From Paramoeba atlantica (lineage: Eukaryota > Protista > Discosea), in NCBI GenBank assembly GCA_977017575.1, contig CDRNVI010000011.1, positions 249,308 through 313,307 on the forward strand: 64,000 nt of DNA, written 5' to 3'. The position numbers and the translations under genes were made by a program. Shown piece by piece: positions 1 through 64,000 of this stretch (the stretch's first letter is position 1; the number at the start of each line of letters is the position of its first letter). Under the pieces are notes generated by a model. That model worked only from the letters and a program-made list of their open reading frames with translations, was not told the DNA's origin and ran no database searches.

Positions 1-66
1 CTAGGTAATTTTATCAGCTTTCACATAGTTCGTCATGTTCATATATTTCAGTCATTTTTCAACCTA

Positions 67-1091
67 ATGAATTCCGTGGAAGGACCCTTAACCTCTTGGA
101 TTAAGGCAACACCCCCAAAGCCACAGGTAGGTAATCCAACAATGTTGATTACAAATGAGCGCAATGTCCACGCTTCTTTAGATATCCACGTGAAAGAGAA
201 AAGGGGACGAACTGAGCTTAATATATACGAGAAGCGCGAAATCTGCCGATCGACTCTCTCGGTAAAAAGAATCCGAGAAAAATACGGAATTTCGCGAAGC
301 GGAGTATATGAAATCCGTAGCCACGGTATGAGCTACTTTCAAAAACTCATTGATCGTTCCATGGGGAGCAACCACAGGAGACTCCTCCCACCCTGGTTGA
401 TACGTGGAAAAAATTTCGACGTCCCAAAAGCTGTCTTACCACGCACGCGGTGGATCAGCTCTGCCAAAACGTAATGGAGGTATATCGGGAATTGCCTAAT
501 GCAGACAGGCATCTCATGTTCCTAAATACCGGACAGACGCAGTTGATGTTAGGCCTGGGCCGCGAGCCAAAACAGCATATTACATCGGTTCGTCGAATAG
601 CCGCGGCTTTAATTTTTAATGGGCATTTTATCCTTGTCAATTTCCAGAGGTTTGGGCTAACTGTTTTCGACAGTTACGAAACATATTGTCCCTCTGCTCG
701 ATCTGATTTTCTGAACAGCATCATGATTCACATGCGTCCGCTGATAGGTTTCTCTGCGGAGATGAAGATTAAATACGCCGCAGTGCCGCAACAGCAACCA
801 ATGACGAATGAATGCGGGCTCCATTTGGTAAACAATCTGTGTAACTTGCTTTTTTTAGTTCCCGTGGAGAACAAGCTCACACGCAAAAATATCTCAAAAA
901 CATGGCGACCATGCGTTCCCGGTGCTCTGTCTAATCGTCCTGCCCTCACTGAAGAGCTTCACGATGAGGAAATAATTGACACTCAAGATTGTTTGGGGCA
1001 ACTAATGCTTCATCCAGACAATGACCGCGGGGACATGGACACAGAGGGGTGGGATCAGTCAGTAGCGTATGATGATACTTTTGAATTGTAA
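67..1091 (+). pseudogene. Frameshifted HTH + Ulp1/C48-like cysteine protease ORF, probably transposon cargo
   Basis: ORF 67-474 has an HTH-like segment (ELNIYEKREICR...EKYGISRSGVYEIR). Overlapping ORF 450-1091 has Ulp1-type catalytic motifs GHFILV, VFDSY and PQQQPMTNECGLHL. The frames join around VLPRTRW / DQLCQNVM. Confidence 0.6.
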
Positions 1092-1593
1092 AAGGGCTGT
1101 TATTTTATTTTGTTGTGATAAGTTTACGTGGGTTTTTTTACGTGAGCTCTTAACGTTGGTCTTGTTTTTTCCCGTCGTGAACGTAAGTTCTTTCTTTCCA
1201 CCTTTAGTTCATTTGCGTGAAACTTTGTATGAGTAGGAAGTTTGGGCTCGATTTTTACGTTAGAACATCTACAATTTAACTGAATGGAACCTTTATAGCT
1301 ACACGGAATATAGAGCTGAATGTGAGCATGCATGATTTTTTGCTTGTTGTTAATTTTTTATTCCTAATTATAGTGTACATCAATAATGTATATCCTCCAT
1401 GTACCCTTCACCCTTATGAAGAAGTGCCCCTTCACCCCTCATTGACGCCCTCCTCCCCCGCCCTCTTCCTCTGCTCTCCTCGCCCTCTCTCCTGGACATG
1501 GATTTTACAAATTTGATTTTTTGTCGTATTATAAGTAAAAAAGGTGCCGTGAAGCGGCGCCGAATTTTTTTTCACACCCCTTTCATCGCCCCC

Positions 1594-1650
1594 CCCCTTT
1601 ATTATGGACAAAAGCCGAAAAAGTGTCCATATTAAAGGGGGAGGTCACAG
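1594..1650. repeat. Hairpin plus probable right TIR (..GGGGGAGGTCACAG|TA) of a TA-targeting DNA transposon
   Basis: Palindrome CCCCCTTTATTATGGACA...TGTCCATATTAAAGGGGG ends in CACAG followed by TA, resembling the end at 12505. The left partner is not visible in the window. Confidence 0.35.
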
Positions 1651-1814
1651 TACCATCACATCACATGAAATTCCAATTTCTACCCCTCTCCAGGTTCACT
1701 AGATTCACATCCATAAGTGATTATAATTATAAATATAAATTCAAAAAAATTATAATTTATACTTATAATTACTTGTGTAGGGGGGAGTAGTGTAAATTTG
1801 AGTTTACAGTAAGT

Positions 1815-2525
1815 ATGTCTCTTCAAAACTTGGTTTACGAAGGCCTCCAGCGAGGAAGAGCACGAAATATCCCTATGCCTGTAGAATATGACTTGATACG
1901 CATGCTACAGAATATTACTAGCCCAGATCCTTTGTACAATACGAGTCTTTCTTCCTGTGAGTGGGAATTCGCTTCATGTGATGAAGAGCGTAATGTCGTT
2001 AGCGTAGATCTCGAGAATCACAGACTTGAGGGGGAAATAAACTGGAAGCATGCTCCAACGACTATCGAGGGGTTCTATATTGGCAGGAATCTTCTCCGAG
2101 GAAGTATTGCGCTCGCTATTATGCCCCCACAACTCGAAGTATTAAACGCACGAGATAACTGTTTGACAGGAACTATTCAGTTTTCCGAAGCACCTCGATC
2201 AATTAAACACATTCTATTAGATCACAACTTGCTATCCGGAGAGATTCGACTTCGCGGTTTGCCGCAAACTTTTGAAGTATTGGACGTTTCTCATAACACT
2301 CTGACCGGAGCACTAGATTTCTATAATTTTCCATCCACTCTTCGTGTGTTACGTCTGAACGATAATTTATTTACCGGTTCTGTTGAACTGGATTTCTTTC
2401 CCGACCAAATTGAAGAAGTATATCTTCATAACAATCCGAATCTAGAGGGCGACTGGTTTTGGCTAAAAATTCCAATGTCGATAAAGGATTGGAAATGGGA
2501 AAATACTAAAATTGTAGAATTCTAG
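1815..2525 (+). CDS. Leucine-rich repeat protein (236 aa)
   Basis: Cap motif CEWEFASC followed by about six LxxLxLxxNxLxGxI repeats; paralogue of 12665-13267. Confidence 0.8.
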   Translation: MSLQNLVYEGLQRGRARNIPMPVEYDLIRMLQNITSPDPLYNTSLSSCEWEFASCDEERNVVSVDLENHRLEGEINWKHAPTTIEGFYIGRNLLRGSIALAIMPPQLEVLNARDNCLTGTIQFSEAPRSIKHILLDHNLLSGEIRLRGLPQTFEVLDVSHNTLTGALDFYNFPSTLRVLRLNDNLFTGSVELDFFPDQIEEVYLHNNPNLEGDWFWLKIPMSIKDWKWENTKIVEF

Positions 2526-2681
2526 AAAGTCGATACACGGGGAGCTACGGCCTAAAATTCTGAAACAGCCCTAAACAGTGGTTTTTTTTCAGTATGTAAG
2601 TTTTAAGTTGTTTCAGCAAAATAACTTATTAGTGCGATTCTGGAAAAGCTTTTTTATTTAACAATGATCCAGCGATACTAA

Positions 2682-3994
2682 GAGGGGGGGCCACCGCCAA
2701 TGCGACACTGCCATATTCTGCCGATCGCAGGGGTTTCGTCCTTTTGAGGCGTACTTTATTTTTGGAACCTGCCCCGCGCCGCGAAGCGGCGCGCTTCTTT
2801 TGTGTGGAAAGCTTTTTTTGATTTGGTGCTTATATGCCCCTCCAGTAATAGAATCGATTTTGGATCAAAATGGATCAAATCCTTATTACTGAGGGGGCAT
2901 ACTTTTTGGGAGAGAAAGGTGCTTTTTTGTTCATGAGTGCGTTGATTTTCAGTCCATCCAACCCCGCAACCACGCTCCACATTCGCTCCCTTGCAACCGC
3001 CCTCACCCCGCCCAAATACCCCCACCCGCCCAAACACCTACTGGACATTAAACGGGACATTAAACGCGGTGGTTGTTTTCAACGTAGAAGTCACTCATGC
3101 TGCGTGCTTCGAGTTGAAAACTACCCCCGCGTTTAATGAAGCGACTAAAAAAGAAAAATTGCCAAAAAGATCACGAATAATACAATTTTTTGGGTGAAAA
3201 TGCCCGATTTTTGGGCCAAAAAAGCGAAATTTTGACCCAAATTTGGGCTGCTTTTGATGCCTTACCAGTAGGGGTAGGAGGCGCACCTGACGAAAAAACC
3301 GTCGTAGAATGGTAGCCCAAACTCTTAAAATATGTTTTAGGAGTCGATTTAGGAAAAATAATATTTTTACTTTTCTTTTGGATTTTTTTTGGAATTTCGA
3401 ACTTGTCGGGCCCCTCCTACGCGTACCAGGGGGGTTCACCCCCAAGTGGGGGGGGGGGGGGGGGAATTATCGCCGCGGCGTACTCTAACACTTCCCTTCG
3501 CTGGATTTCGAAACATAAGATTTTTAAAGAGCATATGCCCCCCCTCGACCCCCCATTTTTTTCAACTTTGTTTTTCAATGTTTGGACCTACGACGACTAT
3601 GTTGTATGCCAGGTGACGCTTCGCGAGGAAGGGCTTGCAAAGTCAATCCTCGACCTCATCACGTATCATGGTGTGTGGCTTGGTGTACATGAAAAAAAAA
3701 TCATGTGGTGAAGTAAGCTCTCGAACTACAATCAAAACAAGGCAAATACTAAAAATTTAAGACTTTTAACACACATCTAACATAATTTTCGTACATTTTT
3801 AGCAAAGAACATTTTTTTAGCACAAAGTACATGCTGGATGTCACGCTTAAGTAACTGAGGACTTACGCCGCGAAGCGGCACCGATTTTTTTTTCACATGG
3901 GACTTTTTTTCTCCGCTGCAGTCCTCGTTAACAGCAGATTATTGCCCATTTCTGCCATATTCTGCCGATCACCACAGACGCGTGGCCCCCCCTC
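2682..3994. mobile_element. Non-autonomous TIR element with TAA target duplication (PIF/Harbinger-like)
   Basis: 13-bp TIR GAGGGGGGGCCAC / GTGGCCCCCCCTC, flanked by TAA at 2679-2681 and 3995-3997 in a C-TAA-G context. GCCATATTCTGCCGATC is repeated near both ends. A related left end occurs at ~19455. Confidence 0.65.
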
Positions 3995-5047
3995 TAAGAT
4001 AGCCTACTGGTCACAATCCAGTTGTTTAATTTTCTATGCGACAATCGTTTTATATACAAACGTTCAGCTTTTCTAGAGTAGTAACTCTCATTTATTTAAT
4101 AATTTTCAATACTTTTGTTGATTTATGTTTTACACAAGAACATTTGTGGGTTCTACCATACCGAGAGTAACTCGATTTAGTACGTCTTTTCCGATCACTT
4201 CTTCTAGGCACTTGCGATGCATTCTGTTAAATTCCTCGAGTACAAGTCCACTGTGTACGTATCTGACTCCAGCGCGTGTAATTCTGCAAAGCACTCCTTT
4301 TCTCGCAATAGACGGTCTTACAACTGCAATTTGTGCCGGACCGGCAACTTCTCCTCTGATGACCTCATCGAGCGTTCTTCTTACTTTAATGTCTCTTCTC
4401 AATGAGTTGGGTCCCATTATGTTTTGCAGAATCTTATCAATGTTAAGCACATGTTATACAAAACAATTAAACGTATATGGCATCTAATTTATGAGGGGCG
4501 GGGGTGTAGGCTTCCGGTGGGCCAGTGGAAAAATTAATCTTACTGCAATAATTTATCTTCTTGTGAACAGGGCATCGGTTTTTTGACAAGAGGAAAATAT
4601 ATTACATAAAACAATTACATTAAAAAAGTACATTCTTGCTGTCCCATTTTTACTTAGATTAACCCCTTTATTCTTCTATTTTGAAAGCATTGAAAACCCT
4701 ATGTATACTGAAAAAAAGATTGATGATGCGATTAAAAGGGACATAAGACAAAAAGTGGGGAAAAATATTCGTCGCATTCTATTGACGATGAAAGCACCAA
4801 GAATGCCTTTCAAAAATGTCTCTCAAAAAAAAAAGAATGTCTTCATTAACATTTGGTGTGTCACAGAGAATATTTTTTTCTATCAATCTTGAGTATGATC
4901 ATTTATCTTAAGTACGGCGTGCTTTTGTGCTAGTATAGAAGACGCTTACAGGTGATTCTTTCCAGCGGGAGGTACATGTATGTATTACACTAACGTAGTA
5001 AATAAAACATTTTTCTAAATCATTACGTTATCATTCCAATAGCCTCC

Positions 5048-7324
5048 ATGAAAGAAGATAACTCGTGCGATTTGTTGGGAGACTTTAAAGCGGAAGCTGC
5101 TTCTCTTTCCCGCGGAGCAGTTGCGACTGCAGAAGGTGTGCAGTTGCACGATCTGATATCTGCGGTAGAAATTCTTGATCCGCGGACGGACAGCAATGTT
5201 TCCTACCAAAAGGTGAAAACATTGAGGTTACTTCAATTGAGTGGGGACATTCTTACTTACGACGAATTGAGTGGTATATCTCATCAAGATATGCAATCGT
5301 TTGTGCAGAATATGCTGGGGCTCGAAGTGCAGTGGTTAGAGGGTCGGTCCTTACCGCAAACAGTATACACCTGTCCGTATCTTTTTCGAATGGATGACTT
5401 TAGACGTGTTTGTCCCATTTTACATGCTTACCTTCGTGGTGTTCTTCGCTTTCTTCTACTTACATTGGAAACTTTAATGCGAGCAGACGTTCGTGAGGAC
5501 GATGAGTTTCCTGTATATACCTTCGGATTTGATCTCTTACACAATGATACGACTGAAAACGTCCTAGAAGCGCTCGATGAGGCTGCCAAGTTGTTAGAAA
5601 AACAAGGGGCATCACTACAACTGATTGCGTACTTTAGCTTGCATTCATCATTCATACGCTTACTCAACGAGTTGCCCCCTCGCAAAGTTTGTCCTTCCAC
5701 ATCAATTTCACAAACTCTGGAAAGCATTTCCAACTGCCTAAGCTTACTTCGCAGTACCGACGTGCGTACAGAGGCTTCGGTAAAAATGTTCCACCCCGTA
5801 ACTCTCAAATGGGTTGCCACTTTAACTCCTTTGCGTGTGCTAAAGCCACTGGAAAGAAATGACATTTTTCTCTACCTTCAAAAGATTGTTTCGGATATTG
5901 AAATCATACTATATTATACTAATTTCCTCCGGAAAGATCTTGCAGAGTACTTCACTTTCGTTTTGAGTTTCAGTTCCCGTCAACCTTGCCTTTTAGCGCG
6001 CTCACTGCTCATGCTTCTGACTTACGACCCGGAGAAAGAAATTTTTTTGAGCATTGCACCGATGATAAGTTGTGTTCAGTCTATGTTGACCGACACTTAT
6101 GGTTGCCCTACTATTGCGGCAGTTATTCAAGGCGAGACGAAAACTCTTCATGCAGTCTGCGAATATCGCAATCAAAGGATTCGAGACTTTAAAAAACATT
6201 CTGCACGAACTCCGCCTCAGGAATTGCTGGATATAAACCTAGAGAAGCAAATTATTTCAGCACAGGTAAGTGAAGTCGTTCACCTCATCGGGAGATTTTT
6301 TCTACATTTCATGTACTGTTCTCTTCATAATCGTGCAAAGTATCGACGGCGCCTTGCCAATCTATTTCCTGAGCTAGCAGGCCTGCAACAAAAAGCGTGG
6401 GACATTGACACCACCGTATTAGGAGGTGGCATGCTATGCGTTGAGCATTCTCAAAACATTGGAAAGGGTATGTCCGATGGCAATTCATGCGAACAGTGCG
6501 CTTCAGTACAGCAAGCTGCGGTTCTGTCGGCTTTAGTGGTTGATCTTTCTACAAGGTTGATGATGGAATATCTTATCCTTGGAATCGAATTGCAGCTTTT
6601 CGCTAATGAAGAGCTGAATTTTGTGTTTTCATACATGGATTATATTTTGGCACACATGTGTGAGTTTTCTACGACTCTCTACCGAATTCGTGAGCTCATT
6701 CCGAGGAGTCCTAAAGCGATGAGACTTTTTTCCCCGATCGTTAGGGAAAGGAAGCTATGTTTCCCTACACCAACTGTTGCGCTCCGAGTAGACGTTCAGC
6801 GTATAGCTCTGAATGCAGTGTTGAAGTTACACTTCTATTTGCAGCGCAGTGGAATTCTTGCACCTACCATAAAAAAGTCACTTTCTTCCCTTGAAATGAA
6901 ATATAAGCATCGTTTTGGCCCCTTTGAATACCTCCTTCGTCCCTCCTATTTTTCATACGCTTCCTATCAAATAGCACTACTAAACATACAAGAGGTGGGA
7001 CAAGAAAAGTTGCTTGAACGGACGCTCTCTCTCTTCTTTCAGGCGTTAGAGCGGTTGGAAGATGTAACTAGCACCGTACGATCTCACCAGAATTCTGATC
7101 CACTATTTCTCGAACAAAGCGATTCCTTGAAGGCGGCCATAAAAAACAACATAGTCTGCGGCAAACTACTTAATACCTTATCGAAATCTGGGCAGACATC
7201 GCAGTGGGAGGCCACACTCGAGGTCCCTCCATCGGATGCTTTTTCCCGAGCTTGCCAAGGCCCACGAGAAAGCATGTCAAGGCAGATACCCCAGTATCGT
7301 CTATCTAGAAAAATTGAAGCGTAA
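5048..7324 (+). CDS. NAA35: NatC N-acetyltransferase auxiliary subunit Mak10/Naa35
   Basis: 758-aa ORF with Mak10 motifs DLISAVEILDPRTDS, WLEGRSLPQTVYTCPYL, EDDEF, HNRAKYRRRL and KYKHRFGPF. Confidence 0.85.
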   Translation: MKEDNSCDLLGDFKAEAASLSRGAVATAEGVQLHDLISAVEILDPRTDSNVSYQKVKTLRLLQLSGDILTYDELSGISHQDMQSFVQNMLGLEVQWLEGRSLPQTVYTCPYLFRMDDFRRVCPILHAYLRGVLRFLLLTLETLMRADVREDDEFPVYTFGFDLLHNDTTENVLEALDEAAKLLEKQGASLQLIAYFSLHSSFIRLLNELPPRKVCPSTSISQTLESISNCLSLLRSTDVRTEASVKMFHPVTLKWVATLTPLRVLKPLERNDIFLYLQKIVSDIEIILYYTNFLRKDLAEYFTFVLSFSSRQPCLLARSLLMLLTYDPEKEIFLSIAPMISCVQSMLTDTYGCPTIAAVIQGETKTLHAVCEYRNQRIRDFKKHSARTPPQELLDINLEKQIISAQVSEVVHLIGRFFLHFMYCSLHNRAKYRRRLANLFPELAGLQQKAWDIDTTVLGGGMLCVEHSQNIGKGMSDGNSCEQCASVQQAAVLSALVVDLSTRLMMEYLILGIELQLFANEELNFVFSYMDYILAHMCEFSTTLYRIRELIPRSPKAMRLFSPIVRERKLCFPTPTVALRVDVQRIALNAVLKLHFYLQRSGILAPTIKKSLSSLEMKYKHRFGPFEYLLRPSYFSYASYQIALLNIQEVGQEKLLERTLSLFFQALERLEDVTSTVRSHQNSDPLFLEQSDSLKAAIKNNIVCGKLLNTLSKSGQTSQWEATLEVPPSDAFSRACQGPRESMSRQIPQYRLSRKIEA

Positions 7325-7713
7325 GTGTACGTCTTCTAATCTACAGATAACTAGATTGCAATGGACTGAAAACGAAATTATAGCACAAGAGTTTAATTTT
7401 GCATTTTTCTCCCATCTCCGAATGCGTTACAATCCTTCGTTTGTTAACTTCCACAACAACATTGGGTTCTAATATTTGCTTTAGTATTAATATTTGCTTT
7501 AGTATTAGTCTGAGAATTAACCTCGCACGCCAGTGATATAGCAGCCACCCACACTTACAACCTTCTCCCACTACTTGTCACTTTCTCCCCTTTTTTCCTC
7601 CACAACCCGCTTTCCTTTTCTGAAAAATATCATATTCTCTTCAAAAAAATATTTTTATTAAACGATTTTAGCAAACGAAAGAAATCTTTTCTTAATCTCT
7701 CTCCCCCCTTCCC

Positions 7714-8490
7714 ATGTCCCGGTACGACTCGCGCACCACCATGTTCTCCCCCGAGGGGCGGGTCTACCAAGTGGAGTACGCGCTACAATCCATCGAGCAC
7801 GCAGGCTGTGCGATCACGGTCGTCTCCCCCCACCACGGGGTAGCCTTCGTCGCGGAGAAGCGCCTCCCGTCCCCGTTGCTGGACCGCGACCGCAGTGCCC
7901 TCTCCGGGGATAAGATATTTATGTTGGATGACCACCTTGCGCTGGTGGTGGCCGGGATGACGAGTGATAGCTACCTACTCGTGGAGTACGCCCGCCGGGT
8001 GGCGCAGTCCCACCGCGCTACCTACCATGAGGGGATCACAGTGGATGCTATGGCCCAGCGTGTGGCGGATTTAAAACAGAGCTACACGCAGTACGGTGGG
8101 CTGCGGCCATTTGGGGTGTCGTTTCTGTTGGCTGGGTATGATGAGGTGGGGGGGTTTCAGTTGTTCTGTACGGAGCCCAGTGGGAACTACTCCGCGTGGA
8201 GAGCCCATGCGATTGGGAATGGCAGCACCACGGCGCAGAGTGTGCTGAAAGGGGAGTGGAGGGAGGAGATGAGTTTGCAGGAGGGTGTGCAGATCGCGTT
8301 GAAGGCGGTTTCTCGAGTGTTGGATGTGGCGGCTCTGTCGGAGGATAAGGTCGAGGTCAGTACGCTTTCCTTTGAAAATACGAGTGGGGCTCCTGAACTG
8401 AGGTTCCGAATGATTCAAGGAGGGGCATTGGACGAGTACATTGCTGCAGGGAAACTACACGGAACAGAAGAAATCGGAAATACCAGATAA
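7714..8490 (+). CDS. PSMA4: 20S proteasome subunit alpha-3
   Basis: MSRYDSRTTMFSPEGRVYQVEYA alpha signature; SYTQYGGLRPFGVSFL and PSGNYSAWRAHAIG are diagnostic of alpha-3/Pre9. Confidence 0.95.
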   Translation: MSRYDSRTTMFSPEGRVYQVEYALQSIEHAGCAITVVSPHHGVAFVAEKRLPSPLLDRDRSALSGDKIFMLDDHLALVVAGMTSDSYLLVEYARRVAQSHRATYHEGITVDAMAQRVADLKQSYTQYGGLRPFGVSFLLAGYDEVGGFQLFCTEPSGNYSAWRAHAIGNGSTTAQSVLKGEWREEMSLQEGVQIALKAVSRVLDVAALSEDKVEVSTLSFENTSGAPELRFRMIQGGALDEYIAAGKLHGTEEIGNTR

Positions 8491-8889
8491 TGGCATGCAG
8501 CAAAAATGTCATTCAGTTTATTTTTGATTGTATTCAACATATTTATGGTAAGTTCGCTAGCCGTGTTTGTTGTTGCTGCATTTTTTTAGTAACATACAAC
8601 GCATTCTTTAATTCATTCGGTTGCCCTTTTGTAGACTCCGTATTTCTCGACTTGGCGCCGATTTTTTTGCAAAGATTATACATGTGCGTTGGCCGACAAT
8701 TTTCTCTTTTATTTAGTAGGCCAAGTACTCCATCGTATGCGTTGTCTTCTGTCTATTTTTAGGTAACCAAAAGTGGGGTCAGATACGTAGTACTGTATGC
8801 CGTTATGTGTGCCAACATTTTAACCCAACTGATCTCACAATTTTCGGTTTGAAAGTACACTTTGGAATCTACCCTAAATACTTTTTACC

Positions 8890-9771
8890 ATGTCCGTTGA
8901 TGAAGCTCATGCGATCACGCAAAAAGCAGAAAAAACCGTAAAAACGTTTTCTCTTTTTGGTGGCACTTCCAAGTACGAAAAGGCCAGAACGTTGTTCAAC
9001 ACCGCCGCGAATCTCTATAAGGCTGCGGGAAATTGGTCCGATGCGGCTGAGTCGTACACGCGTGCCTACGACATGGCTGCCAAGCTCAATGAGGAGCACT
9101 CCATTGTAGAAGATCTTCGAAACGCGGCTCGCATGTATCACTTAAGTAGCGACCCGCGGGCCCTGCGCTATCTGGAAAAGGCCTCGGAGCTACTTTTGGC
9201 GCGTGGGCGGAATGGGCCTGCCGCTAAGCTGTGCACCACCGCCGGGGAGACGTGCGAGCTCCAAAGCGACACGACGGGGGCTGTAGATTGGTATCAGCGA
9301 AGTTCGAAACTATGGCACCGGGAGGGTAGCGCAAGGACGGCGGACGAAATCTCTCTTCGTGCTTCACGACTCCTCGCGCTCTCCGGGGAATACCGCCAAG
9401 CTCTGGAGATTTACGAGAAAGTGGGAAAGACGTATGCTAAGGATAGGGTACTTCGCGGGTGTGCGAGAAGGGAACTTTTGCTGGCGGGTTTGTGCCATTT
9501 GGCGCTCATCCGTCCATTAAATAAGGAGGAAGGGGTGTCATCTTTCTACGAGACTTTGCGATATTATGAGCGTCTTGATTCATTCTTTACCCAACAGTCA
9601 TGGGAACACCGAATTCTATCTCAAATTGCGCAGGCTTTTCAGGAAGAGAGTTTGGAATTGTTTGATATGAGTATTCAAAATTACAAAGAGGTACATCCCT
9701 TGGATGAGGTGCGCACGAAGCTTCTTCTTCACATACGGAACGTTTTAGAGTTGTCTGGCTGCGAGCTGTGA
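8890..9771 (+). CDS. NAPA: Alpha-soluble NSF attachment protein (Sec17/alpha-SNAP)
   Basis: 293 aa; AEKTVKTFSLFGGTSKYEKARTLFNTAANLYK and TPR-like helices, with D..F...WE.R and LD-type C-terminal motifs. Confidence 0.85.
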   Translation: MSVDEAHAITQKAEKTVKTFSLFGGTSKYEKARTLFNTAANLYKAAGNWSDAAESYTRAYDMAAKLNEEHSIVEDLRNAARMYHLSSDPRALRYLEKASELLLARGRNGPAAKLCTTAGETCELQSDTTGAVDWYQRSSKLWHREGSARTADEISLRASRLLALSGEYRQALEIYEKVGKTYAKDRVLRGCARRELLLAGLCHLALIRPLNKEEGVSSFYETLRYYERLDSFFTQQSWEHRILSQIAQAFQEESLELFDMSIQNYKEVHPLDEVRTKLLLHIRNVLELSGCEL

Positions 9772-10251
9772 CTCACAGCCTGTGAGATGCCTTGGATTTG
9801 TACAAGTTTTACTCCCATTCCTCAGTTATAAATAATGTATTATTGAGGGAGATACTATCTGGCTACCCAGTATTAATAAAATTTGACCCGAAATTTGGCC
9901 CGAAAAAAATTTTCCCGGAAAAGATTTTTTTCGCAAAATACCAAAGGCAGCACCATAAACAGATAGTTTTAGGAAAGAAAAGCGCACCTTTTGGACGACT
10001 CGAGACCCCCTTCTTCGGAAGCGATTGGCAAACTCCAATTCCCCACGTATTCGTTTTTCAACTTGAAGGGGTACGCAAGACCATAGAGGAAGGAGGAAGC
10101 GCAAGGCAAAAAGCAGAAGGCGGAGCCTTCTGCCTTTTGGCCGCAGAGACGACGACTTCCTCGCGCGGGAAGCTGTAAGGAGTCTTAGGGAACATGTTTT
10201 TACTATGTAACCTATGGTAGTGGACGAACCTAGTGTAGAGTAGGTAGTGGA

Positions 10252-10425
10252 ACCTAAGTGGACGAGGGTGATACCAATAGTGTGGGTGCGGCAGTTTCCA
10301 CAGGAAAAACGGTATCTCCCTTATGGCATGAAGAAAAGCGCCTAAAAAGGTAGAGATGCCGTTTGTCCTGTGGAAACTGCCGCACACACACTATTGGTAT
10401 CTCCCTCGTCCACTTTACCCTAGGT
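10252..10425. mobile_element. Fold-back MITE (AAGTGGACGAGG terminal family)
   Basis: Arms AAGTGGACGAGGGTGATACCAATAGTGTG..GCGGCAGTTTCCACAGGA and their reverse complement. The termini resemble those at 42963, 57634 and 59654. Confidence 0.65.
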
Positions 10426-10500
10426 ACATTATACTGTACTAGTAATCTACATAATAAATTCATAATAATACATGTGTGTAAATACCTTCGCACTAATCAT

Positions 10501-10810
10501 TGGGATTTTTAGGCTCTTCGTTAAACGCGGTGGTTGTTTTCAACATAGAAGTCACTCATGATACGCGCTTCGCGTTGAAAACTACCTCCGCGTTTAACGA
10601 AGAGCCTAAAAAAGGAAAATCGCCAAAAGATCAGGAGTAATCTATTTTCCTGGGTAAAAAAGCTCGATTTTTCGGCGAACATTGCGAAATTTTAACCCGA
10701 ATTTGGACCGTTTTTGATGCCTTACCAGTACGGGCCGGAGGCGAATCTGTCAAAAAACGTCGTTGAATGGATGTATCCCCCTGGACCCCCGTGGACCACC
10801 AATTTATTTG
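10501..10810. repeat. Dispersed repeat homologous to the internal module 3050-3370
   Basis: Shares the palindrome AAACGCGGTGGTTGTTTTCAAC...GTTGAAAACTACC.CCGCGTTT and the downstream GATGCCTTACCAGTA. Confidence 0.7.
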
Positions 10811-11338
10811 AATTTTTTTTTTCAGTTTTGGACTACCGGAGCTCCTTTTATATTTTTTTCTTCTATTGTATTACTGCGTTTCTCTTTATATTTTCACTGT
10901 TTTTGTTGACTTTTTTTTCAATAATCGAGGGTAGAGCGGTAGTTATACAACCACCGCAATAAGCAACGCTCATATTGGACTGCGAGTTCACTTTTATGAA
11001 CTCTTCTCTTGGCAAATGATATTAATACTATTTTTGCGAGACCTACGACAAAAATTCAATGTTTTTCACAAACTCTCCAGCTTTCCCAGTGTTTTAAGCC
11101 GTTTTGAGTGCCTTACCAGTATCGGTTGGCTGGGTATCTCATCGAAAAGGCTCAATTTCGGGAGCAGCAAGTGGAACACGGGAGCAGCAAGAGGAACTAA
11201 CCGCTGAATGTTTTTCGGTGTTTCGGGCTTTCTTTCACTTTTTCGTGCCCTTTATCGCAAATGTAAATAATAAGTGTAAAACACACGTAATATTTACAAA
11301 CACAGTTATTCTTTGCATGCTCGTATTATTTACATGTG

Positions 11339-12505
11339 CTGCCCCCCCCTATTTACTATTGAGTGCTCAACCCCCCCTATTTAGTGTTGAATTTTGGGTT
11401 CGGTGCGTATAGGCGCCGCGAAGCGGCGCTTGATTTTTTTTCCATAACGCTTTTTTTCTTATCTTTGCTTGTTATTTGTGATTGTTTACTCTCCCTCTCA
11501 TTCATTTTTACAAATAAATTTATAATTTATAGCAAAAATGAAAATTTAAATTTATGTTTATAAAAATCAATGAGAAAGCTTCCCAAGGATACTGATTTTT
11601 ACATCGACTTTTTACATCAGTTAAGAAGTTTTAGTTCAGTTCCGGTAAGTAAACATAGAGTAAGTAATGAAAATGCGTCGAGAGAAGCGCTCTTCCTAAC
11701 AACAAATTTATCTAAAAAAATTAACTACTGGTGGTAAATAAATTTACGAAGGCTTTTACAAAACAAAGAGGTGATCAGCACTTTCAGGGGAAATTCCTCT
11801 TCATTTTCTTCTGCTGCATCAAGAACCGGTACCACTGTAAGCAGTTCGCTCGCCCGGCGAATCGCTTCAAGGATGTTTTCTGGCTTATTTAGACTTTCCG
11901 GCGAAATTCCGACCTTACTCCACGCTTGAACATTGGCATGCCTCTGCCGATTATCATTAAGGTGGGCGTACGTTTTGATAATACTGTCAAGAAGCTGTGC
12001 TTTGCTTATTTTTGCTCCGATCGACCCAGTGTCACCGATTCGCTTTCCCTCAGTGTATTGACTCTGACAGTATTTCAGTAAGGCCATGGTTAGGTAGTCT
12101 AATAGTTTGGTTTCAAACGGTTAAAGAAACCCACATCACAAGGCTGAAGTCTTCATGTGCACTTTGCTGGAATGTATACAATTCGCAACCATGAAAAAGT
12201 GTCTTCGTTGCGCGCGATAAGTACAAAGCGCGTGGTATGTACGGAGCAGCAATCCAAGAGAAGAATCAAGGCAGGTTTTTGTTCAATTTGTAAAATATGT
12301 CCCCCCACAGGGCTTTCATACAAATGCCCCACAGCGTTCATAAAGTTGTATCCCCAACTGAGTGAAAAAAATACTATACTCATGGTTTTGAAAACAATAC
12401 GCCGCGAAGCGGCGCGCTTTTTTTTGAGAGGAGGAGATTTCTTACCCCCCCTATTTAGTGTTGAATTTTTCTGAATTTCACTCAACACTAAATAGGGGGG
12501 GACAG
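11339..12505 (-). mobile_element. Internally deleted pogo-like DNA transposon
   Basis: TIR CTG(T)CCCCCCCTATTTA at both ends (right end followed by TA, left preceded by TG). ORF 11725-12087 resembles a DDE_1 C-terminus (ISKAQLLDSIIKTYAHL..VQAWSKVGI). Confidence 0.55.
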
Positions 12506-12664
12506 TAAATAATAACTGTGAGAGGGATTTACTAGCTTAGAATTCTGCAAAGTAGAGAGCTGATTACAACCCGCACTGCTTTGTATCAGAGTAGAATTTC
12601 CTATAACATAACGTAAATATCCTCTCTTATGCGCACTCCTTAGTTTCTTGGTTATTTTTATTCA

Positions 12665-13267
12665 ATGTTCTATTCCCTGTTTGCCTTTCCCACAAAGGAC
12701 GAAAGATGCAGTTCTACACGTTTAGGGCGAGTCCGTGCGTCATTACCTCAGGAATATAAACTGTTGAAGTTCATTGAAAATGTATCCAATCATCATGCAT
12801 CGTGGGAGGCCGGTACCCCAGCCTGCGAATGGGATGGAGTAACCTGTAATCAAGAAGGCAAAGTTATGGGAATTGATTGGGCAGCGCGCAAATTAGAAGG
12901 TTCACTAGAATGGAAACACTTACCGGATACTCTTCTTAAATTGCGAATGTCATCGAACAAGCTCTCTGGTAGTATCGCGCTAGAAGATCTGCCACCCCAC
13001 CTGGAGTATCTCAGCTTAGGCAGCAATAACTTTACCGGAAGCATTAATCTTCAAGCTATGCCAAGAACAATGAAAAAGCTTCTGTTAGGTAACAATGAGC
13101 TCTCCGGTTCTGTTAGTTTTTTTAACCTTCCAGAAGACTTATCTTTCCTATATTTAGCGGATAATGCAGGCCTTTGGGGTGATATGGCTCGAAAAAAACT
13201 CTGTGAAAAACTGAAACGTTCAATTTATATAGATCGAACCGATTTAAGAGAGATAAATTCAAAATAA
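12665..13267 (+). CDS. Leucine-rich repeat protein (200 aa)
   Basis: PACEWDGVTCNQEGKV cap followed by LxxLxLxxNxxxGxI repeats. Confidence 0.78.
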   Translation: MFYSLFAFPTKDERCSSTRLGRVRASLPQEYKLLKFIENVSNHHASWEAGTPACEWDGVTCNQEGKVMGIDWAARKLEGSLEWKHLPDTLLKLRMSSNKLSGSIALEDLPPHLEYLSLGSNNFTGSINLQAMPRTMKKLLLGNNELSGSVSFFNLPEDLSFLYLADNAGLWGDMARKKLCEKLKRSIYIDRTDLREINSK

Positions 13268-13730
13268 CCGTCACAAGCCTACTGTAAAGCACCCAAAACG
13301 GCTGGGAAATATCTGGCATTCTTTGTAAATCGGTAAAGACACTACTTTCCACTACGTCTTTTTTTGTATCTTTTTGAAACAGTGTTTCGGAAAATCTAAT
13401 TATATTTCGGAAAAGGCGAATTCTCCTTCACTTCACCCATGTCTTCAACATCCTCAGGATTGTGTACTTATTTTCCGATCAAGGGCTGTAGAAGTGTTGC
13501 TTCCTAATCACGGGCTGCTGAAGGAACCTTCTTGTACTCCGCATGGTCCAAGTATTATGCGGGACGTATCCGGACGATCAAAATGTGCTGTTTTCATGAA
13601 TCCCAGCGCGACCCGAGTCGCATGAAACGAGGAAAGCTCGAACAAATAGACTAGACAAACACATTCTAGAGGCCATAGGTGTGCTGATGGGGGGGGGGTC
13701 AAGTGTGTTGGGGGGGACGGCTGGCCACCA

Positions 13731-13861
13731 AAATCCAAATCATTCCAGATTGCTCCGGACGGTCACTGGCAAGCCAGACCCTTCACAGACAGATTTTGAA
13801 ATTCCGAGGCCGACATCGTCTATCAGTTTCCACTTTTCCAAGGCGGCACCAACGTGATGTT
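13731..13861 (-). mobile_element. SINE-A 3' fragment (continues at 17653-17712)
   Basis: Reverse complement of the SINE-A 3' end and its GATTTG tail. It resumes after a 3.8-kb insertion flanked by the duplication CCAACGTGATGTT. Confidence 0.75.
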
Positions 13862-13980
13862 GGTGTGTCTGTACCTTGTTGAAAAAATTACTTTTCACAT
13901 AAGCAAATGTATCGGGTTTTCTGCGACGGGGGCCACTGTTTTGGGGAAAGGACATAAACTTTTTACGGTGACAAATACTA

Positions 13981-16661
13981 AACCGGGGGACGGAATAATA
14001 TTAAGATGCGGTTTATTATTAAGTTGCGGTTTATTATTAAGTTAGACAAGTTATTATTAAGCTAGACAGGTTATTATTAAGCTGGACAAGTTATTATTAA
14101 GTTGTCAAGTTATTATTAAGTTTGTGTTTTTCGATGGGAGAAGGAGATTTTTTCGCCGAAAGTTTGACCCTTCATAGATTGGCTCAGGCAGTGTGTGACC
14201 CAACCTACGTTCAGGAAAACGATGAGATTATGTCCCTTGAGGATGATGAAGGGGTAGAAATGCTTGATGACTCGTCGGACGTAATCGGTAGCGGAAGCGA
14301 TGGAGAAAGTGAAAGTGCTAGCGAGAGCGAAAGTGAAAGCAATTGTGAAAGCGAATGTGAAAGTGTGAATTCAAGCGAAGAAGAAATAGGATATAATGTT
14401 GAAAGTGCGAGCGAAAGTAAAATTAAGGGTAATTCAACTTCGGATGATGAAGATAACGGAGCGGAGCTGACTGTTGGAGGGAAAGACAAGAACGAGCGCA
14501 AAAAACAACATTGCGTAGTATATACGGGGCGTCATATAGACCAGGGTGTGCGCGGTCGAGTGGAATCCACGGCTAGACAAAAGCGTGTAATATATGAGGT
14601 GGCGGAGTGGCAAGAACTCAAAGTTTGAAGCACATGGTGCTCAGACGGCGAGTTCAAACCCACTCATCGCAATATTCCTGGCGGCCTCACTCTAAGAGGC
14701 TGGGCTGAGAACCGACTAGGCCCAGTACTCGGAGGACCGTCCCGGACCCTCCCCTCAGGGAACCAGCTCCCTTACCCGGCTTACACCTCTTGGGTAAGCC
14801 GTGTTGACGTACAATTCGTCGACGCAGCGTGTTGGCAACAGCACGTTGGTGCCGCCTTGGACAAGCGGAAACTGGTAGAGAACGTCGGCCTCGGAACTTC
14901 CAAATCTGTCTGTGAAGGGTCTGGCTTGCCAGCGACCGTCTGGAGCAACCCGGAATGATTTGGATTTGGATGATTTGGACGGCTAGACAAAAGCGTGTAA
15001 TATATCAGAAGTGGATTTCCTGGTCGCAACAAGATCGAGATGCTTATGGACCACTCCGCAAGTTAAACTCTTGGATCGACAAGCGATTCCCTAAGAAATG
15101 TGTCCACATTTTTAACAAAAAGCAAGTTATGGCATACTCTAATATTCCTAGGCATAGTCAAAAGCGTAAAAGGCATGTAAAGGGGCATAAACTGAAATGG
15201 TTAAAACAACAATTGCATTATTTTATTCTTGGATCTCGAGAGAACGATGCTTTGATAACAACCGAGATGGTGCGCCAAGAGGCATTTCGCATGCTGAAAA
15301 AGGAAAACCGCAAATCATCAGAGCAGAACAAAGCACGGGGGATTACAAGAGTAAGCGAACGTAGGATAGGGAGATTCCTCCACTCTTACAAATGGTCTAT
15401 AAGATTAGTAAAGAGATCAACTCAGCTATCAAGTGAAGAGATAAAGCAAAGAATTCATTCCTTTCATACGTTTGCCTATCGTTGTCTTAAAACAAAAAAG
15501 TTTCGTTCCGTTCTGAATTTTGATGAAATTCCCATATCATTTCGCGGGTCCATGAAATCTTTAAAAACAATTGCACAGCGAGGAGAAGAAGATGTACGAG
15601 GGCGTTGCAATCCGAATGATATGAAGCGATGCGCAACGCTTATCTGCGGTGCTGGCGTGAAACTGGACAAAAATGGAAGTCCAACGAGTCATTTCTTTCT
15701 AAAACCTTTTATCGTGTGGAAAGGAGCTGGAAAAGGATCTAGTCACGAGATATTTGATGCAAGGACGGCTCGAGCTTTTACTCCGAAAGGTGTCGTGAAC
15801 AAAGATTTTTTTCTCCAAGACTTTATTTCCTTTCTCAAACGTGAACTGGATATAAATGACGCAGGCCACACTTTAATTTATCTAGACTCCTGCCGATCTC
15901 ACATAACAAGTGACGTTCTCGATGCGTTTGCCACTGTGGCTAACTGCTAATGTGCCATATTACCCCCTGCAACAACATCCTGGATCCAATGGATTGATGT
16001 ATTTTATGCTTCGTGGACAAACGCGAGCAAGTAAACATTTGGCACAGAGAACAACATATCCGTCGGACCGCCCGCCAAAAGAGACAATGGATGCATAATG
16101 CCGTTGCCCGAGCGCACGAACAAGTTATAAACCTCGACAACGACTCTCTTGATGAATCAGGGACCCTTTCCTCTTCTATGAACGTTGTTCAACAATTCAA
16201 AAGCTTGGGGTATATCGACCCTTGTGATGCATCGTGGTCGCATGTGAAATGTTTAGAAGGATATGTCTTTGTTCCACCAAGCGATGACGATGAGAGAGAC
16301 GAAGCTAAGAGAATCGAAGATGCCTTTAAGCGTGGGAAAAGCGTCCAGGCACGAAAATCATTCCAAGGACGGCTCGATAAATGGTGTAACCCACGACGCT
16401 CCACCGAATAAAGGTAAAGAAAAGAAAGATTTATGAAGTTTATGAAGTCGGGTAAAGATTCAGATAAAAAAAATATTCTTAAAGATTGCATACATAAAAA
16501 AACAATTTGTTAATTTTATTACAAACTTAATAATAACCCGCTGACAAGTTAATATTAAGTTTCACAACGTTGACAGGTTATTATTAAGTTTGACAGGTTA
16601 TTATTAAGTTGTCAAGTTATTATTAAGTTTCAACAACTTAATATTATTCCGTCCCCCGGTT
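13981..16661 (+). mobile_element. pogo/Tigger-like DDE DNA transposon, disrupted
   Basis: Perfect 25-bp TIR AACCGGGGGACGGAATAATATTAAG, TA TSD (13979-80 and 16662-63) and subterminal GACAAGTTATTATTAAG repeats. The transposase is split over 14122-14595, 15006-15950 and 16013-16411 (CENP-B-like HTH, VLNFDEIPI, IYLDSCRSH). Confidence 0.85.
14596..14978 (+). mobile_element. SINE-A, full-length tRNA-derived SINE
   Basis: A box TGGCGGAGTGG, B box GAGTTCAAAC, variable-arm hairpin AGCAC-ATG-GTGCT, GATTTG tail and a 27-bp TSD ACGGCTAGACAAAAGCGTGTAATATAT (14569-95 and 14979-15005). Removing it restores the reading ...STARQKRVIYQKW... Confidence 0.85.
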
Positions 16662-16819
16662 TACAAGCGATCGGGCACTTACGCAAGTTTTTTGAGAAAA
16701 ACTTGGTTCGGCGAGATAAAATACCCCATGATGAAGGGATGGCCAATTGACCCGATGGGCGCGAATCGGATCAATATTGAAAAATTACCTTGTTAAAAAT
16801 TTACACAACACCATTTTAC

Positions 16820-17330
16820 CCTGCGCCCCCTTCTTCGCTGCCTCTTTTCCCCCCTCCTGCGCTGACTTCGTCGCCCCCCCCTTTCGCCCCCCGCCCTCCC
16901 CGCCCACTGCTCTGCGCGTCCTTCGCCGCCCCGCTCACCACCAGCGCCGCCCTCCTGCCCCCCCTCCTGCGCGTCCTTCGCCGCCCCGCTTACCCACCAC
17001 CAGCGCCGCCCTCCTGGCCCCCCTCCTGCGCTCCTGCCCCCCCTTCACCCCCTGCTTCGCCGCCCCTTTCATCCCCCTTCGCCGCCCTTTTCGCCGCCCC
17101 TTCACCGCCCCCTTCGCCCTCTTCGCCCCCCCTTCTCCGTCCCCTTCTCCGCCCCCTTCTCCGCCCTTCGCCGACCCCCTCGTCGCCCCTTCGCCGCCCC
17201 CTTCGCCGACTTCTCTCACCGCCACTCTCTCCGTCGCGCTCCCCGCCGCGCTCTCCCGCCGCTGCACTCTCCCCCGCCCTTTCGATCTCCACCGCGCCTC
17301 TTTTCGCCGCCCTTCGGCGCCCCTATCTCC
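16820..17330. repeat. C-rich low-complexity tract (G-rich on the - strand)
   Basis: Degenerate CGCCGCCCCTT/CCCCTCC units; the overlapping Pro- or Gly-rich ORFs are compositional artefacts. Confidence 0.8.
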
Positions 17331-18425
17331 CATGTTGTGGAGCTACCCGGTGTCAGCACAACAAGACGTCAAGAAACTAGGGCAGTTTCCACGCAACAAT
17401 TTAAGGCAGAGTAGTGGATTAACTTGTTAATCCACGCTGGGGGGTAGCGAACCCCTCCTGCCCTGGAGCTGTTAATTATTGACTTCCTTTCATAGGAGGA
17501 TAAGTCGGGTGTGTGCCCTCTATGGTTGAGATTACTCCTGTGTTGGTACAGATGCTTCGAGCATCAGCATCCGCACAGCGGACCTAGGCTGGAACTAGGG
17601 GGCCATATCTCTTCGGAGACAAATGGCCCTGTGTATTACTACTACTACTACTCCAAACGTGATGTTACCAACACGTTGCGCTGACGAATAGTACTTCAAC
17701 ACGGCTTACCAACCAGCCAACACTGGGAAAATTTCCCAGTTAATGGATTTACAATTTTCTTCTGAACATACACCCTTCCTCCTAACCGCGCGGGGCTAAT
17801 TTACAGAAAATTTTTCAAAAACAAACAGACTTTGTATTTTATGGATCCTAATCATTCGATCCCTATGACACCTCAGTACTTAGCTTTCGTTTGCTGTGTA
17901 AGGCACTTACCGATGTGAGCACGACAGCAAACGGGTTAGTTCTCATCTGTATTCTGAATCATGCAGCGATACAAAGAAATTATTGGAACTAAATTGCACC
18001 TCCTTAAAGTCGTGTTAATCCCAGAAATTAACACGACTTTTGTTGACATAACTTAATTTCCCCCCTGCATTCGATCTCGAACTTAACAATACCTGCGTTG
18101 TTTTCGTAGTCTTATGACGACCTTCTTTGAGTTTTTCACCTGTTGAAACTTTGGTATCTTCCTCTCCTGTATCTTTTAACCTCTTCTTTTGCGGATGATT
18201 CGAACGCGCTTTTACTAGTATATTTGTATTAGGTCGAGCTGTTCGTGGAGGCTCTGGGGCAGAATCTTTGTTTTTCTGCTTTTTCGTATTTAACACAGTT
18301 GAGGTCATGTTGCGCGTCGAATTCCTAGATCGTTTGACGGTATGTTGATCACTGCTTTCCTGATTATCGTTTTTCTTATACGTATTATCGTTTAATATCT
18401 TATCGTTAATATCTTATCGTTTTTC

Positions 18426-19266
18426 TTATATGTATTTTTGACAGTTTCCGCGTATTTTGGATTTTGCAGACAGCGGTTCCTTGAACGTTTTTTCAGTTGG
18501 CTGAGATTGTTCTGTATTGGTACCTTGTCGCTTACGCTGAGTTTTAGCTAAGCGGGGACCCAGGTTTTGACCCGTCTTTCTTTTCCCTTCCAGAAACAGC
18601 ACGTCTCCCAAATACTTAACAGAAAGCTCGTGTTTTGCTAGCTCAAAAGCCTCTTTCGCCATGGAGTCGGCTGTGTCGTTGTATGAATTTTCGTTATGGG
18701 ATTTTACTTTTACGCAATAAAAATTTCTGTTGGTCTTAATGTAAAAGTAAGCATCTTTTAGCAATTCCATTGTCTTACCGTCTTCGAAGGATTGGTAACC
18801 TATGAGCCTATACATGTATCTGTGAACAATTTCGTTAAAGAATTCCCATATATTCAAAATTTGTGTGTAAGATGACGTCTCCCTCGTACGATTGTGCACC
18901 TTTTATGGCCTCAATTGCTGCATATGATTCGATCGATTGAATTGAGCTGGAATATTCTAGAGGAGGTTTCATCCCCTTAAACTGTGTGCGCTCGCTTCCT
19001 CTCAGAATTACGATGCCGCATCCCTGGAGTTGTTGATTCTTTTTGTAAATAAGCCACCCGTCAGTGTAAATATGTGTTTCATTCTCTCTGATGGGAAACG
19101 CTGTTTTTCCTTCTTCGATGAATTGTAATTCCTTGTATCCGACCTGACGAGCAATTGACATATGATAGCATTTGCCCCAAGACGGCTGCCGCAAAGGGAC
19201 TGAAATCGCCGATCCACGAGTTTGCGCTTTGTCTGGCACCTCGTTTTCGTGAGAATCAGCAGTCAT
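18426..19266 (-). pseudogene. Degenerate non-LTR retrotransposon 3' fragment, RNase H
   Basis: THIYTDGW, SIESYAAIEAI, LHT(N) and CVKVKSHNENSYNDTAD across two frames. Confidence 0.75.
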
Positions 19267-20339
19267 TGAATGGATGAAGGGAACTAAGCATAACGTTTCA
19301 ATGATTTCCGTAAATGAAAATATTAGAAATTTACACCACTTTTACTCAACCTTTTTGGTCAAAAAAATGGTCAGTTTTTTTTCGGACAACTCTTTTCGTC
19401 ATTTTTCAAAACGGCACTATAAGTGATGCGGCACTATAAGTTCACCGCGTCACTAAGAGCGGGGGGCCAAAGTATCTTTTGTCGAGTTTACCCTCGAGTC
19501 CTAACAAACTAAGGTAAAACTATGAATAATTCGGGTACTTCTCTACCTCTTTGATTAATCAACAGAGTGGCTGCCACTTCGTCGATGAATAAGCGAATAG
19601 GAAATTAAAAATACGCAATCCTGCGGAAGTGGCAGACATAGGTCCTCAGTGCACGACCCGCGCGCTGGAGCGCGCGAGTCGCCAAAAAATATAATTATGT
19701 CCCAGGGCTACGCTCACAGTTGGGCCTTGCTCGCAAACGGGGACTTTTACCTCCAGAAGTCCAATCCAATCCAAAAAGGCCGATTTACATTGGCTGATAA
19801 AACTACTATTTTGTTTTTCGTGAAGACACCTTCCTCTTAGGTGAATCTTCCCTCTCATTATCCACCTTTTAGAGAAGCACTCTTGATTGTTCATAACTTT
19901 TATCTTTTTCAACATTATGAGCATCACTCTCTTCGGACGATTTTACTCCAGTACTAGTGGGAAGTAATGTGCCCCTGTTGTTGACCGGTTCTCCCCCAGT
20001 GTTAGATATCTTGCGTTTGTTTTTGGCAACACGTTGAACATTAGCTTTTGGACGTAATATGCCCTTCTTTTGGGGAGAGTCTACAAGCTCCTCCGTATTC
20101 TTATTTAACGTTTTCTTCCTCCTAATTTATAGGGAAGGAACAGGCTTACCAGAGCAAGTGCTAACGCATCCGCTTTTTCATTGTGGGGATTACCATTGTG
20201 TGATTTCACCTTACTCGCATAACTTTTTATATTCTTAGCTTGTAGGGAACGAATCTCAAAATCAAGGTCTTTTAATACCTTTTCATTTTGTACTTTCTCA
20301 TCCGGAACTAGACCGCCAACACAAGCTTCCCACTCAGCA

Positions 20340-20620
20340 CCTGCAGTAGAAGCCTATGCGGCAATCGAGGCTCTTAATCAAGCGAATTATTATGGCAACG
20401 ACATCTTCCTACATACTGATTCTGAATACATATGGAATTTTTTCCACAACGTCATGCAAATATATCGTCTCATCGGGTTCTTAGCTTTTGAGGGAAACGA
20501 ACTTCTTACACAGCTTCAGAAAACATATTCGAGCATTCGAGTTACTAAAAGGATTTTTTGTGTCAAAGTAAAAGCGCACAACGAAAATCCCTACAATGAC
20601 AGTGCGGATTCCCTGACAAT
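20340..20620 (+). pseudogene. RNase H fragment of a non-LTR retrotransposon
   Basis: Manual translation VEAYAAIEAL...FLHTDSEYIWNFF...CVKVKAHNENPYNDSADS. Confidence 0.7.
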
Positions 20621-21419
20621 TTAGTAGCACTTCGTCCTGCTAAATGTTTAAGATAGCGTTATAAAACACGAACTACAGAAGAAATTTCGTCGCAGGAACA
20701 AAAAAATAAGCACAACATTGTCCGGCCATCAAAGGACAATGCATCCTCGGGCAAGCGCTCAAGAAACGTACGACCGGAAGAAACGCAGAAAAAGCAAAAA
20801 GATTTACGCAGCGAGGGAAGAAAACCATGCACACTTCAAGACAAGACTGATAAAGCATTGAAGGAAAGATTTCCGCAAATAAAAAGGTCCCATTCGTCAA
20901 GCGAAATCCATGATAACACCAATCATAAAGTTCTGAAATCAAAATTGGTAACTACACGCAAGTTGTCTACGAATGAAAAAGGTGGATCATCATCAAAATG
21001 CACGGTGAAAGGGGAAAAGAAAAAAGGGGGAAAGAAGAAAGAAGTCCTACATAAAACGAGAGCTAATGAATCTGAAGAAAGCAGTGATAGGGTGCCTTAA
21101 CAAAATATAATTGTATCTGGGCTCACTTATTGGAAAGTGTGGAAATGTTTCGTTGATGCTGTCGTGATTGCTACGGTTTAAAACCGGATATTTTAGCTGA
21201 GTACTAAAGTTCAATACTCACATACAATTGATGAGGAATTATGAAATTTTCAAAATGAGACGTTGTTTGAAAAGTTTCCGTAAAGAAATCGGGGCCAGAA
21301 GCGGAAAGAACTATACTATTTTTGATAAAACTGTAAAACTCTTAACTGAAGGAAACTTCAGTTACGGGTGCATCTATGTAAATATGAGCTTCTTTATCTT
21401 TAATAGGGAATGAGTCGCT

Positions 21420-22879
21420 ACCTTCTTCCAAGAATTGTAAATCACATAAGTTTTCCTTTTCGACGCCACGCTTATAGAGACTTCCATTGTGATGTTATAA
21501 CGCGAGTATTATTCGGCAGTGGTCCTAGTGTTTGCTGCAAACTATAGCAGAGTGCGCCAGTGATCGCGATCTTGGGGGTATACTAAGGTCTCTTCCAGAG
21601 TTATCCCTAAGTCTCTAATGCATGCCTCAGCTGGTGACATAGTGCGTGGTGTTTCTCGGCATTTCCATTTTAGAAGGTGCTGAAAAGTCGGGGAATGTCA
21701 GAGGGTATGGCCAACAAGCTTTACGCGGCTCACGTGGTGCACGGTTGAGAATCGTGGCGTTCCAAAATACAGAGACTCCAGTGGGTAACAGTGCCCAAGT
21801 TCGTCCAGCTTCGCGCATTGACAAGCGAATCTCCGCATCATATTGATTTCAACCTCAATTGAGCGAACCATGTAATTGGGAATCGTTATAGCAGCTGCTC
21901 CAAATGTGAGTACGGGGTATACCAGGCAGTCAAATAATGGCAATTTTGTCGCCACGCTCAGTGGTGATTCCCAAATGCCCTTGAGTTTCCGAAACCCTGC
22001 CCACGTTAGTCGGAGCCTATCTTTCACAGAAGAGGAATAGTTGGACGCATCTTGCATATTCCCTAAATAACGGTATTTGTCGACATATGGAATCTTGCCG
22101 AATGAGTTACTACGTAGATCGCGCGTCCCACCAGGAATTTTTCCAAAAGCCAACCAAACAGTTTTATTCTGGCCAACGGCGATGTGTAAATTAGCTTGTT
22201 TCGCTTCGTGTGCGGTAGAGTCAATCATCTTTGACAGTTCACCCTTTGTGGGAGCCAGCAGGGCAATTTCATCAGCACAGTTAATAGCCCGCAACCTCAC
22301 CTCTTGGATTCCAGATTTATCTCTGGATGCTCGAGTCTTCGTTTCATTAAGCAACCGCTGAGCCCCTGCAGTCGATCGTTCTGATCGAAAACCAAATTGA
22401 CTCCCGCGAAGCACTGATTCAATCGAAGGCCGAATGCGCTGCAATATCATCAGTTTGACTACGCTTTTGACAAGGCATATGGGGCGCCAATTGTTGATTT
22501 GAGTAAGATTACCCTTTTTCGGAATTGAAACTTGTAGCACGTTCTTCCAACAGCCGGGGGCAACACCAGTTTCGGAGACATTATTGATAAGATCAGGGAG
22601 TGTGCGCCGTAATTTTCCGTGTTCCACCATCATAATAAGCACTTCGACGGGTATTTCATCAATTCCAAGGGCTTTGTTTCGTGCTAGCCTGGGGGCTCTA
22701 ATCTGAAGCTCTTCTTCGGTAAACCATTCATCTCTTATTGGAATCAATGATTTCCTCGCCTCGTCAAATTCGATGTCTCGGTTTCTCCGATCGTCGTTTC
22801 CTATGTTTGAAAAGAAATCGCAAACCACTTTAAAAGTGGTTATAAATTGGGACCCTATGGCCCCAATCCTCTTCGCCAT
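21420..22879 (-). pseudogene. Degenerate RT fragment of a non-LTR retrotransposon with an internal deletion
   Basis: KALGIDEIP, IPKKGNLTQINNWRPICL, SQFGFRSERST, CADEIALL and YRYLG; the DFxKAF-QGD block is missing. Confidence 0.85.
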
Positions 22880-23326
22880 CGGGATTCAAAGGGCGATTTC
22901 CAAGGTGGCAGCCAAGTTCACAGGCTATAGTGGGATAAAGTGGAATAAAAAATGGTGACTTGATGCATGATGTGGATCTTCAGCTCCGATTCCTAAATTT
23001 TAATTCTTATACCATATACTTGTGCAACGTAACGGCGCACATTGGAAATACATGGAATGAAGAGGCAGAGCCTAGCACTTTTAGCAGCGCGTAAAGTGGC
23101 TTGGCCTCCGATACCAAAAAGGAGAAAACCAACTGACAAATCGGAAAATGAGGAGAATTCACAGCCGTTATGGCCTTTAAAGGCCTTACTCAAAAGGATA
23201 TCCCTTGTAAATGGGCCAGCGCGAGACATTCCTGCATCCAAGCGCGAAGCTGAGGCACGGAGTGTGCTTCGAGGTAAGGTTGCGAGAACTGGCGGTAATA
23301 GGAAACCCATCATAGCACATTTATAA

Positions 23327-23802
23327 TGCATACTAAGGCACATTTATAATGCATATTAATACGGCACATTATAATGCATATAGCACATCGATGATGCATA
23401 TAGCACAAAACATTTCCACCAGGCGGACTAGCCGAAAAATACATTTAGCCAGGGACGCAAATGGGTTTCACCTTTGCTCCCGGTGAGGCCCCGGAGTTGC
23501 GAGAGGCCTCCATACCCCACAACTACCACCTTCCCCCCCTATTTAGCGGGGGTGGCGCGAGCGACCCCTGATAAATGGGGGGAAGGTGGTAGTTGTTTTG
23601 GGGAATATGAGAGACCGAACGCACGGAGGGGCCGGCCGGTCCAATAACCCCAGACCTTGTTTACCCGTCTGCGACATAAACCGGTGAATGCTGCAAAAAA
23701 AAATAAGTTGAGGTGTCCAAAAAAATCACTATTGTTATATGCATTATAAATGTGCTATATGCATTAGCAATGTGCAGCTTAATATGCATTATAAATGTGC
23801 GG
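23327..23802. repeat. MITE-like unit with inverted arrays of GCACATTTATAATGCATA
   Basis: Four to five copies on + at 23327-23410 and three on - at 23737-23802. The interior has an ~80-bp palindrome (23520-23597). Confidence 0.55.
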
Positions 23803-24029
23803 GTGCCAAACCGTCCAAGTAAGGAAAGAATTGATGGAATCGCATCTTTGTAAACTTGGAGGGATTATCTGTAGGTTATGGGAAAAATATTGTTTTTTTG
23901 TACCGTATCACACACATATATTACATACTTAAGTATATAATAACGAACTTGGAGGTGATAGATGAAAGCTTTCAAGGTGACAGTGTTAAGTTTTTCAACC
24001 GACTTTAAGTCGGTCTTATTGGATTGGAT

Positions 24030-24290
24030 TGGATTGGGTTGCGCCTAAACGCGGCCAAATGTAAAGTGGCCACGAGGGAGCACAACCTCTTCTCTGAGTT
24101 TTCCGGAATCAGAATGATTCACTCCCCGGGGGGAGTTAAACTTCTGGGGGCTTTCATTTGGGAGTCGGAGGACAGGGAGGAAGAATGGGTCCTATATAAG
24201 ACCTCCAAAGTGATCTCCTTCCCTGAGAAATTGAAAGCTCTCAACAGGCAATGTGCTCTGCCTCTCCTAAGGCTCTTTTGGAGCCCACGA
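24030..24290 (+). pseudogene. Possible CRE/SLACS-clade RT C-terminal fragment
   Basis: IGLRLNAAKC...GVKLLGAFI...LKALNRQCALPLLRL resembles the CRE-type RT thumb region and differs from the other RT family in this window. Confidence 0.45.
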
Positions 24291-24297
24291 TGGAACG

Positions 24298-24420
24298 AGC
24301 CGGGTAAGGGAGCTGGTTCCCTGAGGGGAGGGTCCGGGACGGTCCTCCGAGTACTGGGCCTATTCGGTTATCAGCCCAGCCTCTTAGAGTGAGGCCGCCT
24401 GGAATATTGCGATGGGCGGG
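24298..24420 (-). mobile_element. SINE-A internal fragment
   Basis: Reverse complement of the SINE-A body (CAGCCCAGCCTCTTAGAGTGAGGCCGCC). Confidence 0.8.
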
Positions 24421-24888
24421 CACAACCTGTGTGAGTTTCATCCTTTTTAACGATTCGTGCTCCATTTGTATAAATGTGGGTTTCATTTGGCCCGATTGGA
24501 AATCGTTGCCGCCCTTCTTCAATGCATTGTAGGGTTTCGTAGAACACCTTGTTTACCTCCTTTAGAAAAAGATTTCCATTGTTTTGAAGTTGTTTTAGTG
24601 TACGAGGTCCTGGGTTCAAGCTGGTGTTGAGGATTCTTGCGTATTGATGAAATAGTGTCAACATTCCTTCTTGGACGCAATATGAGTGTCACTTCTGGCG
24701 AGGATATGGGGTCAGAAGAAGAAGAAGGAGCCTTTGTCGTCTTCAACCTCTTTGCCGCTTGTGATTTTAACGGCCTTCGTTACGCCGAGAGAGCCAAGAC
24801 ATCAGCTTTGTCGCTATATTCGTTCCCATTATGAGATTTAACGATAAAGATGCAATTTCTGTACCTTGTTGGTATGAGAAGCTAAAAA

Positions 24889-25707
24889 GGGGCGGAGGGG
24901 CAAGAATTCAAAGTTTGAAGCACATGGTGCTCAGACGGCGAGTTCAAACCCGCGGTGCGGGCGTAGTTGTTAGACGGTGGGCCTTACAACCTGCAGGTTG
25001 TGGGTTCGATTCCCGCTATCGACAAAACTCGCAACCTGGCGGCCTCACTACAAAGGGAAAGCGATCAGGAGTGCCTTCAAGGCCCACACCCAAACCCGCC
25101 CCCCTGGAGGACCGACCCGGAACCGCCGAGCTGAACCAGGCCCCAGCGCAGCCGCTAAATTGGGAGATGCTTACGCAAAGGAGGCTTGAGACACAGCCTA
25201 CACGATGCAACGGGGTGGACGCCCGTCCTGGTAGCTACGGTTGGGTAGCCGTGCTCGGGCCGCAAGGCGTCGAGTGCCGTCTGGGAAGGGGGTAGCAACA
25301 CGATGAAGGTCGGTGACCTGAGACTCTACCCTAACGGTTGGCGCTGCAGAGCCCTCCGTGTCTTCTTCTTCTTCTTCTTCTTCTTCTTCAAACCCGCTCA
25401 TCGCAATATTCCCGGCGGCCTCACTCTAAGAGGCTGGGCTGAGAACCAACTAGGCCAAGTACTCGGAGGATCGTCCCGGACCCCCCCCTCAGGGAACCAG
25501 CTCCCTTACCCGGCTTAAAACTCTTGGGTAAGCCGTGTTGACGTACAATTCGTCGACGCAGCGTGTTGGCAACAGCACGTTGGTTCCGCCTTGGACAAGC
25601 GGAAACTGGTAGAGGACGTCGGCCTCGGAACTTCCAAATCTGTCTGTGAAGGGCCTGGCTTGCCAGTGACCATCCGGAGCGATCCGGAATGATTTGGATT
25701 TGGGATT
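24889..25707 (+). mobile_element. SINE-A copy interrupted at its B box by SINE-B
   Basis: Head at 24889-24949, with body and tail at 25387-25707; TTCAAAC is duplicated around the insert. Confidence 0.85.
24950..25386 (+). mobile_element. SINE-B, tRNA-derived SINE with (TTC)n tail
   Basis: tRNA-like head GGCGTAGTTGTTAGACG...CTTACAA...GTGGGTTCGATTCCCGC, (TTC)n tail and TSD TTCAAAC. Near-identical to 32151-32574. Confidence 0.85.
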
Positions 25708-26127
25708 ATGAGATTTAACTTTGCACACATACAAATTAACATTCTGAGATTTTAGTTTCCGCACCTGATGACCTATATCTTGTACAATGTTTCTGTTGAC
25801 GCTGCCGTCATACCCTATTACCCGTCTCCGAATGCGAACATGATGAAAGAAGTGCCACGCATAGAACGAATCTGTGTGTACTACGATATCTTTTGCTCCG
25901 CCCGGTATTCTTTTAAGCGCCTCTCGGAAAGATTCAGCCTCAGCTTGCTCGGCACTATCAACATCTAGTGTTAAGGAAAAACATTTATCGGTTGTCCACC
26001 GTTGAAGCACAACAATTCCAGCACCTGCTCTGATCTCGTTTGTCATCCGCAAGGCACGGACTGAACCATCAATATAGAAGTGAACCTCACCATCTTTTAC
26101 TGGAAGGATCAGAACTTTCTTCGACAA
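25708..26127 (-). pseudogene. RNase H fragment of a non-LTR retrotransposon
   Basis: HFYIDGSV, AEQAEAESF, VHTDSFY and VCKVKSH, truncated by SINE-A. Confidence 0.8.
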
Positions 26128-26139
26128 ATTGGAAATCGT

Positions 26140-26400
26140 AAGGCGTATCTTGATTCAAGGCGTAGGCATGTTTACTTTTCCATCTAGGAGAAGAGAGTCT
26201 TTCGTAATCCGGGAGCGGTTCGAGTGCTACGTGTATGACCCTCGCTTGGCCGAACGAACGGCGAAGAATACAATGTCAAAGCGCTTGGTCCGCCACCGGA
26301 AAGTAGACGGCGAAGTAATTGGACTAGTGACCAGCCTTCTGGAACGGCGATACAGCCCGCAACGGATTAGTGTCACCCTAAATAAGGAGCAAAGAGGAAG
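26140..26400 (+). pseudogene. Possible IS30-like transposase N-terminal remnant
   Basis: YDPRLAERTAKNTMSKRLVRHRKVDGEVIGLVTSLLERRYSPQRISVTL matches the IS30 pattern Y..A..A...K...V...L...SPEQIS..L. Confidence 0.35.
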
Positions 26401-26482
26401 AAAGAGGAAGAAAGAGGAAGAAAGAGGAAGAAAGAGGAAGAAAGAGGAAGAAGGAGGAAGAAAGAGGAAGAAAGAGGAAGAG
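26390..26482. repeat. Purine-rich tandem repeat (AAAGAGGAAG)n
   Basis: Direct reading of the sequence. Confidence 0.9.
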
Positions 26483-26654
26483 GAGCAGGGGTCGCTCGCG
26501 CGACCCCCGCTAAATAGGGGGGGAAGGTGGTAGTTGTGGGGTATGGAGGCCTCTCGCAACTCCGGGGCCTCACCGGGAGCACAATTGAGGTTACCTATTT
26601 TTTATGTTAACTGTGTGGCAAAATTGTAAATTTTTGGAAGGTGTTGAAATTTTT

Positions 26655-26892
26655 TTTTAGGGGTCGATTTTTTTTTAGGGGTCGATTTTTTTTTAGGGGT
26701 TGAAATCTTTTTTAGGCCTTGAAATTTTTTTTAAGGGGTCGACTTTTTTTTAATCGGTTTATGACAGATAAGGGTGCGGCTTATATGACAGATAAGGGTG
26801 CATTATGACAGACAAGGGTGCTGTATGACAGATAAGGGTGCGAGTTTCTATGACAGATACGGGTGCCGCGTTTATGACAGATAAGGGTGCGA
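26655..26892. repeat. Two adjacent minisatellites: GGGGTCGATTTTTTTTTA and TATGACAGATAAGGGTGC
   Basis: About five and about six degenerate copies respectively; probably transposon subterminal repeats. Confidence 0.8.
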
Positions 26893-27333
26893 GTGGGTAC
26901 CTTTACATCTTCACATAACTTTTTCCAGTGATCTCGATCCTGAGCGTATACGAGGGCTTGTTCTTCGGTAATGTCCAGATCGTGAAAGCAAGCTTCGCTT
27001 GGTGAGGGATTTCGTTTCCTATCGCTGCATTTCCACTGAATAAGATCTCGAAACGTGAATGAGTGCCTTAGAATGTGACCAGCAATTTTAGCCCGACTAA
27101 CGCGATGTACGGTGGAGAAACGAGGAGTGCCGCAATAAAGTGACTCGATAGTGTAGCAGTGTCAAAACTCGTCCAGTTTAGCACAATTACAGCAAAATCT
27201 TCGCATCATATTGAGCTCAACTTCTGTTTGCCGAAGCATTATGTTGGATATGGAAAGCGAAGCGGCACCAAAGGCCATGATTGGATAAGCGAGGAAATCA
27301 AACAAACGCAGTTTTGTTGCTGCACTCAGTGAC

Positions 27334-27471
27334 GAGGTGGAGTTGGCGGAGTGGCAAGAACTCAAAGTTTGAAGCACATGGTGCTCAGACGGCGAGTTCA
27401 AACCCGCTCATCGCAATATTCCCGGCGGCCTCACTCTAAGAGGCTGGGCTGATAACCAACTAGGCCCAGTA
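27334..27471 (+). mobile_element. SINE-A 5' half followed by a (CA)n microsatellite (27471-27512)
   Basis: Intact head GGCGGAGTGGCAAGAACTCAAAG...GAGTTCAAACCCGC. Confidence 0.8.
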
Positions 27472-27668
27472 CACACACACACAAACACACACACACACAC
27501 ACACACACACAACACTGAAGGCATTACCCTTCAGTTGAGAAACTGTTAAAGCTTCACTAAATATATGCTCCTAAAGCTAGAACTAATAGAATTTGATACC
27601 CACACCATCGTGCGCCCTATTGGTAGATATATTTTTCCATTACTCTCGTTTTGAGTACACCCCTGAGT

Positions 27669-28958
27669 TTACAGGTTGGATGTTCGGAAATGTTTCTTTT
27701 CGCTTTGTTCAAATTCTGCGTTAGCAAGCGAAGACGCGGTGTCTAGTAACTTACCTTTTCTCTTACGCCGCATCCGACGCTCCTCACGGGTTGGGTTCGT
27801 GGTTTTCTTTTCTAATGTTTTAAGGCACGCTATCCACACATATTCGGAGTGGGCCGATTCATTTCCTCGGTTCAGGTTTTTTCTTCGTTTAGAAATAGGT
27901 TCCGAACTAACGAGCTTTTTACTTAAGGTATCCGCTTCTTCATTCCATTTATTCCCACAATGGCCTCGGACCGTAATAAAGGTGATGGTTCTCCCCTGAC
28001 AATGCGCTGATCGAATAAAACTATCCAGAAAACTAAGCAGATCGGAATTCGAGACTTCAAAACCAACCAGTCGATCTTTCCTTCGGCGCATATTTACAAA
28101 ATTCCACACATAATACGAATCTGTGTGTACAACAACATTTTCAACTTCTTTTAGTTTACTCAAACCAAATAGGGCAGCGTGAATTTCGGCTCTTTCAGGA
28201 GATTTGGTTTCCAGGTAGGATAGGGAGGACGAAAAACTTTCATGCTTCTCTGCGTTTACTATTACACATCCAACTGCTACCTTTACCCTTGTGTCCGTAT
28301 CATCGGAGATAGAAGCATCCACGTACGCATGCATTTCCTCCGGTTTTACAGGAAAAGGGGTTTCCCCTTCTTCGATAAATTGTAATTTATTACACACTGT
28401 TTCTTTTAAAGCGTTTTTGTATGCTAGTTTCCATTTAGGACTTTTGTAGCCAATATAAGACTCTGAGGGCTCGAGTCTCTCTGAGAGGTTTTCAATTAAT
28501 TTGGCCCAGTGTGCGCTATCAGAGGCATATACAAGCATTTCTTCCATCTCAATCCCAAGGTCTTGTGCGCATGCTTCGGAAGGCGATGGAAATCTCGCCT
28601 TTTCCCGGGAGCCCCATCCTACTAAAGAGCGGTAGATCTCAGAGTGCCTAATTTGGTGACCCACAAGGCGCGCCCGATTAATACGATGTATTGTATTGAA
28701 ATGTAGCGTGTTGCGGTACAGAGATTCAATAGGATAACAATGCCCATTCTCATCAACTCCTACGGCGTCACACACGATGCGCCTCATGTTGTTTACTTGT
28801 ACTTCAACGTTTCTCACCTGCGATGCCGATATCACCATGGATGACGTACCGTAGTTTAGTATGGGATAGACAAGGGTGTCAAAAATTCGAAGCTTAGCCT
28901 TTACGCGAAGAGGCGAGATCCAAATACCTCGTAGTTTGCTAAGACACGCCCACGCCAA
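27669..28958 (-). pseudogene. 5'-truncated non-LTR retrotransposon: RT thumb + RNase H + basic tail, open for 429 codons
   Basis: KLRIFDTLVYPILNYG, HAYVDAS, RAEIHAAL, VHTDSYY and VRGHCGNKWNEEAD. Confidence 0.85.
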
Positions 28959-28962
28959 ACTC

Positions 28963-29214
28963 GCCCAGTACTCGGAGGATCGTCCCGGACCCTCCCCTCA
29001 AGGAACCAGCTCCCTTACCCGGCTTAAAACTCTTGGGTAAGCCGTGTTGACGTACAGTTCGTCGACGCAGCGTGTTGGCAACAGCACGTTGTTGCCGCCT
29101 TGGAAAAGCGGAAACTGGTAGAGGACGTCGGCCTCGGAACTTCCAAATCTGTCTGTGAAGGGTCTGGCTTGCCAGTGACCATCCGGAGCGATCCGGAATG
29201 ATTTGGATTTGGAT
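28963..29214 (+). mobile_element. SINE-A, 5'-truncated
   Basis: Body plus GATTTGGATTTGGAT tail. Confidence 0.85.
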
Positions 29215-30903
29215 AGTGACGAGTCCAAAATGCTCTTGAGCTTCCGAAATGCGGCCCGTGTGAGCCTTAAGCGGGCTTTTACTGGCGAAGAAACGCCTGA
29301 ATCCTGAATGTTTCCCAGATAGCGGTAAGAGTCAACAAGAGGAATTTTAAAGAGCGCGATGAAGAATACGATCCACCACGAGAACGAATAGATACGGGGC
29401 TAAAACATCTCCTTGAAGAATACCCGTATGGATTGAAAACGATGCCGTGTCTCCAAAAGGTGTTCAAACGATCCCTCGCAGTCCACTGTGGATCGTTGTA
29501 GGTCGTTGTAATGAACGTCTCTGTCTGTGAAGGGTCTGGCTTGCCAATGACCGTCCGGAGCAATCCGGAATGATTTGGTTTTTTTTGGAGACTCTACCCT
29601 AACGCCTAGCCCTCCGTGTCTTCTTCTCCTCCTCTTCTTCTTAAGGGAGTCGATAAAAAAATTCAACTGAGGACGAGAGGCCCGATTTTTTAGTCTCAAA
29701 ACGAAACTCAGTTTTTTATCCCCCTTTTTGTCGAGGGGCAAGGGCCATTTTGCGGGGGTTTTAACATTGTTGTTGGTAGCGGGGTCTTCCTCTGTCGCAG
29801 AAAACCGAAAAAACCAACCAGGAGAAAAATGCAATAAATACACTTCCAAAGACCGATAAAGAAATGTTACCAAACGAACAAAAGAGATCCAGATCTACAG
29901 GAGAAGCTCCAAAGAAACTGCGAAAGAGATCACAGAAACAGAAACTGCCAGCTTCAAAACTATCACCAGAATTTTCAACCCCCAAGAAGATGCAAACGAA
30001 ACGAAAAATGCCAACTCAAGAGATCCAGGAGTTGGAATTATCTAAGGCTTCTGTAAAATATGAAGGAGAAAACAGTGAGTAACCCCCCCAGCCTCCCCCC
30101 ACCCCATCTCCCCCCCCCGCCAGCATATTGTCCGATTTTATTTCTTTTCTTTTCTGCAAGATGCATTTCGTTTTTTATGTGTTTGATGTTGGTTTGGTTG
30201 AAAACTAATTTAGTATACCGTGAAGCTGGTGTACCGCTCGTCTCGCAATTTCAGGTAAGTTGTCTCAAACTAGCTAGGTAGTAACAGTAAAACTAGCCAC
30301 GCCCAGCTAGGAAGATAAAAAAAAAGCTAGGAAGATAATCACGGCTAATTAACCTAAGGCAACGTTGCGACGATAACCTAACCTAAGTGTGAAAATTAGT
30401 ATGGCAAACAGTTTAACCTCCTTAAATGATCTATATCAGTGTTGTTGTTGTTCTTGAAAGAGTCCGTGCTAACCCCCTTGGTGCGACATCCGTCATTACG
30501 GATTGTGCCGATGATATCGGCTGTCGCATCGAGGGCTGTATCTCTGCTCCAACGAGCGCATGAACATCAAATTGTCGCAGCGACGACGACTTTCTGTACC
30601 TTGTTCATTTTATTATTAAATAAGACTTTTCATGGCAGCAGGGGGGAGCCCCCCCATACGTGGTTTGTCCCCCCAAACCACAGACGTGGTTTGTCCGCAA
30701 GCTCGGTGTATTCAGGCTCATGGTGGTACAGAAGTACCGCCTTCCCGATCGCATCAAGTTTAGGCAGTTCCTCTGCTCGGCCTAACGGATTAAATTTTGC
30801 CACACTTTGGGTTGCAGGTGAGGAGGTAAATTTTGGTTCTTTCTCGTCCATCCGCTTTCTTAGTTCATACGTAGTTCATATGGGCAAAACCCCTCTTGTT
30901 GAC

Positions 30904-31063
30904 TAAATCCAATACAAATCATTCCGGATTGCTCCAGACGGTCGCTGGCAAGCCAGACCCTTCACAGACAGATTTGGAAGTTCAGAGGCCGACGTCCTCT
31001 ACCAGTTTGCGCTTGCCCAAGGCGGAACCAACGTTCTATTGCCAACACGCTGCGTCGACGAAC
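30904..31063 (-). mobile_element. SINE-A 3' part (with flank shared with 35250-35413)
   Basis: Reverse complement of the SINE-A 3' end. Confidence 0.8.
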
Positions 31064-31065
31064 TC

Positions 31066-31425
31066 GAAGTGGCAAGAACTCGAAGTTTGAAGCACATGGT
31101 GCTCAGATGGCGAGTTCAAACCCGCTCATCGCATTTTTCCTGGCGGCTTCACTCTCAGAGGCTGCGCTGAGAACATTCTGGGCCCAGTACTCCGAGGACC
31201 GTCCCGGACCCTCCGCTAAGGGAAACAGCTCCCTTACCCGGCTTACACCTCTTGGGTAAGCCGTGTTGATGTTCATTTGGTCGACGCATCGTGTTGTTAA
31301 CAGCACGTTGGTGCCGCCTTGGAAAAGCGGAAACTGGCAGAGGACGTCGGCCTCGGAACTTCCAAATCTGTCTGTGAAGGGTCTGGCTTGCCAGTGACCG
31401 TCCGGAGCAATCCGGAATGATTTGG
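31066..31425 (+). mobile_element. SINE-A, near full length and diverged
   Basis: Head, body and tail are all recognisable. A further fragment lies at 31663-31795. Confidence 0.85.
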
Positions 31426-32150
31426 TTTTTTTTTTGGGGACTCCACCCTAGCGGCTAGCTCTGGAGAGCTATCCGTGTCTTCTTCTTCTTCTTCTTCTTC
31501 TTCTTAAGGGGGTGGATAAAAAAATTCAAATGATGGCGAGAGGCCCGATTTTTTTTGTCGCAAAACGAAACTCAGTTTTACATGCCCCTTTTTGTCGAGG
31601 GGCAAGGGCCCTTTTTCGGGGGGGGGGGGTGTAAAATTGAAGAAGAATGCCCGGCGTCTTCGCTCTAAGAGGCTGGGCTGATAACTGACTAGGTCAAGTA
31701 CTCGGAGGACCGTCCCGGACCTTCCTCTCGGGGAACCAGCTCCCTTACCGGGCTCACACTTCTTGGGTGAGCCGTGTTGACGTACAATTGGTCGAGGCAT
31801 AAACCCAAGAAGAAGAAGAGAAGAATAGAAACCCAACCAACCACAAACCATCACTGGGATAATAAATTAATATGTCCCAGTTGAAAGCTTCACAAATTTC
31901 TCCTACCCATAAAACACTTTGGCGGTCTCCACAAAACTAACATATTCACCAGAAGCTTTTCAAAAACATCTTGCACCAACTTCCATGTATCCTAATAAAA
32001 AGGTGGATGACGTTCCAGTACTTAGTCAAAGAAATTTTGACTTGAAATTGACTTTTCATTTTCAGCACAAACGGTTTGCCTAATAAAATATTTTCCACGA
32101 GAAACAACAGCATATCACCTTATCACACTACCCTTCACCTTTTCAGAACA

Positions 32151-32574
32151 CCGCGGTGCGGGCGTAGTTGTTAGACGGTGGGCCTTACAACCTGCAGGTT
32201 GTGGGTTCGATTCCCGCTATCGACAAAACTCGCAACCTGGCGGCCTCACTACAAAGGGAAAGCGATCAGGAGTGCCTTCAAGGCCCACACCCAAACCCGC
32301 CCCCCTGGAGGACCGACCCGGAACCGCCGAGCTGAACCAGGCTCCAGCGCAGCCGCTAAATTGCGAGATGCTTACGCAAAGGAGGCTTGAGACACAGCCT
32401 ACACGATGCGACGGGGTGGACGCCCGTCCTGGTAGCTACGGTTGGGTAGCCGTGCTCGGGCCGCAAGGCGTCGAGTGCCGTCTGGGAAGGGGGTAGCAAC
32501 ACGATGAAGGTCGGTGACCTGAGACTCTACCCTAACGGTTGGCGCTGCAGAGCCCTCCGTGTCTTCTTCTTCTG
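32151..32574 (+). mobile_element. SINE-B second copy
   Basis: TSD TTCAGAACA (32142-50 and 32575-83). I see only three substitutions versus 24950-25386 outside the tail. Confidence 0.88.
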
Positions 32575-32583
32575 TTCAGAACA

Positions 32584-34870
32584 TGCGATCAAGGGGGGTA
32601 TGAGGGGGGTATCATTTCTTTGGTGTTCGTAATACGTTGTTAGTGCGCGATCTATCGTCTTTCCCTTGACGCTTTTCTGTCTTTTTGACGCAGATCTCTC
32701 TTTTAGCGAGTGTTTTTTGACGTGACCCCTTTGGGCCCAGACTTTCATAGCTTGGATCGTCATTCTACTGGTATAACTGATTACTCCTCCTTCTTTGCGG
32801 AGCTCTAAATTTAACCCGATCACTAATAACAATGTCAAAGACCGTTCGTTCCAGACCACACAAGTTTCGCAAGGTGCGCCATGGATTTGCCTGGTTTTTG
32901 CGAAGTCCTCTTTCGGTGTCTCCGCACTCTTCGGCAATACATTGTTCAATTGCTTTCCTGTGCTGTATTACTAAAGAGTTAAAACTCTTTGGAATTGACT
33001 CCAGGAGAAAAGATCTCGCAGCCCTCGGATTGGACGATCATTTGAGGGATTCTCAAATTGATTCGCAGATTTCGAAGAATCTTCTTGGCTAGCTGATTTG
33101 ATGCCCTTTGCAGCAGAGAGAATACATTCCGACAGCGTATCCCATGAGGCTTTCTCTTCGCAGCCCTCCAAATATTGATGAGTTTTTTGGGTAAACAATT
33201 TTCGTTGCGTTTCATCTCGAAGTTGGTACCAAGGGGTCGCGCTGGATGCTCCCGCCGAAGTGCTTCGCCACTTAATCTTAATCCGCGCAAACACAGGGAG
33301 CTGGTTCGTGGGAATAGGGGCATTGAGAACCTTGTGCCGCCAGTTTGCGGAGGCAAATCTGGACGAAATTGTAACGTGATCTAGCTGTCGTTCCGTCTTG
33401 TCTATACTCACGTCCAGTTGCGGCTGCTGGGGCAAAGGCTGTGTGCAGATTTACGCGCAATCGAGCATAAAAGCCCACGAAATCTAGCAACCGCTGGGGG
33501 ATCTAAACGTTTGTTCGTTACGAGCGTTAACGGCGAATTAAAATCCCCCATGACAAGAATAGGGCGACGCGGGTTACTGGCCTGTAATTGTTGACGCAAA
33601 GAAGTCAGTTCTCCGTAAAACGCGGTCAAAACATCTTCAGAAGAATCTCTTATAGGAGCGTAGACATTAACCAGTGTTCCGACACCATCTTCCATCGGAA
33701 AGTGCGCGGCCATGATTCGCTCGCTAACTTTCCAGACCTTATTAAGCGGTTCAATACTCACTATTGCCATACCGTTATACGAATCCGTGGGGGCAGCTGA
33801 TAAAAGATACAGATAATAACAGGTTTCCGAGTCATAGACTTTTCGACGAATTATCTCCTTGCTTTCAACCTTGGAAAAACTTTATCGCGTCTCCTGCATA
33901 CAAAGAATGTGCGCACCCTTCTTCGTCATCCAGTGCAGAACCTTATGCAGATGAGCTGATTTTCGGAGCGCAAACTCGTCGTCCCCATCCAACCTAAGCG
34001 TAGTAGTGTTGAGTGTTCCTATATTCAGTGTTCCCTTCTCAGCGGAACCTCGAAGGTTCTCCGAATCGCGATGAGCGCGTTTGCCGGACAATGCCCACTT
34101 ATATTTGCGACTTCTCCGCCTTTCCCGCGATCGATGGGTACCAGAGGAGCACAGACGTGCAGCGCAAAGAACTATACGCGGGTACCGAGGAGGAAAAGGT
34201 AAGGTGTCAGACGGTCGCTGCGCATAACGAACTCGCCATCGTACTCGCCATCGAACTCGCCATCTGAAACAGAAAAGGAACATCCGCACCCCTCTGCTCC
34301 ACCATCCCCTCCCAGAGATTGAATTCCCGTGCGTAGGAATATCTCCACACCACAGCAATCCGTGAACCTCGGTACATCATCTTCGTTAATTGTGACAGAG
34401 AATTCGCACGGAGTTTTGCGAGTCCATTTCTATACCTTTTGGGCTGGAAAAGGGCCCCCCGACCAAGCGTGGACCGCAGAAGGAGGCTCATGACTTCACT
34501 TGCTTCATGCGGGCCGGACGGGTCCGTCATTTTTTGAGAGTAACAAAAAACGTTGGCCCAGGAGCGCTCATGGATGGAGAAACGAAAGTTTTTACGCCTT
34601 CGTTCCTCCGGGGGATGGGGTGGGATTAAACCACTTCTACCACGAATGATGTTCCACCTCCACCGAGGGGAAAAGGTTAGCGCGCTCGCTAACGACATGT
34701 ATGCCTCGGCGACGGGTTGCCACGCCGTCTTTGCCCCAGAACGCGGTTAACGACGCCGAGAACGAGGGTAAAACAGGATTAGGAAGGGACAATTCCCTCT
34801 TGCTAGCTCGAAAATCCTTACTTCGGAAGGCTGGAGGTCGCCACGCCCCACCACCGGCAACGGTCCAATG
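32584..34870 (-). mobile_element. Degenerate 5' half of an APE-RT non-LTR retrotransposon (5' UTR, N-terminal domain, APE endonuclease)
   Basis: ATG at 34530; LNIGTLNTTTL, ILCMQETR, VNVYAP, VMGDFNS and QLDHV spread over frameshifted frames; homologous to 36303-38100. Confidence 0.85.
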
Positions 34871-34873
34871 CCG

Positions 34874-35250
34874 GAGGTGGCGGAGTGGCCAAGAATTCAA
34901 AGTTTGAAGCACATGGTGTTCAGACGGCGAGTTCAAACCCACTCATCGCAATATTCCCGGCGGCCTCACTCTAAGAGGCTGGGCTGATAACCGGCTAGGC
35001 CAAGTACTCGGAGGATCGTCCCGGACCCCCCCTCAGGGAACTAGCTCCCTTACCCGGCTTACACCTCTTGGGTAAGCCGTGTTGACGTACAATTCGTCGA
35101 CGCAGCGTGTTGGCAACAGCACGTTGGTGCCGCCTTGGACAAGCGGAAACTGGTAGAGAACGTCGGCCTCGGAACTTCCAAATCTGTCTGTAAAGGGTCT
35201 GGCTTGCCAGCGACCGTCTGGAGCAATCCGGAATGATTTGTATTGGATTT
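34874..35250 (+). mobile_element. SINE-A, full length
   Basis: Starts GAGGTGGCGGAGTGG exactly as at 14596; complete body and tail. Confidence 0.85.
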
Positions 35251-35924
35251 AGTCAACAAGAGGGGTTTTGCCCATATGAACTACGTATGAACTAAGAAAG
35301 CGGATGGATGAGAAAGAACCAAAATTTACCCCCTCACCTGCAACGTGTGGCAAAATTTAATCCGTTAGGCCGAGCAGAGGAACTGCCTAAACTTGATGCG
35401 ATCGGGAAGGCGGCAAAAGCGCTAGAGGCAAAGGAACGACAACCACTGTCTACTGAAGAGATAGCTAGGGCCATCGATCAACTTCACCCAAAGGTCTTTC
35501 AGGTTTATAAACATTTACCGGCAAAAATCTAAGGACATTGAAAAGCAGGGTGAAAGGGAACCGGTTTTGCGCCAAAATTTTAAATTTTTCTAAAAAGACT
35601 TATAATTATTTTAAAAAGTGTTTTTGTATTATCTGATACTTTTTCGGCCACTTTGGACATGAAATGTCGGCAGTACACTGATTTTTCTTGTACTGACAAC
35701 AGGTCATACACATATTTGGCAGCGGCAAGCGAAAGGGACATTATTCAACGACTAGCGGACCACGAGTTTGTATACCAACGTGTAGAGTCTCCTAAAAGCC
35801 ATGGGCCATGAGTAAGGTAGAATATTCTATTAGCGGTGAGATAAGAAAAGCGTAAGATTTCTTGGCAATTTTTTAGATATTATTTTTGACGCAAAATCGG
35901 TTCCCTTTGACCAAAAGCAACTTA

Positions 35925-38900
35925 ACTGACAGGGCTCGCCAGAGGATCCGCCAGGCTGGACACGCGAACTTCTTATACCGCTCCTAGGTGGCCAGAGTAT
36001 CGTTGCCTTGGATAGTGCTGCGAAACCCCCGAAACGCTCAGCTACGGGAAGTCTTAACCAGCTCCACTCTGACCTTGCTGCTCAAGGAGGGCCTTTCCTT
36101 AGAAGGATCACCAGCCTGCCGACCTATAGCAATCGAGTTTTTTGTAAAGATCGAGTTTTTTGTAAAGATCGAGTTTTCTGTAAAGATCGAGTTTTTTGTA
36201 AAGATCGAGTTTTTTGTAAAGATCGAGTTTTTTGTAAAGATCGAGTTTTTTGTAAAGATCGAGTTTTTTGTAAAGATCGAGTTTTTTTTAAATATTCGCA
36301 AAATGGCGGATGCGTCCGGTGTGTGTGAGGCCACGACCATCATGAATCTTCTTGCGCATTCCACGCTCGATCGGGGGGTTTTGTTTCGTCCTGCAGAGGG
36401 CGGGGCAGAATCTGCCAAACTCCGCGTGAAATCGTTGCGACAAATTATGCGGGGCTTGCAGTTAGGTGGTGAGCTGGCGGTGGTATGGAGGTACGCGAAT
36501 TCATCGCACTACAGCGTGTGGGAGGGGGTTGTAGAGTGCCGGATGCTGAACCACTGGCGTATTCGCTATGTTCAGTGTCCGCGGTTTACGCTGCCATTTC
36601 CACCATGTAGTCCTCACATCGTCCTTCGTGCTGTTCGCCTGTTCGTTCCTAACAGTTGGCGTCGCAGGAAAAAGCGGTTTCGCAAACCGAGAGCTCAGTC
36701 CGGCAAACGGGATCTCCGTGATTCGGTGGGTCCTAGAGACCCCGCTGTGAAGAGGATGCTTAGCGTTGGAACCTTAAATGTAACTACTCTGAAGCTGAAG
36801 GGTGAGGATGAGTTTAGTGTACGAAAGTGTGGGCACCTTTATGAAGTAATTAATTTTATGGATACGAAGGGAATACATATCTTAGGCTTACAGGAAACGC
36901 GGTACAGATTTTCTCCTTCCGAAAAGTTTGATGTACTCTACCGCAAAGTGCGCTACCGGAATACGGATTATCACTTAAACCTCGTTACAGCACGGGCAAG
37001 GGATGCATACAACGGTATGGGTTTCGTCAGCACTCTTCCTTTGACTAAGGTTTCTAAGATCAGTGAAAGGATAATGTCTGGGGAATTTGAGATGGAGGAT
37101 GGAGTCGGTACAGTTGTCAATGTTTATTCTCCTACAAGGGACGCGTCAGACGTCGAGATAAAAAAGTTTTATGGTGAATTAGAGCGTTGTTGTCTGGTAG
37201 TGCGAGAAAACAATTCACGTCGTCCTCTCATAGTCATAGGAGACTTCAACGCACCGCTAACGCACATAACTAATAAGGAACAGGATCCACTTGCAGCCGC
37301 ACGACTCAAAGGTCTATCATGTTCCATAGATTGCAAATCTGCACATAGCCTTTGCCCAAGAAGCCGGAAGTGGACGTGTGAATTACCAAACAAAGCTCTG
37401 AGGCAATTAGATCACATTTTCATTTGTAGCAGATTCGCATCGGCAATTCAAAGACACAAAGTGATTAAAGCACCTATTCCTACCACTCATTGTTGTGTCA
37501 TTGCGAGTATCAGGATAAAGTGGCGAGTTACTGCCCATAAGTCGAATAATAATCAGCTTTCGTGGTTTCTTCTTCGAAACAGTGATATTAGAACGGAATT
37601 CGTCAAAAATGTTCACTGTCAGCGCTTAGCGAATGCTGAGTCAGGAGCGACATGGGGAGAACTTGCAAAATGTATGGTGAGTGCTGTGAAAACTTTTAAA
37701 AAACCTTCGAAACGAACCGCGAATAAGGAATCGGTAAAGGACTTTAAGATACACGACTTGCGCGGTTTATATCAAAAAAGCAGAAATAAAACCACATTCA
37801 ATGCGCTATTAAGAGAGCATAAGGAAGAAATTGAAGAAACTATTTCAAACGAATGCGTCGAGATTGAAAATCAACTTCGTAAAAATCATGCGAATCCGTG
37901 GAGAACTATTCGACAAATTTGTGGGCGGTATAGAGACACATTTAACACAAGCGGGGGCTCACGAAACAAGAAGCTACAAGAAATTCGAAATCACTTCATG
38001 CGGTTCAGTGGTTATGACTCGGGAAATCCGGATATTAGCTTCGAGATGCTTCCGCCACCGCTCGTTCCAATTTCAGACGAACCATTTAGGGGCGAGGAAT
38101 TGATCACTTCTTTGTCTCTTTTCAAGAAAGGAAAAACTCCAGGAAGTGACGGGATACCAATGGAAGCCATACAGGCAATATCAGGGCACCCAGATCTCAG
38201 ATTACAACTCCTAGAAATCATAAACCAAGTCCATGCAACGGGGGTTACTGAGGAAGCTTGGCGAATCACGCTACAGATACCCATTCCAAAAAAGGGAGAT
38301 TTAACAAAGATCGAAAATTGGAGGCCCATATGCGTGGTAAACAGTATAGTGAAACTTATGAACCATATGATACTTTCCCGCATTAGGCCTAACATAGAAA
38401 AATCTCTTCGGGATAACCAATATGGTTTTCGACCCAACCGACTTTCGACCCAACCGCTACTGTAGGCGCCCAGATCATCATGAACGAAGTCAAAACTAAA
38501 GCATTCAGAGGAGAAGGCCTTTCGGTAGCCCACATAGATTTCGCGAAAGCTTTTCCCTCGGTTTCCTTCGCAGCGATAAAAGCTAGCTTAGATGCATTCC
38601 GTGTGGGACCTTGTCTATTCAGAACTATCATGTCAATATACAGTAATTTGAAAGGCACCGTTCGAACTCAGCTTGGCACTACCAAACCTTTCCCTATTGC
38701 AACGGGCATACTTCAAGGCGACGTCTTAGCGCCTTATCTTTTTGTAATGGTATTGGATCGTATTTTGAACAAAGCACTAGACGACAATTCCGACGGTGCT
38801 CTTTTAAGTTCGAGAGGTACTAGGAAAAGGGGTCTTTATGAAAAACGCCTCACTGATATTGACTATGCAGACGATATAGCATTGTTTAGCGACACAAAAA

Positions 38901-40400
38901 GCGGATTAAACAATATGATAGACAATGTAGCCACAGAAGCCAGCAAAGCAAATCTACAGCTAGCCGTTGGTGTAACGAAGACAACCTGACTAACGTTCGG
39001 AAAATCAACAAAGAACAGTGACAACATTCAAAGCAATGTTGTCGGGAGCATTCCGAAAGTTCAAACATACAAACACTTAGGGCATCACCAGGAAAACGAC
39101 TTTACATCAACAATGAAGGAACGTTTAAAGTTGGCTTGGGGTTCTCTTTTTCGTTTGAACGGGATTTGGCCGTCGTCTTTGAGTGCAGGGACAAAGCTCA
39201 GACTATACGATTCCCTTGTTTATCCGGTGTTAAATTTCGGAACGGGGGCCCTCTCAATATCGCAAACAATGCTCCGACGAATTGACGTTGAGGTAAATAA
39301 TATGAGGAGAATTGCATGTCAATGCGACAAATTGGATGAATATGGGATGTGTTACCCGAATGCATCTTTATATCTTGGCACGGAGAAATTTTCAACAATT
39401 CACAGGGTACAAAGAGCTAAGCTTGTTGGACACATGCTTCGTCACTCATCTGATTTCCAAGAGCTCGTCAAGTGGAAACAGCGGACCAACGCACGACAAC
39501 CTTCCCCAAGCGAGGCTTGCTTGAAGGATTTGTACATCACCCTTGAATAAGCCTTGGTGTATGCAACTGACCGCGAACATTGGTATCAACTAACCGAAAA
39601 GTTGCGAAGAGAGCTCGAGCCTATTATTCAATATGAAAAGTGCGGGCCCGTTAGATGTAAAAATGCCCTGGCAAGGGCGAAAAAACACAAAAGTCCTTCC
39701 GAGTTACAATTCGTTGAGGAGTCAGACATCCCTTTTCCAGCATATAAAACTACGCAAATTTATACAGACGGTTCAGTATTGCCGATGCGGGGCACGGATG
39801 AAATTCGAAGCGGTATCGGAGTTGTAGTATTAAAACCTAGATTAAAACCTCTACGAATATCTGTGCCTCTAGAATCTGAAACAATTGAGCGAGTCGAAAT
39901 AATGGCCTTTCAGCAGGCCTTACGTCAGCTCCCGGAAAAACCTTGCGCATGTCTTTTTCATACAGATTCGTACTATCTTTGGGAATTTTTTCACATTCTT
40001 CGTCATCAGAGGCGCATTGTTGGATATAAGGGGATCACAAACAGAGATTAATTTTATGAACTTGACAGAAAACTCCGTGAACTAAAACATGAATCATTTT
40101 CAATTTTTATGTGCAAGGTAAAGAGTCATTGTGGGAACAAATGGAATGAGGAGGCGAATGGGTTGGCACTCATGGCAGCACGAAAAATATCTCGACCTCC
40201 TGTACAGAAAAGGAGAAAGACAAGTGAAGACACCGAGGAGTCTCAGACAGACAAATCTTTGCAAAAACTGATTAAAAATAGAGCCTTAGAAAAGGGAAAG
40301 GCGAAAACATTGCCAGCACCCAAGCGCGGGGCTGAGGCAAAAGGGAGACCCCGAGGGAAAGTAGCGAGAACTGGTGGCAAGAGGAAGCCCTCTGAGTAGG
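35925..40400 (+). mobile_element. Near full-length non-LTR retrotransposon, single ORF APE-RT-RNase H, inactivated
   Basis: ATG at 36303; APE (GTLNV, LQETR, GDFNA, QLDHI); RT (NWRPI, QYGFR, IDFAKAF, GILQGDVLAPYLF, YADD); RNase H (IYTDGS, RVEIMA, HTDSYY, VKSHCGNKWNEEA). There is a frameshifting tandem duplication near 38430-38455 and stops at 38989, 39550 and 40051. The 5' boundary is approximate. Confidence 0.92.
36132..36289 (+). repeat. 18-bp tandem repeat ATCGAGTTTTTTGTAAAG, 8 full copies plus a partial
   Basis: Direct reading; ends 14 nt before the retrotransposon ATG. Confidence 0.95.
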
Positions 40401-40485
40401 TGTGATAAGACGGAAGTGTTCTCCGCTGGTGAGGAATATTTGTAAGATTAACGAAAAGTAATGCGTGTTTTCAGTAGTACACATA

Positions 40486-42722
40486 CACTGCCGCCAAAAT
40501 TTATTGAATTTTTAATTGGTGTCGAAACCGGACAACTTTTAATTTAAAATTTAATAATTTTTGTGCCAATAATTTTTGTAGAAATGTGTACATGCGCAAA
40601 TCTTGGGCTGTGGGAAATTAAGCGCCCGTCGTAGTGTTTTCACGTTCTTATTGACTACCGTGGGTTGGCGGGTTGCTCGTCTCATGGCCTTCGTCAGGTG
40701 GAGTGAAATGGTGCGAGGGTGCATTCCAACAGAGAATTTATCATTGTACTCTTATTGGTAGATAAAAGCAATGCATGTATTAAAACAATGCAGCTAATGT
40801 TGCGTACAAAGGTGAATAACAAAAAAGCGCGCGCGTTAAAATATTTCATTTTAATATCTAGTGCGGGGAAAAAGTGTAGACCGATAGAACAAAACATGGA
40901 AAAAACCCCACAAAATATCAGCATAAAATCTGAGTAAATGTTATTGCGCACTTTCACAATTCAATACCATCAGAAAATTCAATACAATCAAAAATATTTT
41001 GCAGGTGCTCATCAAAGGGGGAGTCACAGCAACTAAACTTTAGGACCGATTCCGTACGATGAGAGAGGAGTAAACGTCAGACTCTGAGCGGATTTATAGC
41101 GCTCCTTTTGTCTTCGCGTCATTCCACGAAGTCGCTGGCGTAGATTCGTGATATCTTCAGCCTCTCGTCTCTGGAGTTCCAGTTCTTCAGTTGAGAGTAC
41201 CTTACGAGGTCGGCCGCGTTTTCGCTTTTCTCCAGGTGCGCTTCTTTCGATTGTGGCGCTTGCTGTCGAATTTTCGTTCTCTTCTATTATATTGATGTCC
41301 CCTTCTGCGTTCCCAATGGATGAGGTGTTAATTTCGTCGGAACCTTCATCATCCAAGAGCTTAGGATAATCTGAGCTTGGGGAAGTTCTTGCATAGCCTG
41401 CACAATGTACGACACTTTTTTCTCTCGGCAAAGTGTTCGCGATGTGCAAATAACGTTGGAGATGGCTGAATTGAGGTCGGAACGCGCAAAGATGCGGGAT
41501 ACATCATCGTTGTAGAGCTGAATAGCGCGTTGTTTTAGGCCAGAGATTACAAACTGATCTGCAGGTTGAAAGACATGCGTCATTTTCTTGGGAATACGAA
41601 CTACGTCGCAAGAACCAAGGAGAATCTCATCAGTACCACTATGCTGAGTGGCTTCATCAATAATCAAAAGGGCGGGGGCAGCGGGCTTCTTCATAGCTTC
41701 ACGTTCGGAGGCAAGTATCTCCTTAAAGCGACTCAAAAAAGTTGCCCACGTCGAGGCGTCTTGAAAATGAGATCCTTTCCGGGCACATTGTAGAACACGT
41801 GGGTCGCTACCAACATTGACGAATACGCGACTCGTTCCCTGGAATATGAACTGTAACATTTTGATTTCTCCAGCTGCAGATGAAAGAACGTTGCAAGTGA
41901 AACCCTGCTTTTCACGACGAACTGAAATTGTGCGGGACTCGCCTGGATTAATGCGTTCCCAGGTCCAAGTGGCATTTGCTTGTCCTAATCCCAGACACAC
42001 AAAGAATTCGTCTGTGTTAAACACAAGCTCTTTTTCACAACGATTTTTATAGCTTTCAAGCTGTGAAAAGAATGTTTTAGATGCCTCAACAACTTCATTC
42101 GGCGTAACAGTTCGATCGCTAGTAGCGTGGCGGACACGAATGTTATTTTGCTTCATCCAGTCCTTTGCCCATGATAGCGAAAACTTCAGAGGACCCCCCT
42201 TTAGGGATGTGGATTTCGGGGAAGATTGCTCTTTGATACCGCGGGCCACACTAGCTACAAGAGCCGCGTACACTGGGACAGCTTGCTCCCTCATTTTATC
42301 GAAAGCTTGAAGGACAAGTGAAGATTCCTTTCCCGTAAGTAGGCCACGCCGGCCGCGACTACCGATGTTTTCTAGCGAGCGCATGCCCTTATATTGCGAA
42401 ACGCAAGCAGCCGAAATTATTCGTCCAAATTGATCCAAAAATCTCTCCATAACTAGTGCATTTTTACATGCACCTCGAGTGTTGTCAAAAAGCCATTCGC
42501 GCTCGTCCGGCGCTAAATCTTTCGAGGACGGCTGACTTTTCTTCGTCTGATGGATCGAATTCGCTACCAAAAAATGCTGAGCAATGTCCTGGTTGACCAT
42601 CTCGAGCGGTTGACAAAAAATAAATAATAAATAAAACGCAGGCAAAAAACGACCATTTTTAATTAAAAATTCAATAATTTTTGTACCATGAATATTAGCG
42701 ACAATAAAATTTGACTGGGGCG
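40486..42722 (-). mobile_element. pogo/Tigger-like DDE transposon; transposase 41287-42600
   Basis: CENP-B-like HTH (LKFSLSWAKDWMKQNNI) and catalytic LVFNTDE, LIIDEATQH, FQPAD. TA|CACTG..CAAAATTTATTGAATTTTTAATT left end with an imperfect inverted copy at 42661-42683. The track start at 42645 is a TTG; the first ATG is at 42600. Confidence 0.8.
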
Positions 42723-42962
42723 TATATAAACTCTGAATTTGGAGGTGGAAGAATATAAGTTTGAGAGAACAATGTTATGTATTCTAACCGACTTACGTCG
42801 GTCTATTGGATTGGATTGGATTGGATATAGCAATGGGTAAAATCTTTCTTAAATTGGCTAGCCGAATCACCATGGACAGGGTAGCAGAAGCAACGGGCAG
42901 ACTTTTCCAAGATGCACAATTTGGTGTTGGAACAAGAAATAGAAATAGGAGGACCTAAAATA

Positions 42963-43144
42963 ACCCAGATTGAAAGGGGCGAAGGAGATACGAAGCAACA
43001 GTCGTGGCAGATTCCCACTGAAAAGAAATGGTATCTCCCCGTACCAAGTTTGTCTCCGAGCCAGCAAGCGCTAAGGCTTTTCTCGTGCGGGGAGATTCCA
43101 TTTCTTTTCAGTGGGAATCTGCCACGCCTGTTGCTTCGTATCCA
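42963..43144. mobile_element. Fold-back MITE related to 57634-63459
   Basis: Arms AGCAACAG..GGCAGATTCCCACTGAAAAGAAATGG and their reverse complement. Confidence 0.7.
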
Positions 43145-43679
43145 GAACGTCTAAAACTTCAACGAAACAACAAGAACCAAAAGGTTCAGACAAATATAGA
43201 CGGGAAAAGTGAAATTAAACCAAAGCTGCGAAGCCCACAAACAAAAAGAAAGCATTCTACAGAACGCGTTTCACGTGACTAATGGTATTTGAAATCTTGT
43301 GAAATATATTCCCCCCCCCCCTAATTTCAAATTTTGAGTAGTGCTTTTGTAGCCCGGACAAGGCGAGCAGTTCTTATTCATGTTTTTTCTGTCAGATTGT
43401 TTTTATTCTTATTACTATATTTATTATTTATCGTAGATATATAAGGTTATAAGTTTTATGTTCATATTTATATGTTAGTTGTATTGTTTTATTTTAGCGC
43501 TCAAGTAGTTGATACCTTCAATTTACGTTGAACTCTAGGGGCGTTGGTGGTTCCATTTCCTGGTTTATTGTAATGAAAAGACTCATCCTTATGCGAGGGC
43601 TCATTAAAACAAACACTAAATTTGAGATATGGTAAACAGTTGTGTGGTCAGTGTTTTTAATCTAAGGTGTGAAGATGTT

Positions 43680-44119
43680 CTGTCAGCGAGCAGTGCCACT
43701 TAAAGGACCACTAAAAGGTTCCAAGTTTGTTAAACTGCGTTATCGAGTCGTTTGCGAAGGTCTTATACAGGGGGGTGGAGCTAAATCTGGGGGGTCTAAA
43801 TTTCGTAAAATTTAGCCAATTGTAGAAAATAATAGCGCATTCGGGAGCTCTCTCGAATCCCTCTGGTGGAAAATACGTCGTTTCCTGCCGTTTTGAGCCT
43901 TACTTTTTTATAGCGAAAATGGCACTTTCTACCAGAAGGATTCGAGAGAGCTCTCGAATGCGCTATTGTTTTCTAAAATTGGACAACATTTACAAATTTT
44001 AGACCCCCCCAGATTTAGCTGCACCCCCCTGTATAAGACCTTCGCAAACGACTCGATAACGCAGTTTAACAAACTTGGAACCTTTTAGTGGTCCTTTAAG
44101 TGGCACTGCTCGCTGACAG
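43680..44119. repeat. Perfect 88-bp inverted repeat (43680-43767 / 44032-44119) enclosing the MITE
   Basis: Base-by-base reverse-complement match; no flanking TSD is visible. Confidence 0.9.
43768..44031. mobile_element. Tc1/mariner-type MITE (TA|CAGGGGGGTG...CACCCCCCTG|TA)
   Basis: Long imperfect TIRs and TA flanks. A related element lies at 56360-57103. Confidence 0.75.
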
Positions 44120-44275
44120 GTGCAACGAGACAAAAGTACGAAGGGTTGTATTCAGAGGTAACGCATTCCACTTCACCCTACGTATGCTTCACCGCCTTCG
44201 CATCAGCAAATCGTTGGGATCATTAGGATCCCATGCAAGCCCATCTCATTCAGCCCATCTCAAATCTTGATAGTT

Positions 44276-45172
44276 TTATATAGAAGGAATTATAGCTAAC
44301 GACTGATTGATTTCATATACCGAGGAAAAAATGTAAGTAGGGTCTAGATGACGATCAGTACCAAATCCGTTTTCGAGCCTCTCTGATCCTGTCTGCACCC
44401 ATATTGTACTACACCCCATACTTTTACCTAACGCGATATCAGTAGAAAGACGGTCGCCTATAACGATAGAACTAACGGGACTTACTTGTATGTTATGCTC
44501 TTCCAGATACGAACGAATACCCAAGGAGTTCGGCTTTCCACATATAACATCCGGCTGCTTTCCAGCTGCCATACTCACTGCAGCCACAATCGCCCCAGCA
44601 CCGGGGGTTCCCAAGCCACGAGATGACGGGAGCTGCGGATCACTGTTGGTTGCAATGAAATAAGCGCCGTCTTGCACACATTGCGAAGCGTAGGCTATTT
44701 TGTACATATTTATTCTTGAATCCATTCCAACGACTACTGCTGCAATATTATTTTCTCTCCGGTCCGACAGATATTTGTTTAAAAATTTAGATGCAGTGTA
44801 TGCCTGATTTTTATCCTCTTCCCCTAAAGTAGTGAATCCGGCGCTACGTAGTTCACAGTGGAGGCCGCTCTCGCCAATAACGTACACCAGTGCGCGTGGA
44901 ATGCTGCTAGAACGACGTTGCTGAAGTAAGCGAGCGCAGAGAAAACCACTGCTTATGATGTCTTCTTTCCTTGGTTCAGGAAACCCTAAACAGGTGAATT
45001 TGTTCAGATATTGAAGTCTTGAGAGAGTAGAGTTGTTAGTAACAAAAAGGATGCGCTTCTCTAATTGACGCAGAGTCCGAATCAGGTCGACGGCTCCTCG
45101 AATAACTGCACCATCTCTCCAGAGAACTCCATCACAGTCGAAAACCCAGACAGAATACTGCAGAAGATCCAT
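44276..45172 (-). CDS. PGP: HAD-IIA phosphatase (phosphoglycolate / p-nitrophenyl phosphatase family)
   Basis: VFDCDGVLW, FVTNNS, FIATNSD, CGKP and IGDRLSTDI. Confidence 0.9.
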   Translation of the reverse strand: MDLLQYSVWVFDCDGVLWRDGAVIRGAVDLIRTLRQLEKRILFVTNNSTLSRLQYLNKFTCLGFPEPRKEDIISSGFLCARLLQQRRSSSIPRALVYVIGESGLHCELRSAGFTTLGEEDKNQAYTASKFLNKYLSDRRENNIAAVVVGMDSRINMYKIAYASQCVQDGAYFIATNSDPQLPSSRGLGTPGAGAIVAAVSMAAGKQPDVICGKPNSLGIRSYLEEHNIQVSPVSSIVIGDRLSTDIALGKSMGCSTIWVQTGSERLENGFGTDRHLDPTYIFSSVYEINQSLAIIPSI

Positions 45173-45329
45173 TGTTTTTTATCCTTTTTGGAGGAAAATT
45201 CCAATTTCTAGATGGAAGAAATAGAAAAGCACAGAAAAGAGAAAAATATTATTCTCTATACCGACGTTTTAAAAACTTTGCTTCCAGTTCCTCTTCTCCA
45301 CTCGACAAACGAAACACATACATGTATAC

Positions 45330-45494
45330 TACAGTACATGAGGGGCTGATCTCGTTTTGAGGCCGTCCAACCACCCTCCCGAGCCAAAACCGCCCGCGAG
45401 GGATGTCGCGTGATCTGACGTGATCTCGCGTGATATCACATGATCTCGCGTGATCTCGTCTTGGGCCTCACCCGCAGCCCCTCAATAGATGTAT
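45330..45494. repeat. Small MITE-like unit with internal (GCGTGATCTC)n
   Basis: TACAGTACATGAGGGGCTG versus CAGCCCCTCAATAGATGTA; a similar left end occurs at ~57362. Confidence 0.45.
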
Positions 45495-45661
45495 GAAAAA
45501 CCACTTAAGCGTTTTATGCAAATTAATCAGACTAAGAGTTTATGACCTAGGAGGTCATGTCACGCGTAGGGCTTTTCTACGTGCTACATATACATGTATT
45601 TCACATGTTTTTTTCACAATTAAAGCGAACAAAATACGACGCAAGAAAGCGGAGTTGAATT

Positions 45662-47914
45662 TCAACTCCCAGCGCTACGAGACGTACGAAAAACGTGGCC
45701 AAACAGAGCCCCCATACTTGCCATCAGATGTCGAATTTCTAAGGTCGCTAATATCATTGTGTCGTTCTCCTCGGCGTCCTCATCTACGACTGCAGAATCA
45801 TTTAGATGAGTTTGAAGGCGATACAAGGCTTCCCTCACAGAAGGATGCGTCGCTGGGAGTGATGGGTACGCAACCGAACTTTCAACGACATAGCACGGGG
45901 GAATAAGAATCGAGGAAATTTGCTGAGAGTTCACAGTGACAGTGTCGCGGGAATTGACACATTCAAAGGCACGTTGTCTTGGAGAGCCATAAAGCTCAGA
46001 ATGCTCTTGAACGCTTACTGCGAATGTGCTCCTACAGCCCCTTTTTGCAATGGGGGGAAATCTTTCATGATTAGTCTCAGTACCAGAGTACGCATGAATA
46101 TCCAGTTGGCTTTGTAGGAAATCTAAAGGAAGAGTGCAGTTAGTTAGGGACCAAGGCATTTCCTTAGTTATCATTAAAAAGTTAGTGAACGTAGTGCTCG
46201 AGGTTTTGATCTTTCTAGGGAAAGGAAGATTATTTTTCAAAACTAAATGGCGAAGACGTTCCGATATATCTTTTCGCGTTCTTATTCCGGCCATCGTGCG
46301 GTACAAGATATTCATTGTTTCTTTCTGAGTGAGATACTTCTCCTGCGCCCACGTGTACATTGCCCAAAGCCTCTCATTTTCAAGAGTGGTCCAGGCCCGT
46401 CGAAAGCGTCCCCCCTTTAAAAGGGTCCAGTATCGTGATTGTAAATGACGAGATGACCTTGTTGCAAATTTTGACGAACATGGAATTCGAGGAGAAATGT
46501 CGTGGAAATGTATAGCAACGCTGTTGGGATCATCCGTTCCGTATATGTGGAATAAAAATAAAATTTTTGCATCGTCAGAGGAGCTGAATTCTTGGCGTAG
46601 CTTTTTGAAGGATGCATGGGAGTTGTAGTTTGAACCCTGACGGAGGTTCTCTCTTACAACCTTAGTGTGATACACAGAAATTTGTGGCAACTTTCTTGGA
46701 AGCCTTCTTAAGGCACTACAAAGGCTAGCATAGTCGACGTATCGATCTCTGTAATGAGCCTCTAAAATTAATGCTCCTTCTTCAGAAGAAAAATCAAACT
46801 GCTCTGTCCCTTCAAATTGACTTGTATTTTGAAACCTTTTGACCAGACCTGCTGGCTTGCCGGCTTCATCTTGTGCAAAGTGATTATCCTTCATTTCAGA
46901 TACGATACATTCTGAACTGTACTCTTTCGTTCGATATCCAGAATCAAGTAGAAGACGTCTGAAACAAGAGAAACATTGCCAGGAAGAACGGCCTGTGCCC
47001 AGCTCATCGGAAATATGATCCCACACACCGAATTTTGAAAACTTCGCCATGTATTCGTCGGAGTTCAAATCGTGTCTTTTAGATCCAGTGAAATCTTCTG
47101 CAACACTAAAACTTATGCCGAATTTAGTTGCAAGCGCAAGAAGTAGTTTCATTTCATCTTCAGTCCACGGTGTCAAATTTGAACCGAAGAGAATCGCATG
47201 TTTGAAATGCACGTAGCAAGCAAAGCCAGGACGTTTCAAATGGCGTCCCATCAACTCCCAATGACTGGGTTGTAAATCTGATTCAGCGTGCTTTAAAATC
47301 GATTCGGTAAGTGCTGAGGTAGCTGTCGATAAATTAGACACGAGATAGACATTTTCTGTAACAAGTTCGAGTAGTCTTTGTGTCTGAATCGAGGACCATT
47401 CCCACTGGTGTGAACCAAAACAGGGGTTGATAATGTAGCGGTAAACGGCATAAATATTCGTACACGGCTCCTCCTCTGATATCTCAGACTCGGTAGTGTC
47501 TGTACTGCCACTGTTAAGTGGAGCTATTGCTTTTATTGGTTTTGAAAAATGTTTAATCGCGTTTCGATGCCAAGGCGATCCGATGAAATCTGAGTATCGA
47601 ATCGCTTGTAATTTACTGGGAGGTTTGTCTTTGCTCATTCGTAAGTTTTTCTCTTTATTGGCGGTACGTGTTTGTTTGGCAGCGAAACTACTAGAAAAGA
47701 AGTGAGAAGGACTCATATATTTTCCAGGTACCCAATACGTCTCATATTTTTCAGCGGCCTCACGGAGAAGATACCGACGAGAATCCTCCTCCGAGTCTAT
47801 TGAAGATAGGTCAGGAGGAGATAATATAGTCTCAATCAAATGGTCGTCAGACAACGCTTTCTCCCGAGGTGTGGACTTTGAACTACACGACTCTGAAGAA
47901 AATAAACGTTCCAT
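45662..47914 (-). CDS. Multi-Myb/SANT repeat protein (SNAPC4/SNAP190-like candidate)
   Basis: Repeated Myb-like motifs PWTEDEMKLL...WDHISDELGTGRSSWQCF, HWELMGRHLKRPGFACY and AWTTLENERL. Confidence 0.6.
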   Translation of the reverse strand: MERLFSSESCSSKSTPREKALSDDHLIETILSPPDLSSIDSEEDSRRYLLREAAEKYETYWVPGKYMSPSHFFSSSFAAKQTRTANKEKNLRMSKDKPPSKLQAIRYSDFIGSPWHRNAIKHFSKPIKAIAPLNSGSTDTTESEISEEEPCTNIYAVYRYIINPCFGSHQWEWSSIQTQRLLELVTENVYLVSNLSTATSALTESILKHAESDLQPSHWELMGRHLKRPGFACYVHFKHAILFGSNLTPWTEDEMKLLLALATKFGISFSVAEDFTGSKRHDLNSDEYMAKFSKFGVWDHISDELGTGRSSWQCFSCFRRLLLDSGYRTKEYSSECIVSEMKDNHFAQDEAGKPAGLVKRFQNTSQFEGTEQFDFSSEEGALILEAHYRDRYVDYASLCSALRRLPRKLPQISVYHTKVVRENLRQGSNYNSHASFKKLRQEFSSSDDAKILFLFHIYGTDDPNSVAIHFHDISPRIPCSSKFATRSSRHLQSRYWTLLKGGRFRRAWTTLENERLWAMYTWAQEKYLTQKETMNILYRTMAGIRTRKDISERLRHLVLKNNLPFPRKIKTSSTTFTNFLMITKEMPWSLTNCTLPLDFLQSQLDIHAYSGTETNHERFPPIAKRGCRSTFAVSVQEHSELYGSPRQRAFECVNSRDTVTVNSQQISSILIPPCYVVESSVAYPSLPATHPSVREALYRLQTHLNDSAVVDEDAEENDTMILATLEIRHLMASMGALFGHVFRTSRSAGS

Positions 47915-48192
47915 TAATAGAGGGAAGAGTTCTAGGTGTCAATGACGACATAATTAAAATATTTGCAGCTCGCCTTCAGCAAAATCGTACAGTAGCTTGG
48001 ACTACAAAATATATTATTGGACTACCAAAATACAATTTCGCATACGCTGCCTACAATAAAATTTTAGACGTAATTTTGATGGCTATTTCATAAACTATAC
48101 TGTTAGCTATAAGATAGCTAAAAATATAGTAAAGATTATGAATCAAACTCCAGAACCTGATTTCAGAGCCATTCACAGCAGCGACCCTGCTG

Positions 48193-49419
48193 TCACGTCC
48201 TCTGAAGCTTTTCATCAACTTCTCGAAGTTTTCTCCTAAGAACGTCTTCAGAATCGTATTTTAAAACTTCAACTTTCCTATCGTCAAGTGCCTCACCGTA
48301 CCTATTTTGACGAGTAAACCGTGTTCCGGTAGAGAACAATTTCTTTTCCTTCGAACGTACGTACGTTCCTGATATATCTCTTCCTGAATTTTCAACGGCC
48401 TTTTGAAGTCTTTGCTGATGTTTCACCCAATCGCTATCACTTGGATGTTTAGTTTCTTTTCCTCCAGTGGGGTGCAGAATGACACCCAATTCGTTTTCAG
48501 AGATAACGATTTGCATAGCGCTGTGACCTACGCCAACCTCTGCGGTTTTTATTTTAATCAAATCTAAAAACTCACGTATCTTGCTCACTGCGCTTGGAGG
48601 GGAAAGAAATTTTGCACAAACAATGCGTACTTGCTTTCGCTTCGAAAGATCATCACGTATTCTCTGAGATCGCCACACCAAATCGTTGTGGGCTATGACA
48701 TCCCGGATGCTGTATTCCACGGGCTTTCCTTGTGATTTGATTATATTTCCAGAGGGAGAATTTCCAGTTGTCAAGTGATTGTCAATTTGTTTTAAAGCAC
48801 GGCGAACTTCATTTCGAATTTTACAATACCCAACGCCTTGATTTTCACCCAGCATAACCACATCTTGATCGCGTGACCTAGCATATACAATCGCGTCTTG
48901 AATCGAAAACTTCCGTTTGTCTGCATCGGGTTTAATGTCTTTCCCATCTGGAGTCTCTACTGAAGTGATAACTACCCTCTCGCAAGGAATATACTCATTA
49001 ATCGGTGTTTTACGAAAATACTCGCGAAGAGCGCTTAACGCAGCTCGATTATTTTTCTGATCCGACGGAAGAATATTGCTGATCATTTGCTCATATTGCG
49101 AAGGACTTGGAATCATTTTTGCTCTTCTTTGCATCTCGTGCTGCACTTGTAAGTCATTCAGAACGCCTTGCGAGAAATCAACTTCCTCAACATGCTCATC
49201 AGAATCGGTTTCTGTGCAATAACGACGAACAGCTGTGTAAATATGCAAATGCAGAATAGGGTAACGATTACTCCTTCTCATACTCAGAGAATTGGACTCG
49301 AAAAGTGGTATCTTCGGTCGAAATCCCCCGAGGGTATGACATGTTATGTTTGGTGCTTCTGAATATTGTGACATCATGTACACACACGGGAAAGTTGGTT
49401 TCGGACGTGCTCGAAACAT
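48193..49419 (-). CDS. Mitochondrial translation initiation factor 3-like protein (kinetoplastid type)
   Basis: Basic hydroxyl-rich presequence; IF3-N-like FSIQDAIVYARSRDQDVVMLG and IF3-C-like EYSIRDVIAHNDLVWRSQRIRDDLSKRKQVRI. Confidence 0.6.
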   Translation of the reverse strand: MFRARPKPTFPCVYMMSQYSEAPNITCHTLGGFRPKIPLFESNSLSMRRSNRYPILHLHIYTAVRRYCTETDSDEHVEEVDFSQGVLNDLQVQHEMQRRAKMIPSPSQYEQMISNILPSDQKNNRAALSALREYFRKTPINEYIPCERVVITSVETPDGKDIKPDADKRKFSIQDAIVYARSRDQDVVMLGENQGVGYCKIRNEVRRALKQIDNHLTTGNSPSGNIIKSQGKPVEYSIRDVIAHNDLVWRSQRIRDDLSKRKQVRIVCAKFLSPPSAVSKIREFLDLIKIKTAEVGVGHSAMQIVISENELGVILHPTGGKETKHPSDSDWVKHQQRLQKAVENSGRDISGTYVRSKEKKLFSTGTRFTRQNRYGEALDDRKVEVLKYDSEDVLRRKLREVDEKLQRT

Positions 49420-49589
49420 TTGTTTGATGTGCTAATAGGAAAAATATAGAGAGCTACTTGGAAAATGACAATATCCCTTTTATAAGATTATGACACTTAT
49501 TAGTGCTTTTTGTAAGCTATTTGTGCGCCTGTTTATGATAGTCCTCGCGTAGGGACTGCAAGCACTTCAATGAAAGAGAGGATTGCCTT

Positions 49590-51701
49590 CTAGGAGTACT
49601 TAATAATGGTTTCTGCTTCTTGTAATATGGGAAACTTTTTTCTAACTAGCATTTCTATTTTATGCCCTTGGGAAAAGGTTCTCGTCCGGGATAGACCGCA
49701 ACACGACCATAGCGCCGTCAAAAGCGTACTTTTTTCGCGCATTTTTTCAAGTTTAATAGCCCGCATCATACACTCACGGAGTTTGGAAGCTGTTTTTTTG
49801 CGCCATCTTGTGACGTCAGACTCATTATCTACAGAGGAAACTTCATCATGAATGTTTTTTTGCAAGAAGTCTTTCTGAAGTTTCAGCTGAGTTATTTTTC
49901 TTTGCAAAGCCACATATTCTTGATATTTTTGCAAAACACGCAGATTTAAATGCTTCGAAGAATTTCCAGAGCTTAGGGTTGGTAAATTATTCTCTGATGC
50001 GTGCGACGTAGAATATCGCAAACGGAGAATTTTTTCTCTCAACTTCTCATCACTTGTAGTTTTCTCGACATTTAAATTATCTTGCTGTTCTACCTTCTTA
50101 CTTCTGCAATTTACACTTCGAGCTCTGTAATTCTTTTTGCGTGAGGTAGTATCATTCCTTCCCCTTGTTTCAGAGTTTGAAGACGTCACGGCTGAATAAA
50201 GCAAGAAACTTTGCAAGGATTCTATTTTGCGATCCATTTTTCTAGCTTCTTCATTCGCCTTGTCGTATTTGCACGTTTCTTTTGTTATTAGGCCTTGTAA
50301 GCCGACTTCTACTTGTTGGGATTCCACAATTTGTGCCTGGTGAATAAGTTCAGCCTCTTCTACAAGACGTTGAATCGTGTCCCTGTATTTTGCTAGTAGA
50401 GAATTGTGAGACAATACTCGAACTTGTGAAGGATAATTCGACACTTTTCGCGCGTTACTTCCAAAGTGTAAAGTACAGAGAGACTCTTTTTGTTCGTTTG
50501 GATTAATTGTGCAAATAACAAGAGTAAATGCTGAACCACCTATCGTGTGATGCAGAAGTCGCGTTAGCTTGCTATCGCGATACGGAATTCGCGTAGAATT
50601 GCGACCCGGAGACGCTAATGCTGTAGAATTCTGGGAATGAGTACTTTGCTTAGAGGCTGACTGAGCTGCAACCCTGACGCAGCTTTCGAGTGCGAGAAGA
50701 CTCTTTCGGATATTTTTTCCTTCGCGCACACGAGTCGTCAGCTTTTTTGCGCGTTCCCCTTCCTGCCAACGTTGAGCTATATTGCTCTTCCTTTCACGCT
50801 CTTCGACAGCGAATTCACTACTCTCCTCGGTGAGATTTGTCGGAGTTTCATTTCCCGCCGTGTCGACAATACTTAAAGTGGAAAGACGAACGGATTGATC
50901 GGACGCGTTTCGAGATTCAAAAATAAACCGAAAGATGGTATGAGAGCGACTCGCATCAATGTGAGCATCATTCGGCGCAACCAAACGCCTGTGCTCTCCC
51001 AGATCAAGCAGATTCATGACGTCCTCTACATTACGAACCAAGACCTCGCGAGCATGTAACACAATTGTCCCTCTATCAGGGTCTTTTACAATTGTAGGAT
51101 AGAACAATAGGTCCTTTGAAGTCGAGCGGGAGGCTAATAATTCTTGCCCATCTGTCTCCGAGCAATCACTGGAATTGTATGCCAAGACTTCTCGATGTAA
51201 CAAATCCCGTATCTGCTCATTGTATAGCTCCAAAAAAGAAACGCGAAGCAGAGAAACGCACTCAATTTGATTTTCAATTTCATTGAAAAAGTCTTGTGCG
51301 GCTTGAGAAATTACCCCCGGAGAAGCGCGGCATCCATGAAGGGTATGCGTCTTTCCTGAATTCGTCTGTCCAAACGCGTAGATGCACGCATCATACCCGT
51401 CAATCGTGTTTCGTACGAGTTCATGCGCCCCGGAATGGTAAATATCCTCATTCGTGGAGGAGGGACCGAAAACGTTCTCGTAGGTACCCACAAGATCCAT
51501 GTTCTCCCCGGCTTGATATACGCTGTGGTCATCCCATTTCCACTCGTGTTGTAGACCCCTATCTGGTCGGACGACATGCATGAAATGAGGATTCACCAGG
51601 GGCTCGCAAGGAGGACGAATACGAACCACCACTCGAACAGGTGCCACCAAACCACGGTCGGCGTGTGGACTACACGTTGTGCGAAACGGAGATGGGTTCA
51701 T
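49590..51701 (-). CDS. N-terminal motor kinesin (kinesin-7/CENP-E-like)
   Basis: VVVRIRP, P-loop FGQTNSGKTHT, ASRSHTIF, IVDTAGNE, IPYRDSKLTRLL, followed by coiled coil. Confidence 0.92.
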   Translation of the reverse strand: MNPSPFRTTCSPHADRGLVAPVRVVVRIRPPCEPLVNPHFMHVVRPDRGLQHEWKWDDHSVYQAGENMDLVGTYENVFGPSSTNEDIYHSGAHELVRNTIDGYDACIYAFGQTNSGKTHTLHGCRASPGVISQAAQDFFNEIENQIECVSLLRVSFLELYNEQIRDLLHREVLAYNSSDCSETDGQELLASRSTSKDLLFYPTIVKDPDRGTIVLHAREVLVRNVEDVMNLLDLGEHRRLVAPNDAHIDASRSHTIFRFIFESRNASDQSVRLSTLSIVDTAGNETPTNLTEESSEFAVEERERKSNIAQRWQEGERAKKLTTRVREGKNIRKSLLALESCVRVAAQSASKQSTHSQNSTALASPGRNSTRIPYRDSKLTRLLHHTIGGSAFTLVICTINPNEQKESLCTLHFGSNARKVSNYPSQVRVLSHNSLLAKYRDTIQRLVEEAELIHQAQIVESQQVEVGLQGLITKETCKYDKANEEARKMDRKIESLQSFLLYSAVTSSNSETRGRNDTTSRKKNYRARSVNCRSKKVEQQDNLNVEKTTSDEKLREKILRLRYSTSHASENNLPTLSSGNSSKHLNLRVLQKYQEYVALQRKITQLKLQKDFLQKNIHDEVSSVDNESDVTRWRKKTASKLRECMMRAIKLEKMREKSTLLTALWSCCGLSRTRTFSQGHKIEMLVRKKFPILQEAETIIKYS

Positions 51702-52224
51702 GGGAGGAGCTTGGAAATTCTAAAAGTGGAGCGGTGAACGTGGGTCCGCAAAGTACCCAACTAGGAGCCTGTACGCATTCTGTAAGTAGTGCATTTCGTA
51801 TGGGTTGTATTTTTGGTATGTTAGTTACCCAAAAGTTAACAAAGGGTTATGTACCTACAAAACACATTTTTTTGATTGCAAGAAGGAGAGTTACTCAATG
51901 CCAATTTCACAAAGATTATCGAAAAAACATATCGTGCATTACAAATTTTGAGCATTTGTAACCAGACGACTTTGGAAGTATTAGAATCAATATGACGCTA
52001 ATACAACCAACAGAAACGTCACTGGATTCTATTCAGTGTTACAAGTGTGAATAAGCAGCGGCTTCTATAAGCACCTTATACACACAAGAGACAATAAAAT
52101 CTTATTTCCACGTGGAAACCGTACAATGTCTTTATTATCAACTTTAGAAGTTTTAGACACAACCACACGCAAATCATCCACGTGAGCGAAAAGACAATGC
52201 GTGCATACTAAACTACTGGGTAAA

Positions 52225-52785
52225 CTAACCAATATTCTGCTTGTATTTAATCAAAAAATCAAAGAAACCGTACCCTGCGGACATCCCCAGCGCAAGCGAG
52301 AAGCCCGACACAAGAGGTTTTAGTCCCCAATTCACCAGAAAATTCTCACGCACTCTTTTCATATTGTATTCCAGAGAGGAGTAATCCGAAGAGCACGACG
52401 AGGAGCCTTTCTGCGAGCCCCACGCCCGGGGAGCTCGTCCCGAGAGCTCCGGGTCCCCAAACGAGGCGGTCTCATCCCGTGGGGCCGTCATGTTTGAAGA
52501 CAAAGGAGAACTCAGCGCTTTTTGCGTAAGAAAATTTGGTCGTTGCGCCCCTCGAGGTGCATGACGTAAATGAGGTAAATTACTCCGTAGCGGCGCCGGG
52601 GTCTGGGAGGCGCCGCGTATTTGAGAGAGCGTTGGGGTGCGGGACTCACTGATACCTCGGTAGGGTGACGCCCGCTCGGCGGAAGTGGTCTTCTTCCCTG
52701 CTGCAAACCCTTTTTCTAATCGAGAGACGCGTTCAAGTATCGGGGGAGGTTTTGATGAGGGGGTAGAACCCGAGTTCGGTTTCAT
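52225..52785 (-). CDS. Hypothetical protein, Ser/Pro-rich with a C-terminal hydrophobic segment
   Basis: ATG-started ORF co-oriented with the cluster; C-terminus LVNWGLKPLVSGFSLALGMSAGYGFFDFL. Confidence 0.55.
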   Translation of the reverse strand: MKPNSGSTPSSKPPPILERVSRLEKGFAAGKKTTSAERASPYRGISESRTPTLSQIRGASQTPAPLRSNLPHLRHAPRGAQRPNFLTQKALSSPLSSNMTAPRDETASFGDPELSGRAPRAWGSQKGSSSCSSDYSSLEYNMKRVRENFLVNWGLKPLVSGFSLALGMSAGYGFFDFLIKYKQNIG

Positions 52786-53027
52786 GGGAGGAGAAATACA
52801 GTACGTTGATACTCAAAAAATAATAGAAGGCTGTGGTTACGTAGTGACCTCCGATGACATTGACAGTAATAAAAGCCACTAGCTCAATCCTTGTATCACG
52901 TTAGAAATATTAAACTTCATTTACGCGAAATGTTTTACTAATTTGTTTTGCAGAAAAATTGCAAACACCCACTTTCATCCAGTTACACCTTTTCTTCTCA
53001 TACTTCCACAATTTTTCCTTTCTTCAC

Positions 53028-53552
53028 TTAGTACGATTTAGGGCGCATGGTAGAAAACTTGAGACCCTTTGGTAACTTTGGCAACGTATGCTTCAACGGA
53101 AATTTGACATCAACTTGAGCAAATTGCTGCATGTTCTTGTTGCGTACCTCCTTATCGTGAACGCTCTTCACTCCAACAACGTTGATGTCAAAATACTTTC
53201 CACGATTGCGCGAGGCAGTATCGATGTACGCCTGCGACACAGCACTCCCACGAGAGACGTCACGAAATTCCTTGCGAATGTTGACAAAGCCGACACGGCG
53301 GTTGTACACCTTCATCGAGACCTCATAGTTTTTTACTTTGCCTGGCTTGGACGCAGGAATTTCCTTGCACCCCAGAAGCTCACCACTGGTGCGCTTAATG
53401 CTCTTCAAAGAGCGTAAGTGATACCAGAAACGAGATTTTGCGACCACGTAGTTCGGAGCGAAGATTCGCATAGCATAAATTTCCGGATCACGGTTGGCGG
53501 TCGACGGCTGGCGACGTCCCGTAATTTCATACTCACGCAAATATGGCCCCAT
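53028..53552 (-). CDS. RPL18A: 60S ribosomal protein L18a (eL20)
   Basis: REYEITGR, MRIFAPNYVVAKSRFW and KEFRDVSRGSAVSQAY. Confidence 0.95.
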   Translation of the reverse strand: MGPYLREYEITGRRQPSTANRDPEIYAMRIFAPNYVVAKSRFWYHLRSLKSIKRTSGELLGCKEIPASKPGKVKNYEVSMKVYNRRVGFVNIRKEFRDVSRGSAVSQAYIDTASRNRGKYFDINVVGVKSVHDKEVRNKNMQQFAQVDVKFPLKHTLPKLPKGLKFSTMRPKSY

Positions 53553-53790
53553 TGAGTTTTGTTTTGATTAAAATACTAATAAGAAAATAATGAGAAATAA
53601 TAAGAAGATAAATATAAATTGTCTTCAATAGCCCAATTGCGTGTTTTCTCGTGAAAAGAATACTTCAAAAAAAATCATAGAACATACAGCAGAAAATTTA
53701 AGTGACAAGTTTATGTGGCCACACATTTTCGAACCTGAAATATTCAGCATAAGAGCGAGTTATTTGTATGCCCTTTTTAGGTAAAGTTCT

Positions 53791-54357
53791 TTATTGCTGT
53801 TGAAAAAAGTTACACAGATGATCAGTAGGCTTCGCGCCTGGAACGTCCGTGTCATCGGAGGCCATGTATGATAGGGCAGAGTCATATGACTTAGCAGGTT
53901 CGTTACTTTTCAAAATGCAATAATGGGGAAAAGAGCACTGATATCCAGTACCCTCAGTATTTCTTCGAACGTAACGCGCGCTTCTAATTTGAAAATGCTG
54001 ACTGCACAAGATTTCACTATTAACATCCCTCTGTAAGATTGCGCCTACATCTTCCACTGGCCCTCCTCGAAGACAGCTTGAGGAAGCCTTGCAAGCATAA
54101 TATTCTGTAAGTGGTTTTACTAACCCACACTCTGAGGTATACCGAATTCGAGCATGACGAATACAATACACTTGAGGTGGGAAAGTGTTTTGCGGTGTAG
54201 ACAAAGCCGTATCATAGTCTGTAAAAGGCACAGATGATGTTTGATGATCTGGAAGGGAATGTATACGCTGAGCAACGATAGGTGTCATCGGAAGTGGCTC
54301 ATGAATGGAATGTTTGACTAATCTATCCGCCTCCTGAATGTTATCATAATTTACCAT
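53791..54357 (-). CDS. Hypothetical protein (188 aa)
   Basis: ATG-started ORF co-oriented and closely spaced within the gene cluster; no motif recognised. Confidence 0.45.
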   Translation of the reverse strand: MVNYDNIQEADRLVKHSIHEPLPMTPIVAQRIHSLPDHQTSSVPFTDYDTALSTPQNTFPPQVYCIRHARIRYTSECGLVKPLTEYYACKASSSCLRGGPVEDVGAILQRDVNSEILCSQHFQIRSARYVRRNTEGTGYQCSFPHYCILKSNEPAKSYDSALSYMASDDTDVPGAKPTDHLCNFFQQQ

Positions 54358-54522
54358 TTACTAGATTTTGCTTAATTGATAGACCTTGGGGGACATAAAG
54401 ATATGAAGATTGATTTTGAACGCAGAAGGTTTTTCTAAAATAACCCTTATCGATTTCACCAATGAAAGGTTCTCAACCTTGATATAAAACAACTACGGTG
54501 AGTAAAATCACCGAATTTAACT

Positions 54523-56130
54523 TCATAATTTTTTTTCTCTTTTTCCAAAGTAAGCTCTCTTAAAATCGACCGCGTCACAAATGGCTGGAAAAATTGCTGC
54601 AACAAAAAGTAAGAATCGAGAAGCGTCGGTACTGTCACGAACATCCACACCAGCTTCCATGAGAAGAGTATTCATGTCAGAATAAATAGTTTCCTCATTC
54701 TCCGGAAGTAGGGAAAAACTTTGGATCTGCTGTGTTACATGTGAACTCAATTGATCGCTTCGGAAGATGGCGAGTGCTAGTCGTTGACATGCATCACGTA
54801 GAATAAATTTAGCGCCGAAACCGACCCCGGAAAGTGCAGATGATGTGAGCATGGCAATCTCCTCAAAGAATGGCGTTGAATTGGTTGAGGTTGATCGGAT
54901 ACTAAAAGATACGTCTTCGATGTAACCAGAACGAACGTGAAAAGATGTTTTTTCTATCCCACGATTATGTAATATCTTCTGCCAAAGAGAGTCTTCCCTT
55001 TGACCCTTCAAATTCAGTTTACTACATAAGGAAACTTGGAACACAGCTCCTGCACCCCGAATCCATTCCCAAGAGCCCAACTCTTTTATTCGATGGTGTA
55101 TATCAGCGCATGAATGTTCCCCAGAATCCACTTTTTGAATTTCTCCTTGTACATTCTGTGTCTTGCAATTTGTTTTAAGTGCTGTGAAAAGGTTCTTCCC
55201 TGGAGCAACATGGTCGTATACATCATAGGCGCAGTAACTTCCATTCGACCCGTATTCCGTCCAAAAGGCTTCCTGTACGAGTTCACTGGTCAAGAGAAAG
55301 AGATCGGAGTGGGGCGTGCAGTCTAAAGAATTCCCAGAAGCCTGAACCAGATTGGTGACTGAGCTTCGGACAGAGGGAGATCCCTTGGACTGCACCTCAC
55401 AAGAGGACTGATTTTGAAAGAGGGGCCGTAGGGATTCACTAACTTTTGCGAGGTCCGAGTGTACAAGGATGGTTCCGTGATGATAGGCCGCTCTGTGTAC
55501 AATGCGCATAGCACTACCAGTAATTTTCTTTCCCGCAACAAATAAATCGCTTCGTGGCGTGCTCGTTATATCAAGGCTTGACTCGCTCTTTCCGTTTTGT
55601 TTCAATTGTGTGTAAATTAACTTTTCAACTGCTTGGCGTACGACACCAAGGCTTCTCGCAGGATTGTATTTAGATCGAGAGGTAATAATACTAAAGCAAA
55701 GACACCCGGAATCGTGATACACACAACCACCACCGCTAATACGACGCAACACAAGTGGACTTGTACTGGCGCCATCGTTAAAATGCATTTCTTCTGGGTG
55801 CAAATGTCTTGTTTCCATCCAGGAAACCTGATTTCGACCCATGACAACGCACGGGTATCTACTGCGGTAGAGAAACAGAATAGATCCCAAAGAATCTACT
55901 CTAGGGTTGGTGTCGCAAACTCCGTAGACTGTCGGAAACAGCCGGAGCAACTGCTCTTCAAGAGCGAAATGAACGGTCGGATGCAGTCCTTGGCAATCGT
56001 CCTTGACGTAGGCTGTGTCCAGGCATCGAAGAACACAATTACGCCCACTGGCTATGTGATGAGAGACATCGGCAAGGCAAGCCTCTAAATTTTGAGCTAA
56101 TCCAGCGCTACTTAATGCAACAATTGTCAT
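54523..56130 (-). CDS. Lipoate-protein ligase A / lipoyltransferase
   Basis: HFALEEQL, VVMGRNQ, RRISGGGCVYHDSG, KKITGSA and YHHGTILV. Confidence 0.88.
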   Translation of the reverse strand: MTIVALSSAGLAQNLEACLADVSHHIASGRNCVLRCLDTAYVKDDCQGLHPTVHFALEEQLLRLFPTVYGVCDTNPRVDSLGSILFLYRSRYPCVVMGRNQVSWMETRHLHPEEMHFNDGASTSPLVLRRISGGGCVYHDSGCLCFSIITSRSKYNPARSLGVVRQAVEKLIYTQLKQNGKSESSLDITSTPRSDLFVAGKKITGSAMRIVHRAAYHHGTILVHSDLAKVSESLRPLFQNQSSCEVQSKGSPSVRSSVTNLVQASGNSLDCTPHSDLFLLTSELVQEAFWTEYGSNGSYCAYDVYDHVAPGKNLFTALKTNCKTQNVQGEIQKVDSGEHSCADIHHRIKELGSWEWIRGAGAVFQVSLCSKLNLKGQREDSLWQKILHNRGIEKTSFHVRSGYIEDVSFSIRSTSTNSTPFFEEIAMLTSSALSGVGFGAKFILRDACQRLALAIFRSDQLSSHVTQQIQSFSLLPENEETIYSDMNTLLMEAGVDVRDSTDASRFLLFVAAIFPAICDAVDFKRAYFGKREKKL

Positions 56131-56359
56131 ACATAGTTGTATGTTAAAAAATCATTGATCTATCAATTTTACAGAATCTGTAAACATTTTACAGAATCTC
56201 TCAGATGTAATTTTTTTTAAATGTATTAAAAAATATAAAAAATTAAGTTCACGTAGTTGCCAACAAGAGCAAAAAAATAAAATAAATAAACCATTGAAAA
56301 CGGGATGTTTATATTAAACATTGTTTATTAACATATTATAAACTTTGTAATTATACATA

Positions 56360-57103
56360 CAGGGGTGAAAACTTCCATCTGGGGGGGTCTAAAATTTGCA
56401 AAACTTTTTCAATTTCGGAAAATAATACCGCATTCGAGAGCTTTCGCAGAGTTGCATGTCTTTGCACTGGTAGCTTTTGACGTATCAAATTAGAACTCCA
56501 AATACCGAATAGGCCAAAAAAGCAAATTATCACTTAAGGAATAATAAAAAATCTCAGATATTTTTAGGAAACATTATTTTAAAACCACTGTCGCATCCAC
56601 AATATGCACCCTTCTTTTCTACGATGATTCTACAACGTTTTCTGAAGTTTTTAAACTTATTATCAAACTAATCTTTGTCTTTTGCCTGAAGTTTATCGTA
56701 AAAAACACGAATCATTCCACCCAGAGTTTCACAGTTCCCTAGTGAACCCAAACACTTTGGTAAGTCCGGGAATAAGACTGTGTTTTCTCGAAGTCGGCCA
56801 CAAGCAGTAATCTTTGGTGTTCTTTAATCTTCCCTGGCAAGCATAAGAACGGGCGTTCGAAACACCATGAGAATTCCTTGAGCGAACTCGCTTTTGGGGC
56901 GTAAAATGGGGCAAAAATGAAAAATTGCCATATTTTCACAAGGAAAAAAACATGTTTTTTTCTCATCGGGTTAAATCTTTCAAGCCGAGCGTTCCGAATA
57001 CGCCAAAGACATACAACTCTGCGAGACCTCCCCAATGCGCTATTATTTTCCAAAATTGGACAATTTTTACAAAATTTAGACCCTCCCCAGATGGAAGTTT
57101 TCA
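56360..57103. mobile_element. Longer member of the 43768 MITE family
   Basis: TA|CAGGGGTGAAAACTTCCATCTGGGGGGGTCTAAA left end. The inverted right end is truncated next to a TTCAGAACAATCCGGC tandem. Confidence 0.65.
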
Positions 57104-59653
57104 GAACAATCCGGCGAATTTCAGAACAATCCGGCCCTTTCAGAACAATCCGGCGAATAGTTCTTATGTGACTAGGAAAGTGCAAGAGACGTTGTGAAGA
57201 AGATGCTCAGTATTGCAACATTGAACGTGACCACTTCAAAGCCGAAGAAGAGAGAGAGAAGAAAAGTAGTTTTTTAAGGACGCAGCTAATCAACGACGAT
57301 ACGGCTTGCATAAATTATGGGATGATTTTTCATAGTCGTTGCGCACAGACATACGCAGTAGTACACATGAGGGGCTGCGGGTCGCGAGGTTTCACCGAGG
57401 TTTCGCATGCACAATAATTTTGTAGGGGTGATCACCGGAAAATATTGATTATCTATGCCTTATTTTAGCGAAGTGTTCTTTTGATTTATGTACACATCCA
57501 TGTATACTGTACCCCAGTTATCAGTCACCCCTCCCCGCCCCCTATTTATCAGCCACTATTTGGCACTTCGTTTTTTTTTCGTCGACCACCCCCCCTAGTT
57601 ATCTGTCACATTTTAAAAATAGTAATTTTAAAAATCCAGGCATAAAGGGGCGAGGGAGATACCAAGCAACAGACACACCCTGGAGTAAGTGGCTTGAAAG
57701 TTACAATAGCCCACTTACAAGGTTGTAAGTTACAATTTTAACTTACAGCCTTGTAAGTAAATTTCAGGACATGTAAGTAAGAAATAATTCCTTAACATTT
57801 AGCAAATTGGGTAAATTGGTGGCGCATTCAAGAGCAACGAAAGGCATGTTCACATAAAATGGGGCAATGATGATGGATATGACACCTATTTTCAATATTC
57901 AGGACAAAACAAGAAGACGCATATGTCTTTGTGTAAGACGTTAGTAAGCACAAGTAAGCAAGTTAGTGAAGTAGTATGTGAATTAATGCAACGGCTATCC
58001 TTTTTCATTCGTTTATGTACTCGCTGGTTGCCTGGCTAAGTTAAAGGAGTGCTCTGTTCGATCATGCAGGAAGTGATTTCAATAATAATGTAACGGTCTA
58101 GTAAAAGTATATAAAGATATATTGTAAAAAACAACGTCGTGCGATCGCTTTTCTTTCATGGTACACGTATTTTAAGATAAAAAACGTGAATTCGAATACC
58201 TAGAGAGGGTTTACGTAACACTAAGTAAAACCACAGAAAAACTTAGATACGACGTATAAAAAACGTTGCTGTGGACGGGAAAAGCTCGGGAAGGTGAGGT
58301 GCGCTATACCCCAACACTGTCGTAGAATGCCCCTGACCTCCGGCCACGTTCGTGTCCGCCAAAATATATTGCAATAACAATCTTGAAAAGAGATATCATG
58401 CTGTATTCGGAACAGAACAATAATCGCATAGTATTTAATTTAAGGACTTATTCCTCGACGTCAAAGTCTTTATATATCCCCCACAAAAAACTTAGTAAGG
58501 TTTCCTCTGATGAACATTTGGGTAGCAATCATGTCGGAATCTAAGCATGACTGTCTGGGGTCATACTTCCACCCCATTATGGATAAAAGAGAACCGCAAG
58601 CAGTTACAATGGGAGGCACCAAGTAGTGTCTAGCTGCTTCGTATATAGCAGGGAACTTATCGCAACCAAGTCTCCGACCATTTCCACGCAGTGGTATGTT
58701 GCTCAGGGTGCCACTCATAATTTTGGCATGTTATGTAGTCTGACCACTCCCCGGCGCTGATTCGAAATAAGGGCTCACCGCTATGGAAAAGATCGTTTGC
58801 TTCGTTTGGAAAAGATCGTTTGGACAACCTGATTGTCCGAGGTATGTTCGTTAACTTGATCATCCAGTGCCGTACATCTGTTCTTATGTTGGGTATATGT
58901 TTGAATACACTTGCTGTGAAATATGGTAAAACACAGGTTGCACACTGCGTGACGCCTCTGATTCGCAGGGTCTTTTAAATATGTGCCGGCTTCGGATCTA
59001 CGATCCAATTCCTTTTTACATGATTTTGATTTAACGTCATCGGTAAACGAGCAAAGCTCATAGGAGAAAAAATTGTGCAGCTTCCCATGTTTTAGAGGGT
59101 CTTTCACGTTTCCGATGTGTGTTTTAGACTTCGTAGTGTTCCTGGTTGGGGTGAGCTCCGAGGACAGTGCAGCTTGAGACCGCGACTCAAGCAACGAGCC
59201 GGAGAGATCCTGAGAAATTAGTCTCCGCGCCTGAGAAGCACTTGGTGTTGCCGGTGACGCTTTTGAATTTGCCATTTCCTGCGATTCAGTTTGGTTGTCG
59301 GACGACCGCTTAGTTCTGGAACGTGTACTTGCCTTGCCTGGGCTCATAAGGATAAGGTATAACAGTTGAAGACTTGACAAAAAACTAGTTTATTGCAATA
59401 GCATCTTTGAATCAGGGTTCGCAGAAACTATAATATAGTAAAATATAGTTTTTTTCATTGAATATAGTTACTATATAGTACTATATTTACTATATTTTAC
59501 TATAAAACTATAAGAAAACTATAAAGTTTTTTTCACTTTACAAGTGATATTTTTTGAGTCCTCTCCGCTTGTGAAGGACATACACACGCCTCTACATGCG
59601 TTCTTACACGCTTACATACGTATGATATGACAAGAAATTCTGAAAAAAATGTA

Positions 59654-59820
59654 ACCCAAGCTAAAGTGGACGAGGAAGGTTCTAAAAGCACATTTAAACC
59701 ACCATAAAAATGGAAGGGTATGTCCCTTAAAGATTCCTTTACAAACCGGGAGATATCATTCTATTTTTGTGGTGGTTTAAAGGTGCTTTTAGAACCTCCC
59801 TCGTCCACTTTATCCTGGGT
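59654..59820. mobile_element. Fold-back MITE in a palindromic ATG-TA-CAT target
   Basis: TA|ACCCAAGCTAAAGTGGACGAGG...CCTCGTCCACTTTATCCTGGGT|TA. Confidence 0.7.
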
Positions 59821-60733
59821 TACATAGCTATCGAAACATGCTCCCTCTTCCCCGCGATTCCATCACCGCCGAAAAATATCATCAACTAGTGTGTCATCTC
59901 CTCGGAAATGGCAATGAAACGCATGCGAAAGGAGTGACGATAGGAAGTACAAACTCTCCACTCGACAACACACCGCGTAATTTATTCAGACTCATATGAT
60001 TGTATTTATTCCTTCATATGATTGTATTTATTCAAACTCATAGAATTGTGAGCAGCAGTTATTCAGTCCCAAGACATAACGTCGGTGGCTCCAGCCAAAG
60101 CGCGGCGACAGCGATGCAGTGAGAAGATGTTCGGGACGCAAGATTCGCACAAGGCAATCTGTCAAGGCCACGCGATGGGACTGGGGTACGTCCCCTCCTG
60201 ACACAAGTTACGTTCAACCGCTTGTTTACTTCCCTCCGTGTACAGCAGTTCAATAAAATAATCTTTGCAGAAACTACCCCTCGTAACTTTAATTTCGGGC
60301 ATCAATTTTCGGGTTTAAAAATAAGAAAAATCGTACACAAATGAATTCGCCGTGTATTTATGGCGTGTTGGTGAGCTTCGGAGTGCCTAAAATGTGAAAC
60401 AAAAAAATATAGTTTTTTATAGTTTTCGAAAAAAGTTTATAGTAACTACAGTCAGCAAAAAAACCGTTCGAATGTTTCGGTTTTTTTTTCTTTTGTATAG
60501 AGCTATTGATTAAATATCACCGTTGCGCTGATAATGTGTGCTAGTAGTGTAGGCATGAGTGTCACCTAATAGTACCCGTAGATAGTTCACCTCAGTTCGT
60601 TCTACCAAAGAAATAAGAATGAATATAAAAAAGTTTAGCATTCGAAAGGTTTTTTTGCTACCTATTATAGAGAAAATCTTGTCCCAAAAAATAGATGAAA
60701 CGTAATCGCCCAAGAGAGATTATGCCCCTAAAA

Positions 60734-61744
60734 TTAGTATTTAGTATTCCCCCCACGAGCCTTCAGCACTGCCTTCATACGGGCAGGCATACTGTCCACC
60801 TGGGCACGACATACTGAGGGTGGTATGTTCGCCCATTCCATTTTTACCCTCTCCCACAACTCTCGGACCCCGCTTGGTGGATCATCGTGCGCTGCAAGGC
60901 GCCGCTTGAGTTCCCCCCAAACGTTTTCGATTGGATTTAAGTCAGGGGACTGCGGGGGCCACCGCATGACTTCAAACCCGGTACCCCGGAGGTGCCGTTG
61001 CGCACAATGGCTTGTGTGCTTGGGGTCATTATCTTGTTGGAAGATGACCATTGGGGGGTCTAGACCCATAGTTTCGATGGAGGGGGCAAGATTCTCTTCA
61101 AGAATCTCGACGTACTGTGTGGCGTTCAGGTTCCCTTGAACTAGACGCACATGCCCCACACCGCTTCGGGACATGCACGCCCAAATCATGATGTGCCCCC
61201 CTCCGTACTTTACCGTGGGAATTACCCCTTTTTCACCCAGTTCCTCCCCCGGGGTCCCCCATGTCCAAAGACTTCCCCCCGTTTCAAAGCGCGAGATCTT
61301 CGTCTCGTCCGACCATACAACTGGAGCCCAGTCGTGCACTGTCCAGTGCTCATGGGCCGTGGCAAAGTCCATCCGAAGCTTGCGATGGCGCTTGGACAGG
61401 TAGGGCTTGCGGACACGCTTTCTACCTTTGTGTCCGAAGCGGTGCATCGAAACTCGGATAGACTGAGGAACAACATCAGCAACGCCCTCGCGGCGCAGCT
61501 GAGATGATACCTCTCGCGCAGAATTTCCGGAGAACACAAGTCGTCGCACACGGCGTGTGCACGGCTCGGAAAGCTTTCGAGGGCGTCCACCCTGCATCCT
61601 GAGAGTATCAGGCCTTTCTTTTTTTAAGATCATAGAAATTGTTGAGATACTTAAATTTACAGTATCAGAGATGGACCTCATAGACACACCGCTGTCGTAG
61701 AGCTCTGCAATTTGTTTCTTTACGTAACGTGGTGTGGGCCTCAT
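60734..61744 (-). CDS. Tc1 DD34E transposase, copy 1 (336 aa)
   Basis: GRPRKL, WSDETK, QQDNDPKH and WPPQSPDLNPIENVW; 34 residues between the second D and the E. Confidence 0.95.
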   Translation of the reverse strand: MRPTPRYVKKQIAELYDSGVSMRSISDTVNLSISTISMILKKERPDTLRMQGGRPRKLSEPCTRRVRRLVFSGNSAREVSSQLRREGVADVVPQSIRVSMHRFGHKGRKRVRKPYLSKRHRKLRMDFATAHEHWTVHDWAPVVWSDETKISRFETGGSLWTWGTPGEELGEKGVIPTVKYGGGHIMIWACMSRSGVGHVRLVQGNLNATQYVEILEENLAPSIETMGLDPPMVIFQQDNDPKHTSHCAQRHLRGTGFEVMRWPPQSPDLNPIENVWGELKRRLAAHDDPPSGVRELWERVKMEWANIPPSVCRAQVDSMPARMKAVLKARGGNTKY

Positions 61745-61841
61745 AGAAAATAAGAATTTTAGGTAAGAAGAATTTTAGGTTATAGAGTTTATCTTACACT
61801 ATTACATTGTTTATCTTACACTGTTACATTTTGCACTCTAT

Positions 61842-62852
61842 ATGAGGCCCACACCACGTTACGTAAAGAAACAAATTGCAGAGCTCTACGACAGCGGTGT
61901 GTCTATGAGGTCCATCTCTGATACTGTAAATTTAAGTATCTCAACAATTTCTATGATCTTAAAAAAAGAAAGGCCTGATACTCTCAGGATGCAGGGTGGA
62001 CGCCCTCGAAAGCTTTCCGAGCCGTGCACACGCCGTGTGCGACGACTTGTGTTCTCCGGAAATTCTGCGCGAGAGGTATCATCTCAGCTGCGCCGCGAGG
62101 GCGTTGCTGATGTTGTTCCTCAGTCTATCCGAGTTTCGATGCACCGCTTCGGACACAAAGGTAGAAAGCGTGTCCGCAAGCCCTACCTGTCCAAGCGCCA
62201 TCGCAAGCTTCGGATGGACTTTGCCACGGCCCATGAGCACTGGACAGTGCACGACTGGGCTCCAGTTGTATGGTCGGACGAGACGAAGATCTCGCGCTTT
62301 GAAACGGGGGGAAGTCTTTGGACATGGGGGACCCCGGGGGAGGAACTGGGTGAAAAAGGGGTAATTCCCACGGTAAAGTACGGAGGGGGGCACATCATGA
62401 TTTGGGCGTGCATGTCCCGAAGCGGTGTGGGGCATGTGCGTCTAGTTCAAGGGAACCTGAACGCCACACAGTACGTCGAGATTCTTGAAGAGAATCTTGC
62501 CCCCTCCATCGAAACTATGGGTCTAGACCCCCCAATGGTCATCTTCCAACAAGATAATGACCCCAAGCACACAAGCCATTGTGCGCAACGGCACCTCCGG
62601 GGTACCGGGTTTGAAGTCATGCGGTGGCCCCCGCAGTCCCCTGACTTAAATCCAATCGAAAACGTTTGGGGGGAACTCAAGCGGCGCCTTGCAGCGCACG
62701 ATGATCCACCAAGCGGGGTCCGAGAGTTGTGGGAGAGGGTAAAAATGGAATGGGCGAACATACCACCCTCAGTATGTCGTGCCCAGGTGGACAGTATGCC
62801 TGCCCGTATGAAGGCAGTGCTGAAGGCTCGTGGGGGGAATACTAAATACTAA
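61842..62852 (+). CDS. Tc1 DD34E transposase, copy 2 (336 aa, identical translation)
   Basis: Same motifs; translation identical to copy 1 in the ORF track. Confidence 0.95.
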   Translation: MRPTPRYVKKQIAELYDSGVSMRSISDTVNLSISTISMILKKERPDTLRMQGGRPRKLSEPCTRRVRRLVFSGNSAREVSSQLRREGVADVVPQSIRVSMHRFGHKGRKRVRKPYLSKRHRKLRMDFATAHEHWTVHDWAPVVWSDETKISRFETGGSLWTWGTPGEELGEKGVIPTVKYGGGHIMIWACMSRSGVGHVRLVQGNLNATQYVEILEENLAPSIETMGLDPPMVIFQQDNDPKHTSHCAQRHLRGTGFEVMRWPPQSPDLNPIENVWGELKRRLAAHDDPPSGVRELWERVKMEWANIPPSVCRAQVDSMPARMKAVLKARGGNTKY

Positions 62853-64000
62853 TTTTAGGGGCATAATCTCTCTTGGGCGATTACGTTTCATCTATTTTTT
62901 GGGACAAGATTTTCTCTATAATAGGTAGCAAAAAAACCTTTCGAATGCTAAACTTTTTTATATTCATTCTTATTTCTTTGGTAGAACGAACTGAGGTGAA
63001 CTATCTACGGGTACTATTAGGTGACACTCATGCCTACACTACTAGCACACATTATCAGCGCAACGGTGATATTTAATCAATAGCTCTATACAAAAGAAAA
63101 AAAACCGAAACATTCGAACGGTTTTTTTGCTGACTGTATATAGTACTATATTGATAGTTTTATAGTTTCTGCGAACCCTGTCTTTGATTACTTTCATCTA
63201 CACTAAGTTTAATGAAACAAAAAAAATACATTATACTACATTGTAGGTTGTAAGTTGTAACTTACAAGCCACTTACTCCGGGGTGTGAACAGATGTAGCA
63301 GATTCCCACTGAAAAGAAGTCGTATCTCCTGCACGAGAAATGTATACCTATGCACTTGCTAGCTCGGAGTCAACCTCGTGCAGGGAAATACGTTTTCTTT
63401 TCAGTGGGAATCTGCTACATCTGTTGCTTGGTATCTCCCTCGCCCCTTTATGCCTGGATTATACAAAAACACTTTCGTCGTATCAATCAGAAAATTCGTG
63501 GACCTCATGGCGGCTACGGTTGACAAAACAATGCCAATCTTCTTCTAAAAAGTGGCTTCTGAAGGCTTCTGAAAAAATGGCCATCGGGCCATCCCCTGGA
63601 AAAGTGGCCAGCTGGCCACTCCCGGAAAAGTGGCTAGCTGACTCTTTTTTCACGTCTTCTGACCCTTTTGAAAAATAAAAGATGCGGTGCAGATTGCATT
63701 GGTTTTCATGTATGGATCATTGGGCGTGAATCATCAGTATGAATATGCCACATACATTAATGTAGATCTCTTAAAAATTTCAATGAAGAGAACCAAAGCC
63801 TGTGTAGTCGTGGTTGTGGCGTTGTTGAAACGATTTTTGAAAGACGTTAAAATGAATTTATCCAGCACTGAGTATTGCTGTATTTCTATTCTGTTTGCTG
63901 AGTTGTTGGACGACAAACACTTGAGAATGGCTTTGAGGGATTTTAGCTGAGTTTCGCGAGGTTTCACCGAGGTTTCAACAAGGTTTCACCGAAGTTTCAC

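Follow-up and report, generated by a model that had tools for sequence, protein, structure and literature searches.

A Tc1 transposon of a kinetoplastid with a complete transposase gene in each terminal inverted repeat

The palindromic unit and its transposase genes

The window, which is the whole 64,000-nucleotide stretch of DNA that was analysed, comes from a kinetoplastid, a free-living relative of trypanosomes. It contains a 2,688-bp unit at 60449-63136 with a TA on each side (Table 1). Two inverted arms take up 2,593 of the 2,688 nt, so that the element consists almost entirely of one inverted repeat. When one arm was aligned by BLAST to the reverse complement of the other, there were no mismatches and a single gap, which lies in a homopolymer run (T9 or A8). 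The arms are joined by a spacer that is not palindromic, and the inner edge of each arm is located 1 nt upstream of the ATG of its transposase gene. Read on the sense strand of the gene next to it, either spacer half is rich in pyrimidines (fractions of 0.64 and 0.68). At the left end TA is followed by CAGT, at the right end ACTG is followed by TA, and the flanks are unmirrored except for a short AT-rich palindromic target. The unit has two identical outward-facing 3'-type ends, and inner ends are absent.

A 21-nt motif, the predicted binding site of the transposase, has four matches in the window compared to 0.01 expected by chance, and is conserved at the ends of all family copies. A search of the window found it only at the two termini and at two subterminal sites, and none near the spacer. 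The subterminal motif starts approximately 215 nt from the end, as measured from its CAGT-equivalent position. No RNA families were found in the window using Rfam.

Table 1. Coordinates of the element and its parts in the window
Feature	Position	Strand	Description
Left TA	60447..60448	.	Left copy of the duplicated TA target; a single TA in empty-site contigs
Left arm	60449..61745	-	1,297 nt; end module, 3' UTR and whole transposase gene; reaches 1 nt past the start codon
Terminal motif, left end	60454..60474	+	21 nt; predicted transposase binding site (likely), just inside the CAGT end
Subterminal motif, left arm	60639..60659	-	21-nt motif copy, inverted relative to the terminal one, without CAGT
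Transposase gene, copy 1	60734..61744	-	336 aa, DD34E
Spacer	61746..61840	.	95 nt, unique, between the two start codons
Tandem duplication	61787..61830	+	22 nt, in the spacer; 2 copies, 95% matches
Right arm	61841..63136	+	1,296 nt
Transposase gene, copy 2	61842..62852	+	336 aa, protein identical to copy 1
Subterminal motif, right arm	62927..62947	+	21 nt, inverted
Terminal motif, right end	63111..63131	-	21 nt
Right TA	63137..63138	.	Right copy of the duplicated TA target

The two open reading frames encode one identical protein, and three overlapping spurious open reading frames are mirrored likewise between the arms. Pfam searches assigned the domains DDE_3 and HTH_Tnp_Tc3_2 to the transposase. 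The catalytic triad consists of D146, D238, and E273; the last two are separated by 34 residues, as in DD34E enzymes. All three residues are invariant in an alignment of 12 sequences, and both genes retain every residue that is invariant across these 12 relatives. The catalytic half of the protein aligns to the Sleeping Beauty transposase SB100X (E = 1e-56). The N-terminal part contains a paired-type helix-turn-helix (HTH_Tnp_Tc3_2, 32.3 bits with a cut-off of 31.5), weaker matches to HTH_SB and HTH_38, and a GRPR-like linker, GGRPRK, in the stretch from residue 41. An exact look-up of the 336-aa product gave no match on record, because the sole stored contig of the locus starts inside the spacer and consequently carries a longer gene call.

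The remaining hallmarks of Tc1 elements are also found. The terminal inverted repeats (TIRs) start with CAGT and hold predicted binding motifs, and the copy in the window and those at three other loci (L002, L001, and L005, described below) are flanked by TA on both sides. The canonical layout of one gene between much shorter TIRs is replaced here by two genes, each within a 1.3-kb TIR, and because of this departure the element is classed as a Tc1 variant. This layout is a typical feature of the Tc1 family but not the basis of its classification.

The sequence-only reading of this DNA had described these main traits, namely two intact, divergent transposase genes with mirrored translations, arms that differ at one homopolymer only, ends of TA and CAGT between unmirrored flanks, and a transposon with two 3'-type ends and no 5' end in which the whole gene lies inside the TIR. 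The protein comparison, the BLAST alignment, the flanks, and the arm limits and motif positions all agree with that description.

The locus, its copies, and its relatives

The junctions from arm to spacer (61716-61805) and from spacer to arm (61776-61870) are both crossed by contigs from four public runs, which answers the earlier doubt that the palindrome might be a fold-back chimera. Contigs from four runs also contain the exact empty site, in which a single TA joins the left flank to the right flank, read from both sides; the element does occupy a single duplicated TA, as had been proposed. The rebuilt empty site was further said to resemble a repeat at 59464-59490, and a comparison of the printed sequence by eye bears this out (approximately 23 of 24 positions match). 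The flank letters of the empty-site contigs fit the present locus and not this look-alike. The span 60449-63136 is confirmed as a real mirror-image Tc1 unit, and the element moved as one unit.

Among the inspected short contigs of the public runs, no single contig covers flank, arm, spacer, arm, and flank. Since the empty site was seen in four runs and the filled junction was not among the listed contig pieces of these runs, presence/absence polymorphism at the locus is likely but not proven. In the ENA assembly, the contig of this locus (L007) breaks off after the first 11 nt of the spacer, and at least one assembler therefore failed to traverse the palindrome. In one contig of run X1, a CAGTCAGG-type sequence stands just before 61776; it had no match among the sequences compared.

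Other copies were searched for in the ENA assembly of the same organism, the loci of which carry L-numbers; the family of the element in the window is referred to as F1. All full copies stem from one organism and probably from the data of one project. The expectation that further copies with the same spacer would be found at other TA sites was borne out. L002 is a second full copy, 99.6% identical, with unrelated flanks and the same TA, CAGT, and ACTG ends, and its arms differ from each other at 3 positions. Five loci are deletion or truncation derivatives (L001, L003, L004, L088, and L089), of which L001 is flanked by TA at a third site. In the derivatives, the spacer is preserved and the second arm is reduced to 17, 132+348, or 283 nt; L088 and L089 are truncated single arms. 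The 95-nt spacer is also present in L001-L004, with 0-2 substitutions in L001-L003. L003 was considered as a single-gene copy and rejected, as it is a truncated palindrome in which the spacer and 17 nt of the missing arm are still present. The truncation point of L088 bears a 39-nt inverted duplication.

A second family, F2 (L005), has 1,306-nt arms, a 55-nt spacer, and TA flanks, and its arms also end 1 nt before the ATG. Its subterminal inverted motif is located 217 nt from the end. The transposases of F1 and F2 share 52% amino acid identity, and synonymous sites between them are saturated. Alignment of the two spacers gave a score of 30 compared to a shuffle mean of 20 (sd 4), at which homology is not demonstrable.

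In 80 relatives from soil metagenomes, a second inverted gene copy was never found (0 of 80). Most of them have one open reading frame between TIRs of typically about 215-240 bp, the ordinary layout of Tc1 elements. These conventional relatives are approximately 1.6 kb long, and in several of them a terminal motif of about 20 nt recurs inverted some 185 nt inside. In a tree with 112 metagenomic relatives, F1 and F2 form one clade (SH-aLRT 100). As the clade has a common build, a single old origin of the mirror-image build is the simplest reading. The earlier suggestion that the element is young holds for the copy in the window but not for the architecture, which F2 shares at 52% amino acid identity within the same clade. 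A conventional single-gene progenitor of the family, also sought at the suggestion of that reading, was not found in the accessible DNA of this organism; the ordinary form was seen only in the metagenomic relatives and in remotely related Tc1 lineages of this genome, which are only 23-33% identical and have different ends.

Comparison with known systems and alternative explanations

Sleeping Beauty-type elements with IR/DR ends and the metagenome relatives share with the present element the DD34E triad, the paired helix-turn-helix with GRPR, the TA duplication, the CAGT termini, and an end module of approximately 215 bp with outer and inner copies of the binding motif (predicted here). Sleeping Beauty has its two binding sites in direct orientation, whereas the outer and inner motifs face in opposite directions in the clade of the window's element. 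Conventional Tc1 elements carry a single gene, and the TIRs on either side of it measure tens to a few hundred bp; the inverted repeat of the present element also takes in the 3' UTR and the whole gene and stops 1 nt short of the ATG.

The closest parallels in overall shape are fold-back or hairpin miniature elements (MITEs) of the Tc1/mariner superfamily, such as PALTA1_CE, CeleTc2, CeleTc5, Tc6, and "Goblin" in Aedes (PMC3814204). These, too, are made up almost completely of one inverted repeat, and both of their halves stem from the right side of the parent; they have been proposed to arise by template switching during gap repair. They are short, non-coding, and non-autonomous, whereas the present element carries a complete and apparently functional transposase gene in each half. 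MITEs are small, non-coding, and moved in trans; with an intact 336-aa transposase in each arm, the element is not one of them. Galileo (P superfamily) and FB elements, autonomous transposons outside the Tc1/mariner superfamily, have similar TIRs of about 1 kb and a fold-back look, and are likewise prone to structural variation. The TIRs of Galileo are internally repetitive and non-coding, there is one central transposase gene, and the superfamily is a different one (PMC4168063, PMC3688188). The TIRs of Galileo flank its gene, whereas those of the present element are the gene.

Tn5 and Tn10 consist of two inverted transposase-encoding modules, and their outer ends are used for movement. Each of their IS modules is complete, has two ends, can move alone, and flanks a cargo together with its partner, whereas the halves of the present element lack inner ends and are separated by nothing but the 95-nt spacer. 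Two complete inverted genes and movement by the outer ends formally match the layout of a compound transposon, and the unit might accordingly be read as two head-to-head Tc1 insertions 95 nt apart. This reading is very improbable. A compound transposon requires modules with an inner and an outer end, and the 21-nt motif never occurs near the spacer, in both families the arms end 1 nt short of the ATG, and no TA pair brackets a single arm. On the same grounds, the absent inner ends and the lack of a TA pair around one arm, two adjacent insertions were rejected.

It is exceedingly unlikely that a fold-back chimeric long read or an assembler error turned one ordinary element into a false palindrome, even though perfect palindromes are a classic product of chimeric reads and contig L007 breaks off within the spacer. 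The non-palindromic spacer is constant at the different loci L001-L004, both of its junctions are crossed in four runs, the right and left flanks complete an empty site present in the runs, the arms of L002 are not identical, and the build recurs, around a different spacer, in a second family. A one-off rearrangement, in which a resident element was duplicated in inverted orientation and remained immobile, deserves hardly more credit. Fold-back events do hit these elements, as in L088, but full or near-full palindromic copies are found at at least three unrelated sites with TA on both sides, the empty site is exact, and the build is common to two families. The sequence-only reading would have reduced the element to such a one-off had a single copy existed alongside many ordinary elements, and the multiple TA-flanked copies together with F2 speak otherwise. 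An unlikely explanation, too, is that a real and formerly mobile palindrome has since become inert, or depends on another Tc1 element to move it in trans, so that the intact genes reflect youth and not function. Most copies found are damaged, a search of RNA runs gave none that contains the stretch, and RNAi biology suggests that read-through transcription would yield a 1.3-kb hairpin that could trigger silencing. Against this, both genes are intact and hold all residues invariant across the 12 relatives, the copies are 99.6% alike, and the site is apparently polymorphic. The other Tc1 lineages of the genome are unlikely helpers because of their low identity and different ends.

Proposed mechanism, origin, and significance

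We consider the element, with a probability of roughly 85%, to be an autonomous cut-and-paste Tc1 transposon (DD34E) of a kinetoplastid genome, the TIRs of which have grown to 1.3 kb and each hold a complete transposase gene. Judged from its sequence, it most likely works as a normal Tc1 whose TIRs engulfed the gene. The transposase would bind the predicted terminal 21-nt motifs, which do not differ between the two ends, just as in any Tc1 element, and the inverted subterminal copies are probably auxiliary sites. The enzyme would cut between TA and CAGT on both sides and insert the entire palindrome at a new TA; the mirrored body would be mere cargo for it.

The build may go back to one old event in a conventional ancestor with TIRs of approximately 215 bp, in which the left TIR and a portion of the 5' leader gave way to an inverted copy of the gene and right TIR. 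Possible routes are fold-back repair of a break within the 5' leader or template switching in gap repair following excision, after which both right ends would have served as transposon ends. The 39-nt inverted duplication at the truncation point of L088 indicates that fold-back repair operates in these elements, and a template-switching route by which the right end of a Tc1/mariner element gives rise to both sides of a MITE has been described (PMC3814204). At least six substitutions by which copies differ are shared by the two arms of the same copy (alignment columns 85, 118, 127, 1046, 1185, and 1243), and arm-to-arm identity is 99.8-100%, although the build predates the split at 52% amino acid identity. 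In these few copies, gene conversion between the arms probably keeps them alike.

In a literature search, no published Tc1/mariner element was found whose TIRs each contain a full transposase gene. Merlin was the only DNA transposon reported in kinetoplastids as of 2021 (PMC8101967), and the words transposon, Tc1, and mariner are absent from a 2026 preprint on free-living kinetoplastid genomes. The finding adds Tc1 elements to the kinetoplastids. It suggests that a Tc1 transposase can move an element whose 1.3-kb TIRs contain its gene, and that an autonomous fold-back form can persist and diversify. It also connects ordinary Tc1 elements with the fold-back MITEs of the same superfamily, for which the template-switching origin is inferred only. 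Perfect 2.7-kb palindromes break assemblies, as in L007, and are candidate hotspots for hairpin formation and rearrangement.

A possible but doubtful extension is that the mirror build is an adaptation to kinetoplastid gene expression and not just a tolerated accident, with the arms serving also as mutual templates for repair or conversion. Because transcription units are long, run in one direction, and have no gene-specific promoters, one gene copy would always be in sense orientation whichever way the element inserted. Each spacer half may provide a pyrimidine-rich leader to the adjacent ATG, and repair and conversion of either arm from its partner would delay decay by mutation. Such an adaptation would explain the survival of the build through a divergence to 52% amino acid identity into two families. 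If this orientation-independence is true, the element would be a clear case of a host transcription system shaping the architecture of a transposon.

Anatomy and reality of the palindrome

The mirror-image element consists of two inverted arms, each with an end, a 3' flank, and a gene, around a unique spacer. A BLAST alignment of one arm with the reverse complement of the other gave 0 mismatches and 1 gap, located in a T9/A8 run, and the two 336-aa ORFs are identical. Two intact divergent genes in palindromic arms, as well as TA/CAGT at both ends of the unit, had been described in the sequence-only reading and are borne out. Both arms stop precisely 1 base ahead of their start codons. The spacer is non-palindromic and contains a 22-nt tandem duplication and, by eye, an additional short one. 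The window contains four occurrences of a 21-nt motif: one at either end of the unit and one, inverted, at a subterminal site in each arm that begins ~215 nt from the end; none of these occurrences lies near the spacer. The surroundings are gene-poor and carry many short AT-rich palindromic repeats resembling MITEs (59434-59504, 59649-59825, and 63288-63425), and the repeat at 59428-59543 has an 82% copy on another contig (L004 3461-3569).

Features of the window element, further copies of its family (F1), and ordinary Tc1/mariner elements on ENA contigs
Feature	Sequence	Position	Strand	Length	Remarks
Whole unit	window	60449-63136		2,688 bp	left TA/CAGT, right ACTG/TA
Left arm	window	60449-61745		1,297 nt	
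Spacer	window	61746-61840		95 nt	
Right arm	window	61841-63136		1,296 nt	
Transposase ORF copy 1	window	60734-61744	minus	336 aa	
Transposase ORF copy 2	window	61842-62852	plus	336 aa	identical to copy 1
Full F1 copy	L002	4608-7296			99.6% identical, same spacer, unrelated flanks, TA both sides
F1 derivative	L001				806-bp deletion within one arm; TA-flanked, third site
F1 derivative	L004				one arm, spacer, 283 nt of other arm
F1 derivative	L003				one arm, spacer, 17 nt of other arm
F1 derivatives	L088, L089				single arms, truncated
Ordinary element	L002	8088-9657			
Ordinary element	L004	7348-8686			
Ordinary element	L004	11257-12618			

The 336-aa protein matches Pfam DDE_3 and HTH_Tnp_Tc3_2, and its catalytic half aligns with Sleeping Beauty SB100X (E = 1e-56). 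It has a GRPR motif, the catalytic residues D146, D238, and E273 (DD34E), and all residues that are invariant across a 12-sequence alignment of relatives. Judged by enzyme, target, and ends, the element belongs to the Tc1 (DD34E) family, and only its layout is non-canonical.

A palindrome can be falsely created during assembly, and one warning sign of this was seen. In ENA assembly ERZ24900291, the same locus lies on contig L007, which is identical to window 55310-61756 and terminates 11 nt into the spacer (L007:1-12 equals window 61745-61756), so one assembler was broken by the palindrome. Farther away, scattered SNPs (26 between 49.5 and 55.3 kb) and a 164-bp indel near window 49393-49558 suggest that L007 represents a second haplotype. 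Against an artefact, the same assembly holds a second full copy with the same spacer in unrelated flanks, together with five derivatives that are interpretable only as decayed palindromes. Furthermore, contigs from four public runs of one study cross from arm to spacer (61716-61805) and from spacer to arm (61776-61870), and run contigs carry an exact single-TA empty site. Together these are four independent reasons to regard the structure as genuine. The sequence-only reading called for a search for further copies with the same spacer and other TA flanks; the full copy and the derivative at a third site are such copies, and the element is not a single-copy one-off; all copies examined come from one organism and probably one project.

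Two side observations concern element ends. A 1,633-nt contig of run X1 matches 61776-62010 and has TACAGTCAGGAATTACC, a Tc1-like end, directly before the match; the contig may come from a family member whose left side differs, or from a spacer into which another element has inserted, and this preceding sequence had no match among the sequences of this analysis. Just beyond the right end of two derivatives (L003:7290-7320 and L004:7320-7345) lies a second short piece of the same terminus (...GCTGACTG/TA), which could be left over from an earlier copy or be a footprint of excision at that position.

Insertion site and probable movement

In all four runs, contigs on the left flank reach the TA at 60447-60448 and run straight on into the nine bases that open the right flank, and in one run contigs read back from the right flank lead into the final 15 bases of the left flank. 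The empty site is therefore exact, with one TA between the flanks, as expected from the proposal that the unit occupies a single duplicated TA. The sequence-only reading had noted a similar motif at 59464-59490; the flank letters of the run contigs fit the window locus and not that motif. The longest of these contigs covers 349 nt of the left flank with two SNPs. The insertion is therefore probably present in some haplotypes or strains and absent from others. There is a small residual chance that these contigs derive from a long paralogous repeat, but a search of about 190 kb of the genome revealed no second copy of the left flank.

Relatives, proposed origin, and likeness of the arms

A second family (F2) has the same architecture, and its protein is 52% identical to that of F1. 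One F2 copy (L005) has 1,306-nt arms that are 100% complementary and likewise finish 1 base ahead of the ATG, a 55-nt spacer, TA/CAGTAAC ends, and an inner motif copy 217 nt from the end; another (L006) has an internal deletion and the same spacer. Outside the TA, near-identical direct repeats of ~18-20 bp flank both F2 copies (L005:4620-4640/7306-7325 and L006:2515-2537/4488-4510). As the host sequence there resembles a short tandem repeat, these probably reflect insertion into repeats and not a long target duplication. In a maximum-likelihood tree of 118 transposases (F1 and F2 with 112 relatives from metagenomes, and as outgroups two distant Tc1s of the same genome; only proteins of 320-375 aa were used), F1 and F2 form one clade with an SH-aLRT of 100.

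Among 80 soil-metagenome loci with relatives at 35-52% identity, an inverted second copy of the gene was seen in none; most have one ORF flanked by TIRs of typically ~215-240 bp. In several (L013, L025, L031, L032, and others of L008-L087), a ~20-nt terminal motif recurs inverted about 185 nt inward, so that the TIR is itself a small fold-back. F1 and F2 retain this end module. Other Tc1 lineages of the same genome are conventional and single-gene, with 23-33% amino acid identity to F1 and TIRs of about 35-115 bp. The conventional form that was sought thus exists among metagenomic relatives and other lineages, but the candidate within F1, L003, proved to be a decayed palindrome.

The simplest history, as read from these sequences, would start from a conventional ancestor with ~215-bp TIRs, in which one event swapped the left TIR and part of the 5' leader for an inverted copy of the gene and right TIR. 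The resulting palindromic element would then have transposed and diverged into two families. The route could have been a fold-back during repair of a 5'-leader break, or a template switch while the gap left by excision was being repaired. Exactly at its truncation point (L088:3914-3965), the truncated arm on L088 repeats its own first bases as a 39-nt inverted duplication with 6 nt in between, which is a small fold-back. Such a mechanism has also been put forward for a Tc1/mariner MITE both of whose sides come from the parent's right end (PMC3814204). These two cases make such an origin plausible. In run X2, the L088 junction is seen again at window 62010, where it forms a loose end.

Tc1 transposase recognises only terminal binding sites, which are alike at both ends of any Tc1. 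By analogy with the established Tc1/mariner mechanism, the palindromic body should therefore not matter for cutting at TA/CAGT and pasting into TA.

Arm-to-arm identity is 99.8-100%. At least 6 substitutions that distinguish F1 copies are mirrored in both arms of the carrier copy; unmirrored differences amount to 1 indel in the window copy and 3 substitutions in L002. The outer part of L001, with a difference of 3%, is an exception and could be a recombinant. If the build is older than the split of F1 and F2, very different arms would be expected, yet they are near-identical and must be homogenised. Gene conversion is the standard explanation for likeness between inverted repeats, and from the small number of copies examined we infer that it keeps the arms alike.

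Among the nearest architectures are the fold-back MITEs of Tc1/mariner, which are non-coding, whereas the window element codes in each arm. Galileo (P superfamily) likewise has long TIRs, but these are non-coding and surround a single central gene. The modules of bacterial compound transposons, in contrast, have inner ends. The literature searched yielded no account of a Tc1/mariner element whose TIRs each contain a complete transposase gene. By sequence comparison, the F1/F2 build is a departure in layout within the Tc1 family.

Host and expression

Flanking host genes are long ORFs without introns. The best named matches of a DHFR-TS gene on a contig of the same assembly are prokinetoplastid PhM-4, Perkinsela, and trypanosomatids, and a lipoate ligase gene within the window has only Perkinsela as a named match. 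Judging from these gene matches, the host of the element is a kinetoplastid. A 2021 report presented Merlin as the first DNA transposon known from kinetoplastids (PMC8101967).

In a polycistronic genome, one of the two gene copies would always be sense. All four spacer halves (two F1 and two F2) have a high pyrimidine fraction on the strand that is sense for the adjacent gene (0.64-0.74; only about 9% of background windows reach 0.64), similar to that in the 50-nt stretches upstream of several host genes, which fits this idea weakly. The first AG past each pyrimidine tract is within the ORF, which a simple trans-splicing model does not accommodate. A read-through transcript would fold into a 1.3-kb hairpin, a potential trigger of silencing.
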